From NCBI GenBank assembly GCA_965204535.1, contig CBDBEV010000001.1, positions 1,536,001 through 1,600,000 on the forward strand: DNA of 64,000 nt, in the 5' to 3' direction. This document shows, one piece after another, positions 1 to 64,000 of the stretch. The notes under the pieces were generated by a model. That model searched no databases. It was not told the origin of the DNA and saw only the letters and a list, made by a program, of their open reading frames with translations. Positions within the stretch are counted from its first letter, which is position 1. Each line of letters opens with the position of its first letter. The stretch is from a bacterium (GTDB taxonomy: Bacteria; UBA8248). Both the position numbers and the translations under genes were made by a program.

Positions 1-2
1 TC

Positions 3-716
3 GTGCCCGTCACGGCCGCCGCTGCGCTCGAGACGGCGGGTAAGTCCGGTGCGCCGGCACTCGTCGTGAACGACCGCTCGAAACGCGCGGCCGTCGTCCT
101 GCCCGCCCCCTCGATGCTGTTCGACGACGGGGGCGTGCAGGAACGCGTGCGTCTTCTCAGGCCCGCGGCGCGGGAAGGGGTGGCGCGAGCCGAACTCGAT
201 GCCTCGAACTGGCGCGAGGCGGACCAGGCCGAATGGCGCTCCCTCTGGGAGGAGGAGGTCGCCTCGCTCCCCTCACACCGGGAATCGCGCTTCTGGCTCG
301 TGACGGGACTTCTTCTTCCGGTCTGGGACCGGCTGGGTGCGGAGAACATGCGGGTTCGGCGCCTCGCCACCGATGCGGGCGAGGCGATGATCGGACGCGC
401 CCTGGACGCAACCGGCATACGTGCCGTTCGTGCCGCCTTCGGACTCGACGGGGGGCCGTCCCTCGGCGCGGACGAGGCCTTCGACGCCGTCATGGAGCGC
501 GGCGAGGTCCTGACCCTCGCGAACGGCTGGCGCCTCGCGCGCCGCCGCGTCATGGGGGCGCAGCGCCTGGAGATCGAAGGCCCCGACGACCGCCAGCTCA
601 CCGCCCTCAAGCGAGCGGGCTGTACGGTCGAGATCGTCTCCTGGAGAGCGCGGGTCTTCGCGCCCGACGCCGCCGTCCTCGGCCGCGTCCTCGAAGACCG
701 GCCCATCGCCGACTGA
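3..716 (+). CDS. C-terminal part of strawberry-notch-like methylase/helicase (5' truncated by window)
   Basis: Motifs LVTGLLLPVWDRL, RVRRL.T..GE..IGR, L.NGWRL.RRRVMG..RLEI.G, EIVSWRARVF.P recalled from this plasmid/ICE family; sits next to a TOPRIM primase as usual. Confidence 0.75.
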   Translation: MPVTAAAALETAGKSGAPALVVNDRSKRAAVVLPAPSMLFDDGGVQERVRLLRPAAREGVARAELDASNWREADQAEWRSLWEEEVASLPSHRESRFWLVTGLLLPVWDRLGAENMRVRRLATDAGEAMIGRALDATGIRAVRAAFGLDGGPSLGADEAFDAVMERGEVLTLANGWRLARRRVMGAQRLEIEGPDDRQLTALKRAGCTVEIVSWRARVFAPDAAVLGRVLEDRPIAD

Positions 717-783
717 ATCCGCACTTGCGGCCGGCCCGCATGCGTATGGCCGGCGCTTCTCCGGCTGGCGGGGGATCATAACG

Positions 784-1074
784 ATGTCTTCATCATTCAA
801 GGGAGATCTAACCGTGACTTCACAGACACTGCCGAAAGACCCCGACTTCGCCTTCTGCCCGGCCTATGGCCCGGCCGACGCACCGCAGGAGATACGGCTC
901 GTCATCGACGGGATGACGGGGTGCATCCCCACCGGCCTCATCGCTCTGGGCCTGGAAGACGCGGAGCGCTTTTGCGATCGGCTGAACGCCCGCCTCGGAA
1001 AGGACAGGGAGGCCTGGTCCGCCCTGGCCGCGCGCTCGATGGGCCCGGCGCAGGACGACGAGACCGCAGGTTGA
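784..1074 (+). CDS. Hypothetical protein (start may be GTG at 813)
   Basis: Co-oriented with neighbours; GGAG before the alternative GTG; no recognisable family. Confidence 0.5.
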   Translation: MSSSFKGDLTVTSQTLPKDPDFAFCPAYGPADAPQEIRLVIDGMTGCIPTGLIALGLEDAERFCDRLNARLGKDREAWSALAARSMGPAQDDETAG

Positions 1075-1299
1075 GCCGCCCTCCTTGTGCGCAGCCGGCC
1101 TGACGGGGGTGGGAGCGTTCGCGGTCCGCGGGCGAACGTGTGCAGCTTCTCGACAAGATGAGCAGGAACGCAACGGAGCGCACCCCGAGACGGCGGCGAC
1201 CGCCGCAGGCGTGGGAGGGAGATATTCCGCTCTGCTCCTTTCACGGGCCGGCGTCCCGGCGTCGGCTTTTTTTTGCTGGTTATCCAGAGGAGGTCCGCC

Positions 1300-2295
1300 A
1301 TGCCCCGAACACCATCTCCCGCGGCCGGGATCGCCGCAGCGCTCGCCTCGCGCGCAGAGGACGTCTGCCGCCAATACCTGCCCGGGGGCAAGAAGCAGGG
1401 CCGCTACTGGGTCGCGGGCGACGTCGACGGCTCGCCCGGACGTTCGCTCTTCGTCCGCCTGAAGCCTCCGGGCGCGCCGGGCAAGTGGACCGACGCGGCC
1501 ACCGGGGAGCACGGCGACCTGCTCGACCTGATCCGCCATCGCAGCGCCGCGCCCACGCTGCGCGCGGCCATGGACGAGGCACGCGCCTTCCTCGCCCTGC
1601 CCGCTCCGCCGTCCACGGGCGGGGGCCCGCCATACGACGCCAGGGAAGCGGCGGGGCGCATCTGGCGGGGTTGCCGTCCGCTCGACGGCGGCCCGGGGGA
1701 GGCCTACCTCCGCGCCCGGGGGATCACGCGGTTCCGCTTCCCCTCCCTGCGATTCCATCCCGCGCTCTACCACCGCGAAGCCGACCGCCGCCTGCCCGCC
1801 CTGGTCGCCGCCGTGACCGACGCCGAAGGCGCGCTCCACGGGGTGCACCGCACCTGGATCGATCCCGGTGCGTCCGCCAAGGCCGGCGTCCTCCCGTCCC
1901 GCAAGGCGCTCGGCCGGTTCTTCGGACACGCCGTGCGGTTCGGCGCCCCCGGCGCCACCCTCCTGGTCGGGGAGGGCATCGAGACGGTTCTCTCGATAGT
2001 CACCGCTGCGCCCCGGGTCCCCGCCGCGGCCGCCCTCTCCGCAGGCAGCCTCGGCGCCTTCGTCCCGCCCGAGGGGGTCTCTTGCCTCATCGTCGCACGG
2101 GACAACGACCCGGAAGGCGAGATGGCTGCGGAACGCCTGACCGCTCGCTGCGCACAGGCCGAGGTCGCTATCCACGTCATCGTCTCTGAACGCGGAGACT
2201 TCAACGACGACCTCGCCGCGCTCGGCGCCGCTGTCCTGGCCGCTCGGCTCGCTCCGCTCTTCCGCCTCGCGGGAGTCGGAGAGGAGCGGGTCTAA
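1300..2295 (+). CDS. TOPRIM-domain DNA primase-like protein of conjugative elements
   Basis: GAGGAGG RBS before ATG 1300; motifs YLPGG...GRYW.AGDV.G.PGRSLFV.L, GKWTDAATGEHGDLLDLI, YL..RGI, GEGIET.LS, IARDND. Confidence 0.85.
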   Translation: MPRTPSPAAGIAAALASRAEDVCRQYLPGGKKQGRYWVAGDVDGSPGRSLFVRLKPPGAPGKWTDAATGEHGDLLDLIRHRSAAPTLRAAMDEARAFLALPAPPSTGGGPPYDAREAAGRIWRGCRPLDGGPGEAYLRARGITRFRFPSLRFHPALYHREADRRLPALVAAVTDAEGALHGVHRTWIDPGASAKAGVLPSRKALGRFFGHAVRFGAPGATLLVGEGIETVLSIVTAAPRVPAAAALSAGSLGAFVPPEGVSCLIVARDNDPEGEMAAERLTARCAQAEVAIHVIVSERGDFNDDLAALGAAVLAARLAPLFRLAGVGEERV

Positions 2296-2328
2296 GTGGG
2301 GCGAAGCCCTGGTGAGAGGAGAGAGAGA

Positions 2329-2556
2329 ATGGACACCATCACCTTCAAGCGAGTCGCCCCGCACGAGTCCCGCATCTACGCCGGGGGCGAGTATCTCGGC
2401 GACGTCTACCGCCGCGACGATATCCTCGCCCCCGGCCATGTCTTCTACGTCGTGCACCTCGACGAGGATCCCCGGGGTCCCCGGCGCGTGCACGAACGCC
2501 GCCGCATCCGCGAGGTCGCGCAGCGCCTCGTCGATTCACACCCGCTGTGGTCGTAA
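2329..2556 (+). CDS. Small hypothetical protein
   Basis: Purine-rich RBS (GAGGAGAGAG) before ATG 2329; co-oriented in the gene run. Confidence 0.55.
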   Translation: MDTITFKRVAPHESRIYAGGEYLGDVYRRDDILAPGHVFYVVHLDEDPRGPRRVHERRRIREVAQRLVDSHPLWS

Positions 2557-3170
2557 CCGGGAGTCAGGCGGCCGCGCCTGCACGTGCAGCCGGCCCGCCG
2601 CCGGTAGTACGTACAGCCGTCCTGCCGCCGGCGGTCGGACCCGAGCGGAGAGAGGGATTGACGCCGTCCGACTGCGCAACCATCCTGAAGCCCTCCGGGT
2701 TCCTTCCCGCCGAGGGCGGGGGGAAGGGCACCCCCCTGCGCCGCCGACCAGACCTGTGCGCGCCGCGCAGGACGGCAGGAAGGGAACCCGGCCGCGAGAC
2801 CGGGACCACGCAGGGCGGCCGTAACCCGGCAGAGCACTCCCGCCACCGTGACACCGCCCTCCTTGCCGCCACCGTCGCCGATAACCCCGCATCGGAAGTC
2901 CCGCCACTCGATACGCCTCCATTCACCCACCCCTCATCCATCCGAACCCCGGACCGCGCGCCGGCCCGGGTGGGCTTCCGCTCCTGTCTGTCTCCGGGAC
3001 TACCCGGTCGGGACGGAGGCCACTCACGGCCCACGAAAGTTCCGACACGGGTCGCGCCCCTCCTCCCAAGAGGAAGAGCGAAGCGGGGAGCCGGGCAAAT
3101 GCCCGGTAGGGAGAGGGAGACGGTCTCCAGCTCCCGCTGCCGGGTGCGACAACCGATAGGAGGCTTGGCC

Positions 3171-3302
3171 ATGTACGAGAACGACTTCGACGTCGATGTT
3201 CCCACCACGGACGAACTGCTCGCAGAACTCGGACTCGACGCGTACACGATCCGCAAGCTACGCGACGAGGCGGGGGGCGAGGAGGAGTTTTGCAGCGTGT
3301 AG
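3171..3302 (+). CDS. Small acidic hypothetical protein (43 aa)
   Basis: AGGAGG RBS before ATG 3171; MYENDFDVDVPTTDELLAELGLDAY... Confidence 0.45.
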   Translation: MYENDFDVDVPTTDELLAELGLDAYTIRKLRDEAGGEEEFCSV

Positions 3303-3380
3303 GGCGAACCGGGGGGGTGGAGAGAAAGGCTCTCTCCCTCTCATCATTTTTTCTCACTCACACCACGAAGGAGAATCATC

Positions 3381-3833
3381 ATGGCATTCGGACTCAACAG
3401 AGCGGAACTGATCGGGCGTCTCGGCGCAGACGTCACCATCAACCATCTCACGAGCGGCGGTCGCGTCGCGAACCTGTCCATCGCGACCGACGAGGGCTAC
3501 GTCGACAAGCAGTCCGGCGAGCGGGTGGACAAGACCGAGTGGCACCGGGTCGTCACCTTCCAGCCGGGCCTGGTGGATATGTTCGAAAAGCACGCGAAGA
3601 AGGGCCGTCTGGTCTACGTGGCGGGCAAGCTCCAGACCAGGCGCTGGAAGAAGGACGATGAGGACTCGGACCGGTTCTCGACCGAGATCCTCATCGCGCC
3701 TGGCGGGCGCATCCAGTTCCTCGACAAGGTGAATGGGAACGGCAATGGCAACGGTAACGGCAACGGCGCGCACGCCGAGACGGCGGCGGTGGCGGCGACC
3801 GCCGGCGTTGCGGGAGAAGACATTCCATTTTGA
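3381..3833 (+). CDS. ssb: Single-stranded DNA-binding protein
   Basis: N...LIGRLG.D, VANLSIAT, TEWHRVV, KG.LVYV.GKLQTR.W and acidic C-terminal DIPF. Confidence 0.95.
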   Translation: MAFGLNRAELIGRLGADVTINHLTSGGRVANLSIATDEGYVDKQSGERVDKTEWHRVVTFQPGLVDMFEKHAKKGRLVYVAGKLQTRRWKKDDEDSDRFSTEILIAPGGRIQFLDKVNGNGNGNGNGNGAHAETAAVAATAGVAGEDIPF

Positions 3834-3840
3834 GCGCTTC

Positions 3841-3873
3841 AGGGGCTGGCGCTTCGGCGTCAGCCCTTTTTTT
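3841..3873 (+). terminator. Intrinsic terminator after ssb
   Basis: GGGCTGGCGC-TTCG-GCGTCAGCCC hairpin followed by a T7 run. Confidence 0.8.
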
Positions 3874-4209
3874 GCTCGTTATCCAGAGGAAGTCCGCCAT
3901 GCCCCGAACACCCTCTCCTGTCGCCCGAGCCTTTCCCGCCCTGTCGGCTCTCACATCTACCGGGAGCACCCGGTAAATCTCCGGTTCCGTGAACGATGAA
4001 CCGTGTTCCCGGAAGACCGGCATGCACCTCCAATCATTCCATGTTCAAGACAGTGGCTCGGTCCACCCCCCGCTGCGGGAATTTCGGGCCGGAAAATGCG
4101 GCCCGAAATGACCCTTTCCGCAGCATGAGGGATTGTTTCCCGATGAGCTTCGCCTTCATCGTGAAACACCAAAGGCTCTTGTGTCCCGGTGGCGGTACTA
4201 CCCTCTCTC

Positions 4210-4400
4210 TCTTAGCGCTCCCATTTTAGCACGCACGGCGCGGGGTCAAGGGTGCTTTTGCAAAAGACGCAAAAGCATCTTTTTTCAGAAAAAATCGGTG
4301 AAGCGTGGATTTTTTCCGCTGCGCGCCCTCCGGGTGAAAAAAGACTGAAAACCGCCCCTGACGCCCACGCCTACCACGTGCTGAAAATGGGGCGCTAAGA
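4210..4400 (+). promoter_or_regulatory. Long fold-back element, Frpo/ssi-like single-strand promoter candidate
   Basis: TCTTAGCGCTCCCATTTTAGCACG (4210-4233) pairs with CGTGCTGAAAATGGGGCGCTAAGA (4377-4400); inner GTCAAGGGTGCTTTT pairs with AAAACCGCCCCTGAC. Confidence 0.65.
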
Positions 4401-4435
4401 AGCGCATCCGTTAACTCTCTACGAAGGAGAAAGGC

Positions 4436-4810
4436 ATGGAAACCACCGTGGTGAATTTGAACGACTACGTTGCGCCTCAATTCGGCGGCGGCTTGCTGGT
4501 CAGGATCGACCGCATGACGAAGTGGGGAAACCCCTTCCGCATCGGCAAGGACGGCGAGCGCGCCGACGTGATTGAAAAATACCGGCGATGGCTGTGGGGA
4601 AAAATCCAGAACGAGGAGGTGGACCTCTACGAACTCGCCGACCTTCAAGGCTGCGAACTCGGCTGCCACTGCCATCCCCTCCCGTGCCACGGCGACGTAC
4701 TCGCACGCGCCGCCGAGTGGGCCGCCGGGTATCTCGACGAGATGCCACAAGAAGTGGGGCGCAACGAGCGTGGCTACGCTCTTCCCGAATTCAACCATCC
4801 CCTCGCTTGA
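4436..4810 (+). CDS. DUF4326 domain protein
   Basis: IDR.TKWGNPF.IG.DG.R..VIEKYR.WL and L.G..LGC.C.P.PCHGDVL motifs; AAGGAG RBS. Confidence 0.85.
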   Translation: METTVVNLNDYVAPQFGGGLLVRIDRMTKWGNPFRIGKDGERADVIEKYRRWLWGKIQNEEVDLYELADLQGCELGCHCHPLPCHGDVLARAAEWAAGYLDEMPQEVGRNERGYALPEFNHPLA

Positions 4811-4831
4811 GGACAACGAAAGGAGTGAACG

Positions 4832-5791
4832 ATGACTGCCACCGAGACACACGACCACAAGGAGAGCATCATGCACGAGGTTGACAACATCGAAGCGCAG
4901 AACGAATCCTTCACCGCCATGGTATGCGAGCAGGCCGCACTGTTCGGCGCCACCCCCGGGCCGGACGAGTTCGACAACCGGCCCGTCTGGGGCGAGGCGG
5001 AGTCCACCGCCGCCGTCCTCAAGGCCTTCGTCGCACTTGCAGAGGCAGCGCCCGACGGAACGCAGCTGGCCGACGAGCGGGCGAGTCTCCTGTGGGGCTT
5101 CGTCAACACCCTCGACGCCCAGACCCAGCGCCTCGACCGCGCCGCCGACAGGCTCATCCCCGGCATCCGTGAAATGCAGCGCGAGCAGGACGGCTCGGAG
5201 ATCCGCTCCCGCGAACTCGAACTCGCGACCGACCGCGCCGGGAATCTCACCGCCCGCCGCGACGCGTTCGAAGGGCTGAGAGACGCTGCCGCAGAGGCCT
5301 ACCGCGTCGAGACCGGCGAGGTCTGGCGTCCCAGACGAGGATCGCACGTCTCGCAGACCGGCAAGCTCACCTCTGCGGTGATCGAGGCGCGTGACTTCCA
5401 GCGTGCAAAAAAGGACCGCGAGAACACCGCCCACCTCCCCCAGGGAACCCTCGTCGCCGTCGCGGGTGGCAAGGAAGCCACCGACGCGGGCAAAATCATC
5501 GGCCAGCTCGACAAGCTGAAAGCCAAGTACGCCGACGTCGTCCTCGTCCACGGCGGCGGCCCCGGGGCCGAGAAGATTGCAGCAGGATGGGCCGAGCGGA
5601 ACGGCGTCCACCAGATCGTCTGCAAGCCCGACTGGGACGCCCACGGCAGGGCCGCTCCCTTCCGGCGCAACGACGAGCTGCTCTCCCTCCTCCCCAAGGG
5701 CGTGATCGCGTTCCCCGGCTCGGGCATCACCGACAACCTCGTCGACAAAGCCCGCTCGCTCGGCATCCCCGTCCAACGCGTCGCGGCTTGA
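4832..5791 (+). CDS. DUF2493 (SLOG/YspA-like) domain protein
   Basis: LLWGFVN, W.P..GS, VLVHGG..GAE.IA..WA...GV.Q....PDW..HG.AAPF.RND, F.G.GI..NL.DKA. Confidence 0.85.
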   Translation: MTATETHDHKESIMHEVDNIEAQNESFTAMVCEQAALFGATPGPDEFDNRPVWGEAESTAAVLKAFVALAEAAPDGTQLADERASLLWGFVNTLDAQTQRLDRAADRLIPGIREMQREQDGSEIRSRELELATDRAGNLTARRDAFEGLRDAAAEAYRVETGEVWRPRRGSHVSQTGKLTSAVIEARDFQRAKKDRENTAHLPQGTLVAVAGGKEATDAGKIIGQLDKLKAKYADVVLVHGGGPGAEKIAAGWAERNGVHQIVCKPDWDAHGRAAPFRRNDELLSLLPKGVIAFPGSGITDNLVDKARSLGIPVQRVAA

Positions 5792-5830
5792 TGCACGAAG
5801 TCCACGGGTCGCGTCGCAGCGGCAACAACT

Positions 5831-7612
5831 GAGACTGTGAAAGTATTCCCACGATTCTGGTGGGTGACGCTGGCGAGCGATGCCCGGGTTGTCTGTACAT
5901 GCTATCTTTACCGGTGAGTGAGATAACCACATAAAGGGTCACCACCATGTCCGAGAGACGTTATCAGGAGGTGCAGTCCCGAAGCCAGATGATGCTGCTT
6001 CCGCCGTGTCTGGACGACTACGTGTCCGAGCACAATGCGGTGCGCGCGATCGATGCGTTCGTCGGCACGCTGGACCTGGAGGCGCTGGGGTTCGCGCATG
6101 CCGAAGCGAACTGCGGCGCCGGTCAGCCGGCTTTCGACCCGGCGCTGCTGCTGAAGCTGTATCTGTACGGCTACCAGCACCGGGTACGGAGTTCGCGCCG
6201 TCTCGAAGCGGAGACGCGGCGCAATCTGGAAGTGATCTGGCTGTGCCAGGGTGCGACGCCGAGCTACAAGACGATTGCGGATTTTCGCAAGAACAATGTG
6301 GCTGCGCTGCAGGAGGCCAACCGGGAGTTCGTGCTGCTGTGCCGCGAACTCTCGCTGCTGGGCGGCAGCCGGGTGGCGGTCGACGGGACTTTTTTGAAGG
6401 CCGATGCGAACCTGGACAGCTTCCAAACCAAGCGGTCCCTGGCAAGGGACCTGAGGCGTTTGGAGAAGAGGATTGCGGCGTATCACCGGCAGTTGGACGA
6501 GGCGGATGCGCGCGGGGAGGAGTGTGGGGACGGTTCGGAGGATCCGGACCTGCCGGTGAAGCTCAAGGCCTTGATCGAGAGGCAACAAAAGAAGAAGGCA
6601 CTGCAAGAGCATTTGCAGGAAAGCGGAGAGCGTCAGGTATCGGGGGTCGATGCAGATGCTCGACTTCTGAGGAACGGCGATATAATGGTGGGCGGATACA
6701 ACTGCCAGATCGCGGTGGACGACAAGCACAAGCTGATTGTCGCGGAGGATGTGGTGCAGGACGGCAATGACTCCGCTCAGTTGGAGCCGATGATGACGAA
6801 AGCCGGCGAAGCCATGGGCAGCGAACGCCTGGTCGGCCTGGCGGATTCGGGCTACTTCAACGGCGCACAGTTGAAGAGTTGCGAAGACAAGGGAATGGAG
6901 GTGTATGTTCCGATACCGAACCAGACGGCCCGCAAGGGCAAGGACGGACGATTCGGCAGCGATGAATTCCGTTACGATGCGCAGGATGACACGTATGTCT
7001 GTCCGGCCGGAGAGCGTCTGGTTCGAGGCGGCACGACCACCGTCAGGGGCAGGCTGTATTACTTTTATCGCGGGACGGCGGCGGTTTGCCGGGACTGTTC
7101 GTTGTCGGGCCGATGCCTGACAAAGTCGAGATCGACGCGCAGGATACAACGCTGGGAGCATGAGGACGTGGTGGACCGGCATCGCAAGAAGATGAACGCC
7201 CGTGTGCCATTGATGCGCGGGCGAAGCACACTCGTCGAACATCCATTCGGTACGATCAAGCGCTGGGCGGGGATGGATCATTTTGTGATGCGCGGACTCG
7301 GCAAATGCCGCGGCGAATTCAGCCTGATGACGCTGGGTTACAACTTCAAGCGGGTCATGCGTGTGCTGGGCGGAGCTGCATTTGTGGAGCATTGTCTGCA
7401 AAAACAGCGGTTGGGGACGAATGGCGTGTGAACTTGAAGCCGATTCTTCGAGGACTTGACCGCGACCCCGAGCTGACCGGCCGCCGAGACGTTTCTCTCC
7501 CGGCTCTGCGGTGTTGTTGCTCCCGAAGTTGAAGACAGTGTCCGGCCATCGGGCTGCAAGCGTAAGCGAGCCCTGTTCCGGAGACTGTGAAATCCAATAC
7601 TCTCACAGTCTC
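5831..7612 (+). mobile_element. IS1182-family insertion sequence
   Basis: Terminal IRs GAGACTGTGAAAGTATT (5831-5847) and AATACTCTCACAGTCTC (7596-7612); 13-bp target duplication AGCGGCAACAACT at 5818-5830 and 7613-7625. Confidence 0.92.
5947..7431 (+). CDS. IS1182-family transposase
   Basis: G.PAFDP..LLKLYLYGY...SSRRLE, TIADFRK, DGT.LKA, GYNCQ, ADSGY, VEHPFGTIK. Confidence 0.93.
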   Translation: MSERRYQEVQSRSQMMLLPPCLDDYVSEHNAVRAIDAFVGTLDLEALGFAHAEANCGAGQPAFDPALLLKLYLYGYQHRVRSSRRLEAETRRNLEVIWLCQGATPSYKTIADFRKNNVAALQEANREFVLLCRELSLLGGSRVAVDGTFLKADANLDSFQTKRSLARDLRRLEKRIAAYHRQLDEADARGEECGDGSEDPDLPVKLKALIERQQKKKALQEHLQESGERQVSGVDADARLLRNGDIMVGGYNCQIAVDDKHKLIVAEDVVQDGNDSAQLEPMMTKAGEAMGSERLVGLADSGYFNGAQLKSCEDKGMEVYVPIPNQTARKGKDGRFGSDEFRYDAQDDTYVCPAGERLVRGGTTTVRGRLYYFYRGTAAVCRDCSLSGRCLTKSRSTRRIQRWEHEDVVDRHRKKMNARVPLMRGRSTLVEHPFGTIKRWAGMDHFVMRGLGKCRGEFSLMTLGYNFKRVMRVLGGAAFVEHCLQKQRLGTNGV

Positions 7613-7633
7613 AGCGGCAACAACTGCGGCGCG

Positions 7634-7686
7634 GCCCGTCGCTTCTCTCCTCGCCCGTCGCTTCTCTCCTCGCCCGTCGCTTCTCG
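7634..7686 (+). repeat. Tandem repeat, 19-bp unit GCCCGTCGCTTCTCTCCTC x ~2.8
   Basis: Directly visible. Confidence 0.8.
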
Positions 7687-7954
7687 CCTCGATCACTCCA
7701 CCGCTCCTCTCCTGGTTGCTTTGCTCGCCTCCGCCCGCTCAGTCGCCGCGGCGGCTCCCGCTCGCCAGTCTCTCCGGCGTAAATTCCCCTGTCGTTCGTT
7801 CCCAAAAATCCGCCGTTAGCCGCCCTTCGGCGCTTCGGATTTCACACCGGACGCATCGCTGATGCTGGTGTCGCGTGGGCTGCGAATGACTGCGATCTCC
7901 AGCGCCTGGCTTTTACGGTTCATCCTCCCGCGCGCTTCTGTCGTGCCGAAACAA

Positions 7955-8110
7955 GTAATACCAATCTGGTGTCACGATATCTCTTTGAAATTCCTGCACT
8001 TAAAAATGGCGTATGCTCATTGTAATACGATGTAATACGGGGATTTCCCGCAAGATACCAGATTGGTAGTACACGGAGGTGCGCTGCGTTATGATGGCTA
8101 CCAATATGGT
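7955..8110. promoter_or_regulatory. Candidate oriT / RHH operator region
   Basis: GTAATACCAATCTGGTGTC (7955-7973) is inverted at 8054-8072 (17/19); third copy TACCAATATGGT at 8099-8110; TGTAATACG occurs twice; lies between the leading-region genes and an RHH gene. Confidence 0.45.
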
Positions 8111-8242
8111 GGTTCGTGGAACGGCGTCACGGACCTGATTTTTGGGAGCGCGGCGGTTGCGTTTGGTGCAAGAAATGAGAATTTTACGGGCATTTTGTGA
8201 CCAAAACGAATGAAGATTTTCTCGTAAGGAGCGACGAAACGG

Positions 8243-8557
8243 ATGGTTCAGACGATACAGAAGAACATCAGAGTCACGCCCGAACAGTGGAAACGAATTG
8301 AAAATGAGGCCGAAAAGCGCGAAATGTCGCCCAACCGACTGGTGGTAGAGTTCGTGATGGAAGCCCTGGAGCGCCGTGAATGGCCCCGAACCCAAGCGGA
8401 AATCCACTTATTGCGTTCCGCCATGTTCACCGCGCAGGCCATCATCCGCGACATGGAGAGAGACGGACGGGAGGAAGAAATCGAGCAAATCAGCCGGACT
8501 ATCTCCGAAGTCGCGCCGGAATTGCCGAACAAATCGGTGAAGGTGCTACGGGATTGA
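8243..8557 (+). CDS. Ribbon-helix-helix protein, putative relaxosome accessory (TrwA/CopG-like)
   Basis: N-terminal beta strand (QKNIRV) then helix-helix pattern (PEQW..I...A......NRLVV....EAL); AAGGAG RBS. Confidence 0.55.
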   Translation: MVQTIQKNIRVTPEQWKRIENEAEKREMSPNRLVVEFVMEALERREWPRTQAEIHLLRSAMFTAQAIIRDMERDGREEEIEQISRTISEVAPELPNKSVKVLRD

Positions 8558-8873
8558 GGGGGGTTCTGGGAGCATGGATGCGTGAGTTGACCTTCTCGAT
8601 CCAGATGATTCAGCCAGATAAGCTCAACGATATTGGCAAAGTCGGTGACCAACGGAATATAGAAGAGTTTCTTGCTAATATTTCCAAGGCAGGCTTTCGA
8701 ATAATTTATGGCAGTATGAGGAGCGAGAAGCAATAAACCAAGAGAGAATATAGATGCTTTCTCACTTAATAATACAGCCCTAACATTAGTTCTATATATT
8801 GTAATCCAAATGTAATGATAATACTAGATATAGCGATTTTTCTTAATTTGGGATATAATTCTCCATTTTAAGC

Positions 8874-11800
8874 GTGAGCAGTTGGAAAGGACATATTACT
8901 AAGATGCCCGACCCGTCGTTATCACATTTAGCCTCCCTTCTCCGACCCGTTGTTCAACTTATCATGAGTCGTGTAGCACGTTTGCATGCGGAACATCAGG
9001 CCGGGCAAATGCCTACAGGTGTATCATCAAACCTCCTAGAAAAAACTCTCAACGAGACGTTACACAGATTGCGCGGAGGGAACGTCGAAGATTCTTGGTG
9101 GCGAAACATCTTGGATCGGATTGGACAAGAATACATCGCCCCTGAATTTCTAAAAAAGCCTGCATTGCAAGAGTGGCTGGCCGAAGAACGAGTCTCAGAC
9201 AACCTTAAAGCACTAGCAAGTGCGCAGATTATGAGTAGCAATGCCAATGATGTAGAAACCCGCTCGCACTTGGCACAAAGCTATTCGGAACAAACAGGAG
9301 AAACCCTCCAATTTGCAGACGGCCCGATAGACATTGTAGTTGCTGTTCTCGTAGCAGGGTACATAGCATCTATTCCACCCGATCAACACCCGGTAGCTGG
9401 CATGGTTCAGGAAGTTGCAAAGCAAGTGAGCGGGGTTTCTGAGCAACTGCATGAAATTAGATCGTTGCCCGTTACGGACCCAATTACTCAACAGGCACAC
9501 ACAGAAAAGGCAACCCAAGAATTAGATAAAATCCTAATCCTGAGAGCGTTCAATCCACCCAGGGCACGACAGAACATCCAAAACTTGTTGGGCCGTGTAG
9601 ATGATGAGGGTGATCTCTTAGCTGCATCCAACCCTGTTAAAAACCTAATCCTTTATTGGGCAGCAAGACTATTTGCCAGCAAAGCCGAAACACTTGAAAT
9701 AGCAAGGCATCTCAGAAATGAGCTACAACAAACTGACTTGGACATGGAAATTTCCATTGTAGATGCTCTTATTTCGGCGGAGGAGGGTAACGACGAAGAG
9801 GCCCTTCGCCTTCTTCGTGACCATGATGACCCTGATTTTAGAACTGTTTTTTTTAGTGTGCTAAGTCAGTTTCGGGGTGAAAGCGACGCATTAAATTGGT
9901 TTCAACAACAAGATGACTGTAATAATCCTCAATTTTTCACCGCTGTAGGCTGGAGGAATTGGGCTCTTTGCATGGCTAAAGAAAGGAGATGGGAAGAAGT
10001 ATGTCAACGCCTCATCAATTTCGAATCATTTTGGCCAAAGATGCCCGCTCTAGCGGTTATCGAAGGAGTCATCAACGCTGCTTTGTTATTACCAGAAGAT
10101 TATCGAGAGAAAACACTCGAGACTGTTCCTATTTTTCAGGGCGTCTCCTCACATTTAGTAGCTCAGACAGAGAATTATCATTCTCGCGCTACAATCTGTT
10201 TCGAATTCGCCGATAAAAACCTACAGGATATCGCCGATCACGATTTGCGAAGGTTCATTTCGGATTGGCGCCTTTGGCTTCGGCTGATGGATCCAAATGA
10301 AACGAACGCAAACGATACTCGCGCTGAGATACGTCAAAACATGGAGGAAGGCGCGAAAGCCGTCGAACTGATACTTTTCGCTTGGACATTTGATATACCT
10401 TTCAATGTTGAGCCTTTAAAACAATATCTGGAAGAAAGAAAACAATTTGGCGGACTCAACGAGCATGAATTTCTAGCGCAAGGACTTCTCTTCGAGCGGT
10501 CCATGAGTCCTCGTGATTTTGTAATCTATCTGGAACAGTACGGGCCGCAATTGAGTAAAGTGATGCACCCAGCTTTGGTGGTCACTATGCATATTGATGC
10601 ACTGGCGAGGGATGGTCAGATTGCAAAGGCGCGCACACTGATCGCCGAAAATGCCGCCGAGCTTGGAGATGAGTATTCGAGTCGACTGAATGCAATGGTC
10701 AATATCGAAGAAGGTGATGATCCTCGTGAACAGCTTGAGCATCTTTACCGTAAGAATAGACGTCTTATTGATCTAAAGAATTTTGTTTCCTATTTGAAGA
10801 CTGTGAATGATAGCGCGGCACTCCGACCTTTAGTTCGCAAATTGTTTGAGCTTGAACGAAACCTCGTTAATGCACTTGATGTTGTAACAACTTTAAGTTC
10901 TCCTTTATTTGATTTTGCAGCAATCATCGAGTTTTTACAGGCTAATCCCGACATCCTTGAGCAGAGTGATGACTTGAAAGAGGCAAAGGCGTGGGCCTTG
11001 TTTCATGCCGGCCGGCTCCATGAATCAAGAGAAATTAACGACATCCTTATCAGACAAAGGATAAATCAGAATGTTTTGCGCCTCGACATCAATATCGCTA
11101 TTTGCTCCGGTGATTGGGAGCGAATAGCGGCGATCATCGATCGTGAGTGGGACCGGCAGGATTCACACGACTCTAAAACATTGATGTATTTAGCTCGGCT
11201 TGCGGGCCAACGGGGGCAAGTACCCGACCGCGCGCTACAGCTCGCGAGGTTAGCAACAGAAAAAGCACAGGATCAGCCTGACATCCTGGCGGCTGCTTAT
11301 TGGCTACATTTTCAACTCGGGCGTGATGACGAAGCGGACCCAAGCTGGCTCGCAAGAGCATCCGAGCTTTCGTCCCCCGATGAAGGCCCCCTCCAACGTG
11401 TAAACCTAGAGGATTTGGTCACGGAGTGGATTCCAAAGCGCGAAGAGTACGTACGCGAGTTGGAACAAAAGTGGCTCAAAGGTGAAATACCTATAGTCTT
11501 GGCAGCAAGCGGATTCAATATGCCGCTGTCACGCCTTCTACTTCATCTCCCCGATCAGAATACGAAAGAATCTGACGGCCGCCGTAGAGCGCTACTGCCG
11601 ATCATCGCCGGCCTTCGGAATCCGATTGAATTGGGAGATAAGTGGACGATCGGACTGGATGTGACTTCGATCATGGTACTTGCCCATCTTGACCTATTGA
11701 AAACAGCCGTTGATGCATGCCATCACATCAAACTGTCCCCAGATATCATGGAGCATCTGCTCAGAGAACGGGATGCAGTTCGTTTTCATCAACCTTCTCT

Positions 11801-14800
11801 CATTGAAGCAGCCAAGCAGGTGTGGAGACTCCAAAACCAGGGACGTCTTCGAGCCGCTGACGAATTAGCCGTGCCTCCCCAAGCAATGGCAGAGGAAGTA
11901 GGACTTGAACTCGCCTCGCTCTTCGAAATCGCAAAACATGACGAAGGAAAGGTCATTTGTGTCTTCCCAATCCACAAAGTCAGTTCGCTAATGGAGCAAC
12001 AAGCGGACACTACTGAATACGACGATTTCATACTCTCGACTGTTGACCTTTGCACACTGGTGTATGAAGAGGGGCAAATCAACGAGGCTGATTATCAACG
12101 TGCAAAGCTGTTCTTGAATCGTCAAGGCCAAACGGAGCATTGGGATCCACTATTTTCTAATCTCAACGGTCCTATTTACATAGATCGACTTGCTCTAACC
12201 TATCTGCAAAACGCAAAAGTATTGGAGTCAATAGCTTCCCTAGGGCTGGATATTCGAATCCATCCAAATGTTTTACAAGAAATGAACGCACTCATTGAAA
12301 CAGGCAATGTGGGCGACAACCTCATGAACGAAATTGAAGGGATTCGGAATATCCTACGGAATGCGCTGGCTTCGGGAACGGCGTCTTTACTTCCTCGTGC
12401 TGCGGACCAAAACGTGCGGGTTCAGGAACACGAATTTCAATTCCGAGCGATGGAATCTTTGCTAGTGGGTAGCACTGCTTGCGATGCGCTTTGTATTGAT
12501 GATCGCAACATCAATGCTTACCCCGTAGTAGATGCATCCATCGAACGACAGGTGTCCATCCTTTGTGTATTAGACAAATTGCGCTACTTATTTTCTCAAG
12601 GATACATCAGTGTCGATGAACACTGGGCAGCGCGACACAAGCTCCGGTGGAGTGGTTTTGTCTTTATCCCACTCGAGTCCGACGAATTGGTGCATTGGCT
12701 GATGGCGAGTAATATCCATAATGGCCAACTAACCGAAAGCGCTGAACTGAGAGTTATTCGCCAGTCAATGGCTCGCGTGGATTCCCTGCCTACTTCGAAA
12801 GAAGTTTTACCCTTCTCCGTTAGCCTTCAACATACCTGTAAAGCTGCTATCGAGCGCTTGTGGGGAAATGAATCCCTGACGATAGAACAGGCAACGATAT
12901 TATCCAATTGGGTTTGGCGACACTTAATAAAAACAACTTTCTGGGGTTGCGAACAGATCAAACAGGATAATCCTGGCGATTGGCTCCGAAAATTAATATC
13001 TCAACGTTTAGGGTATTTGCTTTTGCCAACAACTATACAATCACATGAGCACCACGTTAATTATACTCGTTGGTTCGATCAAACTGTAATCGAGTTCTTA
13101 CGGCCTGCGAACGTGGACACAATCAAGCAGGCACTTAAGTCGACTTGTGATGCGATTTCTGCCCTTGAGAACGATAGGGAAACATATGGCTTCCTCTTTC
13201 TCGGGCAATTGCCGGAGAGTGTTCGTAGAGTTGTTTTGACCCAAGAGCCCGAATTCGCCAAGCGATGCGGTTTTGAGACAAGGAGGGTTTTCTCGATAGG
13301 AGCAGAAATCAAACTGGCAGACAGCGAGTTGTTTGTCGCCGCAAGAGAAGTTCTGGCTAAAAATAAAGAAAGTTCCATCCAAGATGTTTCCGGGAAAGAC
13401 GTGTCAATCGATCTCGATGTCGAGCGCAAGACCATTATTGTACAATGGTCCGATACCGAGGGTGTTTCACGTCAGGTTCCGATTCCAGACTTGACTCTGC
13501 TCTCACCAAACCGGGAAGTAAGGCTCAACGCTCTTCGCGACATTATTACTCGTTTTGGACCGACCGCAGAGGATTTTCGATATCTTCTCGAGGAAATTGA
13601 TTCACATGAACTGAATCACCAGGAGCTTTCCGCAATACTTGATGAGTCCACTAACGGTGTAGCCGCTATCCATGCCAACTTGACCAAAAAGATAAACGAC
13701 GGTTTCTCCGTCAGTGTTGCAGACATTATCCCGCAATCCATTTCCTATTTCGAACGATTTGCTGGCCCGAACCCTCTCAAGCGGAAACCTGAAGCATATT
13801 TTGAAGAAGTTCTCGTCCCTTACCGGAAAGAACTTTTGAGTCGAGACCTTCGTGCAGGGCTCGATATCTGTTGTCTCGGGGCACTTCGAGACGATCTGAC
13901 TCCCGGACAGTGGGTTGTAGATATCGACAATGACACCTTATGGGATGCTCTCTGTGCTTTTAATGTGAAAACCAATCCTTTCTCGTTGCTGGGTGCTCTT
14001 GATGTCGCGCTTTATCGCCTGGATGATCCACGTTTTCGGAAATTCTCGGCGGAGGCAGTTACCAAGTTGTCAGACGAAAGTTGCGGTCAATCGGATGACC
14101 CTGACTCATATAAACTTATTCAGATTTTCTTCAATTTTGTGTTCAATGCAATAAATCTTCTGGAAAATGGAGCGAATTTTCCCGGTTATTGGAAAAGGCT
14201 CAGTGCATGGATGCAGGCTGGCCAGATTGTCAAAGCCATGACGGAGTCCTCCGTATCAGTGGATATCAATGATCTCGAACGATGGGCTCATTCCAACATA
14301 ACCCCGGCTGGCGTTTTTGCGTTGCTTCTGGATGCCAGAAAGGAGCCGATGCTGTCCGCGAATATCGTTACGCCTTCGGCTCTGCGTAAAGAAATATTCG
14401 GTCGTTTGCTAACACTTAAGTCACGTCATGAGAGCGAAGGTCGTCAAATACCAGGAGCAGAGGATATAAACCGTGCAATTGACCAAGCTGAAATTCGCGG
14501 AGAAAGACCTATTTTGATTCTACCTGGACCCCTTGAGGGTCATCGACGACCTACGGAACCTATTCCGCTAGAGGGGACCGAAAAACTCAAAGAAACTTTA
14601 CCGGATGGCAATGACCCATTATTTTTACAGCAACTTGCAGTTTTTGCTCAGTTTTTTGCCTTAGGTGAATCGGAACTTGAACGCGCAAGGGAAAGCGTAA
14701 AGGCGATAACGAAAAATATCCTTGATGCCGACCCCCATGGGAACCTAAGTTGCTTGGAATTTGCTAGTACTGTCGCGGCGACAAACCGCGACACGATGTT

Positions 14801-15095
14801 AGCGGATGAAATTGCGGATGCGGTTGTCAGAATCGCTTCTGGGATTTCTGAAGCAAAAGATATCCAAGTGATTCTTCGAATTATATTGCACGCTGCCGTC
14901 GCACATAAGGAGCATGACGCATGGTTCATGTGGCTTGAGGAGAAATTGGCCAATATCGCAAGTCATTTAACTTCGCGCCCGAACGAGTGTTTGCGTTTCT
15001 TTTTGGATTGCCTTGATGAATTAGGGCGAACCTTGCCAGTAGACTCCTGGTTTCATATTCGATCGAGGTCTATAACGTCTGCTGGTATGGAATGA
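8874..15095 (+). CDS. Very large helical (TPR-like) protein with two PIN-like segments, putative anti-phage protein (start may be ATG 8904)
   Basis: 2073-aa uninterrupted ORF of lower GC; PIN-like IGLDVTSIMVL..LDLL and IYIDRLALTYL; LCIDDR motif; defence-island context. Confidence 0.55.
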   Translation: MSSWKGHITKMPDPSLSHLASLLRPVVQLIMSRVARLHAEHQAGQMPTGVSSNLLEKTLNETLHRLRGGNVEDSWWRNILDRIGQEYIAPEFLKKPALQEWLAEERVSDNLKALASAQIMSSNANDVETRSHLAQSYSEQTGETLQFADGPIDIVVAVLVAGYIASIPPDQHPVAGMVQEVAKQVSGVSEQLHEIRSLPVTDPITQQAHTEKATQELDKILILRAFNPPRARQNIQNLLGRVDDEGDLLAASNPVKNLILYWAARLFASKAETLEIARHLRNELQQTDLDMEISIVDALISAEEGNDEEALRLLRDHDDPDFRTVFFSVLSQFRGESDALNWFQQQDDCNNPQFFTAVGWRNWALCMAKERRWEEVCQRLINFESFWPKMPALAVIEGVINAALLLPEDYREKTLETVPIFQGVSSHLVAQTENYHSRATICFEFADKNLQDIADHDLRRFISDWRLWLRLMDPNETNANDTRAEIRQNMEEGAKAVELILFAWTFDIPFNVEPLKQYLEERKQFGGLNEHEFLAQGLLFERSMSPRDFVIYLEQYGPQLSKVMHPALVVTMHIDALARDGQIAKARTLIAENAAELGDEYSSRLNAMVNIEEGDDPREQLEHLYRKNRRLIDLKNFVSYLKTVNDSAALRPLVRKLFELERNLVNALDVVTTLSSPLFDFAAIIEFLQANPDILEQSDDLKEAKAWALFHAGRLHESREINDILIRQRINQNVLRLDINIAICSGDWERIAAIIDREWDRQDSHDSKTLMYLARLAGQRGQVPDRALQLARLATEKAQDQPDILAAAYWLHFQLGRDDEADPSWLARASELSSPDEGPLQRVNLEDLVTEWIPKREEYVRELEQKWLKGEIPIVLAASGFNMPLSRLLLHLPDQNTKESDGRRRALLPIIAGLRNPIELGDKWTIGLDVTSIMVLAHLDLLKTAVDACHHIKLSPDIMEHLLRERDAVRFHQPSLIEAAKQVWRLQNQGRLRAADELAVPPQAMAEEVGLELASLFEIAKHDEGKVICVFPIHKVSSLMEQQADTTEYDDFILSTVDLCTLVYEEGQINEADYQRAKLFLNRQGQTEHWDPLFSNLNGPIYIDRLALTYLQNAKVLESIASLGLDIRIHPNVLQEMNALIETGNVGDNLMNEIEGIRNILRNALASGTASLLPRAADQNVRVQEHEFQFRAMESLLVGSTACDALCIDDRNINAYPVVDASIERQVSILCVLDKLRYLFSQGYISVDEHWAARHKLRWSGFVFIPLESDELVHWLMASNIHNGQLTESAELRVIRQSMARVDSLPTSKEVLPFSVSLQHTCKAAIERLWGNESLTIEQATILSNWVWRHLIKTTFWGCEQIKQDNPGDWLRKLISQRLGYLLLPTTIQSHEHHVNYTRWFDQTVIEFLRPANVDTIKQALKSTCDAISALENDRETYGFLFLGQLPESVRRVVLTQEPEFAKRCGFETRRVFSIGAEIKLADSELFVAAREVLAKNKESSIQDVSGKDVSIDLDVERKTIIVQWSDTEGVSRQVPIPDLTLLSPNREVRLNALRDIITRFGPTAEDFRYLLEEIDSHELNHQELSAILDESTNGVAAIHANLTKKINDGFSVSVADIIPQSISYFERFAGPNPLKRKPEAYFEEVLVPYRKELLSRDLRAGLDICCLGALRDDLTPGQWVVDIDNDTLWDALCAFNVKTNPFSLLGALDVALYRLDDPRFRKFSAEAVTKLSDESCGQSDDPDSYKLIQIFFNFVFNAINLLENGANFPGYWKRLSAWMQAGQIVKAMTESSVSVDINDLERWAHSNITPAGVFALLLDARKEPMLSANIVTPSALRKEIFGRLLTLKSRHESEGRQIPGAEDINRAIDQAEIRGERPILILPGPLEGHRRPTEPIPLEGTEKLKETLPDGNDPLFLQQLAVFAQFFALGESELERARESVKAITKNILDADPHGNLSCLEFASTVAATNRDTMLADEIADAVVRIASGISEAKDIQVILRIILHAAVAHKEHDAWFMWLEEKLANIASHLTSRPNECLRFFLDCLDELGRTLPVDSWFHIRSRSITSAGME

Positions 15096-15183
15096 AAAAG
15101 GCCAGGGGTGCCAGCCCATTGAATAGGAAAATGCGGATTTCAGATTTTCTGATTTCACAACACTTTTGCTCAATAATGACATC

Positions 15184-17727
15184 CTAGCTGAGCCTTTTTA
15201 GTTTAGCTCGGTATTTTATGTTTAGTAATGAACATACCGCCTGTTCCATTGAGACGGAAACCCGGTGAGTGTTTAAGTAGCGTTGTGTCCTGTGGGAGAT
15301 CACTTTCCGGAAAAATGGATAACGGTGCTCATCCCAAAGAGACTTAAGTTTTTTTCGGTCGTTATCTGAAAATTCTTGGATAGTATCCAACCGTAAGAAG
15401 TATTCGATAAGCTCGTAGGCTGGCGTATTTTTTCGGCTAACAACTTCCTCAACTAGCGAACGAATTTCAGGCTTATTCAACGCATCAACTATTTTTTCGA
15501 TATTATTCATCGTCCAAAGAAAAGAAATAATCCGAAGAGTCCGTTTTATCTCATTTAGGCTATATTTCTGATTCTTTTCATGAACAAAGACCGCTAAATC
15601 GTTCATTTCCTTTTGATGCCCCAAGATCAAGCGGACTAATCTCAATCCTCCATCTGCGATGGTCTCAATTATTTCAAGTATCTTCTTACGTTCTAGACTG
15701 CCGTACTTGTTTCTCAAAATTTGCCCTAATATTTCGCTATTCTTCATGATTCTATAGGCGTCATTCTCGGAATGAACTAATTCCTCGCCATCATCATTGT
15801 TGAATTCACTACGCTCTTTGAGTTCGCGTCTATCCCTTTTATTTCTCTCTTTTTCTCTTTCAGACTCGACAGTGTCGTTGGAGAGAATTTCGGAAGGTAT
15901 GGCTGTTACAATCTCTTCAAATATCTCAGCTTCTTGGCGGTCTAATTCTGATGGTTCTATAGTATCTAAAGCACATATAGTGCGAAGCAAAATGTCATCG
16001 ATGATTGCATTATCGCTTGTGTGATGAATGGTGAATATCAATGTTAGACAATTAGATGTAACGTAACTTTGCTCGACCATTCTTTCTATATGTTTTTGGT
16101 GTTTTTTACCGTTCTTAGCCAGCAATTTCCCCAAGAAAAAATAATACATATAGGGGTTCTTAAACTGATACATCTGGGAGGGATCAAACTGGTTGGTCCT
16201 AGTTACTAGTCCATAATCCTGATCATACAGCCTACTCAATGTTGATTCCTTGATGATGTATTGTGTCTTATATTCTCTTATAAATTCCTCAAACGAATCC
16301 GAATCTATGCTATGCGCGCTAGATCCACTACAGTGTATTTTAAACGCTAATTTTTCCAAAAAATTCAGACAAGCGTTTATCTCATCATCAGCATTTGAAA
16401 TACCAGACTTCATTAGATGAGCAATGATTAAGACATAATAGCAATGCCCATATGAAGTGACGGATAAATCGCTGGGCATAAATCCTTCATAAGTTTGTAA
16501 AATAGATAGAACATAAAATGGATATCGCGGGAGAATTCTATTGTTAATTATGACATCGTTTACTTGATTCTCGATTTCATCCACTCGACCGTCTGGGATT
16601 GGCACATCCTGACCTGATAACTCTAGCCTTTTGCGGATTAGTTGTTCTTGTTTAGTGTGGGTAAGGGGGAAAATTCTTACCTCACTAAACCGCGCCAAAC
16701 GTTCATCGTCTCTAAAATAAGCATAAAAAATGTCAGAGGGCGCGGTAACTATTAATTGCTCAAAGTGTTCCATCGCCAAGAGCAAATAATCAATTGCATG
16801 AGGTGTGCTAGATAAGTTGTCAAGAAGTATTGTCTTGCCAAGCTGTTTTTCCCACAATGAGTAATCGCCATTAAATTGGCTTTGATAAACGTCTCGAAAA
16901 ATATCCGGACTCGCTTTTCGAACCATTGAGCTCAGGTCCATAAACATTACAGGTTTAGCGTCTTCTACTAATGAAAAAAATAGATGACGACACAAAGCGG
17001 TCTTGCCACTTAATTCATCTCCATGGATTAAGATGTATTTGTCTTTTAGCAGTTGCTGTGTATCTTTGATTGTTCTTTCTAACTTCGTTTCGTCATCCGT
17101 TGTGGTATATAGTGCCAAACTGGGAAAGACAAAGATACTTTTTAAGCTGATGTGTTCTTGAGAGATGAAATCCGTTTTTTCCATCTCTTTTCCGAACTCC
17201 GCCTTCAGAGTAAAGGTTTCCCTAAATGCTTCAAGCAAGCGCTTCAATCCCTCGTAAACCTGCTGCCAAGCTGTTTCTTCGTCGCTAAAATTTTTTAGGG
17301 GCTTGCCGTCTCTCGGGAGTGCTTTCAGTTGAGACATGCTTTCCATGTCTTTCCATGAGCACTCCGATAGAATTATAGGAACTCGAATGATGGGCTGTTT
17401 TTCATCTGCCATTTCACAAGCGAACTCCCATTCCTTCCGGCATTCTTCAGATGCGATAAAATCCTGACTGAGCAAGAATACAAAAATCTGTGTTTTCTGC
17501 ATCTGCTCTCTGATCTTATTCGAGATATTTTGTCCGGGAAGAATTTCTTGGTCAGACCAGTCTCGGAGGATTCCGTCTTGCTCGCGTAGCAACGTTAATG
17601 CTCGTTCCATTTTTTCCCGATGCCGATTATCTTTATGACTATAACTGTAAAATAACTTGACAGTGAATTTTGATTGGGAACTCACCTTGTCCTGCCTCCG
17701 ATTGATGCGTGAACAATTCTTAGCCAA
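15184..17727 (-). CDS. TIR domain plus STAND-like P-loop NTPase, putative defence protein
   Basis: TIR motifs FYSYSHKD, WSD.EI.PG, LLS.DF..SEEC.KE; Walker A GDELSGKT; Walker B ILLDN. Confidence 0.8.
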   Translation of the reverse strand: MAKNCSRINRRQDKVSSQSKFTVKLFYSYSHKDNRHREKMERALTLLREQDGILRDWSDQEILPGQNISNKIREQMQKTQIFVFLLSQDFIASEECRKEWEFACEMADEKQPIIRVPIILSECSWKDMESMSQLKALPRDGKPLKNFSDEETAWQQVYEGLKRLLEAFRETFTLKAEFGKEMEKTDFISQEHISLKSIFVFPSLALYTTTDDETKLERTIKDTQQLLKDKYILIHGDELSGKTALCRHLFFSLVEDAKPVMFMDLSSMVRKASPDIFRDVYQSQFNGDYSLWEKQLGKTILLDNLSSTPHAIDYLLLAMEHFEQLIVTAPSDIFYAYFRDDERLARFSEVRIFPLTHTKQEQLIRKRLELSGQDVPIPDGRVDEIENQVNDVIINNRILPRYPFYVLSILQTYEGFMPSDLSVTSYGHCYYVLIIAHLMKSGISNADDEINACLNFLEKLAFKIHCSGSSAHSIDSDSFEEFIREYKTQYIIKESTLSRLYDQDYGLVTRTNQFDPSQMYQFKNPYMYYFFLGKLLAKNGKKHQKHIERMVEQSYVTSNCLTLIFTIHHTSDNAIIDDILLRTICALDTIEPSELDRQEAEIFEEIVTAIPSEILSNDTVESEREKERNKRDRRELKERSEFNNDDGEELVHSENDAYRIMKNSEILGQILRNKYGSLERKKILEIIETIADGGLRLVRLILGHQKEMNDLAVFVHEKNQKYSLNEIKRTLRIISFLWTMNNIEKIVDALNKPEIRSLVEEVVSRKNTPAYELIEYFLRLDTIQEFSDNDRKKLKSLWDEHRYPFFRKVISHRTQRYLNTHRVSVSMEQAVCSLLNIKYRAKLKRLS

Positions 17728-18447
17728 TAGTTAAAAGTCTTTTATTGAGGTTTCCTCAATGGTACCTTGATAACACTTGCATGTTTAGACCATGACATTT
17801 CCGTCTCGCAAGGTTCATACTTTTTGAAACCTCTCTGCGGAAGAGTGGCGAGGGAGTGATTTTAGGCGGGCGTCAAATGCACATCTCCGCGTATATCATA
17901 TATACCCGCAGGGCGTAACCGTAGAGAATAAAATCGTTGTTCATCTCCAATTTTTCATCCCTAATGTTTAATACATCTTAAAAGACAAATTGGTATTTTG
18001 ATTACACTTTTGCTCGAATCAGCTTTCATTCTTTTCGGTCGCAGTCTCAAACGTGCAACGGAACGCCGCTTCGGATTGAGTTGGATAGAAAGGACGCAAG
18101 AGGATGCCGAAGCCTCTCACATCACCCCTGCGGAAGAGACACACTGGCGGTGTTGGGATTGATAGAGCACAGGGATATGGTGGCAGAGCAGGCAGGCTCG
18201 TTCAGCAGGGGGTATCGAAAATAGCAAAAGCGGAAATTAGATACCTAAATTGACGAAACAACTTCTCATCCCCCTGGTTTTTCTCGATATTTTATGTGCC
18301 TGGTATTTTCTTTGTGCGCTGCTCTGAATATCACTTTGACGATCCTTTTAGGATAAGCCGAAACAGGCCGGCAGTGTTCATGACTGAGCAACCAGACACT
18401 AAACCCTTGAACATGACGACGAATAATCGACGAGCATAGGGTTTGAA

Positions 18448-19704
18448 TTATGTGAACTTGAGGGCTTTTTCCATATCCACGTGTTCAAAAGCCGAAGCCA
18501 TGCGATCAATCTCGCGGGCATGAACCCCCAGGCGGGCCGCCTCCGGGCGCCAACCGGATATGGAACGCGCCACTTGCCCTGCAATGGACGACGCCTCCGC
18601 CGCCTGCAGACCGTAATACTCGGCCGTGCTCAGGGCCAGTTCGATCGAGGCCGTAGGGTCGTCGAGGTCAATGGCCGAAGAGAGCACGCGCGGACCCATA
18701 TCAATGGGAACGGGATTCAGGTCATAAGCAGGCGACAGTCGCCAGCCTCCGTGCCCCTCATACAGGAAGCCATGGTTCCGTAAATGGTCGTCCGTATTTG
18801 AAACAAGCACGTTGAACACGATACGCCGCCAAAGCTGCGCGAGGTCCTCTTTCGCCGCTGCTCCGTACCTCCGGAGAGCGTCGGCGACCTCCAGGTAGGA
18901 GCGCGTCTCGCGGTCGTTTGCTCCCAACATGCTCATGGCCGAGAGGAACGGGATGCGCCGTCCCGTTTCACGGTCGAATCGACGGATGAGGAGCACCGCC
19001 TGGCCGTTGACTCCTTCAACCCGCCATTCAGGGACGGGGATGCCGGCCTTGGTGGCCAGGGCCAGGGCGACGGCCTCCCAAAGAACGACGTCGACGTCGT
19101 CCTGCCTTTGGGGAAACTTGGCGAGAGCCAGGTGTCCATCATGGTCGCGAACGGATGCTTTCGGCCTTGCTCCGCCAAGGGAGGAGCCCGGCGCGAACAA
19201 CAATCTCAGGTCATCATCATCGTCTTCTTCGTCGGTCACTCTTTCGGCGGCGGAGAGAAGCCGGGGAAGCCGGACGAGTGGCGGGATGCGCGTTTCAGAG
19301 GCCGGGGCGAGGAACGGCCCGCCGGGTTCTTCGGTGAAGCGCAATGCGCCCTGGCGCGCCTCATCGTCCACGCGCAGCAGGAAGTCCACTTCGAACAGGG
19401 TGCGGGGCGTCTGCCCCTCTTGCTCGACGCGTCGGCGCTCTACGCGTCGCATGAGCATTCGACCCCACCGATCAGGGGCCGAGTCTCCGATGGCGCCGAA
19501 AAGTGCCTTTTCCGGCGGCGTGTGGAAAGGGCCGGGAGCAAGCGTCAAGGCCGGCTCGAGAGCGAAACGCTCGGGATGCTCCAGCCAGCCGGCGTCATAC
19601 TCGAAGGAGGCGCTTTCGCGGCCTCGACGTATGCGGGTCCATAGTCGTCCCACGAAGACAGGCGAGCCATGCAGGTCGATATGGACAAGGACCTCCCGCT
19701 CCAT
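18448..19704 (-). CDS. hipA: HipA-family kinase toxin
   Basis: DSAPDRWGR, GSSLGGARPKA, RRFDR, FN.LV.NTDDHLRNHGF, LSPAYDL. Confidence 0.92.
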   Translation of the reverse strand: MEREVLVHIDLHGSPVFVGRLWTRIRRGRESASFEYDAGWLEHPERFALEPALTLAPGPFHTPPEKALFGAIGDSAPDRWGRMLMRRVERRRVEQEGQTPRTLFEVDFLLRVDDEARQGALRFTEEPGGPFLAPASETRIPPLVRLPRLLSAAERVTDEEDDDDDLRLLFAPGSSLGGARPKASVRDHDGHLALAKFPQRQDDVDVVLWEAVALALATKAGIPVPEWRVEGVNGQAVLLIRRFDRETGRRIPFLSAMSMLGANDRETRSYLEVADALRRYGAAAKEDLAQLWRRIVFNVLVSNTDDHLRNHGFLYEGHGGWRLSPAYDLNPVPIDMGPRVLSSAIDLDDPTASIELALSTAEYYGLQAAEASSIAGQVARSISGWRPEAARLGVHAREIDRMASAFEHVDMEKALKFT

Positions 19705-20045
19705 TACACGCCGTCCCCGGGCTTGCCGGGACGAGGCGATCGAATGCGCTTGGGCAACAGCGCATCCTGAAGGCTCAACCCGACGGGGTCATACCTCGGG
19801 TCTGCGAGATCGGCGAACCGCTCGTTCATCCCGAGCACGAAGAGGACAGTGGCGTAAAAGCCGAGCGACACGCCCGGCTCGCCCTTTTCGATTTTGTTCA
19901 AGGTCATCCGGCTGATGAGCGCGCGTTCCGCCATCACCGTCGTCGGGATGCGGCGCCGCCGACGCGCATCACGAATCTCCGCACCGAGCTTTCTGAGTGC
20001 GCGGCGAACTGGAATCGGTAATGTGTTTTCGAATTTCCTGCGCAT
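19704..20045 (-). CDS. XRE/HTH antitoxin (HipB-like)
   Basis: IRDARRRR......AERA.ISR.TL.KIEKG.PGVS HTH; stop overlaps the hipA start. Confidence 0.85.
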   Translation of the reverse strand: MRRKFENTLPIPVRRALRKLGAEIRDARRRRRIPTTVMAERALISRMTLNKIEKGEPGVSLGFYATVLFVLGMNERFADLADPRYDPVGLSLQDALLPKRIRSPRPGKPGDGV

Positions 20046-20361
20046 ATGTCAACTCCTTAATGCATTATCTATTGTAGTGTATATTATAATAGACATTAAT
20101 TCAACCTTGCGCTTTCTCCGATTGCTATCAAACACCATTTCTCGCCCAGGGAGGTTCAGAACCTGCGGCGGGAAACGGGTAGACACTCATCCGTTTCGCT
20201 AAATGTCCGGGTCCTTATTGGCCATAGTCCTATGCGGGAGGGCAGGGCGAGATGTATCGCTGGCGTCAGCCCGGATTTTTGGGGAATCCACCGGAATCCA
20301 GATTCCATTGTGCTTTGGGCCAATTAGGCTTAAAGTGGATAGAGCATTGGCGGGGAGTCGC

Positions 20362-20559
20362 ATAAAGGCCCTGAACGCGAAAGACGTGCAGTACGGCTTC
20401 GGCTGGCTGCTCGACCTGGCCCGCGCCGAACCGGTGACGGTCGCCAAACATGGGCGGCCAGTTGTCGTGGTGATGGCGGTGGGAGAGTACGAGCGGCTGA
20501 AGGTTTTTGAGACAGGCCACGTCGATAGCCGTCCAAGCACGACCGGGAAGGCAGAATGA
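20362..20559 (+). pseudogene. Phd/YefM-type antitoxin with start codon apparently mutated (ATA)
   Basis: KALNAKD...FG.LLD.ARAEPV.V.KHGRPVVVVMAV.EYERL; GGGAG RBS precedes ATA at 20362. Confidence 0.65.
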
Positions 20560-20699
20560 TGGATCAAGCCATCCACAACAAGATCGTCTCCTTCATCCGC
20601 GGCATCGAAACCAACCTCGTCTCGCGATCCTATGTTACACCGGACAGTCGAACGCTTTCAGCAGACACCAAAAAAAGTGAGTCCCCGCGATGGCGGTAA
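20556..20699 (+). pseudogene. 5' remnant of a type I hsdM gene
   Basis: MDQAIHNKIVSFIRGI resembles the HsdM N-terminal HNKIVSFIWGIA motif, then diverges and stops. Confidence 0.55.
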
Positions 20700-23600
20700 T
20701 CACACCCGAACGTGATCTTGAAGAGTCCCTTGTCACGAAGCTACGAGACCTCAAGTACGAATATTGCCCGGACATCCACGATCGAGCAACGCTTGAAGCA
20801 AACTTCAGGGATAAGTTCGAAGCCCTGAATCGTGTCACACTCACCGACAGCGAGTTCCAGCGACTACTTGATGAGATCGTCACACCCGACGTGTACGAAG
20901 CCGCACGCTCCCTCAGGAACCGGGAAACGTTCATCCGCGACGACGGCACGCCGCTCAACTACACCCTCGTAAACATCAAGGACTGGTGCAAGAACCACTT
21001 CGAGGTCGTCAATCAGCTCCGCATCAATACGGACAACAGCCATCACCGCTACGACGTCATACTCCTGATCAACGGCGTTCCCGTCGTACAGATCGAGCTG
21101 AAGACGCTTGGGATCAGCCCGCGGCGGGCGATGCAGCAAATTGTCGACTACAAGAACGACCCCGGGAACGGATACACCAGGACGCTTCTCTGCTTCATCC
21201 AGCTCTTCATCGTCAGCAACCGCACGGATACGCAGTATTTCGCCAACAACAACGCGCGGCACTTCGCTTTCGACGCTGACGAGCGGTTCCTTCCGATCTA
21301 CCGGTTCGCGGACGAGGACAACAAGAAGATTGCCCACCTGAACGACTTCGCCGACCGGTTCCTCGCCAAGTGCACGCTTGCTCACATGATCAGCAAGTAC
21401 ATGGTCCTCATCGAGAGCGAGCAGAAGCTCCTGATGATGCGCCCGTACCAAATCTACGCCGTCAAGGCCATCGTCGACTGCATCGATGAGAACCGCGGCA
21501 ACGGCTATATCTGGCACACGACGGGCTCGGGCAAGACGCTCACCTCCTTCAAGGCCTCGACGCTACTCAAGAGCAACGAGAGCATCCACAAATGCCTGTT
21601 CGTCGTCGACCGCAAGGACCTCGATCGCCAGACCCGCGAGGAGTTCAACCGGTTCCAGGAGAACTGCGTCGAGGAAAACACCAACACCGCCGCGCTCGTC
21701 CGCCGCCTCCAGTCCGACGACTACGCGGACAAAGTCATCGTTACGACCATCCAGAAGCTCGGGCTCGCCCTCGACGAGAACAGCAGGCAAAACAAGCAGA
21801 ACACCGCTCAGGGGCGGTCGACGTTCAAGGAGCGCCTCGATCACCTTCGCGACAAGCGGATGGTCTTCATCTTCGACGAGTGCCACCGCTCGCAGTTCGG
21901 TGAGAACCACCGGGCCATCAAGGAGTTCTTCCCGAACTCCCAGCTCTTCGGCTTCACCGGCACCCCGATCTTCGAGGACAACGCGACCGTCAGGCGGATC
22001 GAGGGAGACGCCGCCACCCTTGGAACCACCAGGGACCTCTTCCAGAAAAATCTCCACGCCTACACCATCACCCACGCGATCGAGGATGGGAACGTCCTCC
22101 GCTTCCACGTCGATTACTACCAGCCCAAGGACGGCCCGGCCCGCAAGCGCGGCCAGCCTCTCACCAAGCAGGCGATCGCCCAGGCTATCCTGGACAAGCA
22201 CGATGCCGCGACCGGCGACCGACGCTTCAACGCGTTGCTCGCTACCGCCTCGATCAACGACGCCATCGAGTACCATGACGTTTTCAGGACGCTCCAGGCC
22301 GAGCGTCAGGCCGCCGACCCCGAGTTCGTCCCTCTCAAGCTCGCCGCCGTTTTCTCGCCGCCCGCGGAAGGCAACAGGGACGTCCAGCAGATCCAGGAGG
22401 ACCTTCCCCAGGAGAAGGAGGACAACCAGCACGACCCCGAGGGCAAGAAGACCGCGCTCAAGGCCATCATCGCCGACTACAACCAGCAGTATGGCACCAA
22501 CCACGACATTAACGACTTCGACCTCTACTACCAGGACGTCCAGCAGCGTATCAAGGTTCAGCGGTTCCCCAGTCGCGACCTGCCCGGCAAGGGCCAGGAA
22601 AAGATTGACATCACCATCGTGGTCGACATGCTCCTCACCGGCTTCGATGCCGCGTTCCTCAACACGCTCTACGTCGACAAGAATCTCAGGCACCACGGGC
22701 TGATCCAGGCCTTTTCCCGCACCAACCGCGTTCTCAATGCGACCAAGCCCTACGGCAACATCCTCGATTTCCGCCAGCAACAGGACATGGTCGACGCCGC
22801 CATCGCTCTCTTCTCCGGTGCGCAGCCCGACCAGGCCCGCGAGATCTGGCTGGTCGACAAGGCGCCCACGGTCATCGACAACTTCAAGCAAGCAGTCGAC
22901 GACCTCGGTCGGTTCATGCAGTCGCAGGGCCTCGAAGCAAAGCCCGACCAGGTGAACAACCTGATGGGCGACGACGCCCGCGCCCAGTTCATCAATCGGT
23001 TCAAGGAGGTCCAGCGGCTCCAGACACAGCTCGACCAGTACACCGACCTCACCGACGCGCAGCACGAGCAGATCGAGCAGACCCTCCCCAAGGACGACCT
23101 CCGCGCCTTCCGCGGCGCCTACCTGGAAGCCGCGCAGCGTCTCAAAGAGCAGCAGGGCACGCCCGGAAAAGACGGCGAGCCGGCCATTCCCGAGATCGAT
23201 CAGCTCGACTTCGAGTTCGTCCTCTTCGCCTCCGCCCTCATTGACTACGACTACATCATGAAGCTGATCGTCAGGTACTCGGGGCAGGATCCCAAGAAGC
23301 TGACGATCAGCCGCGAGCAGCTCATCGGCCTGATCCAGTCCGACGCCAAGTTCCTCGACGAGCGGGAGGAGATCGCCGAATACGTCCGCTCGCTCACCGA
23401 GGGCGAAGGCCTCGACGAGGCCGCGATCCGCGCCGACTACGCGCAGTTCAAGGCCGCGAAGCAAGCCGAGCAGATCGCCGATCTTGCCCGGACCCACGGG
23501 CTGATGACCGAGTCGCTCGCGACTTTCGTCGATAACATCCTGAAGCGCATGATCTTCGACGGCGAGGAGCTTACTGACCTGATGGAGCCGCTCAACCTCG

Positions 23601-23725
23601 GCTGGCGCGAGCGCCGCGAGCGGGAGCTCGCCCTCATGGCCGATCTAGTCCCGCTCCTGAACAAGCGGGCGGACGGCCGGGACATCTCGGGCCTCAACGC
23701 CTACGAGGACGGGGGCGCGGGATGA
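20690..23725 (+). CDS. hsdR: Type I restriction endonuclease subunit R
   Basis: RYDV.LLINGVP.VQIELK, WHTTGSGKT, VDRKDLD, DECHRSQFG, FTGTP, MLLTGFDA, QAFSRTNR. Confidence 0.96.
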   Translation: MAVITPERDLEESLVTKLRDLKYEYCPDIHDRATLEANFRDKFEALNRVTLTDSEFQRLLDEIVTPDVYEAARSLRNRETFIRDDGTPLNYTLVNIKDWCKNHFEVVNQLRINTDNSHHRYDVILLINGVPVVQIELKTLGISPRRAMQQIVDYKNDPGNGYTRTLLCFIQLFIVSNRTDTQYFANNNARHFAFDADERFLPIYRFADEDNKKIAHLNDFADRFLAKCTLAHMISKYMVLIESEQKLLMMRPYQIYAVKAIVDCIDENRGNGYIWHTTGSGKTLTSFKASTLLKSNESIHKCLFVVDRKDLDRQTREEFNRFQENCVEENTNTAALVRRLQSDDYADKVIVTTIQKLGLALDENSRQNKQNTAQGRSTFKERLDHLRDKRMVFIFDECHRSQFGENHRAIKEFFPNSQLFGFTGTPIFEDNATVRRIEGDAATLGTTRDLFQKNLHAYTITHAIEDGNVLRFHVDYYQPKDGPARKRGQPLTKQAIAQAILDKHDAATGDRRFNALLATASINDAIEYHDVFRTLQAERQAADPEFVPLKLAAVFSPPAEGNRDVQQIQEDLPQEKEDNQHDPEGKKTALKAIIADYNQQYGTNHDINDFDLYYQDVQQRIKVQRFPSRDLPGKGQEKIDITIVVDMLLTGFDAAFLNTLYVDKNLRHHGLIQAFSRTNRVLNATKPYGNILDFRQQQDMVDAAIALFSGAQPDQAREIWLVDKAPTVIDNFKQAVDDLGRFMQSQGLEAKPDQVNNLMGDDARAQFINRFKEVQRLQTQLDQYTDLTDAQHEQIEQTLPKDDLRAFRGAYLEAAQRLKEQQGTPGKDGEPAIPEIDQLDFEFVLFASALIDYDYIMKLIVRYSGQDPKKLTISREQLIGLIQSDAKFLDEREEIAEYVRSLTEGEGLDEAAIRADYAQFKAAKQAEQIADLARTHGLMTESLATFVDNILKRMIFDGEELTDLMEPLNLGWRERRERELALMADLVPLLNKRADGRDISGLNAYEDGGAG

Positions 23726-25065
23726 TGGCCGATAAGCCTTCACCCTTGGTGCCGAAGCTGCGGTTTCCGGAGTTTCGAGACGCCCCTGATTGGGAAGAAA
23801 TGTCGCTTGGCACATTACTGATTCGTGCACCTGATTACGGCGTGAATGCTGCAGCAGTGCCATTTTCCGAGACCCTGCCAGCATACATCCGGATCACGGA
23901 CATCAACAGCGACGGTCAGTTTGCGCCGTGTCCTCGGGTTTCAGTGGATATCGGCGCTGACGAAGAGAAATATCTTAGGGATGGCGACATTGTGCTTGCA
24001 CGGACTGGGGCAAGTGTTGGCAAGTCATATCGTTATCGCAAGGAGGACGGCCGCTTGGTTTACGCCGGATTTCTGATTCGGGTGAGGCCAAATCCACAAC
24101 GATTATTGTCGCAGTTTCTAGCCGCGTACCTGTCGGCCTGGAGTTATTGGGACTGGGTTCGTCTCACATCAGCACGAAGTGGACAACCCGGAATTAATGG
24201 TGCCGAGTATGCCTCAATGCCGCTACCTTTACCTCCAAATGGACGAGCTCTGGCCGAGCAGCGGAAGATCGCTGACTGTCTCGGCTCGCTGGACGACCTG
24301 ATCGCTGCGGAGGACCGCAAGCTCGACGCCCTACGGCAGTACAAAGAAGGGCTGATGCAGCAGCTTTTTCCCCAGCCCGGCGAGATCCAGCCAATCCTCC
24401 GCTTCCCTGAATTTCGAGACGACCCAACTTGGTCGGCTCCGCAATTCTCTGACCTGTATCGCTTCAAGCAAACTAACACACTGTCGAGGGACAATCTCAA
24501 CTACGAAACCGGAACGATCAAGAATATTCACTACGGCGATATTCACACCAAGTTCAAGGCTCTTTTCCGAGTGGGTGACGAGTATGTGCCGTTTGTCAAT
24601 CCAGATGCCTCAGCTAACAGATTTAATGACAGCACATTCTGTGAAGAAGGGGACATTGTACTTGCCGACGCGTCTGAAGATCTCGACGACGTCGGAAAAG
24701 CAATCGAAGTTTTTTCGCTAGACGGAGAACGAGTCGTCGCTGGCACGCACACTATTCTCGCAACCCGCCGAGGGAAGATTCCTGTCATTGGCTTCGGCGG
24801 ACAACTATTTCAATCCGCTGCTGTTCGTGCTGGGATAAAGAAAGAAGCTCAGGGCACGAAAGTCTACGGTATATCGGCGAAGCGCATTTCGACTGTTTCG
24901 GTCCCAATCCCGCCAACGGTGGCCGAGCAGCAAAAGATCGCCAAGTGTTTCTCCGCACTCGACACCTGGCTCGGCGCGCAATTGGCCAAGCTTGATGGCC
25001 TCCGAACTCACAAGCAAGGCTTGTTGCAGCAACTCATGCCTTCACTGACTGGTAATGAACAATGA
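23722..25065 (+). CDS. hsdS: Type I R-M specificity subunit S
   Basis: Two TRDs, each preceded by P.LRFPEF..W and followed by EQ.KIA...LD and K.GL.QQL. Confidence 0.95.
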   Translation: MMADKPSPLVPKLRFPEFRDAPDWEEMSLGTLLIRAPDYGVNAAAVPFSETLPAYIRITDINSDGQFAPCPRVSVDIGADEEKYLRDGDIVLARTGASVGKSYRYRKEDGRLVYAGFLIRVRPNPQRLLSQFLAAYLSAWSYWDWVRLTSARSGQPGINGAEYASMPLPLPPNGRALAEQRKIADCLGSLDDLIAAEDRKLDALRQYKEGLMQQLFPQPGEIQPILRFPEFRDDPTWSAPQFSDLYRFKQTNTLSRDNLNYETGTIKNIHYGDIHTKFKALFRVGDEYVPFVNPDASANRFNDSTFCEEGDIVLADASEDLDDVGKAIEVFSLDGERVVAGTHTILATRRGKIPVIGFGGQLFQSAAVRAGIKKEAQGTKVYGISAKRISTVSVPIPPTVAEQQKIAKCFSALDTWLGAQLAKLDGLRTHKQGLLQQLMPSLTGNEQ

Positions 25066-26213
25066 ATAGTACGCCGAAGATCCGTCAGTACAAGAATTTG
25101 ACGACTCTCGCGCGAAAGCTGCGTAATGATGTGAATGACTTCGACTGTGTCTTGCTCTACGCCTACAACAGGACGGGAAAAACGCGTCTGTCGATGGAAT
25201 TCAAGGATCAAGGGAAGCGAAAAGGCAAAGGGGCGCCGGACACTCTCTACTTCAATGCTTTTACCGAGGATCTCTTTGTCTGGTACAACGACTTCGATGG
25301 CGATACGGATCGACACCTGAGGATCAATGAGAGCTCTTCGTTCTTCAATGGACTCACTGAACTTGCACTTGACGAGGCCATCGCGAGCTACTTGTCACGC
25401 TACGCCGATTTCGATTTTGACATCGATTACGAAAAGTGGGTAGTCACCTTCCGCAAGGGCGATAATGAACGTATCAAAATTTCCCGGGGCGAGGAAAATA
25501 TTTTCATCTGGTGCATGTTCATGGCGATCTGCGAGCGGGTCATTGATGGACACCCGTCGTATCGCTGGGTCAAGTACCTATACATTGACGATCCAGTCTC
25601 GTCGCTGGATGACGACAATGCCATTGCTATTGCCTGTGATCTATCGGCACTTCTTCGCAATGCCGCGATTCGCCGAGACGTTAACGGAGAGCGCAACCCG
25701 GTTAAAACACTTCTCTCCTCTCACCACGCGTTGTTCTTCAACGTGATGTGCAACGAACTTGGAAGGACAAGGGAAGGCCAACAGAAAATAAAGATCAAGA
25801 GGTATTTTTTGCATCGACCGGATTCCGAGGGTAAGTTCATGCTACGTGCGACCGAAGATACCCCCTACTTTCACCACGTAGCGACTCTCGCCGAGCTTTG
25901 CAGGCGAGCACAGGCCGGAACACTTCATACATACCATTTCAATGCCCTACGCAGCATCTTGGAGAAGACGGCCAGTTTTCTCGGCCACGATGACCTCCGA
26001 GTCTGCCTATCCGGACTGGAGGACGAAGCCCTCTACAACCGCGCACTAAACCTGCTGAGCCATGGCAAGTACGCGATCAACGAACCGGTTGAGATGGTGG
26101 ACGACAACAAAGAGCTGTTCCGCAGAATACTCAACGATGTTCTTGGCAGATTTCAGTTTGCACTTCCCGAGCTTGTTCCTGAAGCCGCCATACAGAGTGA
26201 CACTCATGACTGA
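25062..26213 (+). CDS. prrC: PrrC-like anticodon nuclease (ABC ATPase plus HEPN)
   Basis: YAYNRTGKTRLS, FNAFTEDLF, KISRGEE, YIDDPVSSLDD, LRSILEKTASF, RALNLLSH; embedded in the hsd operon. Confidence 0.8.
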   Translation: MNSTPKIRQYKNLTTLARKLRNDVNDFDCVLLYAYNRTGKTRLSMEFKDQGKRKGKGAPDTLYFNAFTEDLFVWYNDFDGDTDRHLRINESSSFFNGLTELALDEAIASYLSRYADFDFDIDYEKWVVTFRKGDNERIKISRGEENIFIWCMFMAICERVIDGHPSYRWVKYLYIDDPVSSLDDDNAIAIACDLSALLRNAAIRRDVNGERNPVKTLLSSHHALFFNVMCNELGRTREGQQKIKIKRYFLHRPDSEGKFMLRATEDTPYFHHVATLAELCRRAQAGTLHTYHFNALRSILEKTASFLGHDDLRVCLSGLEDEALYNRALNLLSHGKYAINEPVEMVDDNKELFRRILNDVLGRFQFALPELVPEAAIQSDTHD

Positions 26214-27834
26214 ACAAGAGCAGCAGCAACTCGGCAAGACGCTCTGGGACATCGCCGATCAGCTCCGCGGGGCGATGAACGCGGACGATTTCCGCGACTA
26301 TATGCTCGCGTTCCTGTTTCTCCGCTACCTCTCGGACAACTACGAGCAGGCCGCGAGCAAGGAACTCGGGCGCGACTATCCCGACCCCAATGCCATCGGC
26401 AACGGCGGGCAATCCTCCCTGTCTGTCTGGTACAATGAGAACCCCGGCGATGTGCCGGCGTTCGAGAAGCAGATGCGGGTCAAGGCGCACTATGTCATCC
26501 GCCCCGAGCACCTTTGGGCCAGCATCGCCCACATGGCCCGGACCCAGGACGGCGACCTGCTCAAGACCCTCCAGGACGGCTTCAAGTACATCGAGAACGA
26601 CTCGTTCCAGAGCACGTTCTCCGGGCTTTTCTCGGAGATCAATCTGGGCTCCGACAAGCTCGGTAAGACCTATCCGGACCGGAACGCGAAGCTCTGCACG
26701 ATCATCACCAAGATCGCCGAAGGCCTCGCGGAGTTCTCCACGGACAGCGACACCCTCGGCGACGCCTACGAGTACCTGATTGGGCAGTTTGCCGCAGGAT
26801 CGGGCAAGAAGGCCGGCGAGTTCTACACGCCGCAGCGGATATCGGACATCCTCTCCGCGATCGTCACGCTCGACGGCCAGGAGCCGAAGACCGGCAGGCG
26901 GACGCACCTCGCCAGCGTGATGGACTTCGCCTGCGGCTCGGGCTCGCTGCTGCTGAACGTCCGCAAGCGCATGGGGCCGCACGGCATCGGCAAGATCCAT
27001 GGGCAGGAGAAGAACATCACCACCTACAACCTCGCACGGATGAACATGCTGCTGCACGGGGTGAAGGACTCGGAGTTCGAGATCTACCACGGCGACACGC
27101 TGACCAACGACTGGGACATGCTCCGCGAGACGAACCCGGCGAAGAAGCCCCATTTTGACGCTGTGGTCGCCAACCCGCCCTTCAGCTACCGCTGGAGCCC
27201 CAACGAGGCGTTGGGCGAGGACGTGCGCTTCAAGAACTACGGGCTGGCCCCGAAGTCGGCGGCGGACTTCGCGTTCCTGCTGCACGGGTTTCACTACCTC
27301 AAAGAAGACGGCGTGATGGCCATCATCCTGCCGCACGGCGTGCTGTTCCGCGGCGGAGCGGAGGCAAGGATGCGCAAGAAGCTGCTTGACGACGGGCACA
27401 TCGATACCGTCATCGGCCTGCCAGCGAACCTGTTCTACTCGACCGGCATCCCGGTCTGCATCCTCGTCCTGAAGAAGTGCAAGAAGCCCGACGATGTCCT
27501 GTTCATCAACGCGTCCGAGCATTTCGAAAAGGGTAAGCGGCAGAACTTCCTGTCGGACGGGCATATCAGGAAGATCGTCAACGCCTACCAGCAGCGCCCG
27601 GAGAGCATTGAGCGATACGCCAGACGCGTGGAGATGGAAGAGATCGAGGCTAACGACTTCAACCTGAACATCTCCCGCTACGTCAGCACGGCCGAGCCGG
27701 AAGCTGAGATCGATCTGACGGCCACACGCACGGAATTGGTCGAGATCGAGAAGCAGATTCGAGAATCAACGGCGAAGCACAACGCGTTTCTAAAGGAACT
27801 TGGACTATCCCCATTGCCAACGCCCGATAAGTGA
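26206..27834 (+). CDS. hsdM: Type I R-M methyltransferase subunit M
   Basis: LW.IAD.LRG, GEFYTP, DFACGSGSLL, NPPF, PHGVLFRG; ATG 26206 overlaps the prrC end. Confidence 0.96.
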   Translation: MTEQEQQQLGKTLWDIADQLRGAMNADDFRDYMLAFLFLRYLSDNYEQAASKELGRDYPDPNAIGNGGQSSLSVWYNENPGDVPAFEKQMRVKAHYVIRPEHLWASIAHMARTQDGDLLKTLQDGFKYIENDSFQSTFSGLFSEINLGSDKLGKTYPDRNAKLCTIITKIAEGLAEFSTDSDTLGDAYEYLIGQFAAGSGKKAGEFYTPQRISDILSAIVTLDGQEPKTGRRTHLASVMDFACGSGSLLLNVRKRMGPHGIGKIHGQEKNITTYNLARMNMLLHGVKDSEFEIYHGDTLTNDWDMLRETNPAKKPHFDAVVANPPFSYRWSPNEALGEDVRFKNYGLAPKSAADFAFLLHGFHYLKEDGVMAIILPHGVLFRGGAEARMRKKLLDDGHIDTVIGLPANLFYSTGIPVCILVLKKCKKPDDVLFINASEHFEKGKRQNFLSDGHIRKIVNAYQQRPESIERYARRVEMEEIEANDFNLNISRYVSTAEPEAEIDLTATRTELVEIEKQIRESTAKHNAFLKELGLSPLPTPDK

Positions 27835-27959
27835 TCGAAGCGATTCCTCCGCCTATGGCTGACGCCACATGCACGCGGCGCTGAGAGATCGCAGCTGGAT
27901 CATGAAGCACATGAAGATCAAACGCCTGATGCACGACCCAGCCATGCATCTCCCGCGCC

Positions 27960-28130
27960 AGCGCCGCCTTGCTCCAGCATGTCGAGACGCTCCAGACAGC
28001 GGGTCAGAAGCCGTTCGTTCAGGGCATACAGCTCATGCACTTTCGGGATCGGCACGAGGAACTTGCGCCGATCTGTCTTCACCAACGCCTCAACCTTGCC
28101 CTTGTCATTCCCCTTGCCGGGCCGACCGAA
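27960..28130 (-). pseudogene. IS21-family transposase (IstA) fragment
   Basis: Minus strand translates FGRPGKGNDKGKVEALVK..RRKFLVPIP.....ALN. Confidence 0.7.
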
Positions 28131-28199
28131 GACGGTGACATCGTATCCCCCGTCGATCAGTTCCGCGACTCAGTACCGCATAATGGTCTTTCCTGTGCC

Positions 28200-28319
28200 C
28201 GTGCCCACCCAGGCGTTCGTTTTTTTGTGCGCCAGATTGTCCTTGGCGTAGTAGCCGTTCCGTTCGTAATAGCTCGCGCCCTGTGAAGGCGAAGCGACCT
28301 TGCCGACCGAGTCTACCAT
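28200..28319 (-). pseudogene. N-terminal fragment of a MOBF (TrwC/TraI-like) relaxase
   Basis: MVDSVGKVASPSQGASYYERNGYY...AWVG.G, the catalytic YY-x4-YY motif, truncated after about 40 aa. Confidence 0.75.
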
Positions 28320-28510
28320 CGCAACCAATCTCGATCGGTGGCTCGTCCATTGACGGTCCAGTTCTATGATATGAATATAAAAACCATAAGAAATGCGTAA
28401 GCGAACATCGAAGTGCGTAGCGCTCATCGCTTTGCAAACAACCGCTGGATGGCGGAACGACCAAATAGAATGTTAGACCGAAGCAGGTCGAGATCCATGC
28501 CAAGGAGATA

Positions 28511-29431
28511 ATGATGCAACAAAAGTTCAAAGTGGCAAAACTGCTAGAGAAAATGGGGAGTCAGGTTACAATCCAGTTCGAAGAGGCCGGTCTCGGGACG
28601 ACAGGTACGATTGTAGGAGATGCGCGGGAGAACGCAATAAGACACAAGCTTCAGGAAGTTCTGTCTGGAAACAACAGAGTAACGAATGGAGTAATAATAG
28701 ACAGTTATGAAAATATAAGCCAGCAAACTGACATCGTCATACACGAGGCGGATATATGTCCCATATTCAAGATCGGTGGGTCGGAAGGTGAGGAATACAT
28801 ACCGTGTGAGGGTGTGTGGGCGGCTGGCGAAGTGAAATCGAGATTGAGAAGAGAAGACATAAAAAGCATATGCGAACACTCAATGTCCGTGAAACGATTA
28901 AGACGATATGCCCGCAGGAGGGCAAATATTCTGACCGAGGAGGAGACAGTAAGCTTCAGAAGCTATGGAGTAGGGATGGCAATGGCGGGGGCAAAAGAAG
29001 AAGAATATGATCAGGAAAAAAAGGAATCGGACCGAATATTCACATTCGGAGTAGTCGGAACATGGGAAATCAGTAGCACGCAGAGTGCAGAGGAAGTTAA
29101 AAGCTTCATAAAACAGAACGGAGTCGAGATGGCCCCAAACATTATTATAGGTATTCGAAAAGGTATGTTGTTACCAGCAAGAAGGAACGAGGAAGATGGA
29201 TGGTCTCCAAAATTGGATTGGAGCAATGCAGAAGGAATTGCCGTAAGCCAAAACATTGGAGACCGGTGGAGAAAACTGGTGGGAATCTTGAATCTAGCGA
29301 GAACCACCAGAAGAACGGTAGAGGTAGAATCATTTAACCGGTATACAACCTTGTGGGGAGGGATTAAGCCATTCAGTTCAGGGATAGAAAATCAAGTGAT
29401 AGGAGACTTCACTTTTACAGAATTAGGATAG
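28511..29431 (+). CDS. DUF6602 / NucC-like PD-(D/E)XK nuclease
   Basis: GDARE...L, G.IIDS...S.Q.DIVI, IP.EGV.AAGEVKS; AAGGAG RBS; A-rich foreign composition. Confidence 0.75.
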   Translation: MMQQKFKVAKLLEKMGSQVTIQFEEAGLGTTGTIVGDARENAIRHKLQEVLSGNNRVTNGVIIDSYENISQQTDIVIHEADICPIFKIGGSEGEEYIPCEGVWAAGEVKSRLRREDIKSICEHSMSVKRLRRYARRRANILTEEETVSFRSYGVGMAMAGAKEEEYDQEKKESDRIFTFGVVGTWEISSTQSAEEVKSFIKQNGVEMAPNIIIGIRKGMLLPARRNEEDGWSPKLDWSNAEGIAVSQNIGDRWRKLVGILNLARTTRRTVEVESFNRYTTLWGGIKPFSSGIENQVIGDFTFTELG

Positions 29432-29670
29432 CCCATCAAGCGAGCAGAATCAGGGAGAGGAAGATGTCTATGATTATGTGGAGTAACTTCGTATAGTTCT
29501 TTAATATCAGTTAGTTGAAGCTGTCATACTCCCCATAACCATTAAAGCCCCGGCACTTCCCATGCCGCCCGGCGACAATGCTGGCCACAGTCGAAGCTGG
29601 AAGCCAGATGTCGACCCGAGTGGATTCGCAAGATTAGGATAGCCGATTGCTTCGCCGAGAGAGACCAGAA

Positions 29671-32600
29671 ATGCACAATGACGTACCTAGCCAAGTGAAA
29701 CCGTATCTCGGCGAAATCGCGGATCGGCTGTGGTCGAACAAAGCTGCGGTGATGGTGGGAGCGGGTTTCAGCCGGAACGCGAAAACTGTGGGTTCCACGT
29801 CCGCATCCTTCCCAAGCTGGCAGGAACTTGGGAATATCTTTTACAAGAAGCTGCACGGGCGGTCCCCAGGTGAGGAAACCAGGTACCTGAGCCTCCTCAA
29901 ACTGGCCGAACAGGTCCAGGCCGCGTTCGGACGTCCAACTCTGGACGGGTTGTTGCAGCGCGAAATCCCGGATATGACCTATGAACCCTCGCCGCTGCAT
30001 AGCCAACTGTTGAGCTTGCCGTGGCAAGATGTGTTCACGACGAACTACGACACGTTGCTTGAGCGAGCGCGTGCATCCGTGACACTCATACGCTACGACG
30101 TCGTGACCAAGAAGGAGGATCTCCTCTACGCGAACGAACCAAGAATCGTAAAACTGCATGGAAGCTTTCCATCGCCTCCGTTCGTCATAACTGAAGAAGA
30201 CTACCGCCGTTATCCCAACGACCACGCGCCATTCGTAAACACCGTGCGCCAGTCGCTGCTTGAGAACACTTTGTGCCTGATCGGCTTTTCGGGCGACGAC
30301 CCGAACTTCCTCCAATGGATAGGCTGGATACGAGATCACGTAGGCAAGGAAACTGCGCCCAGAATCTATCTGGTCGGGATGTTCAATACGCTGAGTGAAG
30401 CGGACAGAAAGCTGCTAGACGGCCGAGGGATTGTCGCAGTCGACCTGTCGGTCTTCAGCACAGATCCCGGAAAAGCGTTGGGTAAGTTTCTGGGCTACCT
30501 CGAAAACCGCAAATCCCGCGCCGCGGACTGGCCGACGGTTTCACCAGATGCCCGATCATTGGCAACAGAGGCTAATATCGAAAAGTACTCTGACATTGCG
30601 GCGGAATGGCGGCGCCAGCGAGATGAATACCCGGGCTGGGTGGTTGTGCCAGAGGATCGACGGCAGTTTCTGTGGCTCTACACTAAGCAATGGCTATCAC
30701 TTCTTTCTCAAATGTCGTCGGCCGATCGTGTTCGGCTTGAAACGCCCTTGGACCTGGACCTGGCATTCGAACTGGCATGGCGTCTAGACCGATGCCTGTT
30801 CCCGCTGTCTGGGGAGCTGCCAGCGTTCCTCGAGGAAGTCGCAATCAAGTACAGCGACACAACGCTGCCATTGCCAGAGAAAGACGGTTGGACCAGGACA
30901 TCTGTGTTCGAGGCCGTTACCAACATCCGGCTATGGCTGCTGCGGCACTATCGCGAAGAAGGCCTGGATCAGAAATGGCAAGTAGTCAGTCAGGCCATCG
31001 AGGACGACTTCGGGAGGTTGCTACCTGAACACAAAGCCAGGTTCCGGCTAGAGATGGTACTCCGAGCACTCTTTTGCTTCGATCCGGCCGAAGCGAAACG
31101 GCTACTGGTAACTTGGCAGAGCAACGATAACCTACCCTTCTGGGAGGCGAAACGTGCGGCCCTGATGGCAGAGTTGGGAGAAACGGCGGCCGCACACTCC
31201 ATTTTGGAGACGAGCCTGTCGGCCATCCGCCAGCAGTTGAATCTGAACCCGGTCATTGAAGACTACACGCTTGTCTCGCAGGAGTCTGTCGTCATGTTGC
31301 TGCTCTGGGCGGTCGAGCGCGGCATGGCCGTCCAGGAACGTGATACGGAGGACAATAACCTCTTGGACGAATTGTCCGAGCGGTGGAACGAGCTGACGCG
31401 GTACAGGTGTGACCCGCGTCGCGAGATAGCTTCGTTGTCGTCGCGTCTCGGGCACCCCTCGGTGAGCCGGAGGTCGGAAAGCACGACCTACAGTTTCGAC
31501 TTAGGATTTGTCTCCAAAACATTTCATTTCGGGTTTGACGAGGAAGCGGTCGCAGCGTACTGGCTGCTGCGGATGTATGAAGATATCGGTATGCCCTATC
31601 GTATGGGTCATGCAACGTTCGTGAAACAGCCAGTCGAGTCGACACTACCTCGCGTGCGTCCCTATTCGCCACATTGGGCGTTAGCGAACATCGTCCGTCT
31701 CGGCGACGAGAAGGCGGCTGACGGGCTGTTCGACCGGGAGTACCTCGCCGGTCTCAGGCGGGACAAAGCAGATAAGTTTTTTGATATCTATCTGCCGGCC
31801 TTTGAACGCACTATCACTATGGTCAACGAACCTGACTGGTCCGAGGCCAAAACCTACGAGTTGCTGGCGAAGACCCTTCCCGAGGTGTTTTCGCGGCTCT
31901 GCTACAAGTGCTCGCCAGCATGCCGGGAGCGTCTCGTGGGCGTGCTCCGCGTGATCTACGGTTCGAAGCGTAGGCATGTGTTCGCGGGAGTCGGGCGCTT
32001 CGCTGAACGTCTCTTCCACAGCATGTCGGTCGAAGAACACGCTCGCGCAGTGCCATCGCTTATCGACTTTCCGGTACCGTATCACCTGGACGAAATCGAA
32101 AAGCGGGAATTCGTGAACCCCGTGCTGCTGATTGATCGATCCGCGTTGGTGCGAGGAGAAGCGATCCTCGTATCGGTGGAAAAGATCGACGATCTGCTCG
32201 CTCGGACCACGCATGCCTCGCCGGACCGTGATTGGGTGATCACGACGCTTGTTTGGCTACATGAACGGGGGAGGCTGAACGAGCCGCAGTCCGAGCGCTT
32301 TGGGCGCGTACTATGGGACGGCGTTGAACCACCAAGAGTGCCGGTCGTGGATGGCTACCACAGCTTTGTATGCATCACGTTACCGTATCCCGAAGAAGTC
32401 GACCCGGAACCTCGGGTAAAGGAGCAGTTGAGGTCGTTGATCCGAGAACGAATGGGAGACAATCGCTTAGACGGTGTCTTGGACGAGCTGCGCGACTCTG
32501 CGGAGGTGGTCAAGTGGTCTAGGATGGAGGCCTTGGAGTTGATCGTGGAATTCTTGGAGTGGTGGAACGAACACAAGTATCAGTTGCACCATCGCATGCC

Positions 32601-33306
32601 GCTCCCGTTCGGGTCGCCCGCGGACAACACGAAACGCACGACCGGCAAAGTCATTGATGCCCTGTCAGCAGTATTTTCGCACCTGCCGGAGGACAATTAC
32701 GGAGACGAGGGGTTTAAGCCGTTACGAGAATTCCTCGCAGATCTAGCGGCTCACGACATCCCCACGAAGAGGCTGGAAGCAGCGACATTGAGGATAGTTG
32801 CCGAGGTTCGGGAACAGGTGCTTGAGGAAGTGGCCGCCGCGATGATCGACAATGATCATGAAGTTGTTGTCGATGCACTCTTGGCGGCCAGGGTCTTGGC
32901 GTACACATCGGACGAGGAAGAGAAGCGCGGCAAGTTCACCCCCGTGGCCACCGTACTTGTCCAAGGCGTCCAATGGCGGCACCGTACAGCACTCGCTGAC
33001 AGGCTCCGCGTCGTAGCAGATCTGGTCAAGAACCAGCCCTGGTTTCTTTCGGTGGAGACATTGGTTAGCCTGCTGGCAGGGCTTGGAGAAATCGCAGAGG
33101 AAACATCGAGTGGCGTCAAGGGCAACGATCAGGATGGCGTGATCGTTATCCGGGCCTCGGCGGCGTCCTTGGCGTTTGCGTTGTTCGAGTACTTCCAGGA
33201 GGCTGGATCGGACGAACCAGAAGCGGTCCGACGTTGGCGAGAACTGTGCAACGATCCGGACGAGTTCTCGGAAGTCAAGAACTCATGGATGGTCGCTGGA
33301 GGCTGA
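29671..33306 (+). CDS. SIR2-domain anti-phage protein, Dsr1-like
   Basis: VGAGFSRNA, P.W..L, TTNYDTLLE, KLHGS, ITEEDY..YP, LIGFSGDDPNF..W.GW.RD plus long helical C-terminus. Confidence 0.88.
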   Translation: MHNDVPSQVKPYLGEIADRLWSNKAAVMVGAGFSRNAKTVGSTSASFPSWQELGNIFYKKLHGRSPGEETRYLSLLKLAEQVQAAFGRPTLDGLLQREIPDMTYEPSPLHSQLLSLPWQDVFTTNYDTLLERARASVTLIRYDVVTKKEDLLYANEPRIVKLHGSFPSPPFVITEEDYRRYPNDHAPFVNTVRQSLLENTLCLIGFSGDDPNFLQWIGWIRDHVGKETAPRIYLVGMFNTLSEADRKLLDGRGIVAVDLSVFSTDPGKALGKFLGYLENRKSRAADWPTVSPDARSLATEANIEKYSDIAAEWRRQRDEYPGWVVVPEDRRQFLWLYTKQWLSLLSQMSSADRVRLETPLDLDLAFELAWRLDRCLFPLSGELPAFLEEVAIKYSDTTLPLPEKDGWTRTSVFEAVTNIRLWLLRHYREEGLDQKWQVVSQAIEDDFGRLLPEHKARFRLEMVLRALFCFDPAEAKRLLVTWQSNDNLPFWEAKRAALMAELGETAAAHSILETSLSAIRQQLNLNPVIEDYTLVSQESVVMLLLWAVERGMAVQERDTEDNNLLDELSERWNELTRYRCDPRREIASLSSRLGHPSVSRRSESTTYSFDLGFVSKTFHFGFDEEAVAAYWLLRMYEDIGMPYRMGHATFVKQPVESTLPRVRPYSPHWALANIVRLGDEKAADGLFDREYLAGLRRDKADKFFDIYLPAFERTITMVNEPDWSEAKTYELLAKTLPEVFSRLCYKCSPACRERLVGVLRVIYGSKRRHVFAGVGRFAERLFHSMSVEEHARAVPSLIDFPVPYHLDEIEKREFVNPVLLIDRSALVRGEAILVSVEKIDDLLARTTHASPDRDWVITTLVWLHERGRLNEPQSERFGRVLWDGVEPPRVPVVDGYHSFVCITLPYPEEVDPEPRVKEQLRSLIRERMGDNRLDGVLDELRDSAEVVKWSRMEALELIVEFLEWWNEHKYQLHHRMPLPFGSPADNTKRTTGKVIDALSAVFSHLPEDNYGDEGFKPLREFLADLAAHDIPTKRLEAATLRIVAEVREQVLEEVAAAMIDNDHEVVVDALLAARVLAYTSDEEEKRGKFTPVATVLVQGVQWRHRTALADRLRVVADLVKNQPWFLSVETLVSLLAGLGEIAEETSSGVKGNDQDGVIVIRASAASLAFALFEYFQEAGSDEPEAVRRWRELCNDPDEFSEVKNSWMVAGG

Positions 33307-33744
33307 CCTGCCCTCTCCAGAATCTCCAAGGTCATCATTTCGACATCGTCTGCAGCCGTGAACTTTTGCTCCCCGTCAAGCTGTCCGAAAAGATGGAGCC
33401 ACCTCAGTCCTTGTGCAACACTATTTTCGCTGGGTCCTCCCTTCAGGGCCATCATGGCTTGACGGGAACGGTTTCCGACAGGTACTCGCAGGGATATGCT
33501 AGAGTTGTAATTCATCCGCTTCCGATTTGATTACTTCTTACAGAAAGCGAATTCCGGTCAAGATCAAGAACCACACATATTTCTCAATAATATCAACGGA
33601 ATAGCGGAATTCCCTGCCTGTCGAGACCCCCCACTTTATCTAACCACGCGGGAGAGCGGGATGCGCGCCCCCTCCCGCCGTGTGTTCGGGCGGCATGCAG
33701 GCGGCGGCAGCCATGCAATGCGGGAAGCCGCGCCGCCGCGCGGG

Positions 33745-34590
33745 CTACCTGCGCTTCGCGCCGAACGCGCCGACGTACGCCCCGGTGTCGAAGGCGCCCC
33801 AGGCCTCCTCGTGGCCGGGGCCGTGGAACCGCCCCTCGATGCGGTCGGCGCCGGCCGCGCCCTTGGCGAAGCGCCCGCCGGCCGGCTGCATGCCGGTCCA
33901 TTCGAGCGGCCCGCTGACGCCCTCGAGGTCGATCCCGACCTCGACGAGGGGCCTCGAGAGGTCGGCGACCCGCACCTCGGCGGTCCCGGGGAGGCGCTCG
34001 AAATCGGCGGTCCTGACCGCCTCGGCGATGCCCCGCCAGGCCGCGCTTCCGGTACCTGCGGGATTCGTCCCCGACGCCTCGCCGGCCGCCCAGGCGTGCG
34101 CCGTCATGAACCGGCCCCTCCAGAGTTCTCCGTCGGCCGCGACCGACAGCGCGCCCGCGCCGACTTCCACCGCCGCGTAGCCGTGCACGGCCCAGAAGCC
34201 GTAGCGGGTGAACGACGCATCAAAGACGGTCGCCGAGACCCCGGCGAAGACCTCCGTGAGCGGCGGCCCGCCGGTCGTGCCGCTCACCGTCGCGAACCCC
34301 TCCCGCATTCCTGCGCCCGAGAGCGTCCTCAGGTCGCTCGCCGCGCAGCCCGCCTCCGGGCAGGACAGCGGCACGGAGTCCTTCTCCTCGATCGGCCCCT
34401 CGCCCTCGCGGGTGAGCTCGTAGTCGAAGTACAGTTCCGAGACGAGCGGCGGGACAGAGCGCTGCGCTGCGCCGGGCGGTGGCGTCGTTACGGGCGGCGT
34501 CACAGTGCCGCCTCCGCCGTCCCCGCCGCCGCAGGCGGCAAGGGCCAGCGCGGCCGCGAGCGCCGCGGCGCGCAGAATCCAGGTCTTCAT
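33745..34590 (-). CDS. Surface lipoprotein with TbpB-like C-terminal beta-barrel
   Basis: Lipobox LAAC followed by GGG; C-terminal G.FHGPGHEEAWG.F....VGAFGAKR. Confidence 0.75.
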   Translation of the reverse strand: MKTWILRAAALAAALALAACGGGDGGGGTVTPPVTTPPPGAAQRSVPPLVSELYFDYELTREGEGPIEEKDSVPLSCPEAGCAASDLRTLSGAGMREGFATVSGTTGGPPLTEVFAGVSATVFDASFTRYGFWAVHGYAAVEVGAGALSVAADGELWRGRFMTAHAWAAGEASGTNPAGTGSAAWRGIAEAVRTADFERLPGTAEVRVADLSRPLVEVGIDLEGVSGPLEWTGMQPAGGRFAKGAAGADRIEGRFHGPGHEEAWGAFDTGAYVGAFGAKRR

Positions 34591-34645
34591 GAGAGTCGGT
34601 CTCCTTCCGTTCCGGCGGTCCGTTTGCCTGATCATGTCCGCCTCC

Positions 34646-37600
34646 TCAGAACCGCAGCCGCAGGTCGAGGCCGAGTTCGTACCCGGTTTCCGCCGCCGCG
34701 CTCTCGCGCCGCTCGCCCGCCAGTTCCACGCGCAGGTCCCCGCCCGGCACCTCGAAGCGGGTCCCGAGCCTGAGGCGCCGGCTTTCCCCGCCGGCCAGGT
34801 CGGCTTCCGCGAACGGCGTCAGCACCCCGCCCGCCTCGGGCAGCCAGAACCCGTAACCGACCCGCGCGTCGAGGGCCTCCTGTCCGGCGGCGGAGGGGGT
34901 CGGCATCTCCTCGGCCCACAGCGCATCCGCGCCGCCCGTCGCGGCGCCCCAGCGGGGCGCGAGCGCGAACCACAGGCCGCGCCCGTCCCCGGCGCCCGGA
35001 CCGACCCGCGCCGTCAGGCTCACCCCCTTCTCTTCCGCGCCATCCTCGCTGTGCGCCGCGAGCCAGCGCCCCCGCATCTCCACCGCAACACCCGTCGCGG
35101 CGTAGCGCACCCCGCCGGCCAGCTCGAACCCGCTGCCCTCGAGCCCGTCGCCGCCGTCGCGCCGCACCGCCGCCTCGAGGAACGGCTCGACCGACCACCC
35201 GCCCGCAAGCGCGAAGCGCCTCCTGGCCTCGATACCCGCCCGAAGACGCCAGCCCTCCGCGCTCAGGGCGTGGATCGCGTCCGGACCGGCATCGGTCTCC
35301 AGCCGCGTGACGCTCGCGTCCGCACGCACCGCCAGCGCCATGCCCGCCAGATCGGGAAGCGCACGCCTGACCCCCACCGACGCCATCCGCATCGTGAGGT
35401 CGCCCGTCTCCGCCTCCTCCCCTTCGGGCTCGTGGCGCGCCTCGCCCCAGCCCGCGCCCACCACGGCGCGCAACTCCAGGCCGTTCGCAAGCGTCCAGCG
35501 CCCGTAGGGATAGGCCGCCGTCAGCGTCGTCTCCAGGCGGCCCCGGCCGCCTGAGAGCCCGTAGTCCGCCTCGCCCTCGCCGTGCGACACCGCGAGCCCC
35601 GCCACCCAGGGACCGGCCCGCGCGTCCAGCCCCAGCCAGCCCGTGCGCAGTTTCCCGTCGTAGCGCAGCCCGGGCTCGCCCCGGCCCGCGAAACTCCCCC
35701 AGTCGCCACGGCCCCACACCGACCACAGCGGCCCCTCCGCCGCCCCCAGGAGCAGCGAGAAGGCGCTCGCGCGCAATAACTCCTCCGCTCCGATCTCACG
35801 GCCCGCCGCAACCGCCGCGCAGCCGGCCCCGAACCGTTCCGCCGCGCAGGGCCGCAGTTCCTGCGCAGCGGCAAAATCCGCCGCCGGCGCCGTCCCCGCG
35901 TCCAGCGTCACCGCCTGGCCGGCCAGCGTCAGCCCGCTCGCGCCGACATCCCCGAAACGCGCCCCGATGTTCTCCAGCGCGCTCGACATCGCCCGGCGCG
36001 CCGCCGCCGCGAGCGCGCGCCGCACCGCCTCCTTCACCCACGCACGGCGCGGGTCCGCCACCTCGATGGAGAAGGCGAGCGTGGCGGTGTCCCCGTCCGC
36101 GTCCGTAGCCGTCCAGGTGTATTCCGTCGCATCCCGCGCCCGCGACGGCGTGCCGGCCACCAGGCGCACGGCCGCGTCCAGCGTCAGCCCCGCCGGCGGG
36201 GCCGGCGTCAGGCGGTAGCGCAGCGTCCCGTCGCCGCCCGTCGCCCGAGGCAGCACGAGCGCCACCGCCGCGCCCGGCGTCCAGACCTGGTCCGCGACCG
36301 TGGCATCGCCGAAGCTCGGAGCGAGGACCGGTGCAACGCCTCCTCCTCCCCCGCCTGGGGACGTGCCGCCGGTGGGCGGGGTATCGCCGGTGGGCGGAGA
36401 ACCCTCGGTGGCCGGAGTGTCCGCGGTGGGCGGAGTGTCGCCCTCGTAGATCGTCACCTCCACCGAGGCCGGGCTGCCCGCGACCAGTCCCGCCGGCAGC
36501 GGCGTCCCCAGCGCCACCGTGAACCGCTCGTCGTCCCCGTCGTCGTCCGCCGTTGTCGATATGAACCCCGTTCGGCAGCACCTGCCGGCCGGGATCGTGA
36601 TCGACGCCAGCGTGCCGTGGTCGCCGGCTTCCGACGTGATTGCCCGTACCGTCAGCGGAATCGTCACGTCGGCAGCCAGCCCCGACGACAGCATCGCATT
36701 CACCGCCACGTCCGAACCCTCCGGCACGCGCCGGCTCACCTCGAGCCGCACCGTCTCGACGTGCGGCTCGTCGAGGTCCGTGATCCTGACCTCCACCGAG
36801 GACGGCGTGCCCGCCGCGTACCCCGCCGGCAGGCGCGCCGTGTCCAGCGCCACCGTGAACGTCTCGTCGTCCGTGTCGCTGTCCCGGTGCGTGGGGATGT
36901 TGACGAGGCCGGAGGAAACATTCTGTATGTCGGCCGCGACGTTGATGACGTACCGCCGCGTCCCGTCGGCGGGCGGCAGCGGGTCGTCCCGCTCCCCCCA
37001 GTCGGACGTCTCCGACGTGCCGTTGCGCACGATCACCGGGATCTTCACACCGCCCACCGTCCTGGTCGACACGTGCGCCCTCACCGCCACCGATTCGCCC
37101 TCCGCCACCGGGTTCGGCCTGACCCGCAGCCTGACCGTGGGGGTGTCCTGCGTGGGGGTGTCCTGCGCCTGCCGCGTTACGGTGACGGTGTAGTCCTTCG
37201 TGGTCCCGTCCTCCGCCGTCACCCGCACCGTGAAGACGTTGCCGGAGCCCACGGCCAGGGCGACGGCCCCGCTGGCCGTGCCGTCGGTCACCGCCGCCAG
37301 CGTCGTCCCCCGAAGGCCCACCTGCACCGTGGCCTTGCCCGTGTCATCCACCGTCGGCGTCAGCTTCACGTGGGTGATGCTGTTGGCCACCGTGGCCGTG
37401 TAGGATGTGGTGGCCTTGTCGAAGGCCGGCGACAGGGTGAACGGCGTGAACGTGCCCGAGGCGCTGTCGCTGCCGCCGGCCGTCAGGCCGCTCAGGTCGG
37501 CGTTGGAGGACTGGAGCGTCTGCGAGCAGGAGGTCCCGATGCTGAGCTGGACCGTGTCGCCGACGGACCAGCCCGCGTCGACGGACCAGAAGGTCTCATG

Positions 37601-38071
37601 GAAACTCGTGTCCGGGAGAGCGTAAGCGGTGGTGCCGACGCAGAACTTCAGATCCTGCGGGGGGGACGCTAGAGCTGGCTGGAGTCTTATTTCCAGTGAA
37701 TTCAGGCTCTGTTGAGAGTCGCGAACGTCCCAAACCCGTGTGAACGTATGGGTCGTGCCCCCGACCGTGAAGCTGGAGTTCGTCAACAGCGTATTGCACG
37801 AAACCGTGCTGCCCCCCGAAAGACTGTCACATCCCACGTCCTCGTCACCAAGGTCGCCGACCGTCAGCGTCGCCGACCACCACGTGGTAGCCTGCGCCGA
37901 GACGGGCGCGGCGGCGATCAGATGCAGACCGCACAGCAGCAGCGCAAGAACGGGTACGAGGAAGCAGAGGCAGGCGCGGCGGCGCCGGGGGGGCAGGTCA
38001 GGACGGCAGGCGCCTGCCGGAGTCGGAGAAGCCGATCGTTGCGCGCCGGCCCTTTGCCGGGCGCATTTCAT
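34646..38071 (-). CDS. Autotransporter/adhesin with cadherin-like, Calx-beta-like and Ig-like domains
   Basis: Long signal peptide ending VSAQ; NADLSGL...F....TSYTATV; W.VWGRG barrel start; terminal LGLDLRLRF. The frame extends to GTG 38263 through the repeat tract. Confidence 0.8.
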   Translation of the reverse strand: MKCARQRAGAQRSASPTPAGACRPDLPPRRRRACLCFLVPVLALLLCGLHLIAAAPVSAQATTWWSATLTVGDLGDEDVGCDSLSGGSTVSCNTLLTNSSFTVGGTTHTFTRVWDVRDSQQSLNSLEIRLQPALASPPQDLKFCVGTTAYALPDTSFHETFWSVDAGWSVGDTVQLSIGTSCSQTLQSSNADLSGLTAGGSDSASGTFTPFTLSPAFDKATTSYTATVANSITHVKLTPTVDDTGKATVQVGLRGTTLAAVTDGTASGAVALAVGSGNVFTVRVTAEDGTTKDYTVTVTRQAQDTPTQDTPTVRLRVRPNPVAEGESVAVRAHVSTRTVGGVKIPVIVRNGTSETSDWGERDDPLPPADGTRRYVINVAADIQNVSSGLVNIPTHRDSDTDDETFTVALDTARLPAGYAAGTPSSVEVRITDLDEPHVETVRLEVSRRVPEGSDVAVNAMLSSGLAADVTIPLTVRAITSEAGDHGTLASITIPAGRCCRTGFISTTADDDGDDERFTVALGTPLPAGLVAGSPASVEVTIYEGDTPPTADTPATEGSPPTGDTPPTGGTSPGGGGGGVAPVLAPSFGDATVADQVWTPGAAVALVLPRATGGDGTLRYRLTPAPPAGLTLDAAVRLVAGTPSRARDATEYTWTATDADGDTATLAFSIEVADPRRAWVKEAVRRALAAAARRAMSSALENIGARFGDVGASGLTLAGQAVTLDAGTAPAADFAAAQELRPCAAERFGAGCAAVAAGREIGAEELLRASAFSLLLGAAEGPLWSVWGRGDWGSFAGRGEPGLRYDGKLRTGWLGLDARAGPWVAGLAVSHGEGEADYGLSGGRGRLETTLTAAYPYGRWTLANGLELRAVVGAGWGEARHEPEGEEAETGDLTMRMASVGVRRALPDLAGMALAVRADASVTRLETDAGPDAIHALSAEGWRLRAGIEARRRFALAGGWSVEPFLEAAVRRDGGDGLEGSGFELAGGVRYAATGVAVEMRGRWLAAHSEDGAEEKGVSLTARVGPGAGDGRGLWFALAPRWGAATGGADALWAEEMPTPSAAGQEALDARVGYGFWLPEAGGVLTPFAEADLAGGESRRLRLGTRFEVPGGDLRVELAGERRESAAAETGYELGLDLRLRF

Positions 38072-38090
38072 GCCGCCCTCTTCTTCTTCG

Positions 38091-38237
38091 GATGACGGAT
38101 GACGGATGACGGATGACGGATGACGGATGACGGATGACGGATGACGGATGACGGATGACGGATGACGGATGACGGATGACGGATGACGGATGACGGATGA
38201 CGGATGACGGATGACGGATGACGGATGACGGATGACG
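38091..38237. repeat. Simple sequence repeat (GATGACG)21
   Basis: 21 perfect heptamers ending about 20 bp upstream of the autotransporter ATG. Confidence 0.97.
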
Positions 38238-38657
38238 GACTGTAGCCGATGCCGCCGTCTCACGCAAGCTCTCTATACAGTTTTCCATCTTTCGAGTACC
38301 CTCCCTATCTCACTGACCCGGCAGGAACTCTATGCATGAAAACCATATTTTGTCTTGAACAATGAAAACAATTATAGCATATCCGCGACGGAATCAACAT
38401 TCTGAAATCGCGTCCGGAACGGGCGTTCAGGAATTCCCGCCTCTCACGCCCGTGTCAGCCGCCCCTCGACTGCCGCCGGACTTCCACCTGCTGCACGGAC
38501 ACCGGTTCGCCCGGCGCACACCCCATCGATTACCGGCCGGGTTGGGCGTCAAGTGCGGTGGGACCGATCGCGACGAGGGCTTTGTCTCCGTTGTCCGGGA
38601 CAGGCGCGGTCCGGTCGTCGAATCCAGGAGAATCAATCAGGCCGGCGCCGAAGCGGT

Positions 38658-39798
38658 TCACCGCTTCCCTCCGAACCCGGCGGCCAGGTCACGGCGTTCC
38701 AGCACGCCGGCCATCCCCTCGTGCCCGGGTCCGAAAAAAGCGCCCTTCACCTCACCGGCATCGCCGCCGGTCCGCATGAAGCCGTTTTCGCTCACGCGGA
38801 TCGAGTATTCGAGAGCGCCGTCGCCCCAGGTCGCGCCGGACCCGCTCACTCCCGGCGCCTCGCGAACGCCCCAGCGCTCCAGGCCGGTGAAGTCGAGACC
38901 TCCCTCGAGAGTCGCCAGATCGACCGCAAGGCGGGCGTCCCCGGCGACCGTTTCTCCCGATGGCCGCGAGATGCCCAGGAGCGCGCCGGTCCAGGTCGCG
39001 GCGCCCGTCAACGTCCGGTTGGCCGCCAGTTCGGTCGCCGGCGCCGGTCCCGAAGCCCAGGGCTGCGCCAGACCGTTTCTCAGGGAGACGCCGAAGGAAA
39101 CACCGGCGTCCGCGCCGGTGATCCCCAGATCCCCCCGGACGTGAAAGGACGCGTCCTCCCAGGGTCCGAGCCGCTCCGCGGTCATGTCTTCCGGCAAGGC
39201 GCCGGGCTCGAACCTGCCATAGGCCGCGAGCAGTGCGTCTCGATCCGCGAGGCCGAGGACGTGCGCGGGCGGGTTGGAGGGAGCGATGGGATTCAGCGTC
39301 GAGCGGGGGAAACGCTCCGGATCGGTATGGACATCGAACCCGAGGGAGTGCAGCAGTTCATGAACGACGACGTGGAGGACCGTCGCATCCGGCCAGGCCG
39401 CGTCGATAACCGATGTGTTGATCATTATGTGGCTCGATTGCGCACGGACATTTTCGTACCTCGTGTCACCTGCCCGGTAGAGTCGTCTCGGGAGCGCGAA
39501 ACCGAGAGGGTATGTGCCCGGGGCGAAGCGATAGGGCCATGACCGCCGCCTCCGCCTCGTCGGCCGCCATGACCGCCGCCTCCGCCGCATTCATCGCGGC
39601 CTCCCTCGCCGCTTCCAGCGCGCCCGGCGGCGCCCCGTTCATCGAGGCCTCCCTTGCCGGTTCCGGCGCGTCCGGCGGCGCCGCGGGAGCCCGGGGACCG
39701 CTGCCCCCGCCGCCGCAACCGGAAAGCAGAACCGCGATGGCCACCATTGTCATCGCGCACTTCATCGCAGCCCGCTTCGGACCTTTCCCGTCACGCAT
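38658..39798 (-). pseudogene. Frameshifted lipoprotein with Zn-metallopeptidase motif and TbpB-like barrel
   Basis: Lipobox LSGC-GGGG in the frame from ATG 39798 (GGAGG RBS); frame changes near 39535; HELLHSLG...H and terminal G.FFGPGHEGMAG......AGFGGKR lie in another frame. Confidence 0.65.
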
Positions 39799-39889
39799 GG
39801 TGACCCCCTCCATGTAAAGTCGTCGCAGGATTCCCCGGGCAATCGTACGCGGCACGGACACGGGCCAGGCGGAGAAGTCCCTCGCCGGA

Positions 39890-40140
39890 AGTTTTCCATG
39901 GGCGGCGCGAAACTTCACCGCTTGCCCGCGCATGCGATGCAGCGCAGGACCGCTTGTTGCTCCTCGCTCCTGAGCGCAACCGCCTTCACGCCGGGCTGCC
40001 GCACCGCCGTCCGGACCGCGCGCGCGTCGTGCGCATCGTTCCCGTTGCCACCCGTGAAGGGTCTGATCATCTTCGCCGCAGGAAGCCCGGCCTCGTTCCC
40101 CGGTTCCCGCAGCCGCCGCACGCCTCCATCGAGACCACGC
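39890..40140 (-). pseudogene. IS110-family transposase fragment
   Basis: MEACGG, IRPF..GN.NDA.DARA......PG.K.V...SEEQQAVL and LHRMR.Q.VKFR spread over different frames. Confidence 0.7.
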
Positions 40141-40431
40141 GTGGCGTGCGATTGACAAAATACTCCAGGAACTCTAGTCCCTTCCCGGACTGGAATCAAG
40201 GGTTTTTCAACAGCCTCGCATGCGGCGGCCGACACTGCGAACGTTGCGGATCCAGGCCGGCCGGGTCGGGTCGCCGCCCAGCTTTCGGCGGTGGCGGAAT
40301 TGTGTTATTTTTTTCTTTTTTCGCCGAAATCGCTTGCCGTCCGAACGGCGGAAAGAAGAGAACACGAGCACCTGAAAAAGGAGGGCCCGAACATGCGACC
40401 CACTCCTGGAAAGAGCACGCCGGGGCTTGAT

Positions 40432-40562
40432 CATCGGCTACAGTCCGTCATCCGTCATCCGAAGAAGAGGGCGGCATGAAGTGCGCCCGGCAAAGGGCCG
40501 GCGCGCAACGACCGGCTTCACCGACTCCGGCAGGCGCCTGCCGTCCTGGCCTGCGCCCCCGG
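40432..40562 (+). repeat. Inverted copy of the autotransporter 5' leader (matches 37985-38251) with only 2 heptamers
   Basis: CATCGGCTACAGTC-(CGTCATC)n-CGAAGAAGAGGGCGGC-ATG...MKCARQRAGAQR.ASPTPAGACRP shared by both genes. Confidence 0.92.
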
Positions 40563-42461
40563 TGCTTCCGCGCCCGCTTCTCCCTTCTTCCCGCCCTCGC
40601 GCTGCTGCTCGGCGTGCTCGTTTCACCTCACGCGGCAATGGCGGACGAGAAGGCAGAGAAGCCACGGGACACGCGGCACGAACAAACGGGCACGAACGGC
40701 GCTGACGACCTGATGGGCGGCGCCGGCGACGATTTGCTCGTCGGCAGGAGAGGCAACGACTACTTGCGCGGGAAGGGGGGCGACGACGAGTTGCGCGGCG
40801 GCCGGGGCAACGACCTGCTTCGGGGCGGTGCCGGCGACGACCTGCTGCGCGGCGGCCGCGGCAACGACGTGTTGCGCGGCGGCGTCGGCAACGACGTGCT
40901 GCACGGCGGGGACGGCGAGGACCGCTTCGCGTTCGCGACCGGGGCTTCGGGCCACAAGATCATCGCCGACTTCGAGGCCGGCGACGTGATCGCGCTGGGC
41001 GCGGACCCGGAGGGCGGCTCCTGGCCCGCGGTTGCCGACATCGTGGCCGGCGTGGCGGCGCGGGACGGCCGCTACACGTACACCCTGCGCCCCGGCCTGA
41101 CGGTGGAGACGGACACGCCGCTCGGGGCCGGGGATTTTATGTTCCTTGCCCACGCCGTGGCGCTGCCCGACCGCCATACCCTGGCCGGCTGGCTGACCGA
41201 CAATCCGGACGGGAGCATGACGGTGCCCGCGGGCGAACACCGCGACGGGGGCGGCGTGCGCTTTGCCTGCCCCGCGGACGGCGCCGACTGCAGGTTGACC
41301 GTGACGGCGGCGGGCGGGGCCGTGACCGTCTCCTCGACCGGCGGCGCGGCCACGGCGGGACCCGAGCCGGCGGCGAGCGCCAGGCTGGCCGGCAAGCCGC
41401 CGCCCCCGCCGCCTGCGCAAACGGCGCCCTCGACGCCGACGGGCGCCACGGCGCACGGGGTCGCCGGCGCCATCGTCAGCCTCGGGGACGATGCGCTCAC
41501 GGACCCCTTCGTCAGCTGGCCCGTCGCGGACCGTCCGCTCACGCTCGGGGTCCCGTACCACGTGCTGCCGCTCTCCCTGCACAAGCTGAGCAAGGGCATC
41601 CTCGGCGGAGAGCTCGACAACGACGACGACCCGTCCACCCCCACCGGCTTCGCCGCGGCGGACGCCCCTCCGGCGATCTCCGGATGGTCCGGCAGCGCCC
41701 GGGAGTGGCGCCGCACCGACGGGGCCGGCGTCACGACCGTCGACACCGTGACCCTCTACGCGAAGGCGGGCTCCGGGGAGACGTATCTCACCTTCGGGTG
41801 GTGGGCGCGGGTTCCCGATTCAGGCACAGCCGGCGCCGGGACGTTCGGGAACGACCCGACCCACCACAGCATCCACAAGACCAGGAGGAATCCCCTGTCG
41901 CTCAACGCCGCTTGGCCGCGCGGCGCCAACGCCTTCGCCGCGGGCCGGCACCATTACTGGCCCGGCTGGGCGCAGCTCGACGCCCTCGCCGGCACCGCGA
42001 CCTACGCCGGAGCCGCCGCCGGCCTGTACTCGGAGCGCGCGGCGGGCGCGCGCGACGGCGCCTCCGGCGCGTTCACGGCGGACGCCGCCCTGACGGCGGA
42101 TTTCGACGCGAAGTATGTCCGGCTCTCGGGCCGCATCACAGGCTTCCGGGACGCTTCGGGCGCCTCGCTCGGCGACTGGACGGCGAGGCTCGCCAACGAC
42201 ACCGGCGGCCTGACCGGGGGCGGTTTCAACGGTGGCGGTTTCGCGGTCAGCGGCAACACCGCCGGCGCCGCCGACGGGCGCGGCTGGAGCGGCGGATGGG
42301 TCGCCCAGTTCTTCCGCCGCTCGGCCGCGGATCCCCAGGCGGCGCATCCCGCCGCGGTGGGCGGGGCGTTCCAGGCGCACCACGGCACGCCTGCGATGGC
42401 GGCGTCGGACGATGCGGGCTTCGTCGGCGTGATCGGCGCCTTCGGGGCTGAGAAGCGGTAG
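40476..42461 (+). CDS. Secreted protein with RTX-type Ca-binding nonapeptide repeats and TbpB-like C-terminal barrel
   Basis: Signal peptide ending AMA-D; repeated GG.GND.LR; Y..FGWW, GTATY.G.AAG.Y, G.F.A.A.L.ADF, terminal IGAFGAEKR. Confidence 0.8.
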   Translation: MKCARQRAGAQRPASPTPAGACRPGLRPRCFRARFSLLPALALLLGVLVSPHAAMADEKAEKPRDTRHEQTGTNGADDLMGGAGDDLLVGRRGNDYLRGKGGDDELRGGRGNDLLRGGAGDDLLRGGRGNDVLRGGVGNDVLHGGDGEDRFAFATGASGHKIIADFEAGDVIALGADPEGGSWPAVADIVAGVAARDGRYTYTLRPGLTVETDTPLGAGDFMFLAHAVALPDRHTLAGWLTDNPDGSMTVPAGEHRDGGGVRFACPADGADCRLTVTAAGGAVTVSSTGGAATAGPEPAASARLAGKPPPPPPAQTAPSTPTGATAHGVAGAIVSLGDDALTDPFVSWPVADRPLTLGVPYHVLPLSLHKLSKGILGGELDNDDDPSTPTGFAAADAPPAISGWSGSAREWRRTDGAGVTTVDTVTLYAKAGSGETYLTFGWWARVPDSGTAGAGTFGNDPTHHSIHKTRRNPLSLNAAWPRGANAFAAGRHHYWPGWAQLDALAGTATYAGAAAGLYSERAAGARDGASGAFTADAALTADFDAKYVRLSGRITGFRDASGASLGDWTARLANDTGGLTGGGFNGGGFAVSGNTAGAADGRGWSGGWVAQFFRRSAADPQAAHPAAVGGAFQAHHGTPAMAASDDAGFVGVIGAFGAEKR

Positions 42462-42711
42462 TGGCGCAAGCGTCCCGGCGATGAGGGCCGGAGTGGGCCC
42501 CGTTGCCGTTCGCCTTGCCGGGCGGGAACAGCGCATTGCCGTGCATCCCCCCCAGGAATATTGCGTTTCAGGTTGTGGAGGGGGAGGATGCGGTGCGCAA
42601 TCGTCAGCACCGATGCCCACGCCGAACCTGCCGAAGAGTGGGCCGCGATCGAATACTGCATTGAAAGCGGGCGGACAAGACTCTTGCAGCGACCGGGCAG
42701 GAGGGGTCGTT

Positions 42712-43209
42712 TCAGCGGTTGAGGACCTGCTTCCAGTTATTTCGCAGCGGCCTTGGCCAGACGTCCTTTCCGGGCTTGTCGTATTGTCTGTCCCTGTCGT
42801 AGCGCCTTCGTCCCCGTGTGGTTCCAACGTGAATCCATCCCGATGCCCTGTAGAAGGCGCCGGTGCAGCGCGGCGTCTCGACGAAGGTCTCGACGAGGAC
42901 GGGGATCGTGCCATAGCGCTCGGTCCAGTCTCCGGGCAGGCGCCTGCGGATGATGGCGAGGAGGTGGGAGCCGGGATTGGGGATCCTGATCCATGGCAGG
43001 ATGAGGAACCTCGGGTTGTCGACCACGAGGGGGAGGTCCTTCTCGCGCAACTGCGGCGTCCAGCCGATGAAGCCGTCGCGCGGGGCGAGTTTCCATGCGG
43101 CGCTGCTGCAGCCGGGCATGGCGAGGGGCCTGCCGCCGGGGTAGTGGTAGCGGGCGACGAACTCGTTCCACAGCCTGCCCTCGCGGGTTCCGCGCACGAC
43201 GACGCGCAT
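42712..43209 (-). pseudogene. DUF4338 (DruA-like, transposase-associated) remnant
   Basis: WNEF..RYHY, AAWK.APRD.FIGW, RFLILPW, PVLVETFV, YRA.GW..VG.T.GR; internally deleted. Confidence 0.75.
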
Positions 43210-43360
43210 ATCGGGGGGCGGACCTCATCGAGGGTCCCGGGCGCCGGGATGAGGGGAGCTTCGGTGTCGGGTCCGGATACGAATCCGCCCGATATTCGCC
43301 ATACTTCTCCCGCCAGGGACCGCCCGGCGGACGTGCCGGGCGAGCTCCTGGAGGAAACCG

Positions 43361-45016
43361 CTACTCCTCCTGCCGGTTCGCGCCGAACGCGCCGACCATG
43401 AGGCCATCATTCCCGTACGTCGAATGGAACACTCCGCCCACGACCTTCGGAACGCCGTCGTCGCCGTTGTCCATAAGATGACCGTTCCACCCGCCGTCGC
43501 CGGCGGCGGCCGTCCCGTCGATGGTCCACACCGTCTGCGCATACTCTGAACGGATGAAACTGATCGCTATGTCGCCTGTATTCGTGATGGAGGACTCCTT
43601 CAGCTCGACGGACCAGTTCCGCGCCCGGCCGTCCGCGCCCGTGAAGTCGTTTATGGCGCCCGAGATCATGTCGGTGTGGAAATCGGCCTCTAACGTCGCC
43701 GTCGCGGTGAAGCGGCCGGCGTCGTTCGTCCCCCCGGTGGGGCTCGAGAGAGCGTACAGGCCGGCGGCGCCGCCCCTGTACGTCGCCGTGCCGCGCAGGG
43801 CCGCGATGGTGGCCCCGGTGTCCGGGAGATCACGCTTCAGAAATAATGAGTACGCGGTATAGGTGTCGTCCGCGGACTTGTGGAGCCACCAGCCGTAGGA
43901 GGCATACTCCGTATCCGGCGAACTCATGACCCGGGCGTCCGGGTCCGCGGGCTTGAACGTCCAAACCGCATTGGCGGCGTCGAACGCGCCGGCGGCGGTG
44001 ACTCCGCCGAGATTGAAGCCCGGCCCGGCATGGCTGGCCGCGCACGTGCTTCCGTCAGCGGGATCGCAGCTGTACGTGCCCGGCACCCCGTGATAGCTGC
44101 CGGGGATCATCACGGCGACGTTGTTCTCGGGCAGCTTGAACCTCTTCAACCCCGCCGTATGGTCGAAGCTCGGGCTGGCAACCCGGCCGGCGGTGCCCTC
44201 GGTGGTCGTTTCGTCCAGCGTTCCGCCGGCGAAGCTGGCGCTGTACTGCGTCGAAAACTTCTCGCCCTCCTTCGGCTCCTCGACGTTCGAGTAGAAGACC
44301 GCCTCGTGTGTGCCACCACCTTCGGGCGCGGCCGTGTACCTCTTGCCTTCCCAGCCGTGGTTGGCGGCAACCATCGTCTGCTTGTCTTCCGACAGATAGT
44401 ATCTCGCAATTCCGAAATTCAGCGTTAAGCCGTCCGTTTCGAGGTCGGGATAGGTGCATCTTGGGTCAGATTCAAAGCAGGTTGATGGTGGAAGCAAAGG
44501 ATCATCGCCGAAGCCGTCGTACAGCTTCCTGGCGGTTTCGATCATGTCCGCCCTTGCCGCGTCGGCCGCCGCCTGCATCGCCGTCATGCGGGCCGTCCTG
44601 GCATTGTGGAAACGGGTCTCGAGCGCGGTGACGGTTCCGGTGTTCGCGGCCTTCTCCTCCGCCGGAACGCCGGCCGCCGCCGCTATCGCCGCCTTCGCCG
44701 CCGCGACCGCCGCCTCCGCGGCGCTCACCTCGGCGTCGGTGGAGTCGTCGTCCACCTCGCCTACCGCCGCCTGGGCGGCATCGAGCTTCATTTTGATGTC
44801 CGCGCGCTCCATGGCCAGGAGCTCCGCCGCCGTGACGCAAGCTCCGTCCATGTACCTGCCGCCACCGGCTTCACATGCCGCTTGCGGGTCCGGCATCTCG
44901 GCCGGCGTTTGCGCAGTGCCGCCGCCCCCGCCGCAGCCCGCCAGCGCAATCGTGAACGCCCCCGCCAGCGCGAAGGCGTAAAGCCTGTTTATCGGTTTCT
45001 CATATTTGAACGTCAT
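43361..45016 (-). CDS. TbpB-like surface lipoprotein (paralog A)
   Basis: AGGAGA RBS; lipobox LAGC-GGGGG; YGWWL, GTATY.GGAAG.YA, G.FTA.A.LEADF, terminal VGAFGA. Confidence 0.82.
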   Translation of the reverse strand: MTFKYEKPINRLYAFALAGAFTIALAGCGGGGGTAQTPAEMPDPQAACEAGGGRYMDGACVTAAELLAMERADIKMKLDAAQAAVGEVDDDSTDAEVSAAEAAVAAAKAAIAAAAGVPAEEKAANTGTVTALETRFHNARTARMTAMQAAADAARADMIETARKLYDGFGDDPLLPPSTCFESDPRCTYPDLETDGLTLNFGIARYYLSEDKQTMVAANHGWEGKRYTAAPEGGGTHEAVFYSNVEEPKEGEKFSTQYSASFAGGTLDETTTEGTAGRVASPSFDHTAGLKRFKLPENNVAVMIPGSYHGVPGTYSCDPADGSTCAASHAGPGFNLGGVTAAGAFDAANAVWTFKPADPDARVMSSPDTEYASYGWWLHKSADDTYTAYSLFLKRDLPDTGATIAALRGTATYRGGAAGLYALSSPTGGTNDAGRFTATATLEADFHTDMISGAINDFTGADGRARNWSVELKESSITNTGDIAISFIRSEYAQTVWTIDGTAAAGDGGWNGHLMDNGDDGVPKVVGGVFHSTYGNDGLMVGAFGANRQEE

Positions 45017-45384
45017 TAAGCGAGTCTCCTGAATACATGGAAAGGAACTTGACCTGGCCAATTCGATTGGAGAAGGGCCGACACCCCTCAAAGGGCTGCT
45101 TTAAGGGGGTTGAAAAACCCCTGAAGATGGGAATTGCTGCGACACGATCCCCGAGGTGCAGGCCGAGTCGGGGTGTCGGCTACGTTCATGAAACGCGAAG
45201 TGGGGGCCGCCCGTTGTTCCCCCTCCCGGCTCGAGGACTCAAACTCACAACCGGGAGCGGTACAGTTTGCTCTCACGAGGGAAGCAACCAACGGGCAACC
45301 CCCTTTTTCGCTCTCCTCATATCGCCTTGGGCCCCGCCGGGGCGGTGAAGCCCCGGAAGCCTGAAGGCGTCGTGCTCTTCGCTG

Positions 45385-47007
45385 CTACTGCTTGTTCACG
45401 CCGAAGGCGCCGACCATCCGGCCGGACGTGCTGTACGTCGAATGGAACGTGCCGGTCCCGACCTTCGCAACGCCGTCGTCGCCGTTGTCATAGAGAGCTC
45501 CGGACCACGCGCCGGCGGCGGCCGCGGCCGTCCCGTCGATCGTCCAGACCGTCTCGTTTCCGGCAGCGGCGGCAGTACCGTCACTACTGATTGCCCCGTC
45601 ATCGCCGACGGTGGACTTCTTCAACTCGACGGACCAGTTCCGCGACTGACCATCCGCGCCCATGAACTGGTCGATCGTGCCCGTGATCATGTCGGCATTG
45701 AAATCGGCTTCGAGCGTCGCCCGCGCGGTGAAGTGGCCGGCGTCGTTCGTTCCCCCGGTGGAACTGTAGAGAGCGTACTTGCCGGCGGCGCCGCCCATGT
45801 AGGTCGCCGTTCCACGCAGGGCCGTGATGCCGCTGGCGGGCGGGACGGTACCCCTGGCCGTCGCGAAAGCGCTCGCGGTGAAGGTCTCGCCGTCCTCGGA
45901 CTTGTGGATCCACCAGCCGTAGGAGACATACACCGTGTCCGCCACATCCGAGACCATGGCCGTCGGGCTGGTGGGCTTGAACGTCCAGGTCCCGCCGGCG
46001 AGGGTGAAGCCGCTTGTGGCTACGGTAGCGGAGCACGTGTTTCGATCAGCAGCAGCATCTGTAGGGGTGCAACTGTAAGTGCCGGACACCCCGTGATAGC
46101 TGCCAGGGATCATCACGGCGACGTTGTTCGCCGGCAAATCGAAGGTCTTGGTTCCTGCGGACTGGTCGAAGCTCGGGCTGGCAACGCGGCCCGTAACATA
46201 GCCAGTGAGGGCAGTGATATCCCCTGTTTCGCCGTCGGTGAGTGTGTACGCTTCATTGAACGGGTCGCCCTCCGTCGCGTCGCCGACGTTCGAGTAGACA
46301 TACGCCTCGTACGTGCCGGCATCGCCCGTGGGCTCGGCCGTGTGCCTCTTGCCCTCCCAGCCGTGGTTGGCGGCGACCGTCGTATCCTTGTCTACCGCCA
46401 GTGGGACGGTTGCGGCCGTGCCGATCGTCACGCTGATGACGCCGGCGGCGTCACTTGCGCCGGTTCGGACGTTGTCGGTATCGCCAAGGCCGTGCTCGAG
46501 GCCCTTGTATAGCTTACTGGCCGTCGCCATCATGGCCGCATCCGCGGCCTTCTGCTCATCGTCCATGGCGGCCATGCGGGCCATCTTGGCGGCGGCAAGC
46601 TGGGTTTCCAGCGCGGTGACCGTTCCGGTGTTCGCGGTTTTCTCTTCGTCCGGAATATTGGCCGCGGCCGCTATCGCCGCCTTCGCCGCCGCTATCGCCG
46701 CATCGGCCGCGCTCACCTCGGCGTCGGTGGAGTCGTCGTCAACCTCGTTGACCGCGGTGGTTGCCGCCATGATGGCCGTGCTGATGGCCGAGCGCTGCTC
46801 TGCCGCGAGATCCGCGGCCGAGGTGCAAGTGCCGTCCGCATTGTACCGACCCCCCTCATCCTCGCACGCCATTTGCGGGTCAGGCATATCGGTCGGCGTT
46901 TGCGTAGTGCTGCCGCCCCCGCCGCCGCAGCCGGCCAGCGCGACGGCGAACACGGCCGCCAGCGCGAAAGCGTAAAGCTTGTTTATCGGTTTCTCTTTGA
47001 ACATCAT
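45385..47007 (-). CDS. TbpB-like surface lipoprotein (paralog B)
   Basis: AGGAGGA RBS; lipobox LAGC-GGGGG; same barrel motifs; collinear with paralog A. Confidence 0.82.
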   Translation of the reverse strand: MMFKEKPINKLYAFALAAVFAVALAGCGGGGGSTTQTPTDMPDPQMACEDEGGRYNADGTCTSAADLAAEQRSAISTAIMAATTAVNEVDDDSTDAEVSAADAAIAAAKAAIAAAANIPDEEKTANTGTVTALETQLAAAKMARMAAMDDEQKAADAAMMATASKLYKGLEHGLGDTDNVRTGASDAAGVISVTIGTAATVPLAVDKDTTVAANHGWEGKRHTAEPTGDAGTYEAYVYSNVGDATEGDPFNEAYTLTDGETGDITALTGYVTGRVASPSFDQSAGTKTFDLPANNVAVMIPGSYHGVSGTYSCTPTDAAADRNTCSATVATSGFTLAGGTWTFKPTSPTAMVSDVADTVYVSYGWWIHKSEDGETFTASAFATARGTVPPASGITALRGTATYMGGAAGKYALYSSTGGTNDAGHFTARATLEADFNADMITGTIDQFMGADGQSRNWSVELKKSTVGDDGAISSDGTAAAAGNETVWTIDGTAAAAAGAWSGALYDNGDDGVAKVGTGTFHSTYSTSGRMVGAFGVNKQ

Positions 47008-47263
47008 TTAGTGAGTCCTCCTGAATACACAGTAGAAAAAGGGATTTTCCGTGAATTTCCGGCTTTCTCCGATTAACCTCCTTTCGTCAGCTTTTTTTCG
47101 GGCCTTCACAAACTGGTGATTCGTACTTTCGGCCGCCTGAAATACGGCGGACTTGAACCCTTTCATGATCCGGGCCGGTGGTTCGGCGAGACACATGTTC
47201 CTGCGGCATGCGCCCACCGTTCCCGGCCTCCAGAGGCGAGCCGCCTGCCACCCGGCCTGCCCG

Positions 47264-47451
47264 CCGATAATCGTTATTATCAGATGTGAGAAGCCCCGTT
47301 TTCCGCCGGGAGAGGCGTTTCGGGGCGCATCCGGGCCGTAAATGAGCGGGAAAAGACGCAAAACGGCGCCCGAAACCACTCCGGGGACCCCGGAATTGCG
47401 CTTGACATGGCCTTGAGAGGTGTTATATTTTCTGATAATAACGATTATCGG
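47264..47451. promoter_or_regulatory. Promoter-containing segment bounded by perfect 21-bp inverted repeats (candidate invertible switch 1)
   Basis: CCGATAATCGTTATTATCAGA (47264-47284) and TCTGATAATAACGATTATCGG (47431-47451); TTGACA 47402-47407 and TGnTATATT 47421-47429. Confidence 0.8.
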
Positions 47452-47529
47452 ATGTTAATTGTTGTAAAGATGTGGTAAAAAAACCGTTTCCGGCGGGCGA
47501 TTCTTCGTCGTCCGCCTTATATATGTTGC

Positions 47530-48564
47530 ATGGAATCGGGACGGCAACTCCACGAACGTGAATCGCCGCCGGAACTTCAGGGCGCCGGCCGAACGACAGA
47601 TCACGGAGAACCATGGGCGAAACCCGCGGCGCCGGGGAGACGCTCCCCCCTGGAAAAACCCGACGAGAGTCACTCACCGCACCTCGGTTCGTTCCGGGCG
47701 TCGGCTGATCTGGTGCGCGCCTCGATCGCCGGGAACACGCGCCGCGCCTACGAGGCGGCGCTGCGCGGTTTCGAGGAATCGGGGTGCCCCGAGACCGACG
47801 CCGGGGTGGCGGCCTACCTCACGGGGCTCTACGGGAAGGGCCGCTCGGCGGCCTGCGCCTCGATGGCGGTCGCGGCGCTTCGGTTCCGGGCGAGGCTGGG
47901 CGGCCGCTCCTCCCCGGTGGGTCCTTCGGCGCTGCGCGCCCTGGCGGGCTTCAGGCGTCTGGGTTCGGAGCGGGGCCGCGGCCCGGTGGACGGGGTGCGC
48001 TGGGAGGAGGCGGACCTCGCGGCGGCGCTGGCCGAGGGGACGGGGACCCTGGGGGGCCTGCGCGACGCGGCGGTCGTGGCAGTGGCGAGCGACGCCCTGC
48101 TCCGGGTGTCGGAGGTCGCGGCTCTGGACGTCGCCGACGTGAACCTCGGGGAGCAGACGGTGCGGATCCGCCGCTCGAAGACGGACCAGGAGGGTGTGGG
48201 CGTCGTACAGTACCTCGGAGAACCGACCGTGGCGCGCGTCGGGGCCTGGCTGGCGCGCGCGGGTATCGGGGAGGGAGCGCTCTTCCGGGGCCTGTACAAG
48301 GGGGGACGGCTTCGGCCCGGGCGCCTGACGGACAGGAGCATCCGGAGCATCATCGCGCGGTGGGGGAAGGCCGCGGGCGCCGAGGGGCGCGTGAGCGGCC
48401 ACAGCCTCCGGGTGGGGGGCGCGCAGAGCCTGGCCACGGCGGGGGCGTCGCTGGTCGAGATGCAACTCGCCGGGCGCTGGCAGTCGCCGGCCATGCCGGG
48501 ACGCTACGCGCAGGGACAGATCGCGAAACAGGGCGCCGTGGCGAGGCTGCGATACGGCCTGTGA
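47530..48564 (+). CDS. Tyrosine recombinase, Cre/TnpS-like (copy 1)
   Basis: NTRRAY N-domain; catalytic LLRVSE, RRSKTDQ, GHSLRVG, GRW, RY. Confidence 0.92.
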   Translation: MESGRQLHERESPPELQGAGRTTDHGEPWAKPAAPGRRSPLEKPDESHSPHLGSFRASADLVRASIAGNTRRAYEAALRGFEESGCPETDAGVAAYLTGLYGKGRSAACASMAVAALRFRARLGGRSSPVGPSALRALAGFRRLGSERGRGPVDGVRWEEADLAAALAEGTGTLGGLRDAAVVAVASDALLRVSEVAALDVADVNLGEQTVRIRRSKTDQEGVGVVQYLGEPTVARVGAWLARAGIGEGALFRGLYKGGRLRPGRLTDRSIRSIIARWGKAAGAEGRVSGHSLRVGGAQSLATAGASLVEMQLAGRWQSPAMPGRYAQGQIAKQGAVARLRYGL

Positions 48565-48593
48565 GGTCCGTCCGTTTTCTCCCGAATATCTCT

Positions 48594-49277
48594 CTACCGC
48601 CTCTTCCTCCTCCGGGCGGAGGCCCACTTCTCGAGGTCTTCGAGCAGGTAGCGCACCCGGTATCCGATGCGAAGAAAATCCGGCCCCTCTCCGCTCACGC
48701 GGTAGCGCTCCAGCGTCTTGGGCGAGAGGCCGAGCCAGGCGGCCGCCTCCCGCGTGTTCAGGTGGTTCTCCTTCGCGCGCTCATCGGCGTCTCCCGCGGC
48801 CCCGGGTTCCCCGGCGGCGTCCCACGTCCCGTCGAACGGGTCGGGCAAGTCCGCGAGCCTCTCGCGTATGGCGCGGATCTCCTCTCCCGTCGCGTTGGCC
48901 GCCATCCAGGCGCGCACCCGGTCGAAGGTCTTGAGATACGGCGAGGCGCCCCGGCGCAGCCTCCCCACGAAGGAGGGATTCCCCACGGTCTCCTCGCCCA
49001 GGATCGAGACCTTGGTCCCGCTCACCACGAGAAACGCCTCCACCTCGGCCCGCAGGAGCGGTCCCAGCGGCGGATACCCCATGAACGCGAGCACCCGGTC
49101 CGCCGTGTCGACCCGCAGGGGCCGCCCCCGGGCCTGCAGGCCCACGAAGCCGGGAACCCCCAGCGCGCCCACCCCGAAGCGCCTCGCGCTCATCCCTCGG
49201 CGCGCGCGCCAGAGCGCAATGCTCCGGCGCAGCCGCTCGTCCAGCGGGGCGCCGGTATCGTCTTTAAACGCGGTCAT
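48594..49277 (-). CDS. DNA-binding protein with two Cro-like repeats and a C-terminal AlpA/excisionase-like HTH
   Basis: Repeated FG..A.G.P.FV..L..G.......DRV.A.M units; LNTREAAAWLGLSPKTLERYRV.GEGP.F..IG.RVRY. Confidence 0.75.
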   Translation of the reverse strand: MTAFKDDTGAPLDERLRRSIALWRARRGMSARRFGVGALGVPGFVGLQARGRPLRVDTADRVLAFMGYPPLGPLLRAEVEAFLVVSGTKVSILGEETVGNPSFVGRLRRGASPYLKTFDRVRAWMAANATGEEIRAIRERLADLPDPFDGTWDAAGEPGAAGDADERAKENHLNTREAAAWLGLSPKTLERYRVSGEGPDFLRIGYRVRYLLEDLEKWASARRRKRR

Positions 49278-49477
49278 GGCGCGCGAACATAAGGAAAGGA
49301 CGAGCGCCCGTTCAATCGTTGTTTCTAGCGCGGAAGGTACACCCGGGAAGAGTCCGCGCCTGCGTTCGTGCGCGGACCGCTCATCGGTTCAGCCTGAAAT
49401 CACGGGCGTTTTCCAGAAAACGAAGGTCGCCGGAGAACGTGCAGCGGGGCGCTACGGAAAAAAAGGAACAATGTCGC

Positions 49478-49610
49478 TCACACCGCGGCGCCCTGTTTCA
49501 CGAGTCGCCCCTGCGCATGACCGGCGATTGGCGGCGCCCGGCGAGTTGCATCCCGACCGGAGAAGCCCCTGCCGCGGCAAGGCGCTGCGCGCTGCCCGTC
49601 CGCAGGTCGA
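49478..49610 (-). pseudogene. Degenerate third copy of the recombinase 3' end, inverted
   Basis: Minus strand GCGCAGCGCCTTGCCGCGGCAGGGGC...GATGCAACTCGCCGGGCGC...GAAACAGGGCGCCG matches 48421-48540. Confidence 0.7.
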
Positions 49611-49812
49611 AACGGCGCCGATTCCCTTGTTTCATTCGTTTTTATCGGATCGTATGCTGATGTTCCGGGTCGTCCGCCAAATACAATACGGCCAAGCCGA
49701 AACTGGCGGACATTCCTTCGTGGATTGTATGCCAACGGCCCGGATTTTCCCGGTCCTGTCTGATTGACCGTTTTGCCTTACACGTCTTTCGATGATTGGT
49801 CGGGCATGGTGG

Positions 49813-50865
49813 TCACGCCGGTATTGCCGTCAGATCGGACAATTCGCCTTTCTCGAAGGTTTTGGGAGCCCACCCCGGCAAGAAGGGCGTATCCATGCGG
49901 TCGAGTTGCAAGGCGTCGCGCATCCCCTGGGGGATGCTGTCAAGCCATTCGGGTATACCCGGCAGGGGCGATGAATCGGGGTCGTAGTAGAGACCGCCCA
50001 TTTCGGGCATTCCGGTGTCAGGCCAATGGCCCTCGTCGCGCTTGAGCAGTTGCACCGGCCAGGGTTCCCTGCGGGTTTCCACCAGGAATATCTCGTCCGG
50101 CGCATTTGTGCACGCTGAGAGCAGCGAAGGGAGAAGATCTTCGCGGAATTCGAAGCTCGTAAGGCCCGGATCACCGCTTTCCAAAACCAGAACGGTACGT
50201 GCGCCATCCGCCTTGCAGGCCTGAAGCTTGGGGCATTTCCTGGAAAAGGCATCCCGGAGACTGTCCAAGCGCGGGCCTTCCATATCGTCCGGAGGAATGA
50301 ATCTGAACGAGAGTGAGCCTGGCTTTTTTTGCACGAACCGTGCAATCGGCCATTGCAGCAGTTCGAATTCACAGTCAAATCCCGGCGGGGTTCCATGAAT
50401 ACGATCATCGGACCAATAAGGATTGCGGATTGATAAGATTTGGCCGGAGCTCCGCTCGCGCAGGGATTTCTCGCTCGCGCGGATCCATTCGACGAGATCA
50501 CCAAGTGCCCGTTCTCTTTTTTTGACTCGGCCTTTGGGCAGGGAAACGTCAATCGGAAATTGCAGTTCGTAGTAGGCCGGGCTTGAGAATGGATCCGGGA
50601 TAGCTTTTCTGATGTGCTCGATGATTTGGTTCGCGACGACCACGATCGATGTCTGATTTTCGATCGACTCGATCCAAGTGTGCTCAATCACATATTCCCG
50701 GGAGCCGAGCTTCAGACGCAGATCGACAGGAGGACCGCCTCTCTCCTTGCCCGGATGGCGGACATCCGAGCGCGTCTCGCGTGTCCATTTTTCGAGGATC
50801 CTGACGACCGCGTCACACACCCTGCCCTCGTTGTTCGGCACGATCATGGCCGACGAATCCCTCAT
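49813..50865 (-). CDS. Hypothetical protein with possible PD-(D/E)XK-like motif
   Basis: 350-aa ORF with protein-like composition; PPVD...IEHT motif. Confidence 0.5.
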   Translation of the reverse strand: MRDSSAMIVPNNEGRVCDAVVRILEKWTRETRSDVRHPGKERGGPPVDLRLKLGSREYVIEHTWIESIENQTSIVVVANQIIEHIRKAIPDPFSSPAYYELQFPIDVSLPKGRVKKRERALGDLVEWIRASEKSLRERSSGQILSIRNPYWSDDRIHGTPPGFDCEFELLQWPIARFVQKKPGSLSFRFIPPDDMEGPRLDSLRDAFSRKCPKLQACKADGARTVLVLESGDPGLTSFEFREDLLPSLLSACTNAPDEIFLVETRREPWPVQLLKRDEGHWPDTGMPEMGGLYYDPDSSPLPGIPEWLDSIPQGMRDALQLDRMDTPFLPGWAPKTFEKGELSDLTAIPA

Positions 50866-51574
50866 TTTCCCTGATTTACCCGTTCCCGCTCACGGGCCAT
50901 ATATTCTATCATGCCGCGTTTGTCTGCATCGACTCGCCAAGTGCGGTTATATGCCGGTCACCGCATCTCTATGTCCAATGCGGGTGTCCATGTACGTCCA
51001 CATACGGTCATCGATACGGGATCGGGAAAACGGTACTCGAACGGAAAACTTTCAAGCTCGCGTAATCGATTCGGACCGGTCCTTGCATCTCCATACGGGC
51101 CTGCGGCCAGGAAAATGTTTGCCGACACGGATTCGCCGGAGTGCGCGGCAGTTTTAATCAATCCGCTTTCATTTTGATTACGGGCCAACCAGGGAAGATT
51201 CATGGCAACCTGTTAACTAATTTTATTACAGCACCTTACAGGATAATCGAAAATGCCCGAAACTGCTCTTGTCTCTAAGACGATCGTAATACCGATGGAA
51301 GACGGACAGGCTCTTGTTGCCTTTTCCTTCCGTCGAGAGCCTTCACGTGGTGCTGTCGCCATCTCTCCTGCCCGTGCTTGATGCACAGCACCATGCCCTG
51401 TTCGATCGTGAAGTTTCCAAATCCTATGCCACTCGCGGGTATCGCGCACGATCCCGTGCCCTTTTCTTTCGGGCGTCGCGCCCCTCGCACGCGGCGGCGC
51501 GGGCAGGTAAGACATGACATAGGCGCAAAGCGCGAGAATCAGGTGAATAATGCGAACGAAACGAGCCCGCATCA

Positions 51575-53905
51575 TCATTTCCTGCGGTCGAGAGCCATCA
51601 GCAGAGGCGGAAGAAGGAGAAAGTCGGTGAGGAGTCCGAAGATGATCGTGATCGAGACCATGAGGCCGAGCGTCCAACTGCCCTCGTAACCCGATAAGGT
51701 GAACACCAGGAAGCCCGCCGACAGAACCACGGTCGTTGTCCAGAGCGCATTTCCAACGGTCTGGAAAGTGGCGCGCACGGCCTCGGGCGCGGAAAGCCCC
51801 TCGCGGCGGCTTTTCAGGTATTTGCTCAAAAAGTGAATCGTGTCGTCCACGATGATTCCGAAAGCGATGACGGTCATCACGGAGCCGGCAAGACTCACGT
51901 GGCTTACCAGATAACCCCACAGGCCGAAGGTCATGGCGGCGGGGATGAAGTTGGGCACGAGGCTGATGAGGCCCAGGCGCACGTTTTTGAAAACCAGGAT
52001 CAGAATCAATGAAATCAGGGTCATGCCGATGAACGTTCCGCGCAGCATGCTTTCCATGTTTCGTTGCGTGAGATGAGCGAAAATCATGCTTAAACCCGAT
52101 GCTTCGGCCGCGAATTCGGGTATGTTGGCGCGCAGCCAGGCCTGCGCACGCATATCGAGATTACGCAAGCCTCGAGCCGAGACCCCCTGGACCGTTACGG
52201 TCATTCGTGTTGCGGATTTCGCGACGTCGATGCGGTCGTTGAGGTCGGCGCCGAACGGAAGGGAAAACTCGTAAAGCAGCAGATATTGCGCGGCGAGCCT
52301 GGGGTTCTCAGGCAAACGATGGAAAGCCGGATCGTCACCGTGCATGTTCTTGTTCAGGCGCTTCATGATATTCGTGAAGGCCCGGACGTGGGTGACTTCG
52401 GGCTGTTTTCGGTACCAATCGGCGAAGGCCTCGACTTTTTTCAAGTATTCAGGGTCGGTAATGCCGCCCTCGCGCCCCGCTTTCAGCGAGTATTCCAGCG
52501 AATTGAGACCGGTCAGGTTCTTGATGACGAAATCCGTGTCGCGCCGGAACCGGTATCGCTCATCGAACTGTTTCGTCCAATCCTCGCTCAGTTCGTTTCG
52601 GGGGATGCCGGTGAGCAAAGCAATCGTCAAAATGGAGACGAACGAGAGCAGAAACGCGCGGCGTTCGACGACGAATGCGCCGAAGCGATCGAAAAAGCCG
52701 GACCCCTCATTGCGGCGGCGAGGCGCGCGCAGAGGCAGGATCGAGAGCAACGCAGGCAGAAGCGTCATGGAGTAGAAGAAGACGCACAAAACCCCGAACG
52801 CCACCAGATTGCCCAGTTCCTGAAAGGGCGGTGAATCCGAGGTGTTCAGGCTCAAGAACCCGATTGCGGTCGTTAGCGAGGTGAGAAAAACCGGCCAGAT
52901 GTTGCTGCGAAGCGATTCCATAATCGCCGCGTTCCTGTCCAGACCTTTTCGCATGGCCAGAAGAGTGGCCGAGACGATGTGGATCGAATGGGCAACGGCG
53001 ATCACCATGACGATGATCGGGAGGCCGGCGGTGATGGGGCTGAACACCAGGCCTGCCCACCCGGTGAATCCCATGGTGGTGTTGATGGAGAATATGATCA
53101 CGAAAACGATGGCCAGGGTGCCGAGTACGGAGCGAAGCAGAAGGGCCGTACCGATTATGACGACGAAAAATGCGATGGGCCCGATGTTCTCCATGGTACC
53201 CGCGGTAGCATCGGCGACGGTGCGGTTCAAGACGATGTTGCCGGTCAGGTAGTATTCAAAGTCGGGACGACTCGTGCGGGCCTTGCCCAGAAGGGCGTTC
53301 AGATAATCGGTTATCTCAACTGCCACATGTTCTTTTTTTTCGGGCAAGACGAATGTGATCGCCAACCCACTCACGCGCCCGTCCCGGGAGATCAGACGCC
53401 CGACGAGGTCTGCGGAGTTCAGCGCAGTCTTCCTGATTCTCGCGAGGTCGGCGTCACCGAGCGCGCTCGCGTCATCGACGAGCGGCTCGACGATCAAGTC
53501 ATCTCCCTCCGCCCAACTGTGGTTATAGTTCGTGAGAGAGTCGACCCGGCTCGAATGAGGCGTCTTCCAGGCGGCTTCGGTCAACTCCTCCATGGCGCCG
53601 AGCGCCCTGCGGGTGAACACCGAGCCCTCCCGGGGCGCAATGGCGATGAGCGCGGTATCGGACTTGGAATAGGTATTCTGCAAGGTATCGAAAGCGGCGA
53701 GTTGGGGATTGTCTTCGCCCAACAAAATACGATAATCATCCGAGACGGTGATGTAGCGCGCTCCCGCCGTCATAAGCGCCATGAGCAGAGAAACCAACCC
53801 GACGACCAGCCAACGGCGGCGCAGAACAAGGTCTGAATAGTGATCCACCTGCAAGAGATTCATCGCCTCAGTGAGAAAGGCCGGGGATCGCTCCGCGTTG
53901 TACAA
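51575..53905 (-). CDS. MMPL/RND-family membrane transporter
   Basis: Two repeats of TM plus large loop plus 5 TM; TSLTTAIGFLSL, FGIIVDDTIHFL. Confidence 0.9.
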   Translation of the reverse strand: MYNAERSPAFLTEAMNLLQVDHYSDLVLRRRWLVVGLVSLLMALMTAGARYITVSDDYRILLGEDNPQLAAFDTLQNTYSKSDTALIAIAPREGSVFTRRALGAMEELTEAAWKTPHSSRVDSLTNYNHSWAEGDDLIVEPLVDDASALGDADLARIRKTALNSADLVGRLISRDGRVSGLAITFVLPEKKEHVAVEITDYLNALLGKARTSRPDFEYYLTGNIVLNRTVADATAGTMENIGPIAFFVVIIGTALLLRSVLGTLAIVFVIIFSINTTMGFTGWAGLVFSPITAGLPIIVMVIAVAHSIHIVSATLLAMRKGLDRNAAIMESLRSNIWPVFLTSLTTAIGFLSLNTSDSPPFQELGNLVAFGVLCVFFYSMTLLPALLSILPLRAPRRRNEGSGFFDRFGAFVVERRAFLLSFVSILTIALLTGIPRNELSEDWTKQFDERYRFRRDTDFVIKNLTGLNSLEYSLKAGREGGITDPEYLKKVEAFADWYRKQPEVTHVRAFTNIMKRLNKNMHGDDPAFHRLPENPRLAAQYLLLYEFSLPFGADLNDRIDVAKSATRMTVTVQGVSARGLRNLDMRAQAWLRANIPEFAAEASGLSMIFAHLTQRNMESMLRGTFIGMTLISLILILVFKNVRLGLISLVPNFIPAAMTFGLWGYLVSHVSLAGSVMTVIAFGIIVDDTIHFLSKYLKSRREGLSAPEAVRATFQTVGNALWTTTVVLSAGFLVFTLSGYEGSWTLGLMVSITIIFGLLTDFLLLPPLLMALDRRK

Positions 53906-53967
53906 CTCAAGCGCAAAGCAGTTGATTCACCTGGTGTATGCAATTCAAATCACGTCACAGGGATCGT

Positions 53968-55149
53968 TCACCATGGACTGGATTGCGAAGCGCGAACGTG
54001 ATCGGGCATCCTGTAGCTGATGCCTCCCCTGTCGTATTGCGCGGCGTCGAAAATCTGGGAGAACGCGTTTTGCCGGAAGAGCGCATTGCCACTCAGCATC
54101 TCGAAAAGGCGTTCCCTGAACCGGTAATAGCCCAGCACCAGGGTTCTGCTCCTCAGGGTTTTCGGATACTGGTAGGTGTCGGCGAGTTCGTTGCCTATGA
54201 GCGCTCGCGAGAGGCGGTAGGCGTACTTTTCCAGAGATTTGATTTGGGCTTCATCCGTCAGGCCCGACATTATCAGAATGGCCTTGAATACCGTATTCGC
54301 CACGGCCAGACAATCGGAGTCAGGCGGCGGTTCGCACATGGAAGCGACCTCGCGAAGGTCTCTGGCCTCTTGCTCGCTGGTGAACAGTATGGTTTCGGGA
54401 ACTCCAAGTAGATAGCCGGCGTAGCGCCAGATACTGACGATGCTCTCCTTTTCCTCCTGCGTGAGCCTGCCGCCCAGCGAAATCGCGTGTTCGAACTGGC
54501 GAATCGAGAAGGTGTACAGGGAAACCCCGCCTATGTGGGCCGCGCTCAGCGGCAACCCCCAGGCTTCGTGATCCCACTCGTCGGAATTCTTCAGCAGATG
54601 CCTGATCCGGGCATGGACGAAGCGGATGCGCATGGATATCTTCCATCCGTCGCCCTCTCTGCCCAGGCCGCCGGGAAAATATATCTCGACCATGTGGCGG
54701 TTGTTTTGCCGGAGGCGTCTGATGGCGCCGTCATCCAGTCCGGTCACGCGTCCGGTGATGAAGAAGGATTTGGCGACGAGCGTCCCGAAGCCTTCCACCG
54801 CGCTGCCGACGGCGTATGCGATGAGCATGTTGGTCATGTTTCTGTAGAAGGCGCGCATGCCCGGCCCGAAGGCCTCGAAGTCGACCCAGGGGGGCACGTC
54901 GGGATCGACTTTCTCGAAGAAATCGCGCAGGACTTTCGGCGCATCGCGCAGAACACCTTCATGCTGTTCTATGCCGGCCTCGATGAACGCGTGCAGATCA
55001 TAGGAAGGTAAAGAGGCAAGCTCCTCCATGACCGGGTCCAGGTCGGCATCGCCTATGGTGGTGTGCCGGATGTAGTTGTCCGCCGCCGCCTCATCGTGGA
55101 GGCGGGCTTCGGCGTAACCTTCGGTATACGCTGATGGACACTTCTCCAT
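53968..55149 (-). CDS. MpaB/Lcp-like (DUF2236) oxygenase-family protein
   Basis: GD...D.V, P.WVD, TGR......RRL, RIRFVHARIR, W....WG.P, WRYAGYLLGVPE. Confidence 0.82.
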   Translation of the reverse strand: MEKCPSAYTEGYAEARLHDEAAADNYIRHTTIGDADLDPVMEELASLPSYDLHAFIEAGIEQHEGVLRDAPKVLRDFFEKVDPDVPPWVDFEAFGPGMRAFYRNMTNMLIAYAVGSAVEGFGTLVAKSFFITGRVTGLDDGAIRRLRQNNRHMVEIYFPGGLGREGDGWKISMRIRFVHARIRHLLKNSDEWDHEAWGLPLSAAHIGGVSLYTFSIRQFEHAISLGGRLTQEEKESIVSIWRYAGYLLGVPETILFTSEQEARDLREVASMCEPPPDSDCLAVANTVFKAILIMSGLTDEAQIKSLEKYAYRLSRALIGNELADTYQYPKTLRSRTLVLGYYRFRERLFEMLSGNALFRQNAFSQIFDAAQYDRGGISYRMPDHVRASQSSPW

Positions 55150-55178
55150 ATCAGTATCCTCGCAATAGTTTCCGGCGG

Positions 55179-55484
55179 CTAAACCTCCGGTTGACCCACA
55201 GGAGCGTCCGCGGAACTCTCTTCAACCTTCATGCCGGCTGAAGACACTCCATGGTCAGGACCTGGCCGCCTGTCATCGTTTCTAGGGCCGCCGGAACATG
55301 CCGTTCTCTCGATGGCGGGAAACCGAATCCGCTTGTTTGCCAATTCGGGGTTACCCGCAAACCCTCTGGCCTCCTCTTTCATGTGCCTGATCGCCTTATC
55401 CAGCAAGTTCAAATGTTGAACCCGCCGCCGGCACCTCCATGCCACGATGACGGCCACAACCAGGAGTACGGCGATGTAAGTCAT
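55179..55484 (-). CDS. Small hypothetical protein with N-terminal hydrophobic helix
   Basis: AAGGA RBS; YIAVLLVVAVIVAW; first gene of the leftward run. Confidence 0.5.
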   Translation of the reverse strand: MTYIAVLLVVAVIVAWRCRRRVQHLNLLDKAIRHMKEEARGFAGNPELANKRIRFPAIERTACSGGPRNDDRRPGPDHGVSSAGMKVEESSADAPVGQPEV

Positions 55485-55540
55485 GACTTGTTTCCTTGGT
55501 CCGTCTCCAAAGGCGAGCCGCCTCGCATCCGGCCTGCCCG

Positions 55541-55739
55541 CCGCTAATTGTTATTATCGGATGTGAGAAGCCCCGTTCTCCGCCGGGAGAAGCGTTTCGG
55601 GGCGCATATGGGCCGTAAATGAGCGAAACATGAGCGAAAAAAGACGCAAAACGGCGCCCGAAACCCCTCCGGGGACCCCGGAATCGCGCTTGACATGGCC
55701 TTGAGAGGTGTTATGTTTTCCGATAATAACAATTAGCGG
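55541..55739. promoter_or_regulatory. Promoter-containing segment bounded by perfect 21-bp inverted repeats (candidate invertible switch 2)
   Basis: CCGCTAATTGTTATTATCGGA (55541-55561) and TCCGATAATAACAATTAGCGG (55719-55739); TTGACA 55690-55695 and TGnTATGTT 55709-55717; interior homologous to switch 1. Confidence 0.8.
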
Positions 55740-55752
55740 ATTCCAAAAACCC

Positions 55753-55791
55753 GCCGTTTCGCCGGTATTCCCCTGCGAAACGGCTTTTTTT
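55753..55791 (+). terminator. Intrinsic terminator just right of switch 2
   Basis: GCCGTTTCGC-(12 nt)-GCGAAACGGC followed by T7. Confidence 0.75.
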
Positions 55792-55855
55792 ATTGGAAAT
55801 TCCCCGCCGTCGTCTATACTCGGCAATCGACGAGGCCCTGGAGCGGCCTCAGGGA

Positions 55856-56836
55856 ATGGAAACGGCCGCCGACCCGGAAGGTTGGCTTCTCGCCATGACG
55901 ACTGGGGCAACACCGCCCGACCCGGAACAGGACATCGCTTTGACGAGAAGGCCGGCCCGACCGGCCCGTGCGGCCGCCGACCTGGCGAAGGCGTCGATGT
56001 CTAAGAACACGCGGCGAGTGTACGAGACGGCCCTGCGGAGGTTCGAGCGCTCGGGAAACCCCGAGACCGACGCCGGGATAGCGGCGTACCTGGGGGATCT
56101 CTACGAACAGGGGCACTCGGCGGCCGTGGCCGCGATGGCGGTCGCGGCGCTTCGCTTCCGGGCGAAGCTGAACGGCCGGCCCTCCCCGGCGGGGGCGGCC
56201 TCGGAGCGGGTGCTGGCCGGCTTCAGGCGCCTGGCCGCAGAGCGCGGCCGCGGCCAGGTGGTGGGGGTGCGCTGGGAGCAGGCGGACCGCGCGGCGGCGC
56301 TGGCCGAGGGGACGGGGACCCTGGGGGGCCTGCGCGACGCGGCGATCGTGGCGGTGGCGAGCGACGCCCTGCTCCGGGTGTCGGAGGTCGAGGCGCTCGA
56401 CATCGAGGACGTGGACCTGAAGGAGCAGACGGTGCTGATCCGCCGCTCGAAGACGGACCAGGAGGGTGTGGGCGTCGTGCAGTACCTCGGAGAACCGACC
56501 GTGGCGCGCGTCGGGGCCTGGCTGGCGCGCGCGAGTATCGAGGAGGGAGCGCTCTTCCGGGGCCTGTACAAGGGGGGACGGCTTCGGCCCGGGCGCCTGA
56601 CGGACAGGAGCATCCGGAGCATCATCGCGCGGTGGGGGAAGGCCGCGGGCGCCGAGGGGCGCGTGAGCGGCCACAGCCTCCGGGTGGGGGGCGCGCAGAG
56701 CCTGGCCTCGGCGGGGGCGTCGCTGGTCGAGATGCAACTCGCCGGGCGCTGGCAGTCGCCGGCCATGCCGGGACGCTACGCGCAGGGACAGATCGCGAAA
56801 CAGGGCGCCGTGGCGAGGCTGCGATACGGCCTGTGA
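55856..56836 (+). CDS. Tyrosine recombinase, Cre/TnpS-like (copy 2)
   Basis: Same catalytic motifs; C-terminal half nearly identical to copy 1; start uncertain (ATG 55856 chosen). Confidence 0.92.
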   Translation: METAADPEGWLLAMTTGATPPDPEQDIALTRRPARPARAAADLAKASMSKNTRRVYETALRRFERSGNPETDAGIAAYLGDLYEQGHSAAVAAMAVAALRFRAKLNGRPSPAGAASERVLAGFRRLAAERGRGQVVGVRWEQADRAAALAEGTGTLGGLRDAAIVAVASDALLRVSEVEALDIEDVDLKEQTVLIRRSKTDQEGVGVVQYLGEPTVARVGAWLARASIEEGALFRGLYKGGRLRPGRLTDRSIRSIIARWGKAAGAEGRVSGHSLRVGGAQSLASAGASLVEMQLAGRWQSPAMPGRYAQGQIAKQGAVARLRYGL

Positions 56837-56859
56837 GATCCGTCCGGGATGAGCCCGGC

Positions 56860-57025
56860 CTCATCGAGACTTTCGTCGAGACCCCGCGCTGCACCGGCCC
56901 CGTCTGGAGGGCATCGGGATGGGCCCGCGTCGGCGCCACACAGGAACAGACGCTACGACAAGCCTGGAAAGGACGTCTGGCTGAGGCCGCTCCGCAGCAA
57001 CCGGAAGCAGGTCCTCAACCGCTGA
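56860..57025 (+). pseudogene. DUF4338 3' remnant
   Basis: LIETFVETPRCTG..WRASGW..VG.T and DKPGKDVWLRPL...KQVLNR; homologous to 42712-42900 in the opposite orientation. Confidence 0.75.
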
Positions 57026-57058
57026 AACAACTCCCATCACCCTGCCGCCGAATCGTTA

Positions 57059-57873
57059 TTGCGCCAGGCTAAGCCCTGGAGAGGAGGATGCCATGACCTG
57101 GAACCTCTTATAGCGACTCAGCGGGTTCGACCCCCGTCCGGCAAAGGCGAAGCCGTCCAGCCAAAAGCGAGTCTTGCATGGCGTGCGGCAACGCGCGTCG
57201 TGAAGCGTCGACAGCAGGTGACGAAGCGGCGGGATAAGCCTCGAAATCGGCCAATCGATGACGCCTTCATTGTTAAGCAGGTGGGGGCAGCACCGGAAGC
57301 GCCGCTATCGGCGAGGCGCAACGGGTCGTCCGGGGTCGTGGGCCGGCGCAAAGTCACGGGATGGGTCGCCAGGGAACCTGGGAGATCCTGCTCCTGCCCG
57401 TGGGCAAGGATGCTGGAAAGGGGATGCCGGCATGCAAATCCAGGCCCCGGCCCGTCGCCGGGCCTGTACGGCGGCGGGAGCGCTATATGGCGGACACGAA
57501 CCCGGCAGGCGTCCGCGGAGCCGACCGGCGAAAACAATAAGCCGAAGGACATGCAAGGGCAGGAAGTCGTAGCGCCCTGATAGTACCGCTGAAGGCGGGG
57601 AACCGTGGCCATCGGGACCCGCCGGAGGGAAGCGGGGCGTCATCTGTACAGAGCCACTGATGGGAAACGTTGGAGGAAACCCTGAGTTCCACGAACACGT
57701 ACACGAAACAGCAGTGGATAGCCGAACAGGCGAGGGAGCGGTCATTCCTCGACCTGCGGATTAAGGGCGCAAAGCTCCTTGAGCGAACCTGTCAGGTGAG
57801 GAACCGAGTGCGTCAATCGCGCACGCTCGGGTCTGTGGGGGGCGGGGCGCAGCAATGCCCCCGCCTACCCGGC
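57059..57873 (+). mobile_element. Group II intron lacking most of its RT ORF
   Basis: 5' TTGCG; ATAGTACCGCTGAAG...GGAGGGAAG motif; domain V GAACCGAGTGCG-TCAATC-GCGCACGCTCGGGTC (57801-57833); domain VI hairpin with bulged A; stub TKQQWIAEQAR. Confidence 0.82.
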
Positions 57874-58731
57874 CCCGGTCTGTAAACGTTTATCCAAGCC
57901 GTGACGGATTAGGTCTCAGAGCCAAACAGAGACGAATTGACGGTGACCTCTACGAGAAGAAAGTCGATGTCGGAATGCCATCCATGCACCGAAATTGCCC
58001 GAACATCCTGCGGCCTTGGGTGGTACCGAAGAATTAGGCCGGGCCAGCTACGTTTAGACAGCCACCGAATTACCGCTATTTAGGTGCTGTCATCACGGCC
58101 CGGATGAACGGATACCGGTCTTCGACGACTCGCGCCCCCTGGGATGCTCCGGGGTTGTAATGAGTCCGCTTGCGTTTTGATTACATTTATTTCAATGAAT
58201 TTATAACCAGATTAAAAACAATAATTTAATTTTTATATTCTGGATAATTCGAGAAAATCCCATAAAATTCGATAAATTTACGGGGTATTTCTAAAAATTG
58301 TTTTCCCGAATACTCTCCCCGCGCGGGCGCACTTACTCCCGCGATCGGGATGATTCGGAGTATAAGGGGTTTCCGGCGAAAGCCGCGACGGCAAATGCGG
58401 GGAACTGCAGGGGTGAAGTCGCGCCCGGGCGTTCGCGTATTCCACAATATCCAGTCGCTCAAATAGATATTCCACACAATATATGGGCCGTTCTTGCCGC
58501 GAAGACGCCAGAACCCGCTCTGAAAGTCAATTCCATAAAAACAACTCATTAAATATCAATGGTTTATAAAAATTATTACAAGAAGCGCTTTAAGGACATT
58601 TGCGGGGCTTTAATTTTTTAATTCTCATAAAACAAATAAATACAATATGATGCAGTTGTTAATGAAAAAATTACTTGAAATAAATTCGCGGCCCTTGCTA
58701 TATTCCCCAATGTTCCAATCCGTCCCGTTGG

Positions 58732-60195
58732 ATGCCGGCAATGACGAACCTGGAAAGAGATCTTTTCTCCCTCATCACGCTCGTCAGCAACGTCACGGAG
58801 GCTTACTCCGCCTGCTTATTCCTTGAAAACAAAAGGCGCAAGACTTTTCAGCTCACCACATACCACAGCCTGAGCCCCTACATTCTCGCGGATGCCTCGG
58901 TCGATGTGGGCCAGGGCTTCATGGGCTGGGTCCTGGAGAATAACGAGCCGTTAAGCGTCAATCAATTCGACAAAGACACCCTGGTTCTCGGCTATTACAG
59001 CAGGAACGAGGACATCAAGTCCTTCATGGCAACTCCCCTGCCTTCTTCCATCAATAAAGGGGCGCTCGCCATCGACAGCAAAAAAAGCTGGTGTTTCACG
59101 TCCAGAGACCAAAAAATACTCGCGGGGTTCGCCCAGCAATTCGCCTATCTTGCAGACGGTGCCCTGACGACCGTTCAAACGGAGCGCCGCTCCATGAACG
59201 TTCCCGCCTTCAGCAGATACCTGACTTCGCTTCGCTCAAGCGAGAACGAAGGTCAATTGTTGAATGCGATATGCCAGGTGCCGCGCGAGTTGCTTCCCTT
59301 CGATGCCTGCTTCCTCGTCCTCATCGACGAGGAAGCAGGCCTTCCCCGCCTCGTTCGAACCTCTGGTTTTGGGGAACTCTTCCTGGGCGAAGTCACAATC
59401 AGCGAACATGCAAGTCTGGCAGGCTACGTATTAAGCAAAAAAGAAAGCTTAAGACTCCCGGACCTGAGGGGGAAAAAAGGAACCAGGCCTCTCTTCCATC
59501 ATGATGAGCCCCGCCTTGAAGCGCGTTCCGCCGCATGTCTTCCTCTTGTCTCAAGAGGCGAAATTCTTGGTTGCCTGGGGTTCGCAAGCAAACGTCGAGC
59601 TCAATTTGACGCTTCTTCCGTCCAGCGCGGAGAAATCATTGCGGCGCTTGTGGCGGATGCCATCGCAAATCGGAAAAACGAGTCACGCTGGCAAGCACGA
59701 TTAGAAATCGATCCCCTTACCGGCGAGCAGAATATCGAATATCTACATTCTCGTCTTCATAAAATGATCTGCGAAGCAGAAGCAAAGGGGCGTCAACTCG
59801 CGTTGCTCAGCATCGCTCCTGACGCTTCATCAGAGTTTGATGATATGATCGAGGAAGAAGTCATTCTTCATCTCTCAAATTCGCTTAAACCATTCGCTGC
59901 CGGAAACGATATTCTGGTGCGGCATGAGGGGCCACGTTTTCTCTTGTTACTGCAAGACTCCTCTCAAGAATATGCCGAGGCTGTAGCAGAGCGAATCCTT
60001 CATGTCGTCAATCACACTCCCTTCTCCCTCGGCGGAAGAGGGTCCGAAATCACAATTTCAATAGGCGCCGCATGCTTCCCTGAAACCGCTCAAAATTCAA
60101 AAAGCCTGATCAAGTCATCTCTTGCAGCATTAGGTTTCGCTCAAAAAGAGGGCGTGGGGAATCAACTTTGTTTTATGGGGGGAGATGGATCATGA
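58732..60195 (+). CDS. Tandem GAF plus degenerate GGDEF-domain protein
   Basis: GAF motifs (GQGFMGWV, KSFMA.PL, LAIDSK); D.LTG; RHEGPRF replaces RYGGDEF; T.SIG.A.FP. Confidence 0.8.
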   Translation: MPAMTNLERDLFSLITLVSNVTEAYSACLFLENKRRKTFQLTTYHSLSPYILADASVDVGQGFMGWVLENNEPLSVNQFDKDTLVLGYYSRNEDIKSFMATPLPSSINKGALAIDSKKSWCFTSRDQKILAGFAQQFAYLADGALTTVQTERRSMNVPAFSRYLTSLRSSENEGQLLNAICQVPRELLPFDACFLVLIDEEAGLPRLVRTSGFGELFLGEVTISEHASLAGYVLSKKESLRLPDLRGKKGTRPLFHHDEPRLEARSAACLPLVSRGEILGCLGFASKRRAQFDASSVQRGEIIAALVADAIANRKNESRWQARLEIDPLTGEQNIEYLHSRLHKMICEAEAKGRQLALLSIAPDASSEFDDMIEEEVILHLSNSLKPFAAGNDILVRHEGPRFLLLLQDSSQEYAEAVAERILHVVNHTPFSLGGRGSEITISIGAACFPETAQNSKSLIKSSLAALGFAQKEGVGNQLCFMGGDGS

Positions 60196-61232
60196 AATTG
60201 CATTTTTTGAAGCGCCTTAGATCCTGGATGGGGCCCAATATCGCAATGGATTTAGGGACAGCGAACACCTTGGTTTACACAAAAAATGCCGGAATTGTTC
60301 TTGATGAACCCTCTGTTGTCGCCTTGAACTCGAAAAATGGAGGAGCCGTTCTCGCAGTAGGCAAAAAAGCCAAGGAAATGTACGGCCGTACTCCTCCAGA
60401 TTCCATTCGGACAATTCGCCCCATGAAAGATGGGGTAATCGCCGATTTTGACGTAACCAAAGCCATGATACGCCATTTTGTCAGAGCAATTGTACCCAAA
60501 CGGTCTTTCAGCCGACCTACAATGATGGTCTGCGTTCCCTCAGGGATCACCAGTGTGGAAATGAAAGCCGTGATTGATTCCGCCACTCAATGTGGGGCCG
60601 GCAAAGTCCATCTAATAGAAGAACCCATGGCGGCGGCCATTGGAAGCAAACTGCCAATTCATGAAATCGCCGGCTCTATGATTGTTGATATTGGGGGAGG
60701 AACAACCGAAATGGCCGTCATCTCCCAATACGCCGTTGCATATTCAGAATCTCTACGCATGGCGGGAGATGCGATGGACGAATGCATACAACGTCACATC
60801 AAAAGACGCCACGGCTTATCGATCGGCTCATTCGAGGCTGAACGTGTCAAGATGGAGATTGGAGCAGCAGCCCCGCTCCCAGAGCCGCTTGAAATGGAAA
60901 TTTCAGGCTCAGATGTCTCTACCGGCATACCCCGCACCATCAAGCTATCCGATGAGTCGGTGCGCGAGGCTCTCGACGGTCCAGTGAAAGCCATCGTTGA
61001 ATCCATTCGAAAAGCGCTGGCCAAAACAAGCCCTGAGCTTGCTACAGACATTTACCGCCGAGGAATCGTTTTAGCAGGTGGCGGTTCACTCCTGAAAGGA
61101 CTCGGCACCAGGCTTCATGATGAGACAGGTCTCCCCATATACAGAGTAAAAGACCCACTCACCACCGTCGTCCGTGGAACTGGACACGTTCTGGACCATT
61201 TCAAAGACTTCAAGCAAGTCTGTCTGAATTGA
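60192..61232 (+). CDS. mreB: Rod shape-determining protein MreB
   Basis: DLGTANTL, EPSVVA, RPMKDGVIADF, EEPMAAAIG, DIGGGTTE, LAGGGSLL. Confidence 0.93.
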   Translation: MKLHFLKRLRSWMGPNIAMDLGTANTLVYTKNAGIVLDEPSVVALNSKNGGAVLAVGKKAKEMYGRTPPDSIRTIRPMKDGVIADFDVTKAMIRHFVRAIVPKRSFSRPTMMVCVPSGITSVEMKAVIDSATQCGAGKVHLIEEPMAAAIGSKLPIHEIAGSMIVDIGGGTTEMAVISQYAVAYSESLRMAGDAMDECIQRHIKRRHGLSIGSFEAERVKMEIGAAAPLPEPLEMEISGSDVSTGIPRTIKLSDESVREALDGPVKAIVESIRKALAKTSPELATDIYRRGIVLAGGGSLLKGLGTRLHDETGLPIYRVKDPLTTVVRGTGHVLDHFKDFKQVCLN

Positions 61233-61255
61233 CCTTCACGAGCACCACCCCCCTA

Positions 61256-61302
61256 CCGGGAGCCCGGCCCCATGCGCAACACCGGGCTCCCGGCCCCTTC
61301 TT
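61256..61302 (+). terminator. Hairpin / likely terminator after mreB
   Basis: CCGGGAGCCCGG...CCGGGCTCCCGG with a weak T tail. Confidence 0.5.
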
Positions 61303-61406
61303 GATAGAATGACCGCACAGAGATTTCACTGTCAAAAATAATCCGGTAGAATCAGAAGGCATTTGTCCATGGTTTTTCCAAATCCTTTTTTCAATTGGAA
61401 AGTGAA

Positions 61407-61679
61407 ATGACTTTCTCACAACAAGGCGATTCATTTTCATTCAAGACATCCATAGATGACATGAAACTTGTTTACAGGATACTGCATCGCCACATCGGAG
61501 AGCATCTTGAGCTCATGGATAGTGAGTTTATGGACGAGTTACAAATCGCGCTACAAAAAAAAGCCCAAAAAGAAGGAGTGGACATCGGTCATCACGGCGC
61601 GTGGGATTTATGGCTGGGCAATGATGCGACAACCCCATGCGAGGAGCGTGTAAAAAAACGAAAAACATTCGATAGTTAA
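61407..61679 (+). CDS. Hypothetical protein
   Basis: 90-aa ORF convergent with aroE, stops overlapping. Confidence 0.55.
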   Translation: MTFSQQGDSFSFKTSIDDMKLVYRILHRHIGEHLELMDSEFMDELQIALQKKAQKEGVDIGHHGAWDLWLGNDATTPCEERVKKRKTFDS

Positions 61680-62554
61680 CCCTCGACACCGAGGCGCAAT
61701 TCTAATGCTTCGTGTAAAACTTCCATCACTGTATCCGTAGGCATATCCACTCCCGTCCACATTTTCCATGCAGCCGCTGCTTGATATACCAACCAACCCG
61801 TTCCGCGAACAATTTGAGCGCCAGCCCGTCTGGCTGCTTTCAGAAATTCCGTATCAGGAGGAATATAGACCGCATCCGAACAGATACAGCCGTTAGGTAT
61901 CGCATCCTCGGGAATCGGAGGGGTCGCCATACGTTCAGCGTTTCCCCACATCCCGAGGCTTGTCGTATTCACGATGATCTCACAACCATCAGCCGCCGAA
62001 TACAGATCGTCCAAGCCACCACCTTTCACTTTCGAAGAAGGAACGCTCTTCTCCACAAAGTGCGCCAACTCCATCGCTTTTTCATATGTCCGGTTTCTAA
62101 TTTCAAGGTGAGCCGCTCCGCACTGGGCTATTTTGACGGCAATAGCTCTCGCGGCTCCTCCCGCACCCAAAACAAGACATTTCTTTTCTCTGGGATGTTC
62201 TCCCGTTGTTTCCTCCAAAAACCGGAGCCAACCGATACCATCCGTATTATGGCCGATAAGGCGTCCGTCTTCTTCAAAAATTATCGTGTTGACAGCGCCC
62301 ATCAACCGGGCATCCTCACTCAGTTCATCCATGAATTTAACAACAGCCACCTTGTGCGGTATCGTGATTGTGAGTCCACGAAATCCCATCGCCCGGGCTC
62401 CCCGCACAGCTTCTTCCAAATAATCCGGGTGCACTTCATAGGCAAGATAGTGATAGTCCAAACCCAACTCTTCAGCCGCTTTATTATGCAGAACAGGTGA
62501 TAAAATATGGCCTGCCGGGAATCCAAATACACCCAGCGGTATCGGATTTGGCAT
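61676..62554 (-). CDS. aroE: Shikimate dehydrogenase
   Basis: G.P..H.LSP..HN, TIPHK, GAVNT, NTDG.G, LGAGGAARA, NRT, NTTSLGM; AAGGAG RBS before ATG 62554. Confidence 0.92.
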   Translation of the reverse strand: MPNPIPLGVFGFPAGHILSPVLHNKAAEELGLDYHYLAYEVHPDYLEEAVRGARAMGFRGLTITIPHKVAVVKFMDELSEDARLMGAVNTIIFEEDGRLIGHNTDGIGWLRFLEETTGEHPREKKCLVLGAGGAARAIAVKIAQCGAAHLEIRNRTYEKAMELAHFVEKSVPSSKVKGGGLDDLYSAADGCEIIVNTTSLGMWGNAERMATPPIPEDAIPNGCICSDAVYIPPDTEFLKAARRAGAQIVRGTGWLVYQAAAAWKMWTGVDMPTDTVMEVLHEALELRLGVEG

Positions 62555-62758
62555 GAATGTTCTCCTTAACATCACTCCATCGTTTAATGCCGTATTTGTG
62601 AAGAACTTGTTGCTATTACAAATATACATAGACTAGAGTTTTCAGAGCCCATTCGCAATCGAGAGAAAATCACATCTCTTCAGGGGATCGAAAACTTATA
62701 AAGTTCAACATCGCACCAAGGGCCATGCATTCAGATACACCACATATTTGAGGGCCTT

Positions 62759-64000
62759 ATGAATGAATTCAAGGTAGCTGGGAAAAATATCCCCAGATAC
62801 GATCTGCCGGATAAAGCAGTTGGCACGGCTAAATTCGCAGCAGACGTTCCTGCTGCGCAGCCCCTTGTTGGCTTAATCCTCAGAAGTCCACTCCCATATG
62901 CTCGTATCGTATCTATAAGCACGGAAGAAGCAACAAAAATACCGGGTGTACGAAGCGTATTGACGGGCAATGATTGTCCCCCACACCGTTTCGGTCTTGA
63001 GATCAAAGACATGTGCTGGCTGGCTCGCGATGGTTATGTCCGATACATCGGAGACCCTGTTGCGGCAGTTGCCGCGGAATCAATGGATGCGGCTCAGGCA
63101 GCGCTGGACTCCATCGAGGTGAACTACGAAGCCCTTGAGCCTGTGGTGGATCTTTTAGAAGCGCGCGACGGCAAGGGTCCACTCGTCCATGTAGATTGGG
63201 AAAAAGCAGGCCTCGGGCCCAATGGAGAAGGGAACGTAATCGGTCGATATGAAATGGCCATAGGCGATGTAGGCGCCGCTATGGAAAAGGCAGATCACAT
63301 ATTCGAGCACACATTCCAAACCCCATACGCGCACTCTGGATATATCGAGCCTCATGCTTGCATGGCGGAGTCGGGAGCCGACGGAAAAATCACCATCTGG
63401 ACAGCGACGCAAGCACCCTTCGTCATCCGCGACCAAGTCGCTGCGGCTTTGGGGATTCCGCTGACGAAAGTGAAAATCATTCCCACAGAAATCGGCGGTG
63501 GATTCGGAGGTAAGATCCATTCGTTTGTCGAACACATCATCGCCTTGCTGGCTCTCAAAAGCGGGCGCGTCGTGCGCCATGAAATGACTCGGGAAGACGA
63601 TCATAACGGCGTCAGTCCCAGGCAAGGGTTACGAATACATTTAAAAACCGGAGTAACCTCTGACGGCAAAATTCTAGCCCGCGAATCAGATGTCATCGTC
63701 GACCATGGCGCATATGGCCCCGGCGCGCCGACACAGGCGAGTTCCCGCATGCCGATGTTCACCAGTTGCTACAACATCCCTGATTGTTCGGTGACAATGG
63801 CGAGCGTCTACACCAACGGGCCCATCTGTGGATCGGTTAGGGGGCCATGTGGACCCCAGTGCTTCTTCGCAACAGAGGTGCATCTTGACATCATCGCGTA
63901 CGAACTGGGCATCGACCCCCTTGAAATCAGGCGAAAAAATGCCATTCGAAAAGGCGACACCGGATTATTCGGCACGCAAAAAGACGACGGCATGCTCAAA
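62759..64000 (+). CDS. Xanthine dehydrogenase/CoxL-family molybdopterin-binding subunit (3' truncated by window)
   Basis: Not in the ORF track; translates MNEFKVAGKNIPRYD...GTAKFAAD, LRSP.PYARI, VRYIGDPVAAV, YIEPH, IGGGFGGK. Confidence 0.88.
   Translation, partial: MNEFKVAGKNIPRYDLPDKAVGTAKFAADVPAAQPLVGLILRSPLPYARIVSISTEEATKIPGVRSVLTGNDCPPHRFGLEIKDMCWLARDGYVRYIGDPVAAVAAESMDAAQAALDSIEVNYEALEPVVDLLEARDGKGPLVHVDWEKAGLGPNGEGNVIGRYEMAIGDVGAAMEKADHIFEHTFQTPYAHSGYIEPHACMAESGADGKITIWTATQAPFVIRDQVAAALGIPLTKVKIIPTEIGGGFGGKIHSFVEHIIALLALKSGRVVRHEMTREDDHNGVSPRQGLRIHLKTGVTSDGKILARESDVIVDHGAYGPGAPTQASSRMPMFTSCYNIPDCSVTMASVYTNGPICGSVRGPCGPQCFFATEVHLDIIAYELGIDPLEIRRKNAIRKGDTGLFGTQKDDGMLK

Follow-up and report, generated by a model that had tools for sequence, protein, structure and literature searches.

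In Bacteroides fragilis, the trans-acting invertases Mpi, Tsr0667 and Tsr19 are described as bringing about many promoter inversions per genome that govern surface structures, and Mpi controls 13 regions (PMC4747536). The fimS switch of E. coli with its enzymes FimB/FimE, and the related UPEC switches, consist of a short promoter segment bounded by inverted repeats and adjoined by a tyrosine recombinase, and provide ON/OFF control of a surface protein (PMC11868660, PMC6083910). Clostridioides difficile RecV is likewise one tyrosine recombinase acting on several dispersed elements (Cdi1-7) that determine surface traits (PMC5903667). Inverted repeats and promoters lying directly upstream of a tyrosine recombinase are also reported for the TnpS/TnpT-rst system of Tn4651 (PMC7157771). 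Finally, the Cre-type systems (Cre/loxP, Dre, Vika, Nigri, Panto and the YR series) possess a dyad site with an asymmetric core directly upstream of the recombinase gene (PMC10250229), and their known role, according to PMC8138268, is the resolution of replicon dimers. A literature search, with most subscription papers outside its scope, found no paper on the switch system described below; the supplement of the DeepInverton paper contains no Nitrospinota term, and its large prediction tables might list these loci.

The window, a 64,000-nt stretch of an uncultured bacterial genome (hereafter G000; the other genomes compared include G002, G010 and G013), carries two modules, each of which we interpret, with a probability of roughly 0.86, as an invertible-promoter ON/OFF switch run by a Cre-type recombinase, one of 17 such segments in the genome. 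In module 1, the cargo-side site (47264..47283, plus strand; arm 47264-47270, core TCGTTA 47271-47276, arm 47277-47283) and the recombinase-side site (47432..47451, minus strand; core 47439-47444, again TCGTTA) enclose the invertible segment (47284..47431). The segment stands in the OFF orientation, that is, with its predicted sigma70-type promoter (47402..47429, plus strand; TTGACA-16-TATATT with an extended -10 TG, located by consensus match) directed towards recombinase 1 (47530..48564, plus strand; 344 aa, catalytic motifs intact). A convergent gene with a C-terminal, excisionase-like HTH_17 domain (48594..49277, minus strand) and an inverted remnant of a recombinase 3' end (49483..49606, minus strand) follow. 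In module 2, the cargo-side site (55541..55560, plus strand; core TTGTTA 55548-55553) and the recombinase-side site (55720..55739, minus strand; core 55727-55732, again TTGTTA) enclose a segment (55561..55719), also OFF, with a predicted sigma70-type promoter (TTGACA-16-TATGTT, extended -10 TG) at 55690-55717, and recombinase 2 (55793..56836, plus strand) has intact catalytic motifs and is 326 aa long when read from the ATG at 55856. No tRNA was found in the window.

Cores are read here from flank to segment, and their limits were set by within-pair identity across switches; the spacers TAACGA and TAACAA proposed in a first-pass annotation of this DNA are thus the reverse complements of the cores. 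That annotation had also recognized the promoters, a tyrosine recombinase after each module and the perfect 21-bp inverted repeats, each a dyad, all of which are borne out by the coordinates (47264-47284/47431-47451 with 146 bp between; 55541-55561/55719-55739 with 157 bp between). Each site is composed of a 7-bp arm, an asymmetric 6-bp core and a second 7-bp arm. The annotation regarded the two modules as twins; the pair is real, but it is 2 of a set of 17. Perfect 21-bp repeats occur only in the two window copies; elsewhere the arms of the two ends differ and the core alone is identical.

Recombinases 1 and 2 are tyrosine recombinases (PF00589), 85% identical over 280 aa. They align with Cre over residues 75-322, including the GRW motif, and Cre is their best match in the PDB, nearly full-length (E 3e-12 with the single sequence and 1e-19 with the family profile, against 4e-10 or weaker for Xer). 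The R, K, H-x-x-R, W and Y of Cre are aligned in the recombinase, and the catalytic motifs are present in all eight full copies of the genome. Judged by this similarity over both domains, the enzyme is Cre-type, as the first-pass annotation had suggested from the GRW motif. No NCBIfam family exceeded its cut-off, and the FimB/FimE-type models NF007370/NF007371 gave only 13-24 bits against cut-offs of 221-222; unlike FimB/FimE, the enzyme has a full Cre-like N-terminal domain, and the switch is multi-copy. All plasmid relatives are below 60% identity, and close homologue clusters number 678. As in Cre-type systems, a dyad target with an asymmetric core lies near the recombinase gene; however, the 13-15-bp arms and 8-bp spacer of loxP-type sites (PMC10250229) were not found, the strict dyad being 7-6-7. 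Whereas loxP has clean 13-bp arms around its 8-bp spacer, the conserved arm here measures 7 bp, with a more weakly conserved T beyond it, 13 bp from the core; and, in contrast to Cre/loxP, two sites are placed in inverted orientation around a promoter.

The 17 promoter segments are near-identical, and each is a 188-200-bp predicted promoter segment between two inverted 7-6-7 sites. A spacer-blind two-site pattern recovered 16 copies in this genome and none with a reversed control pattern; exact-pattern scans of metagenome contigs gave no match. Full recombinase genes are absent beside 9 of the 17 copies. The arrangement differs from that of B. fragilis, where Mpi is a serine recombinase and a single master enzyme, in that eight full copies of a Cre-type gene lie inside a portable cassette and the segments are near-identical paralogues, each having a 6-bp core of its own within a dyad site. 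It differs equally from the RecV elements, which have differing inverted repeats and one master gene and do not constitute paralogous cassettes with a Cre-type gene inside. An AT-rich motif is repeated at several G002 junctions, and occurs within 4 kb of only 3 of the 17 G000 switches (random expectation, 6%).

Sixty-four unique switches from this genome and its relatives were compared, and in 63 the two ends share the same core (the exception being G002 switch L078); 26 different cores occur, none of them palindromic, and G000 has 13. This set was obtained after removal of 16 duplicates and of four loci failing an arm score/distance filter: L099, at a contig end; L040 and L108, which represent a single locus whose 7-base centre is the same at its two ends; and L043, whose cores match. 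Among the complete pairs of G000, cores are identical in 16/16, compared with a maximum of 9 in 200,000 permutations, and among spacer-blind pattern matches in 51 of 52. The six core positions show an identity of 0.98-1.0 within pairs versus 0.36-0.82 across pairs, whereas variable arm positions show no within-pair excess (e.g. 0.09 vs 0.11, 0.48 vs 0.47). At five G000 loci the core of the orthologue differs, yet is again the same at both of its ends. Between loci, cores differ by 0.37, against 0.107 for the segment and 0.19 for fourfold-degenerate sites of the recombinase. Cores that match where arms do not are the trace that one would expect strand exchange between the paired sites of a single switch to leave. 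Cre is reported to need matching spacers, with mismatched products going back to one parent sequence (PMC11260471, PMC10850332). Selection for distinct cores was not detected in G000 (4 identical-core pairs observed vs 6.7 expected, P 0.15) or in G002 (14 vs 17.1, P 0.16), where two cores occur four times each.

Both orientations of the segment occur. Fifty-seven of the 64 unique switches are OFF, and seven, in four genomes, are flipped, with the junctions located at the sites; two of the flipped copies (C2:567376 and C2:2391268) are among the 17 of G000. Outer arms stay with the flanks and inner arms move with the segment. On the tree of segments the 7 flipped rows are scattered, requiring 6 changes where shuffling gives a mean of 6.8. 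At one orthologous locus, C2:2207125 of G000 is OFF and L080 of G002 is ON, both flanks being collinear at 93-97%. The search for flipped segments in other genomes proposed by the first-pass annotation thus yielded the expected state, and the junctions and the OFF/ON pair uphold its view of the sites as an inversion substrate. This contrast is one between loci and species, not within one clone. For module 1, assembled contigs of runs X1, X2 and X3 bridge the right junction in the OFF state and no opposite-strand joint is listed; its exact left-junction allele is not among the contigs listed for X1-X3, which proves nothing. For module 2, contigs of the same runs bridge the left junction in the OFF state with 0 differences, and the single opposite-strand joint among those listed (55599/55723, in X3) fits a flipped paralogue better; a flipped junction of either window module was thus not seen among the assembled-contig joints listed for X1-X3. 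Given the predominance of the OFF state (57 of 64 switches), inversion may happen seldom or slowly.

Between positions 44900 and 57200, promoter-like matches number 5 (2.4 +/- 1.7 in shuffles); the two segment promoters, together with an alternative spacing of the first, score highest, and no minus-strand promoter-like site was found in this interval. A -35 element was found in 63 switches, and in 58 of these it is 30 bp ahead of the right site. A terminator-like hairpin at 47492-47516 and a weak second promoter match at 55793-55820 would complicate what the OFF state transcribes. Between switch 1 and the start of its lipoprotein gene lies a conserved leader (47008..47263, minus strand) with 15 matches in the genome, of which one is without a switch and 14 adjoin one (13 with a listed site, plus the copy at the junction of contig C1).

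The divergent gene, which we regard as the cargo, encodes a lipoprotein, a secreted protein or an oxygenase operon at 17/17 loci; for 16 of them a surface or secreted location of the product is predicted, most of these products being predicted lipoproteins of the TbpB/fHbp fold. Cargo 1a (45385..47007, minus strand; 540 aa) has a lipobox-like AGC followed by glycines, the lipoprotein signal being called by inspection, and a C-terminal beta domain resembling those of NHBA, TbpB and fHbp. It had no Pfam match, Pfam TbpB included, and searching PDB sequences with a profile built from the cargo alignment gave none either. Folded from a single sequence, the cargo reached a pLDDT of 47; the model of its C-terminal domain (pLDDT 74) matches NHBA, TbpB, fHbp and PmSLP at modest TM values of 0.3-0.56. 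An Atlas match to TbpB_B_D clusters, scored 0.85, serves as a lead only; a Slam-family gene (PF04575) is present in the genome, and the cargo lipoproteins may be of the Slam-dependent surface type. The tandem paralogous lipoprotein gene, cargo 1b (43361..45016, minus strand; 551 aa), is likely either co-transcribed with 1a or separately promoted, and both surface lipoproteins would be governed by module 1. Module 2 would instead have been grafted onto, and would control, an operon (51575..55484, minus strand) comprising a 101-aa ORF, an MpaB/Lcp-like oxygenase gene (53968-55149) and an MMPL transporter gene (51575-53905); the oxygenase has its nearest orthologues in G013 (89%) and G010 (75%), and upstream of neither is there a switch.

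An alternative to a regulatory switch is that the sites serve the resolution or integration of a mobile cassette, as in Cre/loxP or TnpS/rst, and that promoter inversion is an occasional side reaction of no regulatory value. The Cre-type enzyme itself would fit such a role, as would distant homologues that have just one site, lying under their promoter (L045, L054, L056, L058, L066), a copy adjoining F-type tra genes and the excisionase-like HTH_17 gene that follows many of the recombinases, although its Xis match is below the cut-off. The cassette also appears to turn over fast, only 4 of the 16 G002 switches falling at positions where G000 has one. We nevertheless consider this quite improbable: a switch has its sites in inverted rather than direct orientation and away from the cassette ends, the cargo being outside them and almost always a predicted surface or secreted protein, and seven G000 copies retain both sites and matched cores with no adjoining recombinase, one of these at a locus common to four other genomes. 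The more specific proposal of the first-pass annotation, a Tn4651-like resolution site, does not fit, since the cargo gene lies left of the site, where the divergent helper gene described as required for rst (PMC7157771) would be expected. The absence of TnpT was judged from the divergent genes at the 17 loci; in further contrast to Tn4651, no transposase is adjacent, and both orientations occur.

That the switches once flipped and are now largely frozen, the window modules being fixed OFF and orientation differing only over evolutionary time, would agree with the predominance of OFF copies, with the exclusively OFF junctions in contigs of three runs and with the 8 of 33 G000/G002 switches that keep only a recombinase remnant. 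Contigs drop rare variants, however, eight full recombinase copies are intact, and cores that remain matched while diverging between loci faster than the segment or fourfold-degenerate sites need continued exchange; we therefore assign this explanation a very low probability. Hardly any credence is given to flipped copies being assembly errors at a short inverted repeat. All genomes compared are indeed assemblies of uncultured populations (that of G000 with 5.3% contamination), and contig C1 starts and ends within one core, but the seven flipped copies come from four independently assembled genomes, six of them on megabase-length contigs or in near-complete assemblies; the two arms differ in flipped copies, so that the repeat is exact over only 12-16 bp in the G000 cases, and the matched cores would be left unexplained.

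Under the favoured reading, an invertible promoter switch, strand exchange by the Cre-type recombinase would take place inside the 6-bp cores of the two inverted dyad sites and would turn the 188-200-bp predicted promoter towards or away from the divergent gene. Action of the enzyme in trans is probable, since a full recombinase is missing beside 9 of 17 copies and beside three of the five flipped copies in G000 and G002. Where the cores are mismatched, each inversion would produce heteroduplex DNA, from which replication would fix the same allele at the two ends; the two cores of a switch would thus change together, and those of different loci would diverge. Because their cores differ, copies would recombine ectopically less often, an effect that is probably incidental. 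With most switches OFF, a cell would show a small, changing subset of surface proteins. Distant homologues are preceded by a single site that overlaps the promoter, and an inverted duplication of such a site may have given rise to the switch. A bolder version, in which a Cre-type resolvase was recruited as a genome-wide invertase of about 17 portable lox-like switches, read by one enzyme family and insulated from one another by distinct 6-bp cores that selection maintains, with a combinatorial, host-facing surface display in a marine symbiont, seems to us rather doubtful. A sponge-symbiont lifestyle is something that we infer; the runs labelled sponge, coral or marine metagenome accounted for only 5-13% of words and were not used as habitat evidence.

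These observations would add an uncultured marine lineage, whose relatives are titled Nitrospinota, to the gut bacteria and pathogens in which multi-locus phase variation by invertible promoters is mainly known, and identify the surface proteins likely varied by the cells of that lineage. They point to a Cre-type enzyme as a natural regulatory invertase. Layouts that plausibly represent its earlier states can still be seen: some genes have a lone site beneath their promoter, and others are themselves flanked by sites. Because matched cores mark past recombination in the sequence alone, they could reveal switches in genomes for which there are no reads. The 26 natural cores, which resemble engineered orthogonal lox variants, offer on this compact site ready material for testing how orthogonal spacers are, and a candidate recombinase tool with a short target.

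Both window modules possess the layout claimed for them in the first-pass annotation, namely a promoter segment bounded by inverted repeats and followed by a tyrosine recombinase. Perfect 21-bp inverted repeats enclose 146 bp in module 1 (47264-47451) and 157 bp in module 2 (55541-55739), and the ORFs located 3' of them (47530-48564 and 55793-56836) both encode tyrosine recombinases. Each repeat is a site in which two 7-bp arms flank an asymmetric 6-bp core (TCGTTA in module 1, TTGTTA in module 2), and directly inside the right-hand site of each module lies a TTGACA-16-TAT(A/G)TT promoter match with an extended -10 element. These are the top-scoring promoter-like matches in the 12 kb scanned around the modules, where none of the five matches falls on the minus strand. 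By sequence the modules qualify as putative invertons. Further downstream, a non-coding stretch (57035-57875) is repeated in related genomes and, we presume, resembles a group II intron remnant.

The modules had been described as twins, a count that does not hold: a BLAST search with the segment retrieved 17 copies from the genome to which the window belongs (G000), one of them split between the two ends of contig C1. Eight are accompanied by a full recombinase in which every catalytic motif is present, two by a remnant and seven by none. C1 starts and stops within the core of one switch (1593653/1), and an identical core with a near-identical cargo start is found at C2:2944394; either the assembly broke off where the switch is heterogeneous, or the ends are products of recombination. 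The far end of one tandem lipoprotein pair has a lone site with a leader remnant (locus L119, C2:561247) and the core of module 1, the switch similarity ending exactly at the site. Of 22 further genomes of the genus, 11 have the segment, and one genome of another family has a weak match. A search of 51 genomes of the class with a spacer-blind two-site pattern detected 52 switches, spread over 11 genomes that all belong to the genus; the reversed control pattern detected none. Titles of records with related loci include Nitrospinota bacterium, and a record titled Dehalococcoidia (L046) contains a full two-site switch ahead of a homologue. In G032, a switch with a 7-base centre, the same at both ends, precedes a different secreted cargo (L040/L108), and site spacing may vary. 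Only 4 of the 16 switches of genome G002 map where G000 also has one; cassette turnover is fast. A dispersed AT-rich motif occurs at window 58262-58292 and at 33 further positions of G000, and several of the junctions at which switch cassettes were inserted in G002 coincide with it. The window also contains defence-island genes (8874-33306: TPR/PIN protein, TIR-STAND NTPase, HipA, type I restriction-modification and SIR2-domain protein).

Orientation was called against two fixed landmarks, the cargo leader and the recombinase. The flipped segments that the first-pass annotation proposed to seek in other genomes do exist: 7 of 64 unique switches are directed towards the cargo (ON; two in G000, three in G002, one each in G014 and G005). 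In the clearest case, an orthologous switch has collinear flanks on either side (93-97%; G002 2664000-2683999, G000 C2 2198130-2218435), and its state is OFF in G000 but ON in G002. Flipped copies form no single lineage (6 changes for 7 rows, against a shuffled mean of 6.8, on a poorly resolved tree). In flipped switches, the flanks retain the outer-arm variants and the inner-arm variants move along as the segment turns, so that the crossover maps to the core. For the window modules themselves, assembled contigs span the right junction of module 1 and the left junction of module 2, both OFF and without differences, and the joints listed provide no direct proof of flipping; the one opposite-strand joint among them, in sequencing run X3, would by its coordinates be a better fit to a flipped paralogue than to module 2. 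F-type conjugation genes (TraL, TraE, TrbI-like and TraC; 10328-16519 of L119, C2:570327-576521) lie directly 3' of the flipped module at C2:567376.

The two cores of a switch change in concert. In G000 they are equal within all 16 complete pairs, with 13 distinct cores among 17 copies, and 200,000 permutations yielded at most 9 matches versus the 16 observed. Across all loci, after removal of 16 duplicates and 4 low-scoring loci, 63 of 64 switches have matching cores, 26 cores in total. Identity within pairs is 0.98-1.0 at exactly six positions (0.36-0.82 across pairs), and at variable arm positions likeness within pairs is no greater than across them. Five G000 loci have orthologues elsewhere whose core is a different one, yet again equal at both ends. 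Copies of G000 differ by 0.37 in the core versus 0.107 in the segment and 0.19 at fourfold-degenerate recombinase sites; only 1 of 143 six-column segment windows is as variable as the core. Single-step differences among the 26 cores comprise 28 transitions and 12 transversions, and the sole mismatched switch (L078) differs by one transition between its cores, as expected of an intermediate. According to work on Cre, efficient exchange requires matching spacers, transitions are best tolerated and mismatched products return to one parent sequence (PMC11260471, PMC10850332). Inversion through a mismatched core would leave one allele per strand at both ends, so that replication would fix or erase the change at both. 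Selection for distinct cores as insulation was not detected: same-core pairs fall below expectation, but not significantly (P 0.15 in G000, 0.16 in G002), though cores differ at two or more positions in 100 of 136 G000 copy pairs.

By homology the enzyme is of Cre type, as first proposed: of the solved structures, Cre variants come closest to it (E 3e-12 with a single sequence, 1e-19 with a profile, against 4e-10 or weaker for Xer enzymes), and the Cre-type tryptophan is present. Scores far under the FimB/FimE and Xer family cut-offs exclude FimB/FimE membership. The earlier alternative, an rst-type resolution site, does not fit, since rst systems have a TnpT partner across the site, where these switches have their cargo gene. 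Distant homologues (records titled Binatia, Terriglobia and Longimicrobiales) have a single such site just 5' of the gene, and in a record titled Pseudomonadales (L069, 3759-4925) it is the recombinase gene that matched inverted sites enclose, in a layout like that of hin; together these suggest that the switch enzyme may have been recruited from a resolvase. Elsewhere among the homologues, a 23-kb record (L057, L059, L060) contains about 2.4 copies of a 9.6-kb unit, a homologous recombinase in each, and is likely a plasmid multimer, and a CRISPR-like repeat array lies 5' of a recombinase remnant in a record titled Dehalococcoidia (L072, 3400-3760).

Most likely, the recombinase occupies the four arms, swaps strands across the cores and flips the predicted promoter. 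Copies devoid of an enzyme would be flipped in trans; a full recombinase is absent beside three of the five flipped copies of G000 and G002. Since the -35 element lies 30 bp ahead of the proximal site (58 of 63 switches), bound enzyme would overlap the start site. The working principle would be that of fimS, the RecV switches and the multi-locus promoter inversions of Bacteroides. The loxP layout of PMC10250229 is longer than the present site, though the enzyme is Cre-type. No prior description was found in the literature searched, which did not cover the DeepInverton prediction tables.

Of the divergent genes at the 17 G000 loci, 14 encode lipoproteins, one of them broken close to the start; one encodes an RTX-repeat protein sharing the lipoprotein C-terminal domain, and one a 1,250-aa Calx-beta/cadherin-like protein. 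All of these are predicted surface proteins. A model of the lipoprotein C-domain built from 12 paralogues (pLDDT 74) resembles NHBA, TbpB, fHbp and PmSLP with modest TM scores, and G000 encodes a Slam-family protein. Tracts of 10-20 CATCCGT heptamers just 5' of the ribosome-binding region of autotransporter-like genes (window 38095-38235, equal to C2:1574234; C1:218003, C2:17100 and C2:31230) likely represent a second, slipped-strand kind of phase variation. The exception among the divergent genes is the module 2 cargo (a 101-aa ORF, an MpaB/Lcp-like oxygenase and an MMPL transporter), whose nearest orthologues in G013 and G010 have no upstream switch, which argues that the cassette can be grafted onto other genes. 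With 2 of 17 switches ON in G000 and 3 of 16 in G002, each cell would display only a small part of its repertoire.

Follow-up and report, generated by a model that had tools for sequence, protein, structure and literature searches.

The two inverted-repeat modules in the window, the whole 64,000-nucleotide stretch analysed here, are probably two of 17 phase-variation switches in this genome, each flipped by a Cre-like recombinase through loxP-like ends with matching spacers. Sequence comparison places both modules in what is likely a family of invertible promoter-like segments of about 190 bp. In the genome of the window (G000; 4.56 Mb in two contigs, C1 and C2), BLAST with the segment interior finds 17 copies and a search for the exact promoter pattern also finds 17. 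The two-switch, four-state system envisaged in the initial annotation is therefore not supported. Full cassettes occur almost only within the same genus, with DNA search matching 17 of 41 genomes, and we extracted 60 copies from 12 genomes. Pair counts refer to 59 of these, leaving out the copy that straddles the break of contig C1; a contig-end fragment in G003 and a diverged copy in G032 fall below the 50-nt cut-off and are hence absent from the set.

In the mechanism we propose, the recombinase would flip the segment by strand exchange within the 6-bp spacer of both loxP-like ends, which means that the two spacers must match and the binding arms may differ. With the promoter facing the target gene the switch would be ON, and with the promoter facing the recombinase side it would be OFF and damped by a terminator. 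Eight intact recombinase copies would also serve, in trans, the nine switch copies that have none, and modules 1 and 2 would flip largely independently of each other.

Structure, orientation and targets of the probable switches

A degenerate 21-mer search allowing up to three mismatches finds exactly four places in the window, all with zero mismatches, and none in 100 dinucleotide shuffles. Two of the places form module 1 (47264-47284 on the plus strand, 47431-47451 on the minus strand) and two form module 2 (55541-55561, plus; 55719-55739, minus). This confirms that each arm matches its own partner at 21 of 21 positions and that the modules differ from each other at three, namely positions 4, 9 and 19. 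Each 21-mer is itself an imperfect palindrome of a 7-bp arm, a 6-bp spacer and a 7-bp arm, with the loxP-like family consensus CCGnTAA-N6-TTAtcrG. Position 9 is the second base of the spacer, which reads TCGTTA in module 1 and TTGTTA in module 2 (TAACGA and TAACAA on the other strand), and the claim of one spacer change stands; the other two differences lie in the arms. The left sites are 8,277 bp apart, as the earlier estimate of about 8.3 kb had it, and the modules are alike over a stretch that starts about 35 bp before the left site and ends with the right site. Rfam gives no match at either module.

In module 2, the target-side site (55541-55560, plus) consists of CCGCTAA (55541-55547), the spacer TTGTTA (55548-55553) and TTATCGG (55554-55560). 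The invertible interior (55561-55719), oriented by its flanks, has its promoter pointing away from the target operon and is predicted to be OFF. A sigma70-type promoter-like site, TTGACA-16-TATGTT with TG before the -10 (55690-55717, plus), would supply the promoter function; its -10 ends 2 nt before the right site, which places the predicted start within the inner arm. The recombinase-side site (55720-55739, minus) carries the spacer TTGTTA at 55727-55732, or TAACAA on the plus strand. Just outside it stands a terminator-like hairpin with a run of seven T (55753-55791, plus; z -3.6 for 55724-55800), predicted to silence the OFF-state transcript. A second promoter-like site, TTGGAA-16-TATACT (55793-55820, plus), follows the hairpin here, as one does in many other copies, and is a candidate switch-independent promoter of recombinase 2, a Cre-like tyrosine recombinase (55856-56836, plus; 326 aa from this ATG, start codon uncertain; PF00589). 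Autoregulation of the recombinase by the flip was considered and is doubted, since the terminator-like hairpin and the second promoter-like site separate the switch site from the gene. The presence of a terminator agrees with a survey of gut invertons (PMC11892184), according to which invertases close by are in general not under the control of the inverton promoter. Just past recombinase 2 there is a group II intron domain match (RF02005, 115 bits, 57128-57345), and an inverted partial copy (56854-57034) of a DruA-like fragment (PF14236, 42712-43209) lies 14 kb from the latter.

Module 1 is built in the same order. Its target-side site (47264-47283, plus) reads CCGATAA, spacer TCGTTA (47271-47276) and TTATCAG; its promoter-like site, TTGACA-16-TATATT (47402-47429, plus), matches 11 of 12 consensus positions and is in the predicted OFF orientation; and its recombinase-side site (47432-47451, minus; spacer TCGTTA at 47439-47444) is followed by a terminator-like hairpin (47492-47516, plus) and by Cre-like tyrosine recombinase 1 (47530-48564, plus; 344 aa). 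Beyond this lies an excisionase-like HTH_17 gene (48594-49277, minus; PF12728), and many cassettes have such a gene after the recombinase. A 92-bp inverted piece of the recombinase 3′ end (49515-49606), located upstream of the HTH_17 gene, recurs in other cassettes.

These features hold across the family. Within the TTGACA-16-TAtatT element, TTGACA is present in all 60 copies and the 2-nt gap to the site in 58, and a hairpin plus T-run (at or below -10 kcal/mol within 140 nt) is found on 26 of 60 recombinase sides against none of 60 target sides. When the interior and inner arms were compared with the outer arms and flanks, seven of the 60 copies proved to be reversed, in what would be the ON orientation: two in G000 (one of them at C2:2391241), three in the related genome G002 and one each in G005 and G014. 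The two modules of the window have the orientation of the majority. One G002 copy (L044) and the G000 copy at C2:2207302 occupy a single locus, with flanks colinear at 94-97% and the segment reversed. Both orientations are thus seen among paralogues and at one orthologous locus in two genomes, and, as in an inverton, inverted sites bound the segment and the boundary between orientations lies in the repeats, at the spacer. The proposal of recombination-type sites was in this respect borne out: they lie beside a Cre-like tyrosine recombinase, and the segment exists either way round. Over window positions 46200-57200, Logan contigs of four runs contain no strand-changing joint, contigs of this kind dropping rare variants, and three of them run unbroken across the left site of module 2.

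Judged by motifs, 56 of the 60 copies face the start of a lipoprotein or autotransporter-like gene, two lie at contig ends and two face other genes; one autotransporter-like gene was binned as a lipoprotein, which does not affect the sum. One ON target in G000 encodes Calx-beta and cadherin-like domains. Module 1 fronts two tandem lipoproteins, a predicted surface lipoprotein with the lipobox LAGC in its sequence (45385-47007, minus) and a paralogue that is likely co-transcribed (43361-45091, minus). The first has no Pfam match; its Atlas look-alikes carry TbpB_B_D (score 0.88), which we take as a lead only. Module 2 is the exception. The first gene behind it is a 101-aa ORF with a hydrophobic N-terminus (55179-55484, minus), followed by an MpaB/Lcp-family oxygenase (53968-55149, minus; PF09995) and an MMPL/RND-type exporter (51575-53905, minus; PF03176), both predicted to be under its control. 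In G013, a 41% identical homologue of the 101-aa ORF precedes an MpaB-type gene without an upstream switch site, and similarity to the G013 leader ends about 25 nt before the ATG of the ORF at module 2, indicating that the cassette probably replaced a native promoter. Elsewhere in the window, a heptamer tandem repeat, (CGGATGA)n, occupies the 5′ end of an autotransporter gene (38089-38239; short copies at 40432-40475) and is a candidate slippage switch, which would be a second mode of phase variation.

Covariation and diversity of the spacers

In 58 of the 59 complete copies, which comprise 23 spacer types over the 12 genomes, the two ends have the same spacer. Shuffling partners within genomes gives a mean of 14 matched spacers and a maximum of 28 in 20,000 trials, a test that overstates significance, related copies not being independent; the 23 types nevertheless need many separate events. 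Position by position, the within-pair match is 59, 59, 59, 59, 59 and 58 of 59, and covariation is restricted to these six positions. Outer arms match within the pair in three copies and inner arms in eight. The initial annotation had read all three inter-module differences as compensatory and the whole arms as kept identical within a pair. Its spacer change is indeed typical of the family, but identity at positions 4 and 19 is not general (3 and 15 of 59 copies), and the whole 20-mer is identical within the pair in only two copies, which are the two modules of the window. The covariation it had proposed to look for across homologous modules is accordingly present in the spacers and absent from the arms. 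Both sites of module 1 carry arms of the family's right type and both sites of module 2 arms of its left type, a uniformity that looks like local conversion.

Additional spacer-matched pairs beyond the 59 occur in L072, L082, L083, L088 and L106. The single mismatched pair, in G002 (L036, about 6026-6225; TTGCCG versus TTGCCA), is possibly an intermediate in spacer change or a locked switch. Covariation confined to the spacer is what one would expect of an exchange in which six bases become heteroduplex and the arms serve for binding only, by analogy with the systems treated in PMC12282940 and PMC1479339. A new spacer mutation could then be copied to the partner end through the heteroduplex formed during a flip, which would yield paired changes without two mutations.

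Whether spacers also insulate the switches from one another is a separate question, and the strict orthogonality first suggested for modules 1 and 2 finds no support in the genome-wide comparison. Spacers recur within a genome, with 13 types among 17 copies in G000 and eight among 16 in G002, rather than one unique spacer per switch. Four pairs share a spacer in G000, namely TCGTTA, TTACTG, TTGCTA and TTGCTG, and 12 do so in G002, where TTGACG occurs four times, and 32 of the 136 G000 pairs, the window pair included, are one base apart. Neighbours are no more different than shuffled copies: across six distance cut-offs from 50 kb to 1 Mb, selection for differing neighbour spacers was not significant. 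Moreover, Cre tolerates some single spacer mismatches, and loxP and lox511 are partly compatible, according to PMC1479339. Different spacers would lower recombination between copies and probably not abolish it, and the sequences point to switches that are only partly orthogonal. Nor would the spacer alone protect the 8.3 kb between the modules, as had been supposed. This segment also lies between the genes of recombinases 1 and 2, whose 3′ parts are direct repeats of 98-99% identity, and homologous recombination could delete it whatever the spacers.

In its strong version, the idea is that selection maintains the spacers as an address code, by which every switch is fully orthogonal and the DNA lying between copies is protected. 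It draws on the speed at which spacers change. On trees built from the interior, positions 3-6 show 15, 21, 9.5 and 11 changes where held-out interior columns average 3.4, and among the 24 closest recombinase pairs the same positions have 0.365 differences per site, compared with 0.072 for fourfold-degenerate sites and 0.11 for the interior. The spacer thus changes at about 3-5 times the rate of the DNA around it. Three orthologous loci of G000 and G002 have one spacer-base difference each, none of 21 copy pairs within 200 kb has a common spacer, and the two TCGTTA copies are located in the two islands at the ends of a probable 1.1-Mb inversion, described below. However, the absence of same-spacer pairs within 200 kb lacks significance, as only 1.37 would be expected (P 0.22), and a random draw would give as many spacer types (P 0.23 and 0.45). 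The 12 same-spacer pairs that coexist in G002 and the many pairs one base apart in G000 are likewise at odds with full orthogonality. Heteroduplex repair or conversion between copies could itself give fast change, and conversion among recombinase genes lowers the benchmark against which the rate is judged. We therefore regard the fully orthogonal code as doubtful. As to the spacer variety itself, fast drift appears the better account, with selection for insulation the lesser, though by no means negligible, contender.

Recombinase, genomic islands and the nature of the sites

The best PDB matches of recombinase 2 are Cre (E 2.5e-12), with residues 57-302 aligned and homology over both domains, and 17 of its 19 PDB matches are Cre or the Cre variant Tre; it falls below the cut-off of every NCBIfam model. 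All eight full recombinase copies in G000 retain the catalytic R, K, H-x-x-R, W and Y set, and each adjoins a cassette, accounting for eight of the 17 switch copies. Among the 59 copies, an intact recombinase core lies within 1.5 kb of 25 and none was found for 34, some of which end at contig ends. Of 41 genomes of the class, 13 have the Cre-like gene, largely the cassette-bearing ones. Assignment of the recombinase to the sites is by association. Among 8,000 scored, 1,117 relatives of the enzyme reach E 1e-30. The same site consensus adjoins some relatives whose records bear the labels Binatia, Terriglobia, Longimicrobiales, Dehalococcoidia and Pseudomonadales, where sites are single, paired or bracketing the gene. 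An example of the last is L106:3758-4926, labelled Pseudomonadales, in which two spacer-matched inverted sites bracket the recombinase gene itself. At nine of 24 recombinase loci examined there was no site within 4 kb, and several others had a single site only.

The same cassette is present in six Nitrospinota-labelled records (L076, L079, L084, L088, L090 and L101), whose names may point to a sponge habitat. A diverged switch copy from another family of the class (L073:3320-3520) has a matched 7-bp core instead of 6 bp. A pattern scan of metagenome contigs returned 17 loci, none of them in this switch family and most with unmatched spacers. An unrelated inverton of 176 bp appears in L111, L112, L115, L118 and L126 (about 1501-1676; 650-825 in L118), with perfect CCGATAA-GAAATA-TTATCGG ends and both orientations assembled (L111 versus L115 and L118). 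It sits between a flagellin-like gene and a small tyrosine-recombinase-like gene, as identified from translations.

Window positions 1-58423 belong to a larger island. A comparison of G000 with G002 reveals a reciprocal exchange in which G002 joins C2:1499131 to C2:459994 (reversed) and C2:1594424 (reversed) to C2:488147, leaving islands at C2:459995-488146 and C2:1499132-1594423, the latter including the window segment. An 11-bp attachment-like core that is single in G002 is duplicated in G000 at the two outer ends, C2:1499121 and C2:459994, so that an inversion of about 1.1 Mb appears to have split one integrated element. Each island holds one of the only two complete TCGTTA copies (module 1 and C2:462535), which are in opposite orientation, and a collision between their spacers is a possible cause of the inversion. 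We treat this as a lead, as misassembly is also possible and G000 and G002 differ by many rearrangements. An attempt to pin the crossover failed, with too few diagnostic bases and with other inverted repeats common to both islands (recombinase and HTH genes at 89-94%, lipoprotein genes and a 142-bp repeat at 97%). Integration at a tRNA was rejected, since none of 13 island junctions is at a tRNA and the nearest is 4.2 kb away. The only unpaired site found in G000 (C2:561247-561266) also has the spacer TCGTTA; it stands behind a target-leader remnant, with a flipped copy 6 kb away.

Both ends of contig C1 fall within the spacer of a single switch site (C1:1-11 and C1:1593640-1593653, with a 4-nt overlap), and the 5-kb lipoprotein-plus-switch unit around this break is absent from the colinear site in G002. 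A break inside the spacer is unlikely by chance and may reflect mixed orientations in the reads. A split of C1 from C2 via their common TTGCTG spacer was ruled out, the two ends of C1 being adjacent in G002.

An alternative is that the sites serve a mobile element in resolution or attachment, or act as operators for autoregulation, and that inversion is an occasional by-product without a regulatory role. Many cassettes do lie at island ends beside the excisionase-like gene, they occupy different loci in G000 and G002, single sites precede recombinase relatives in other phyla, the promoter overlaps the site, and 53 of 60 copies share one orientation. Yet the sites are paired in inverted, not direct, orientation around a conserved promoter, terminator-like hairpins stand on one side only, linkage is almost exclusively to secreted-protein genes, the cassette is retained after loss of the recombinase, and the island ends bear a different core, the 11-bp sequence. 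This alternative is improbable.

Less probable again is that host XerC/XerD, not the neighbouring Cre-like protein, flips the segments at pdif-like sites: the switch sites do carry a dif-like core, ATAA-N6-TTAT, XerC/D homologues are present in the genome, the probable dif has GCCGATAA in its left arm and many switch copies have no adjacent recombinase, but dif's conserved right arm TTATGTAAA is in no listed switch site, the sites are symmetric as for a one-protein recombinase, without the asymmetry and the conserved XerD arm of a dif site, and the CC of the dif arm is not constant across the genus. The genomes that have the cassette are largely those that have the Cre-like gene, and the site accompanies this gene in other phyla as well. 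The probable chromosomal dif (G000, C1:1394747-1394774) is a single copy 14 kb from the GC-skew maximum; it was found in 17 of 17 other genus genomes searched and shares GATAA-N6-TTAT with the switch sites. A dnaA-like ORF lies at C2:1868540, at a skew minimum.

Related systems and implications

Inversion of promoters by a Cre-like recombinase, our preferred reading, has parallels in several known systems. In Mycoplasma penetrans, invertible promoters reportedly stand before paralogous mpl lipoprotein genes and are flipped by a tyrosine recombinase (Horino et al. 2009, as cited in PMC3599477), a single one there as against several copies here. Cre in its native role resolves dimers at directly repeated sites. 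Cre/loxP of phage P1, with its spacer variants lox511 and lox2272, offers the best sequence-based structural relatives, and it has in common with our system a W in place of the second catalytic H and a palindromic site with six exchanged bases between an invariant A and T, as described in PMC1479339. The two differ in arm sequence and length, and the lox variants are engineered, whereas the switch spacers here are natural.

The principle of a spacer code is not new, having been proposed for RecV of Clostridioides difficile, where, according to PMC12282940, six switches each have a unique spacer. The two systems share several invertible switches served by one type of tyrosine recombinase and controlling mostly surface traits, two binding motifs around a 6-bp spacer at each end, and spacers identical within a switch. 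In contrast to RecV, which is described there as having no N-terminal domain, the enzyme here is a full Cre-like protein with up to eight cis copies. The 16-17 cassettes per genome are near-identical, with spacers often common or one base apart, their arms are short (7 bp), and they occupy different loci in close relatives. Acinetobacter pdif (pXerC/D) sites show reversible inversion between identical 6-bp central regions even where arms differ, and no inversion was detected between sister pairs whose central regions differ (PMC9947245). That system, as described there, uses host XerC/D and asymmetric 11-bp arms, is found on plasmids and has no invertible promoter. Our literature search, with most subscription journals and the supplements of inverton catalogues (which might list these loci) outside its coverage, found no paper on this switch family, and the part of PMC11602134 consulted names neither sponges nor Nitrospin*. 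New here are the 17-copy inventory, the excess rate of spacer change, the finding that neighbouring copies differ no more than chance would have it, the case of module 2 as a switch that took over a non-surface operon, and the lead on the inversion.

It is tempting to join these observations into one broader reading, which we offer as speculation and consider even less likely than the strict spacer code. A mobile, self-contained cassette of promoter, terminator and Cre-like recombinase would spread within the chromosome and capture operons, in module 2 joining its target 25 nt before the first ATG; its spacer address would diversify under selection, 3-5 times faster than neutral neighbours, and so escape cross-talk; and a TCGTTA collision between module 1 and C2:462535 would have inverted 1.1 Mb. 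If this were true, 17 switches would give up to about 130,000 cell states, and the enzyme would amount to a Cre-like tool provided by nature, for which at least 23 spacers work.

For the rule that tyrosine recombinases need homologous spacers, the 59 site pairs, with covariation that goes no further than the six exchanged bases, form a natural set of test cases, and they far outnumber the six C. difficile switches behind the spacer-code proposal. The family provides a Cre-like enzyme whose site is short and occurs in nature with many different spacers, and it shows how such a switch duplicates and captures new genes. For the uncultured lineage that carries it, the inventory points to combinatorial surface variation on a large scale.
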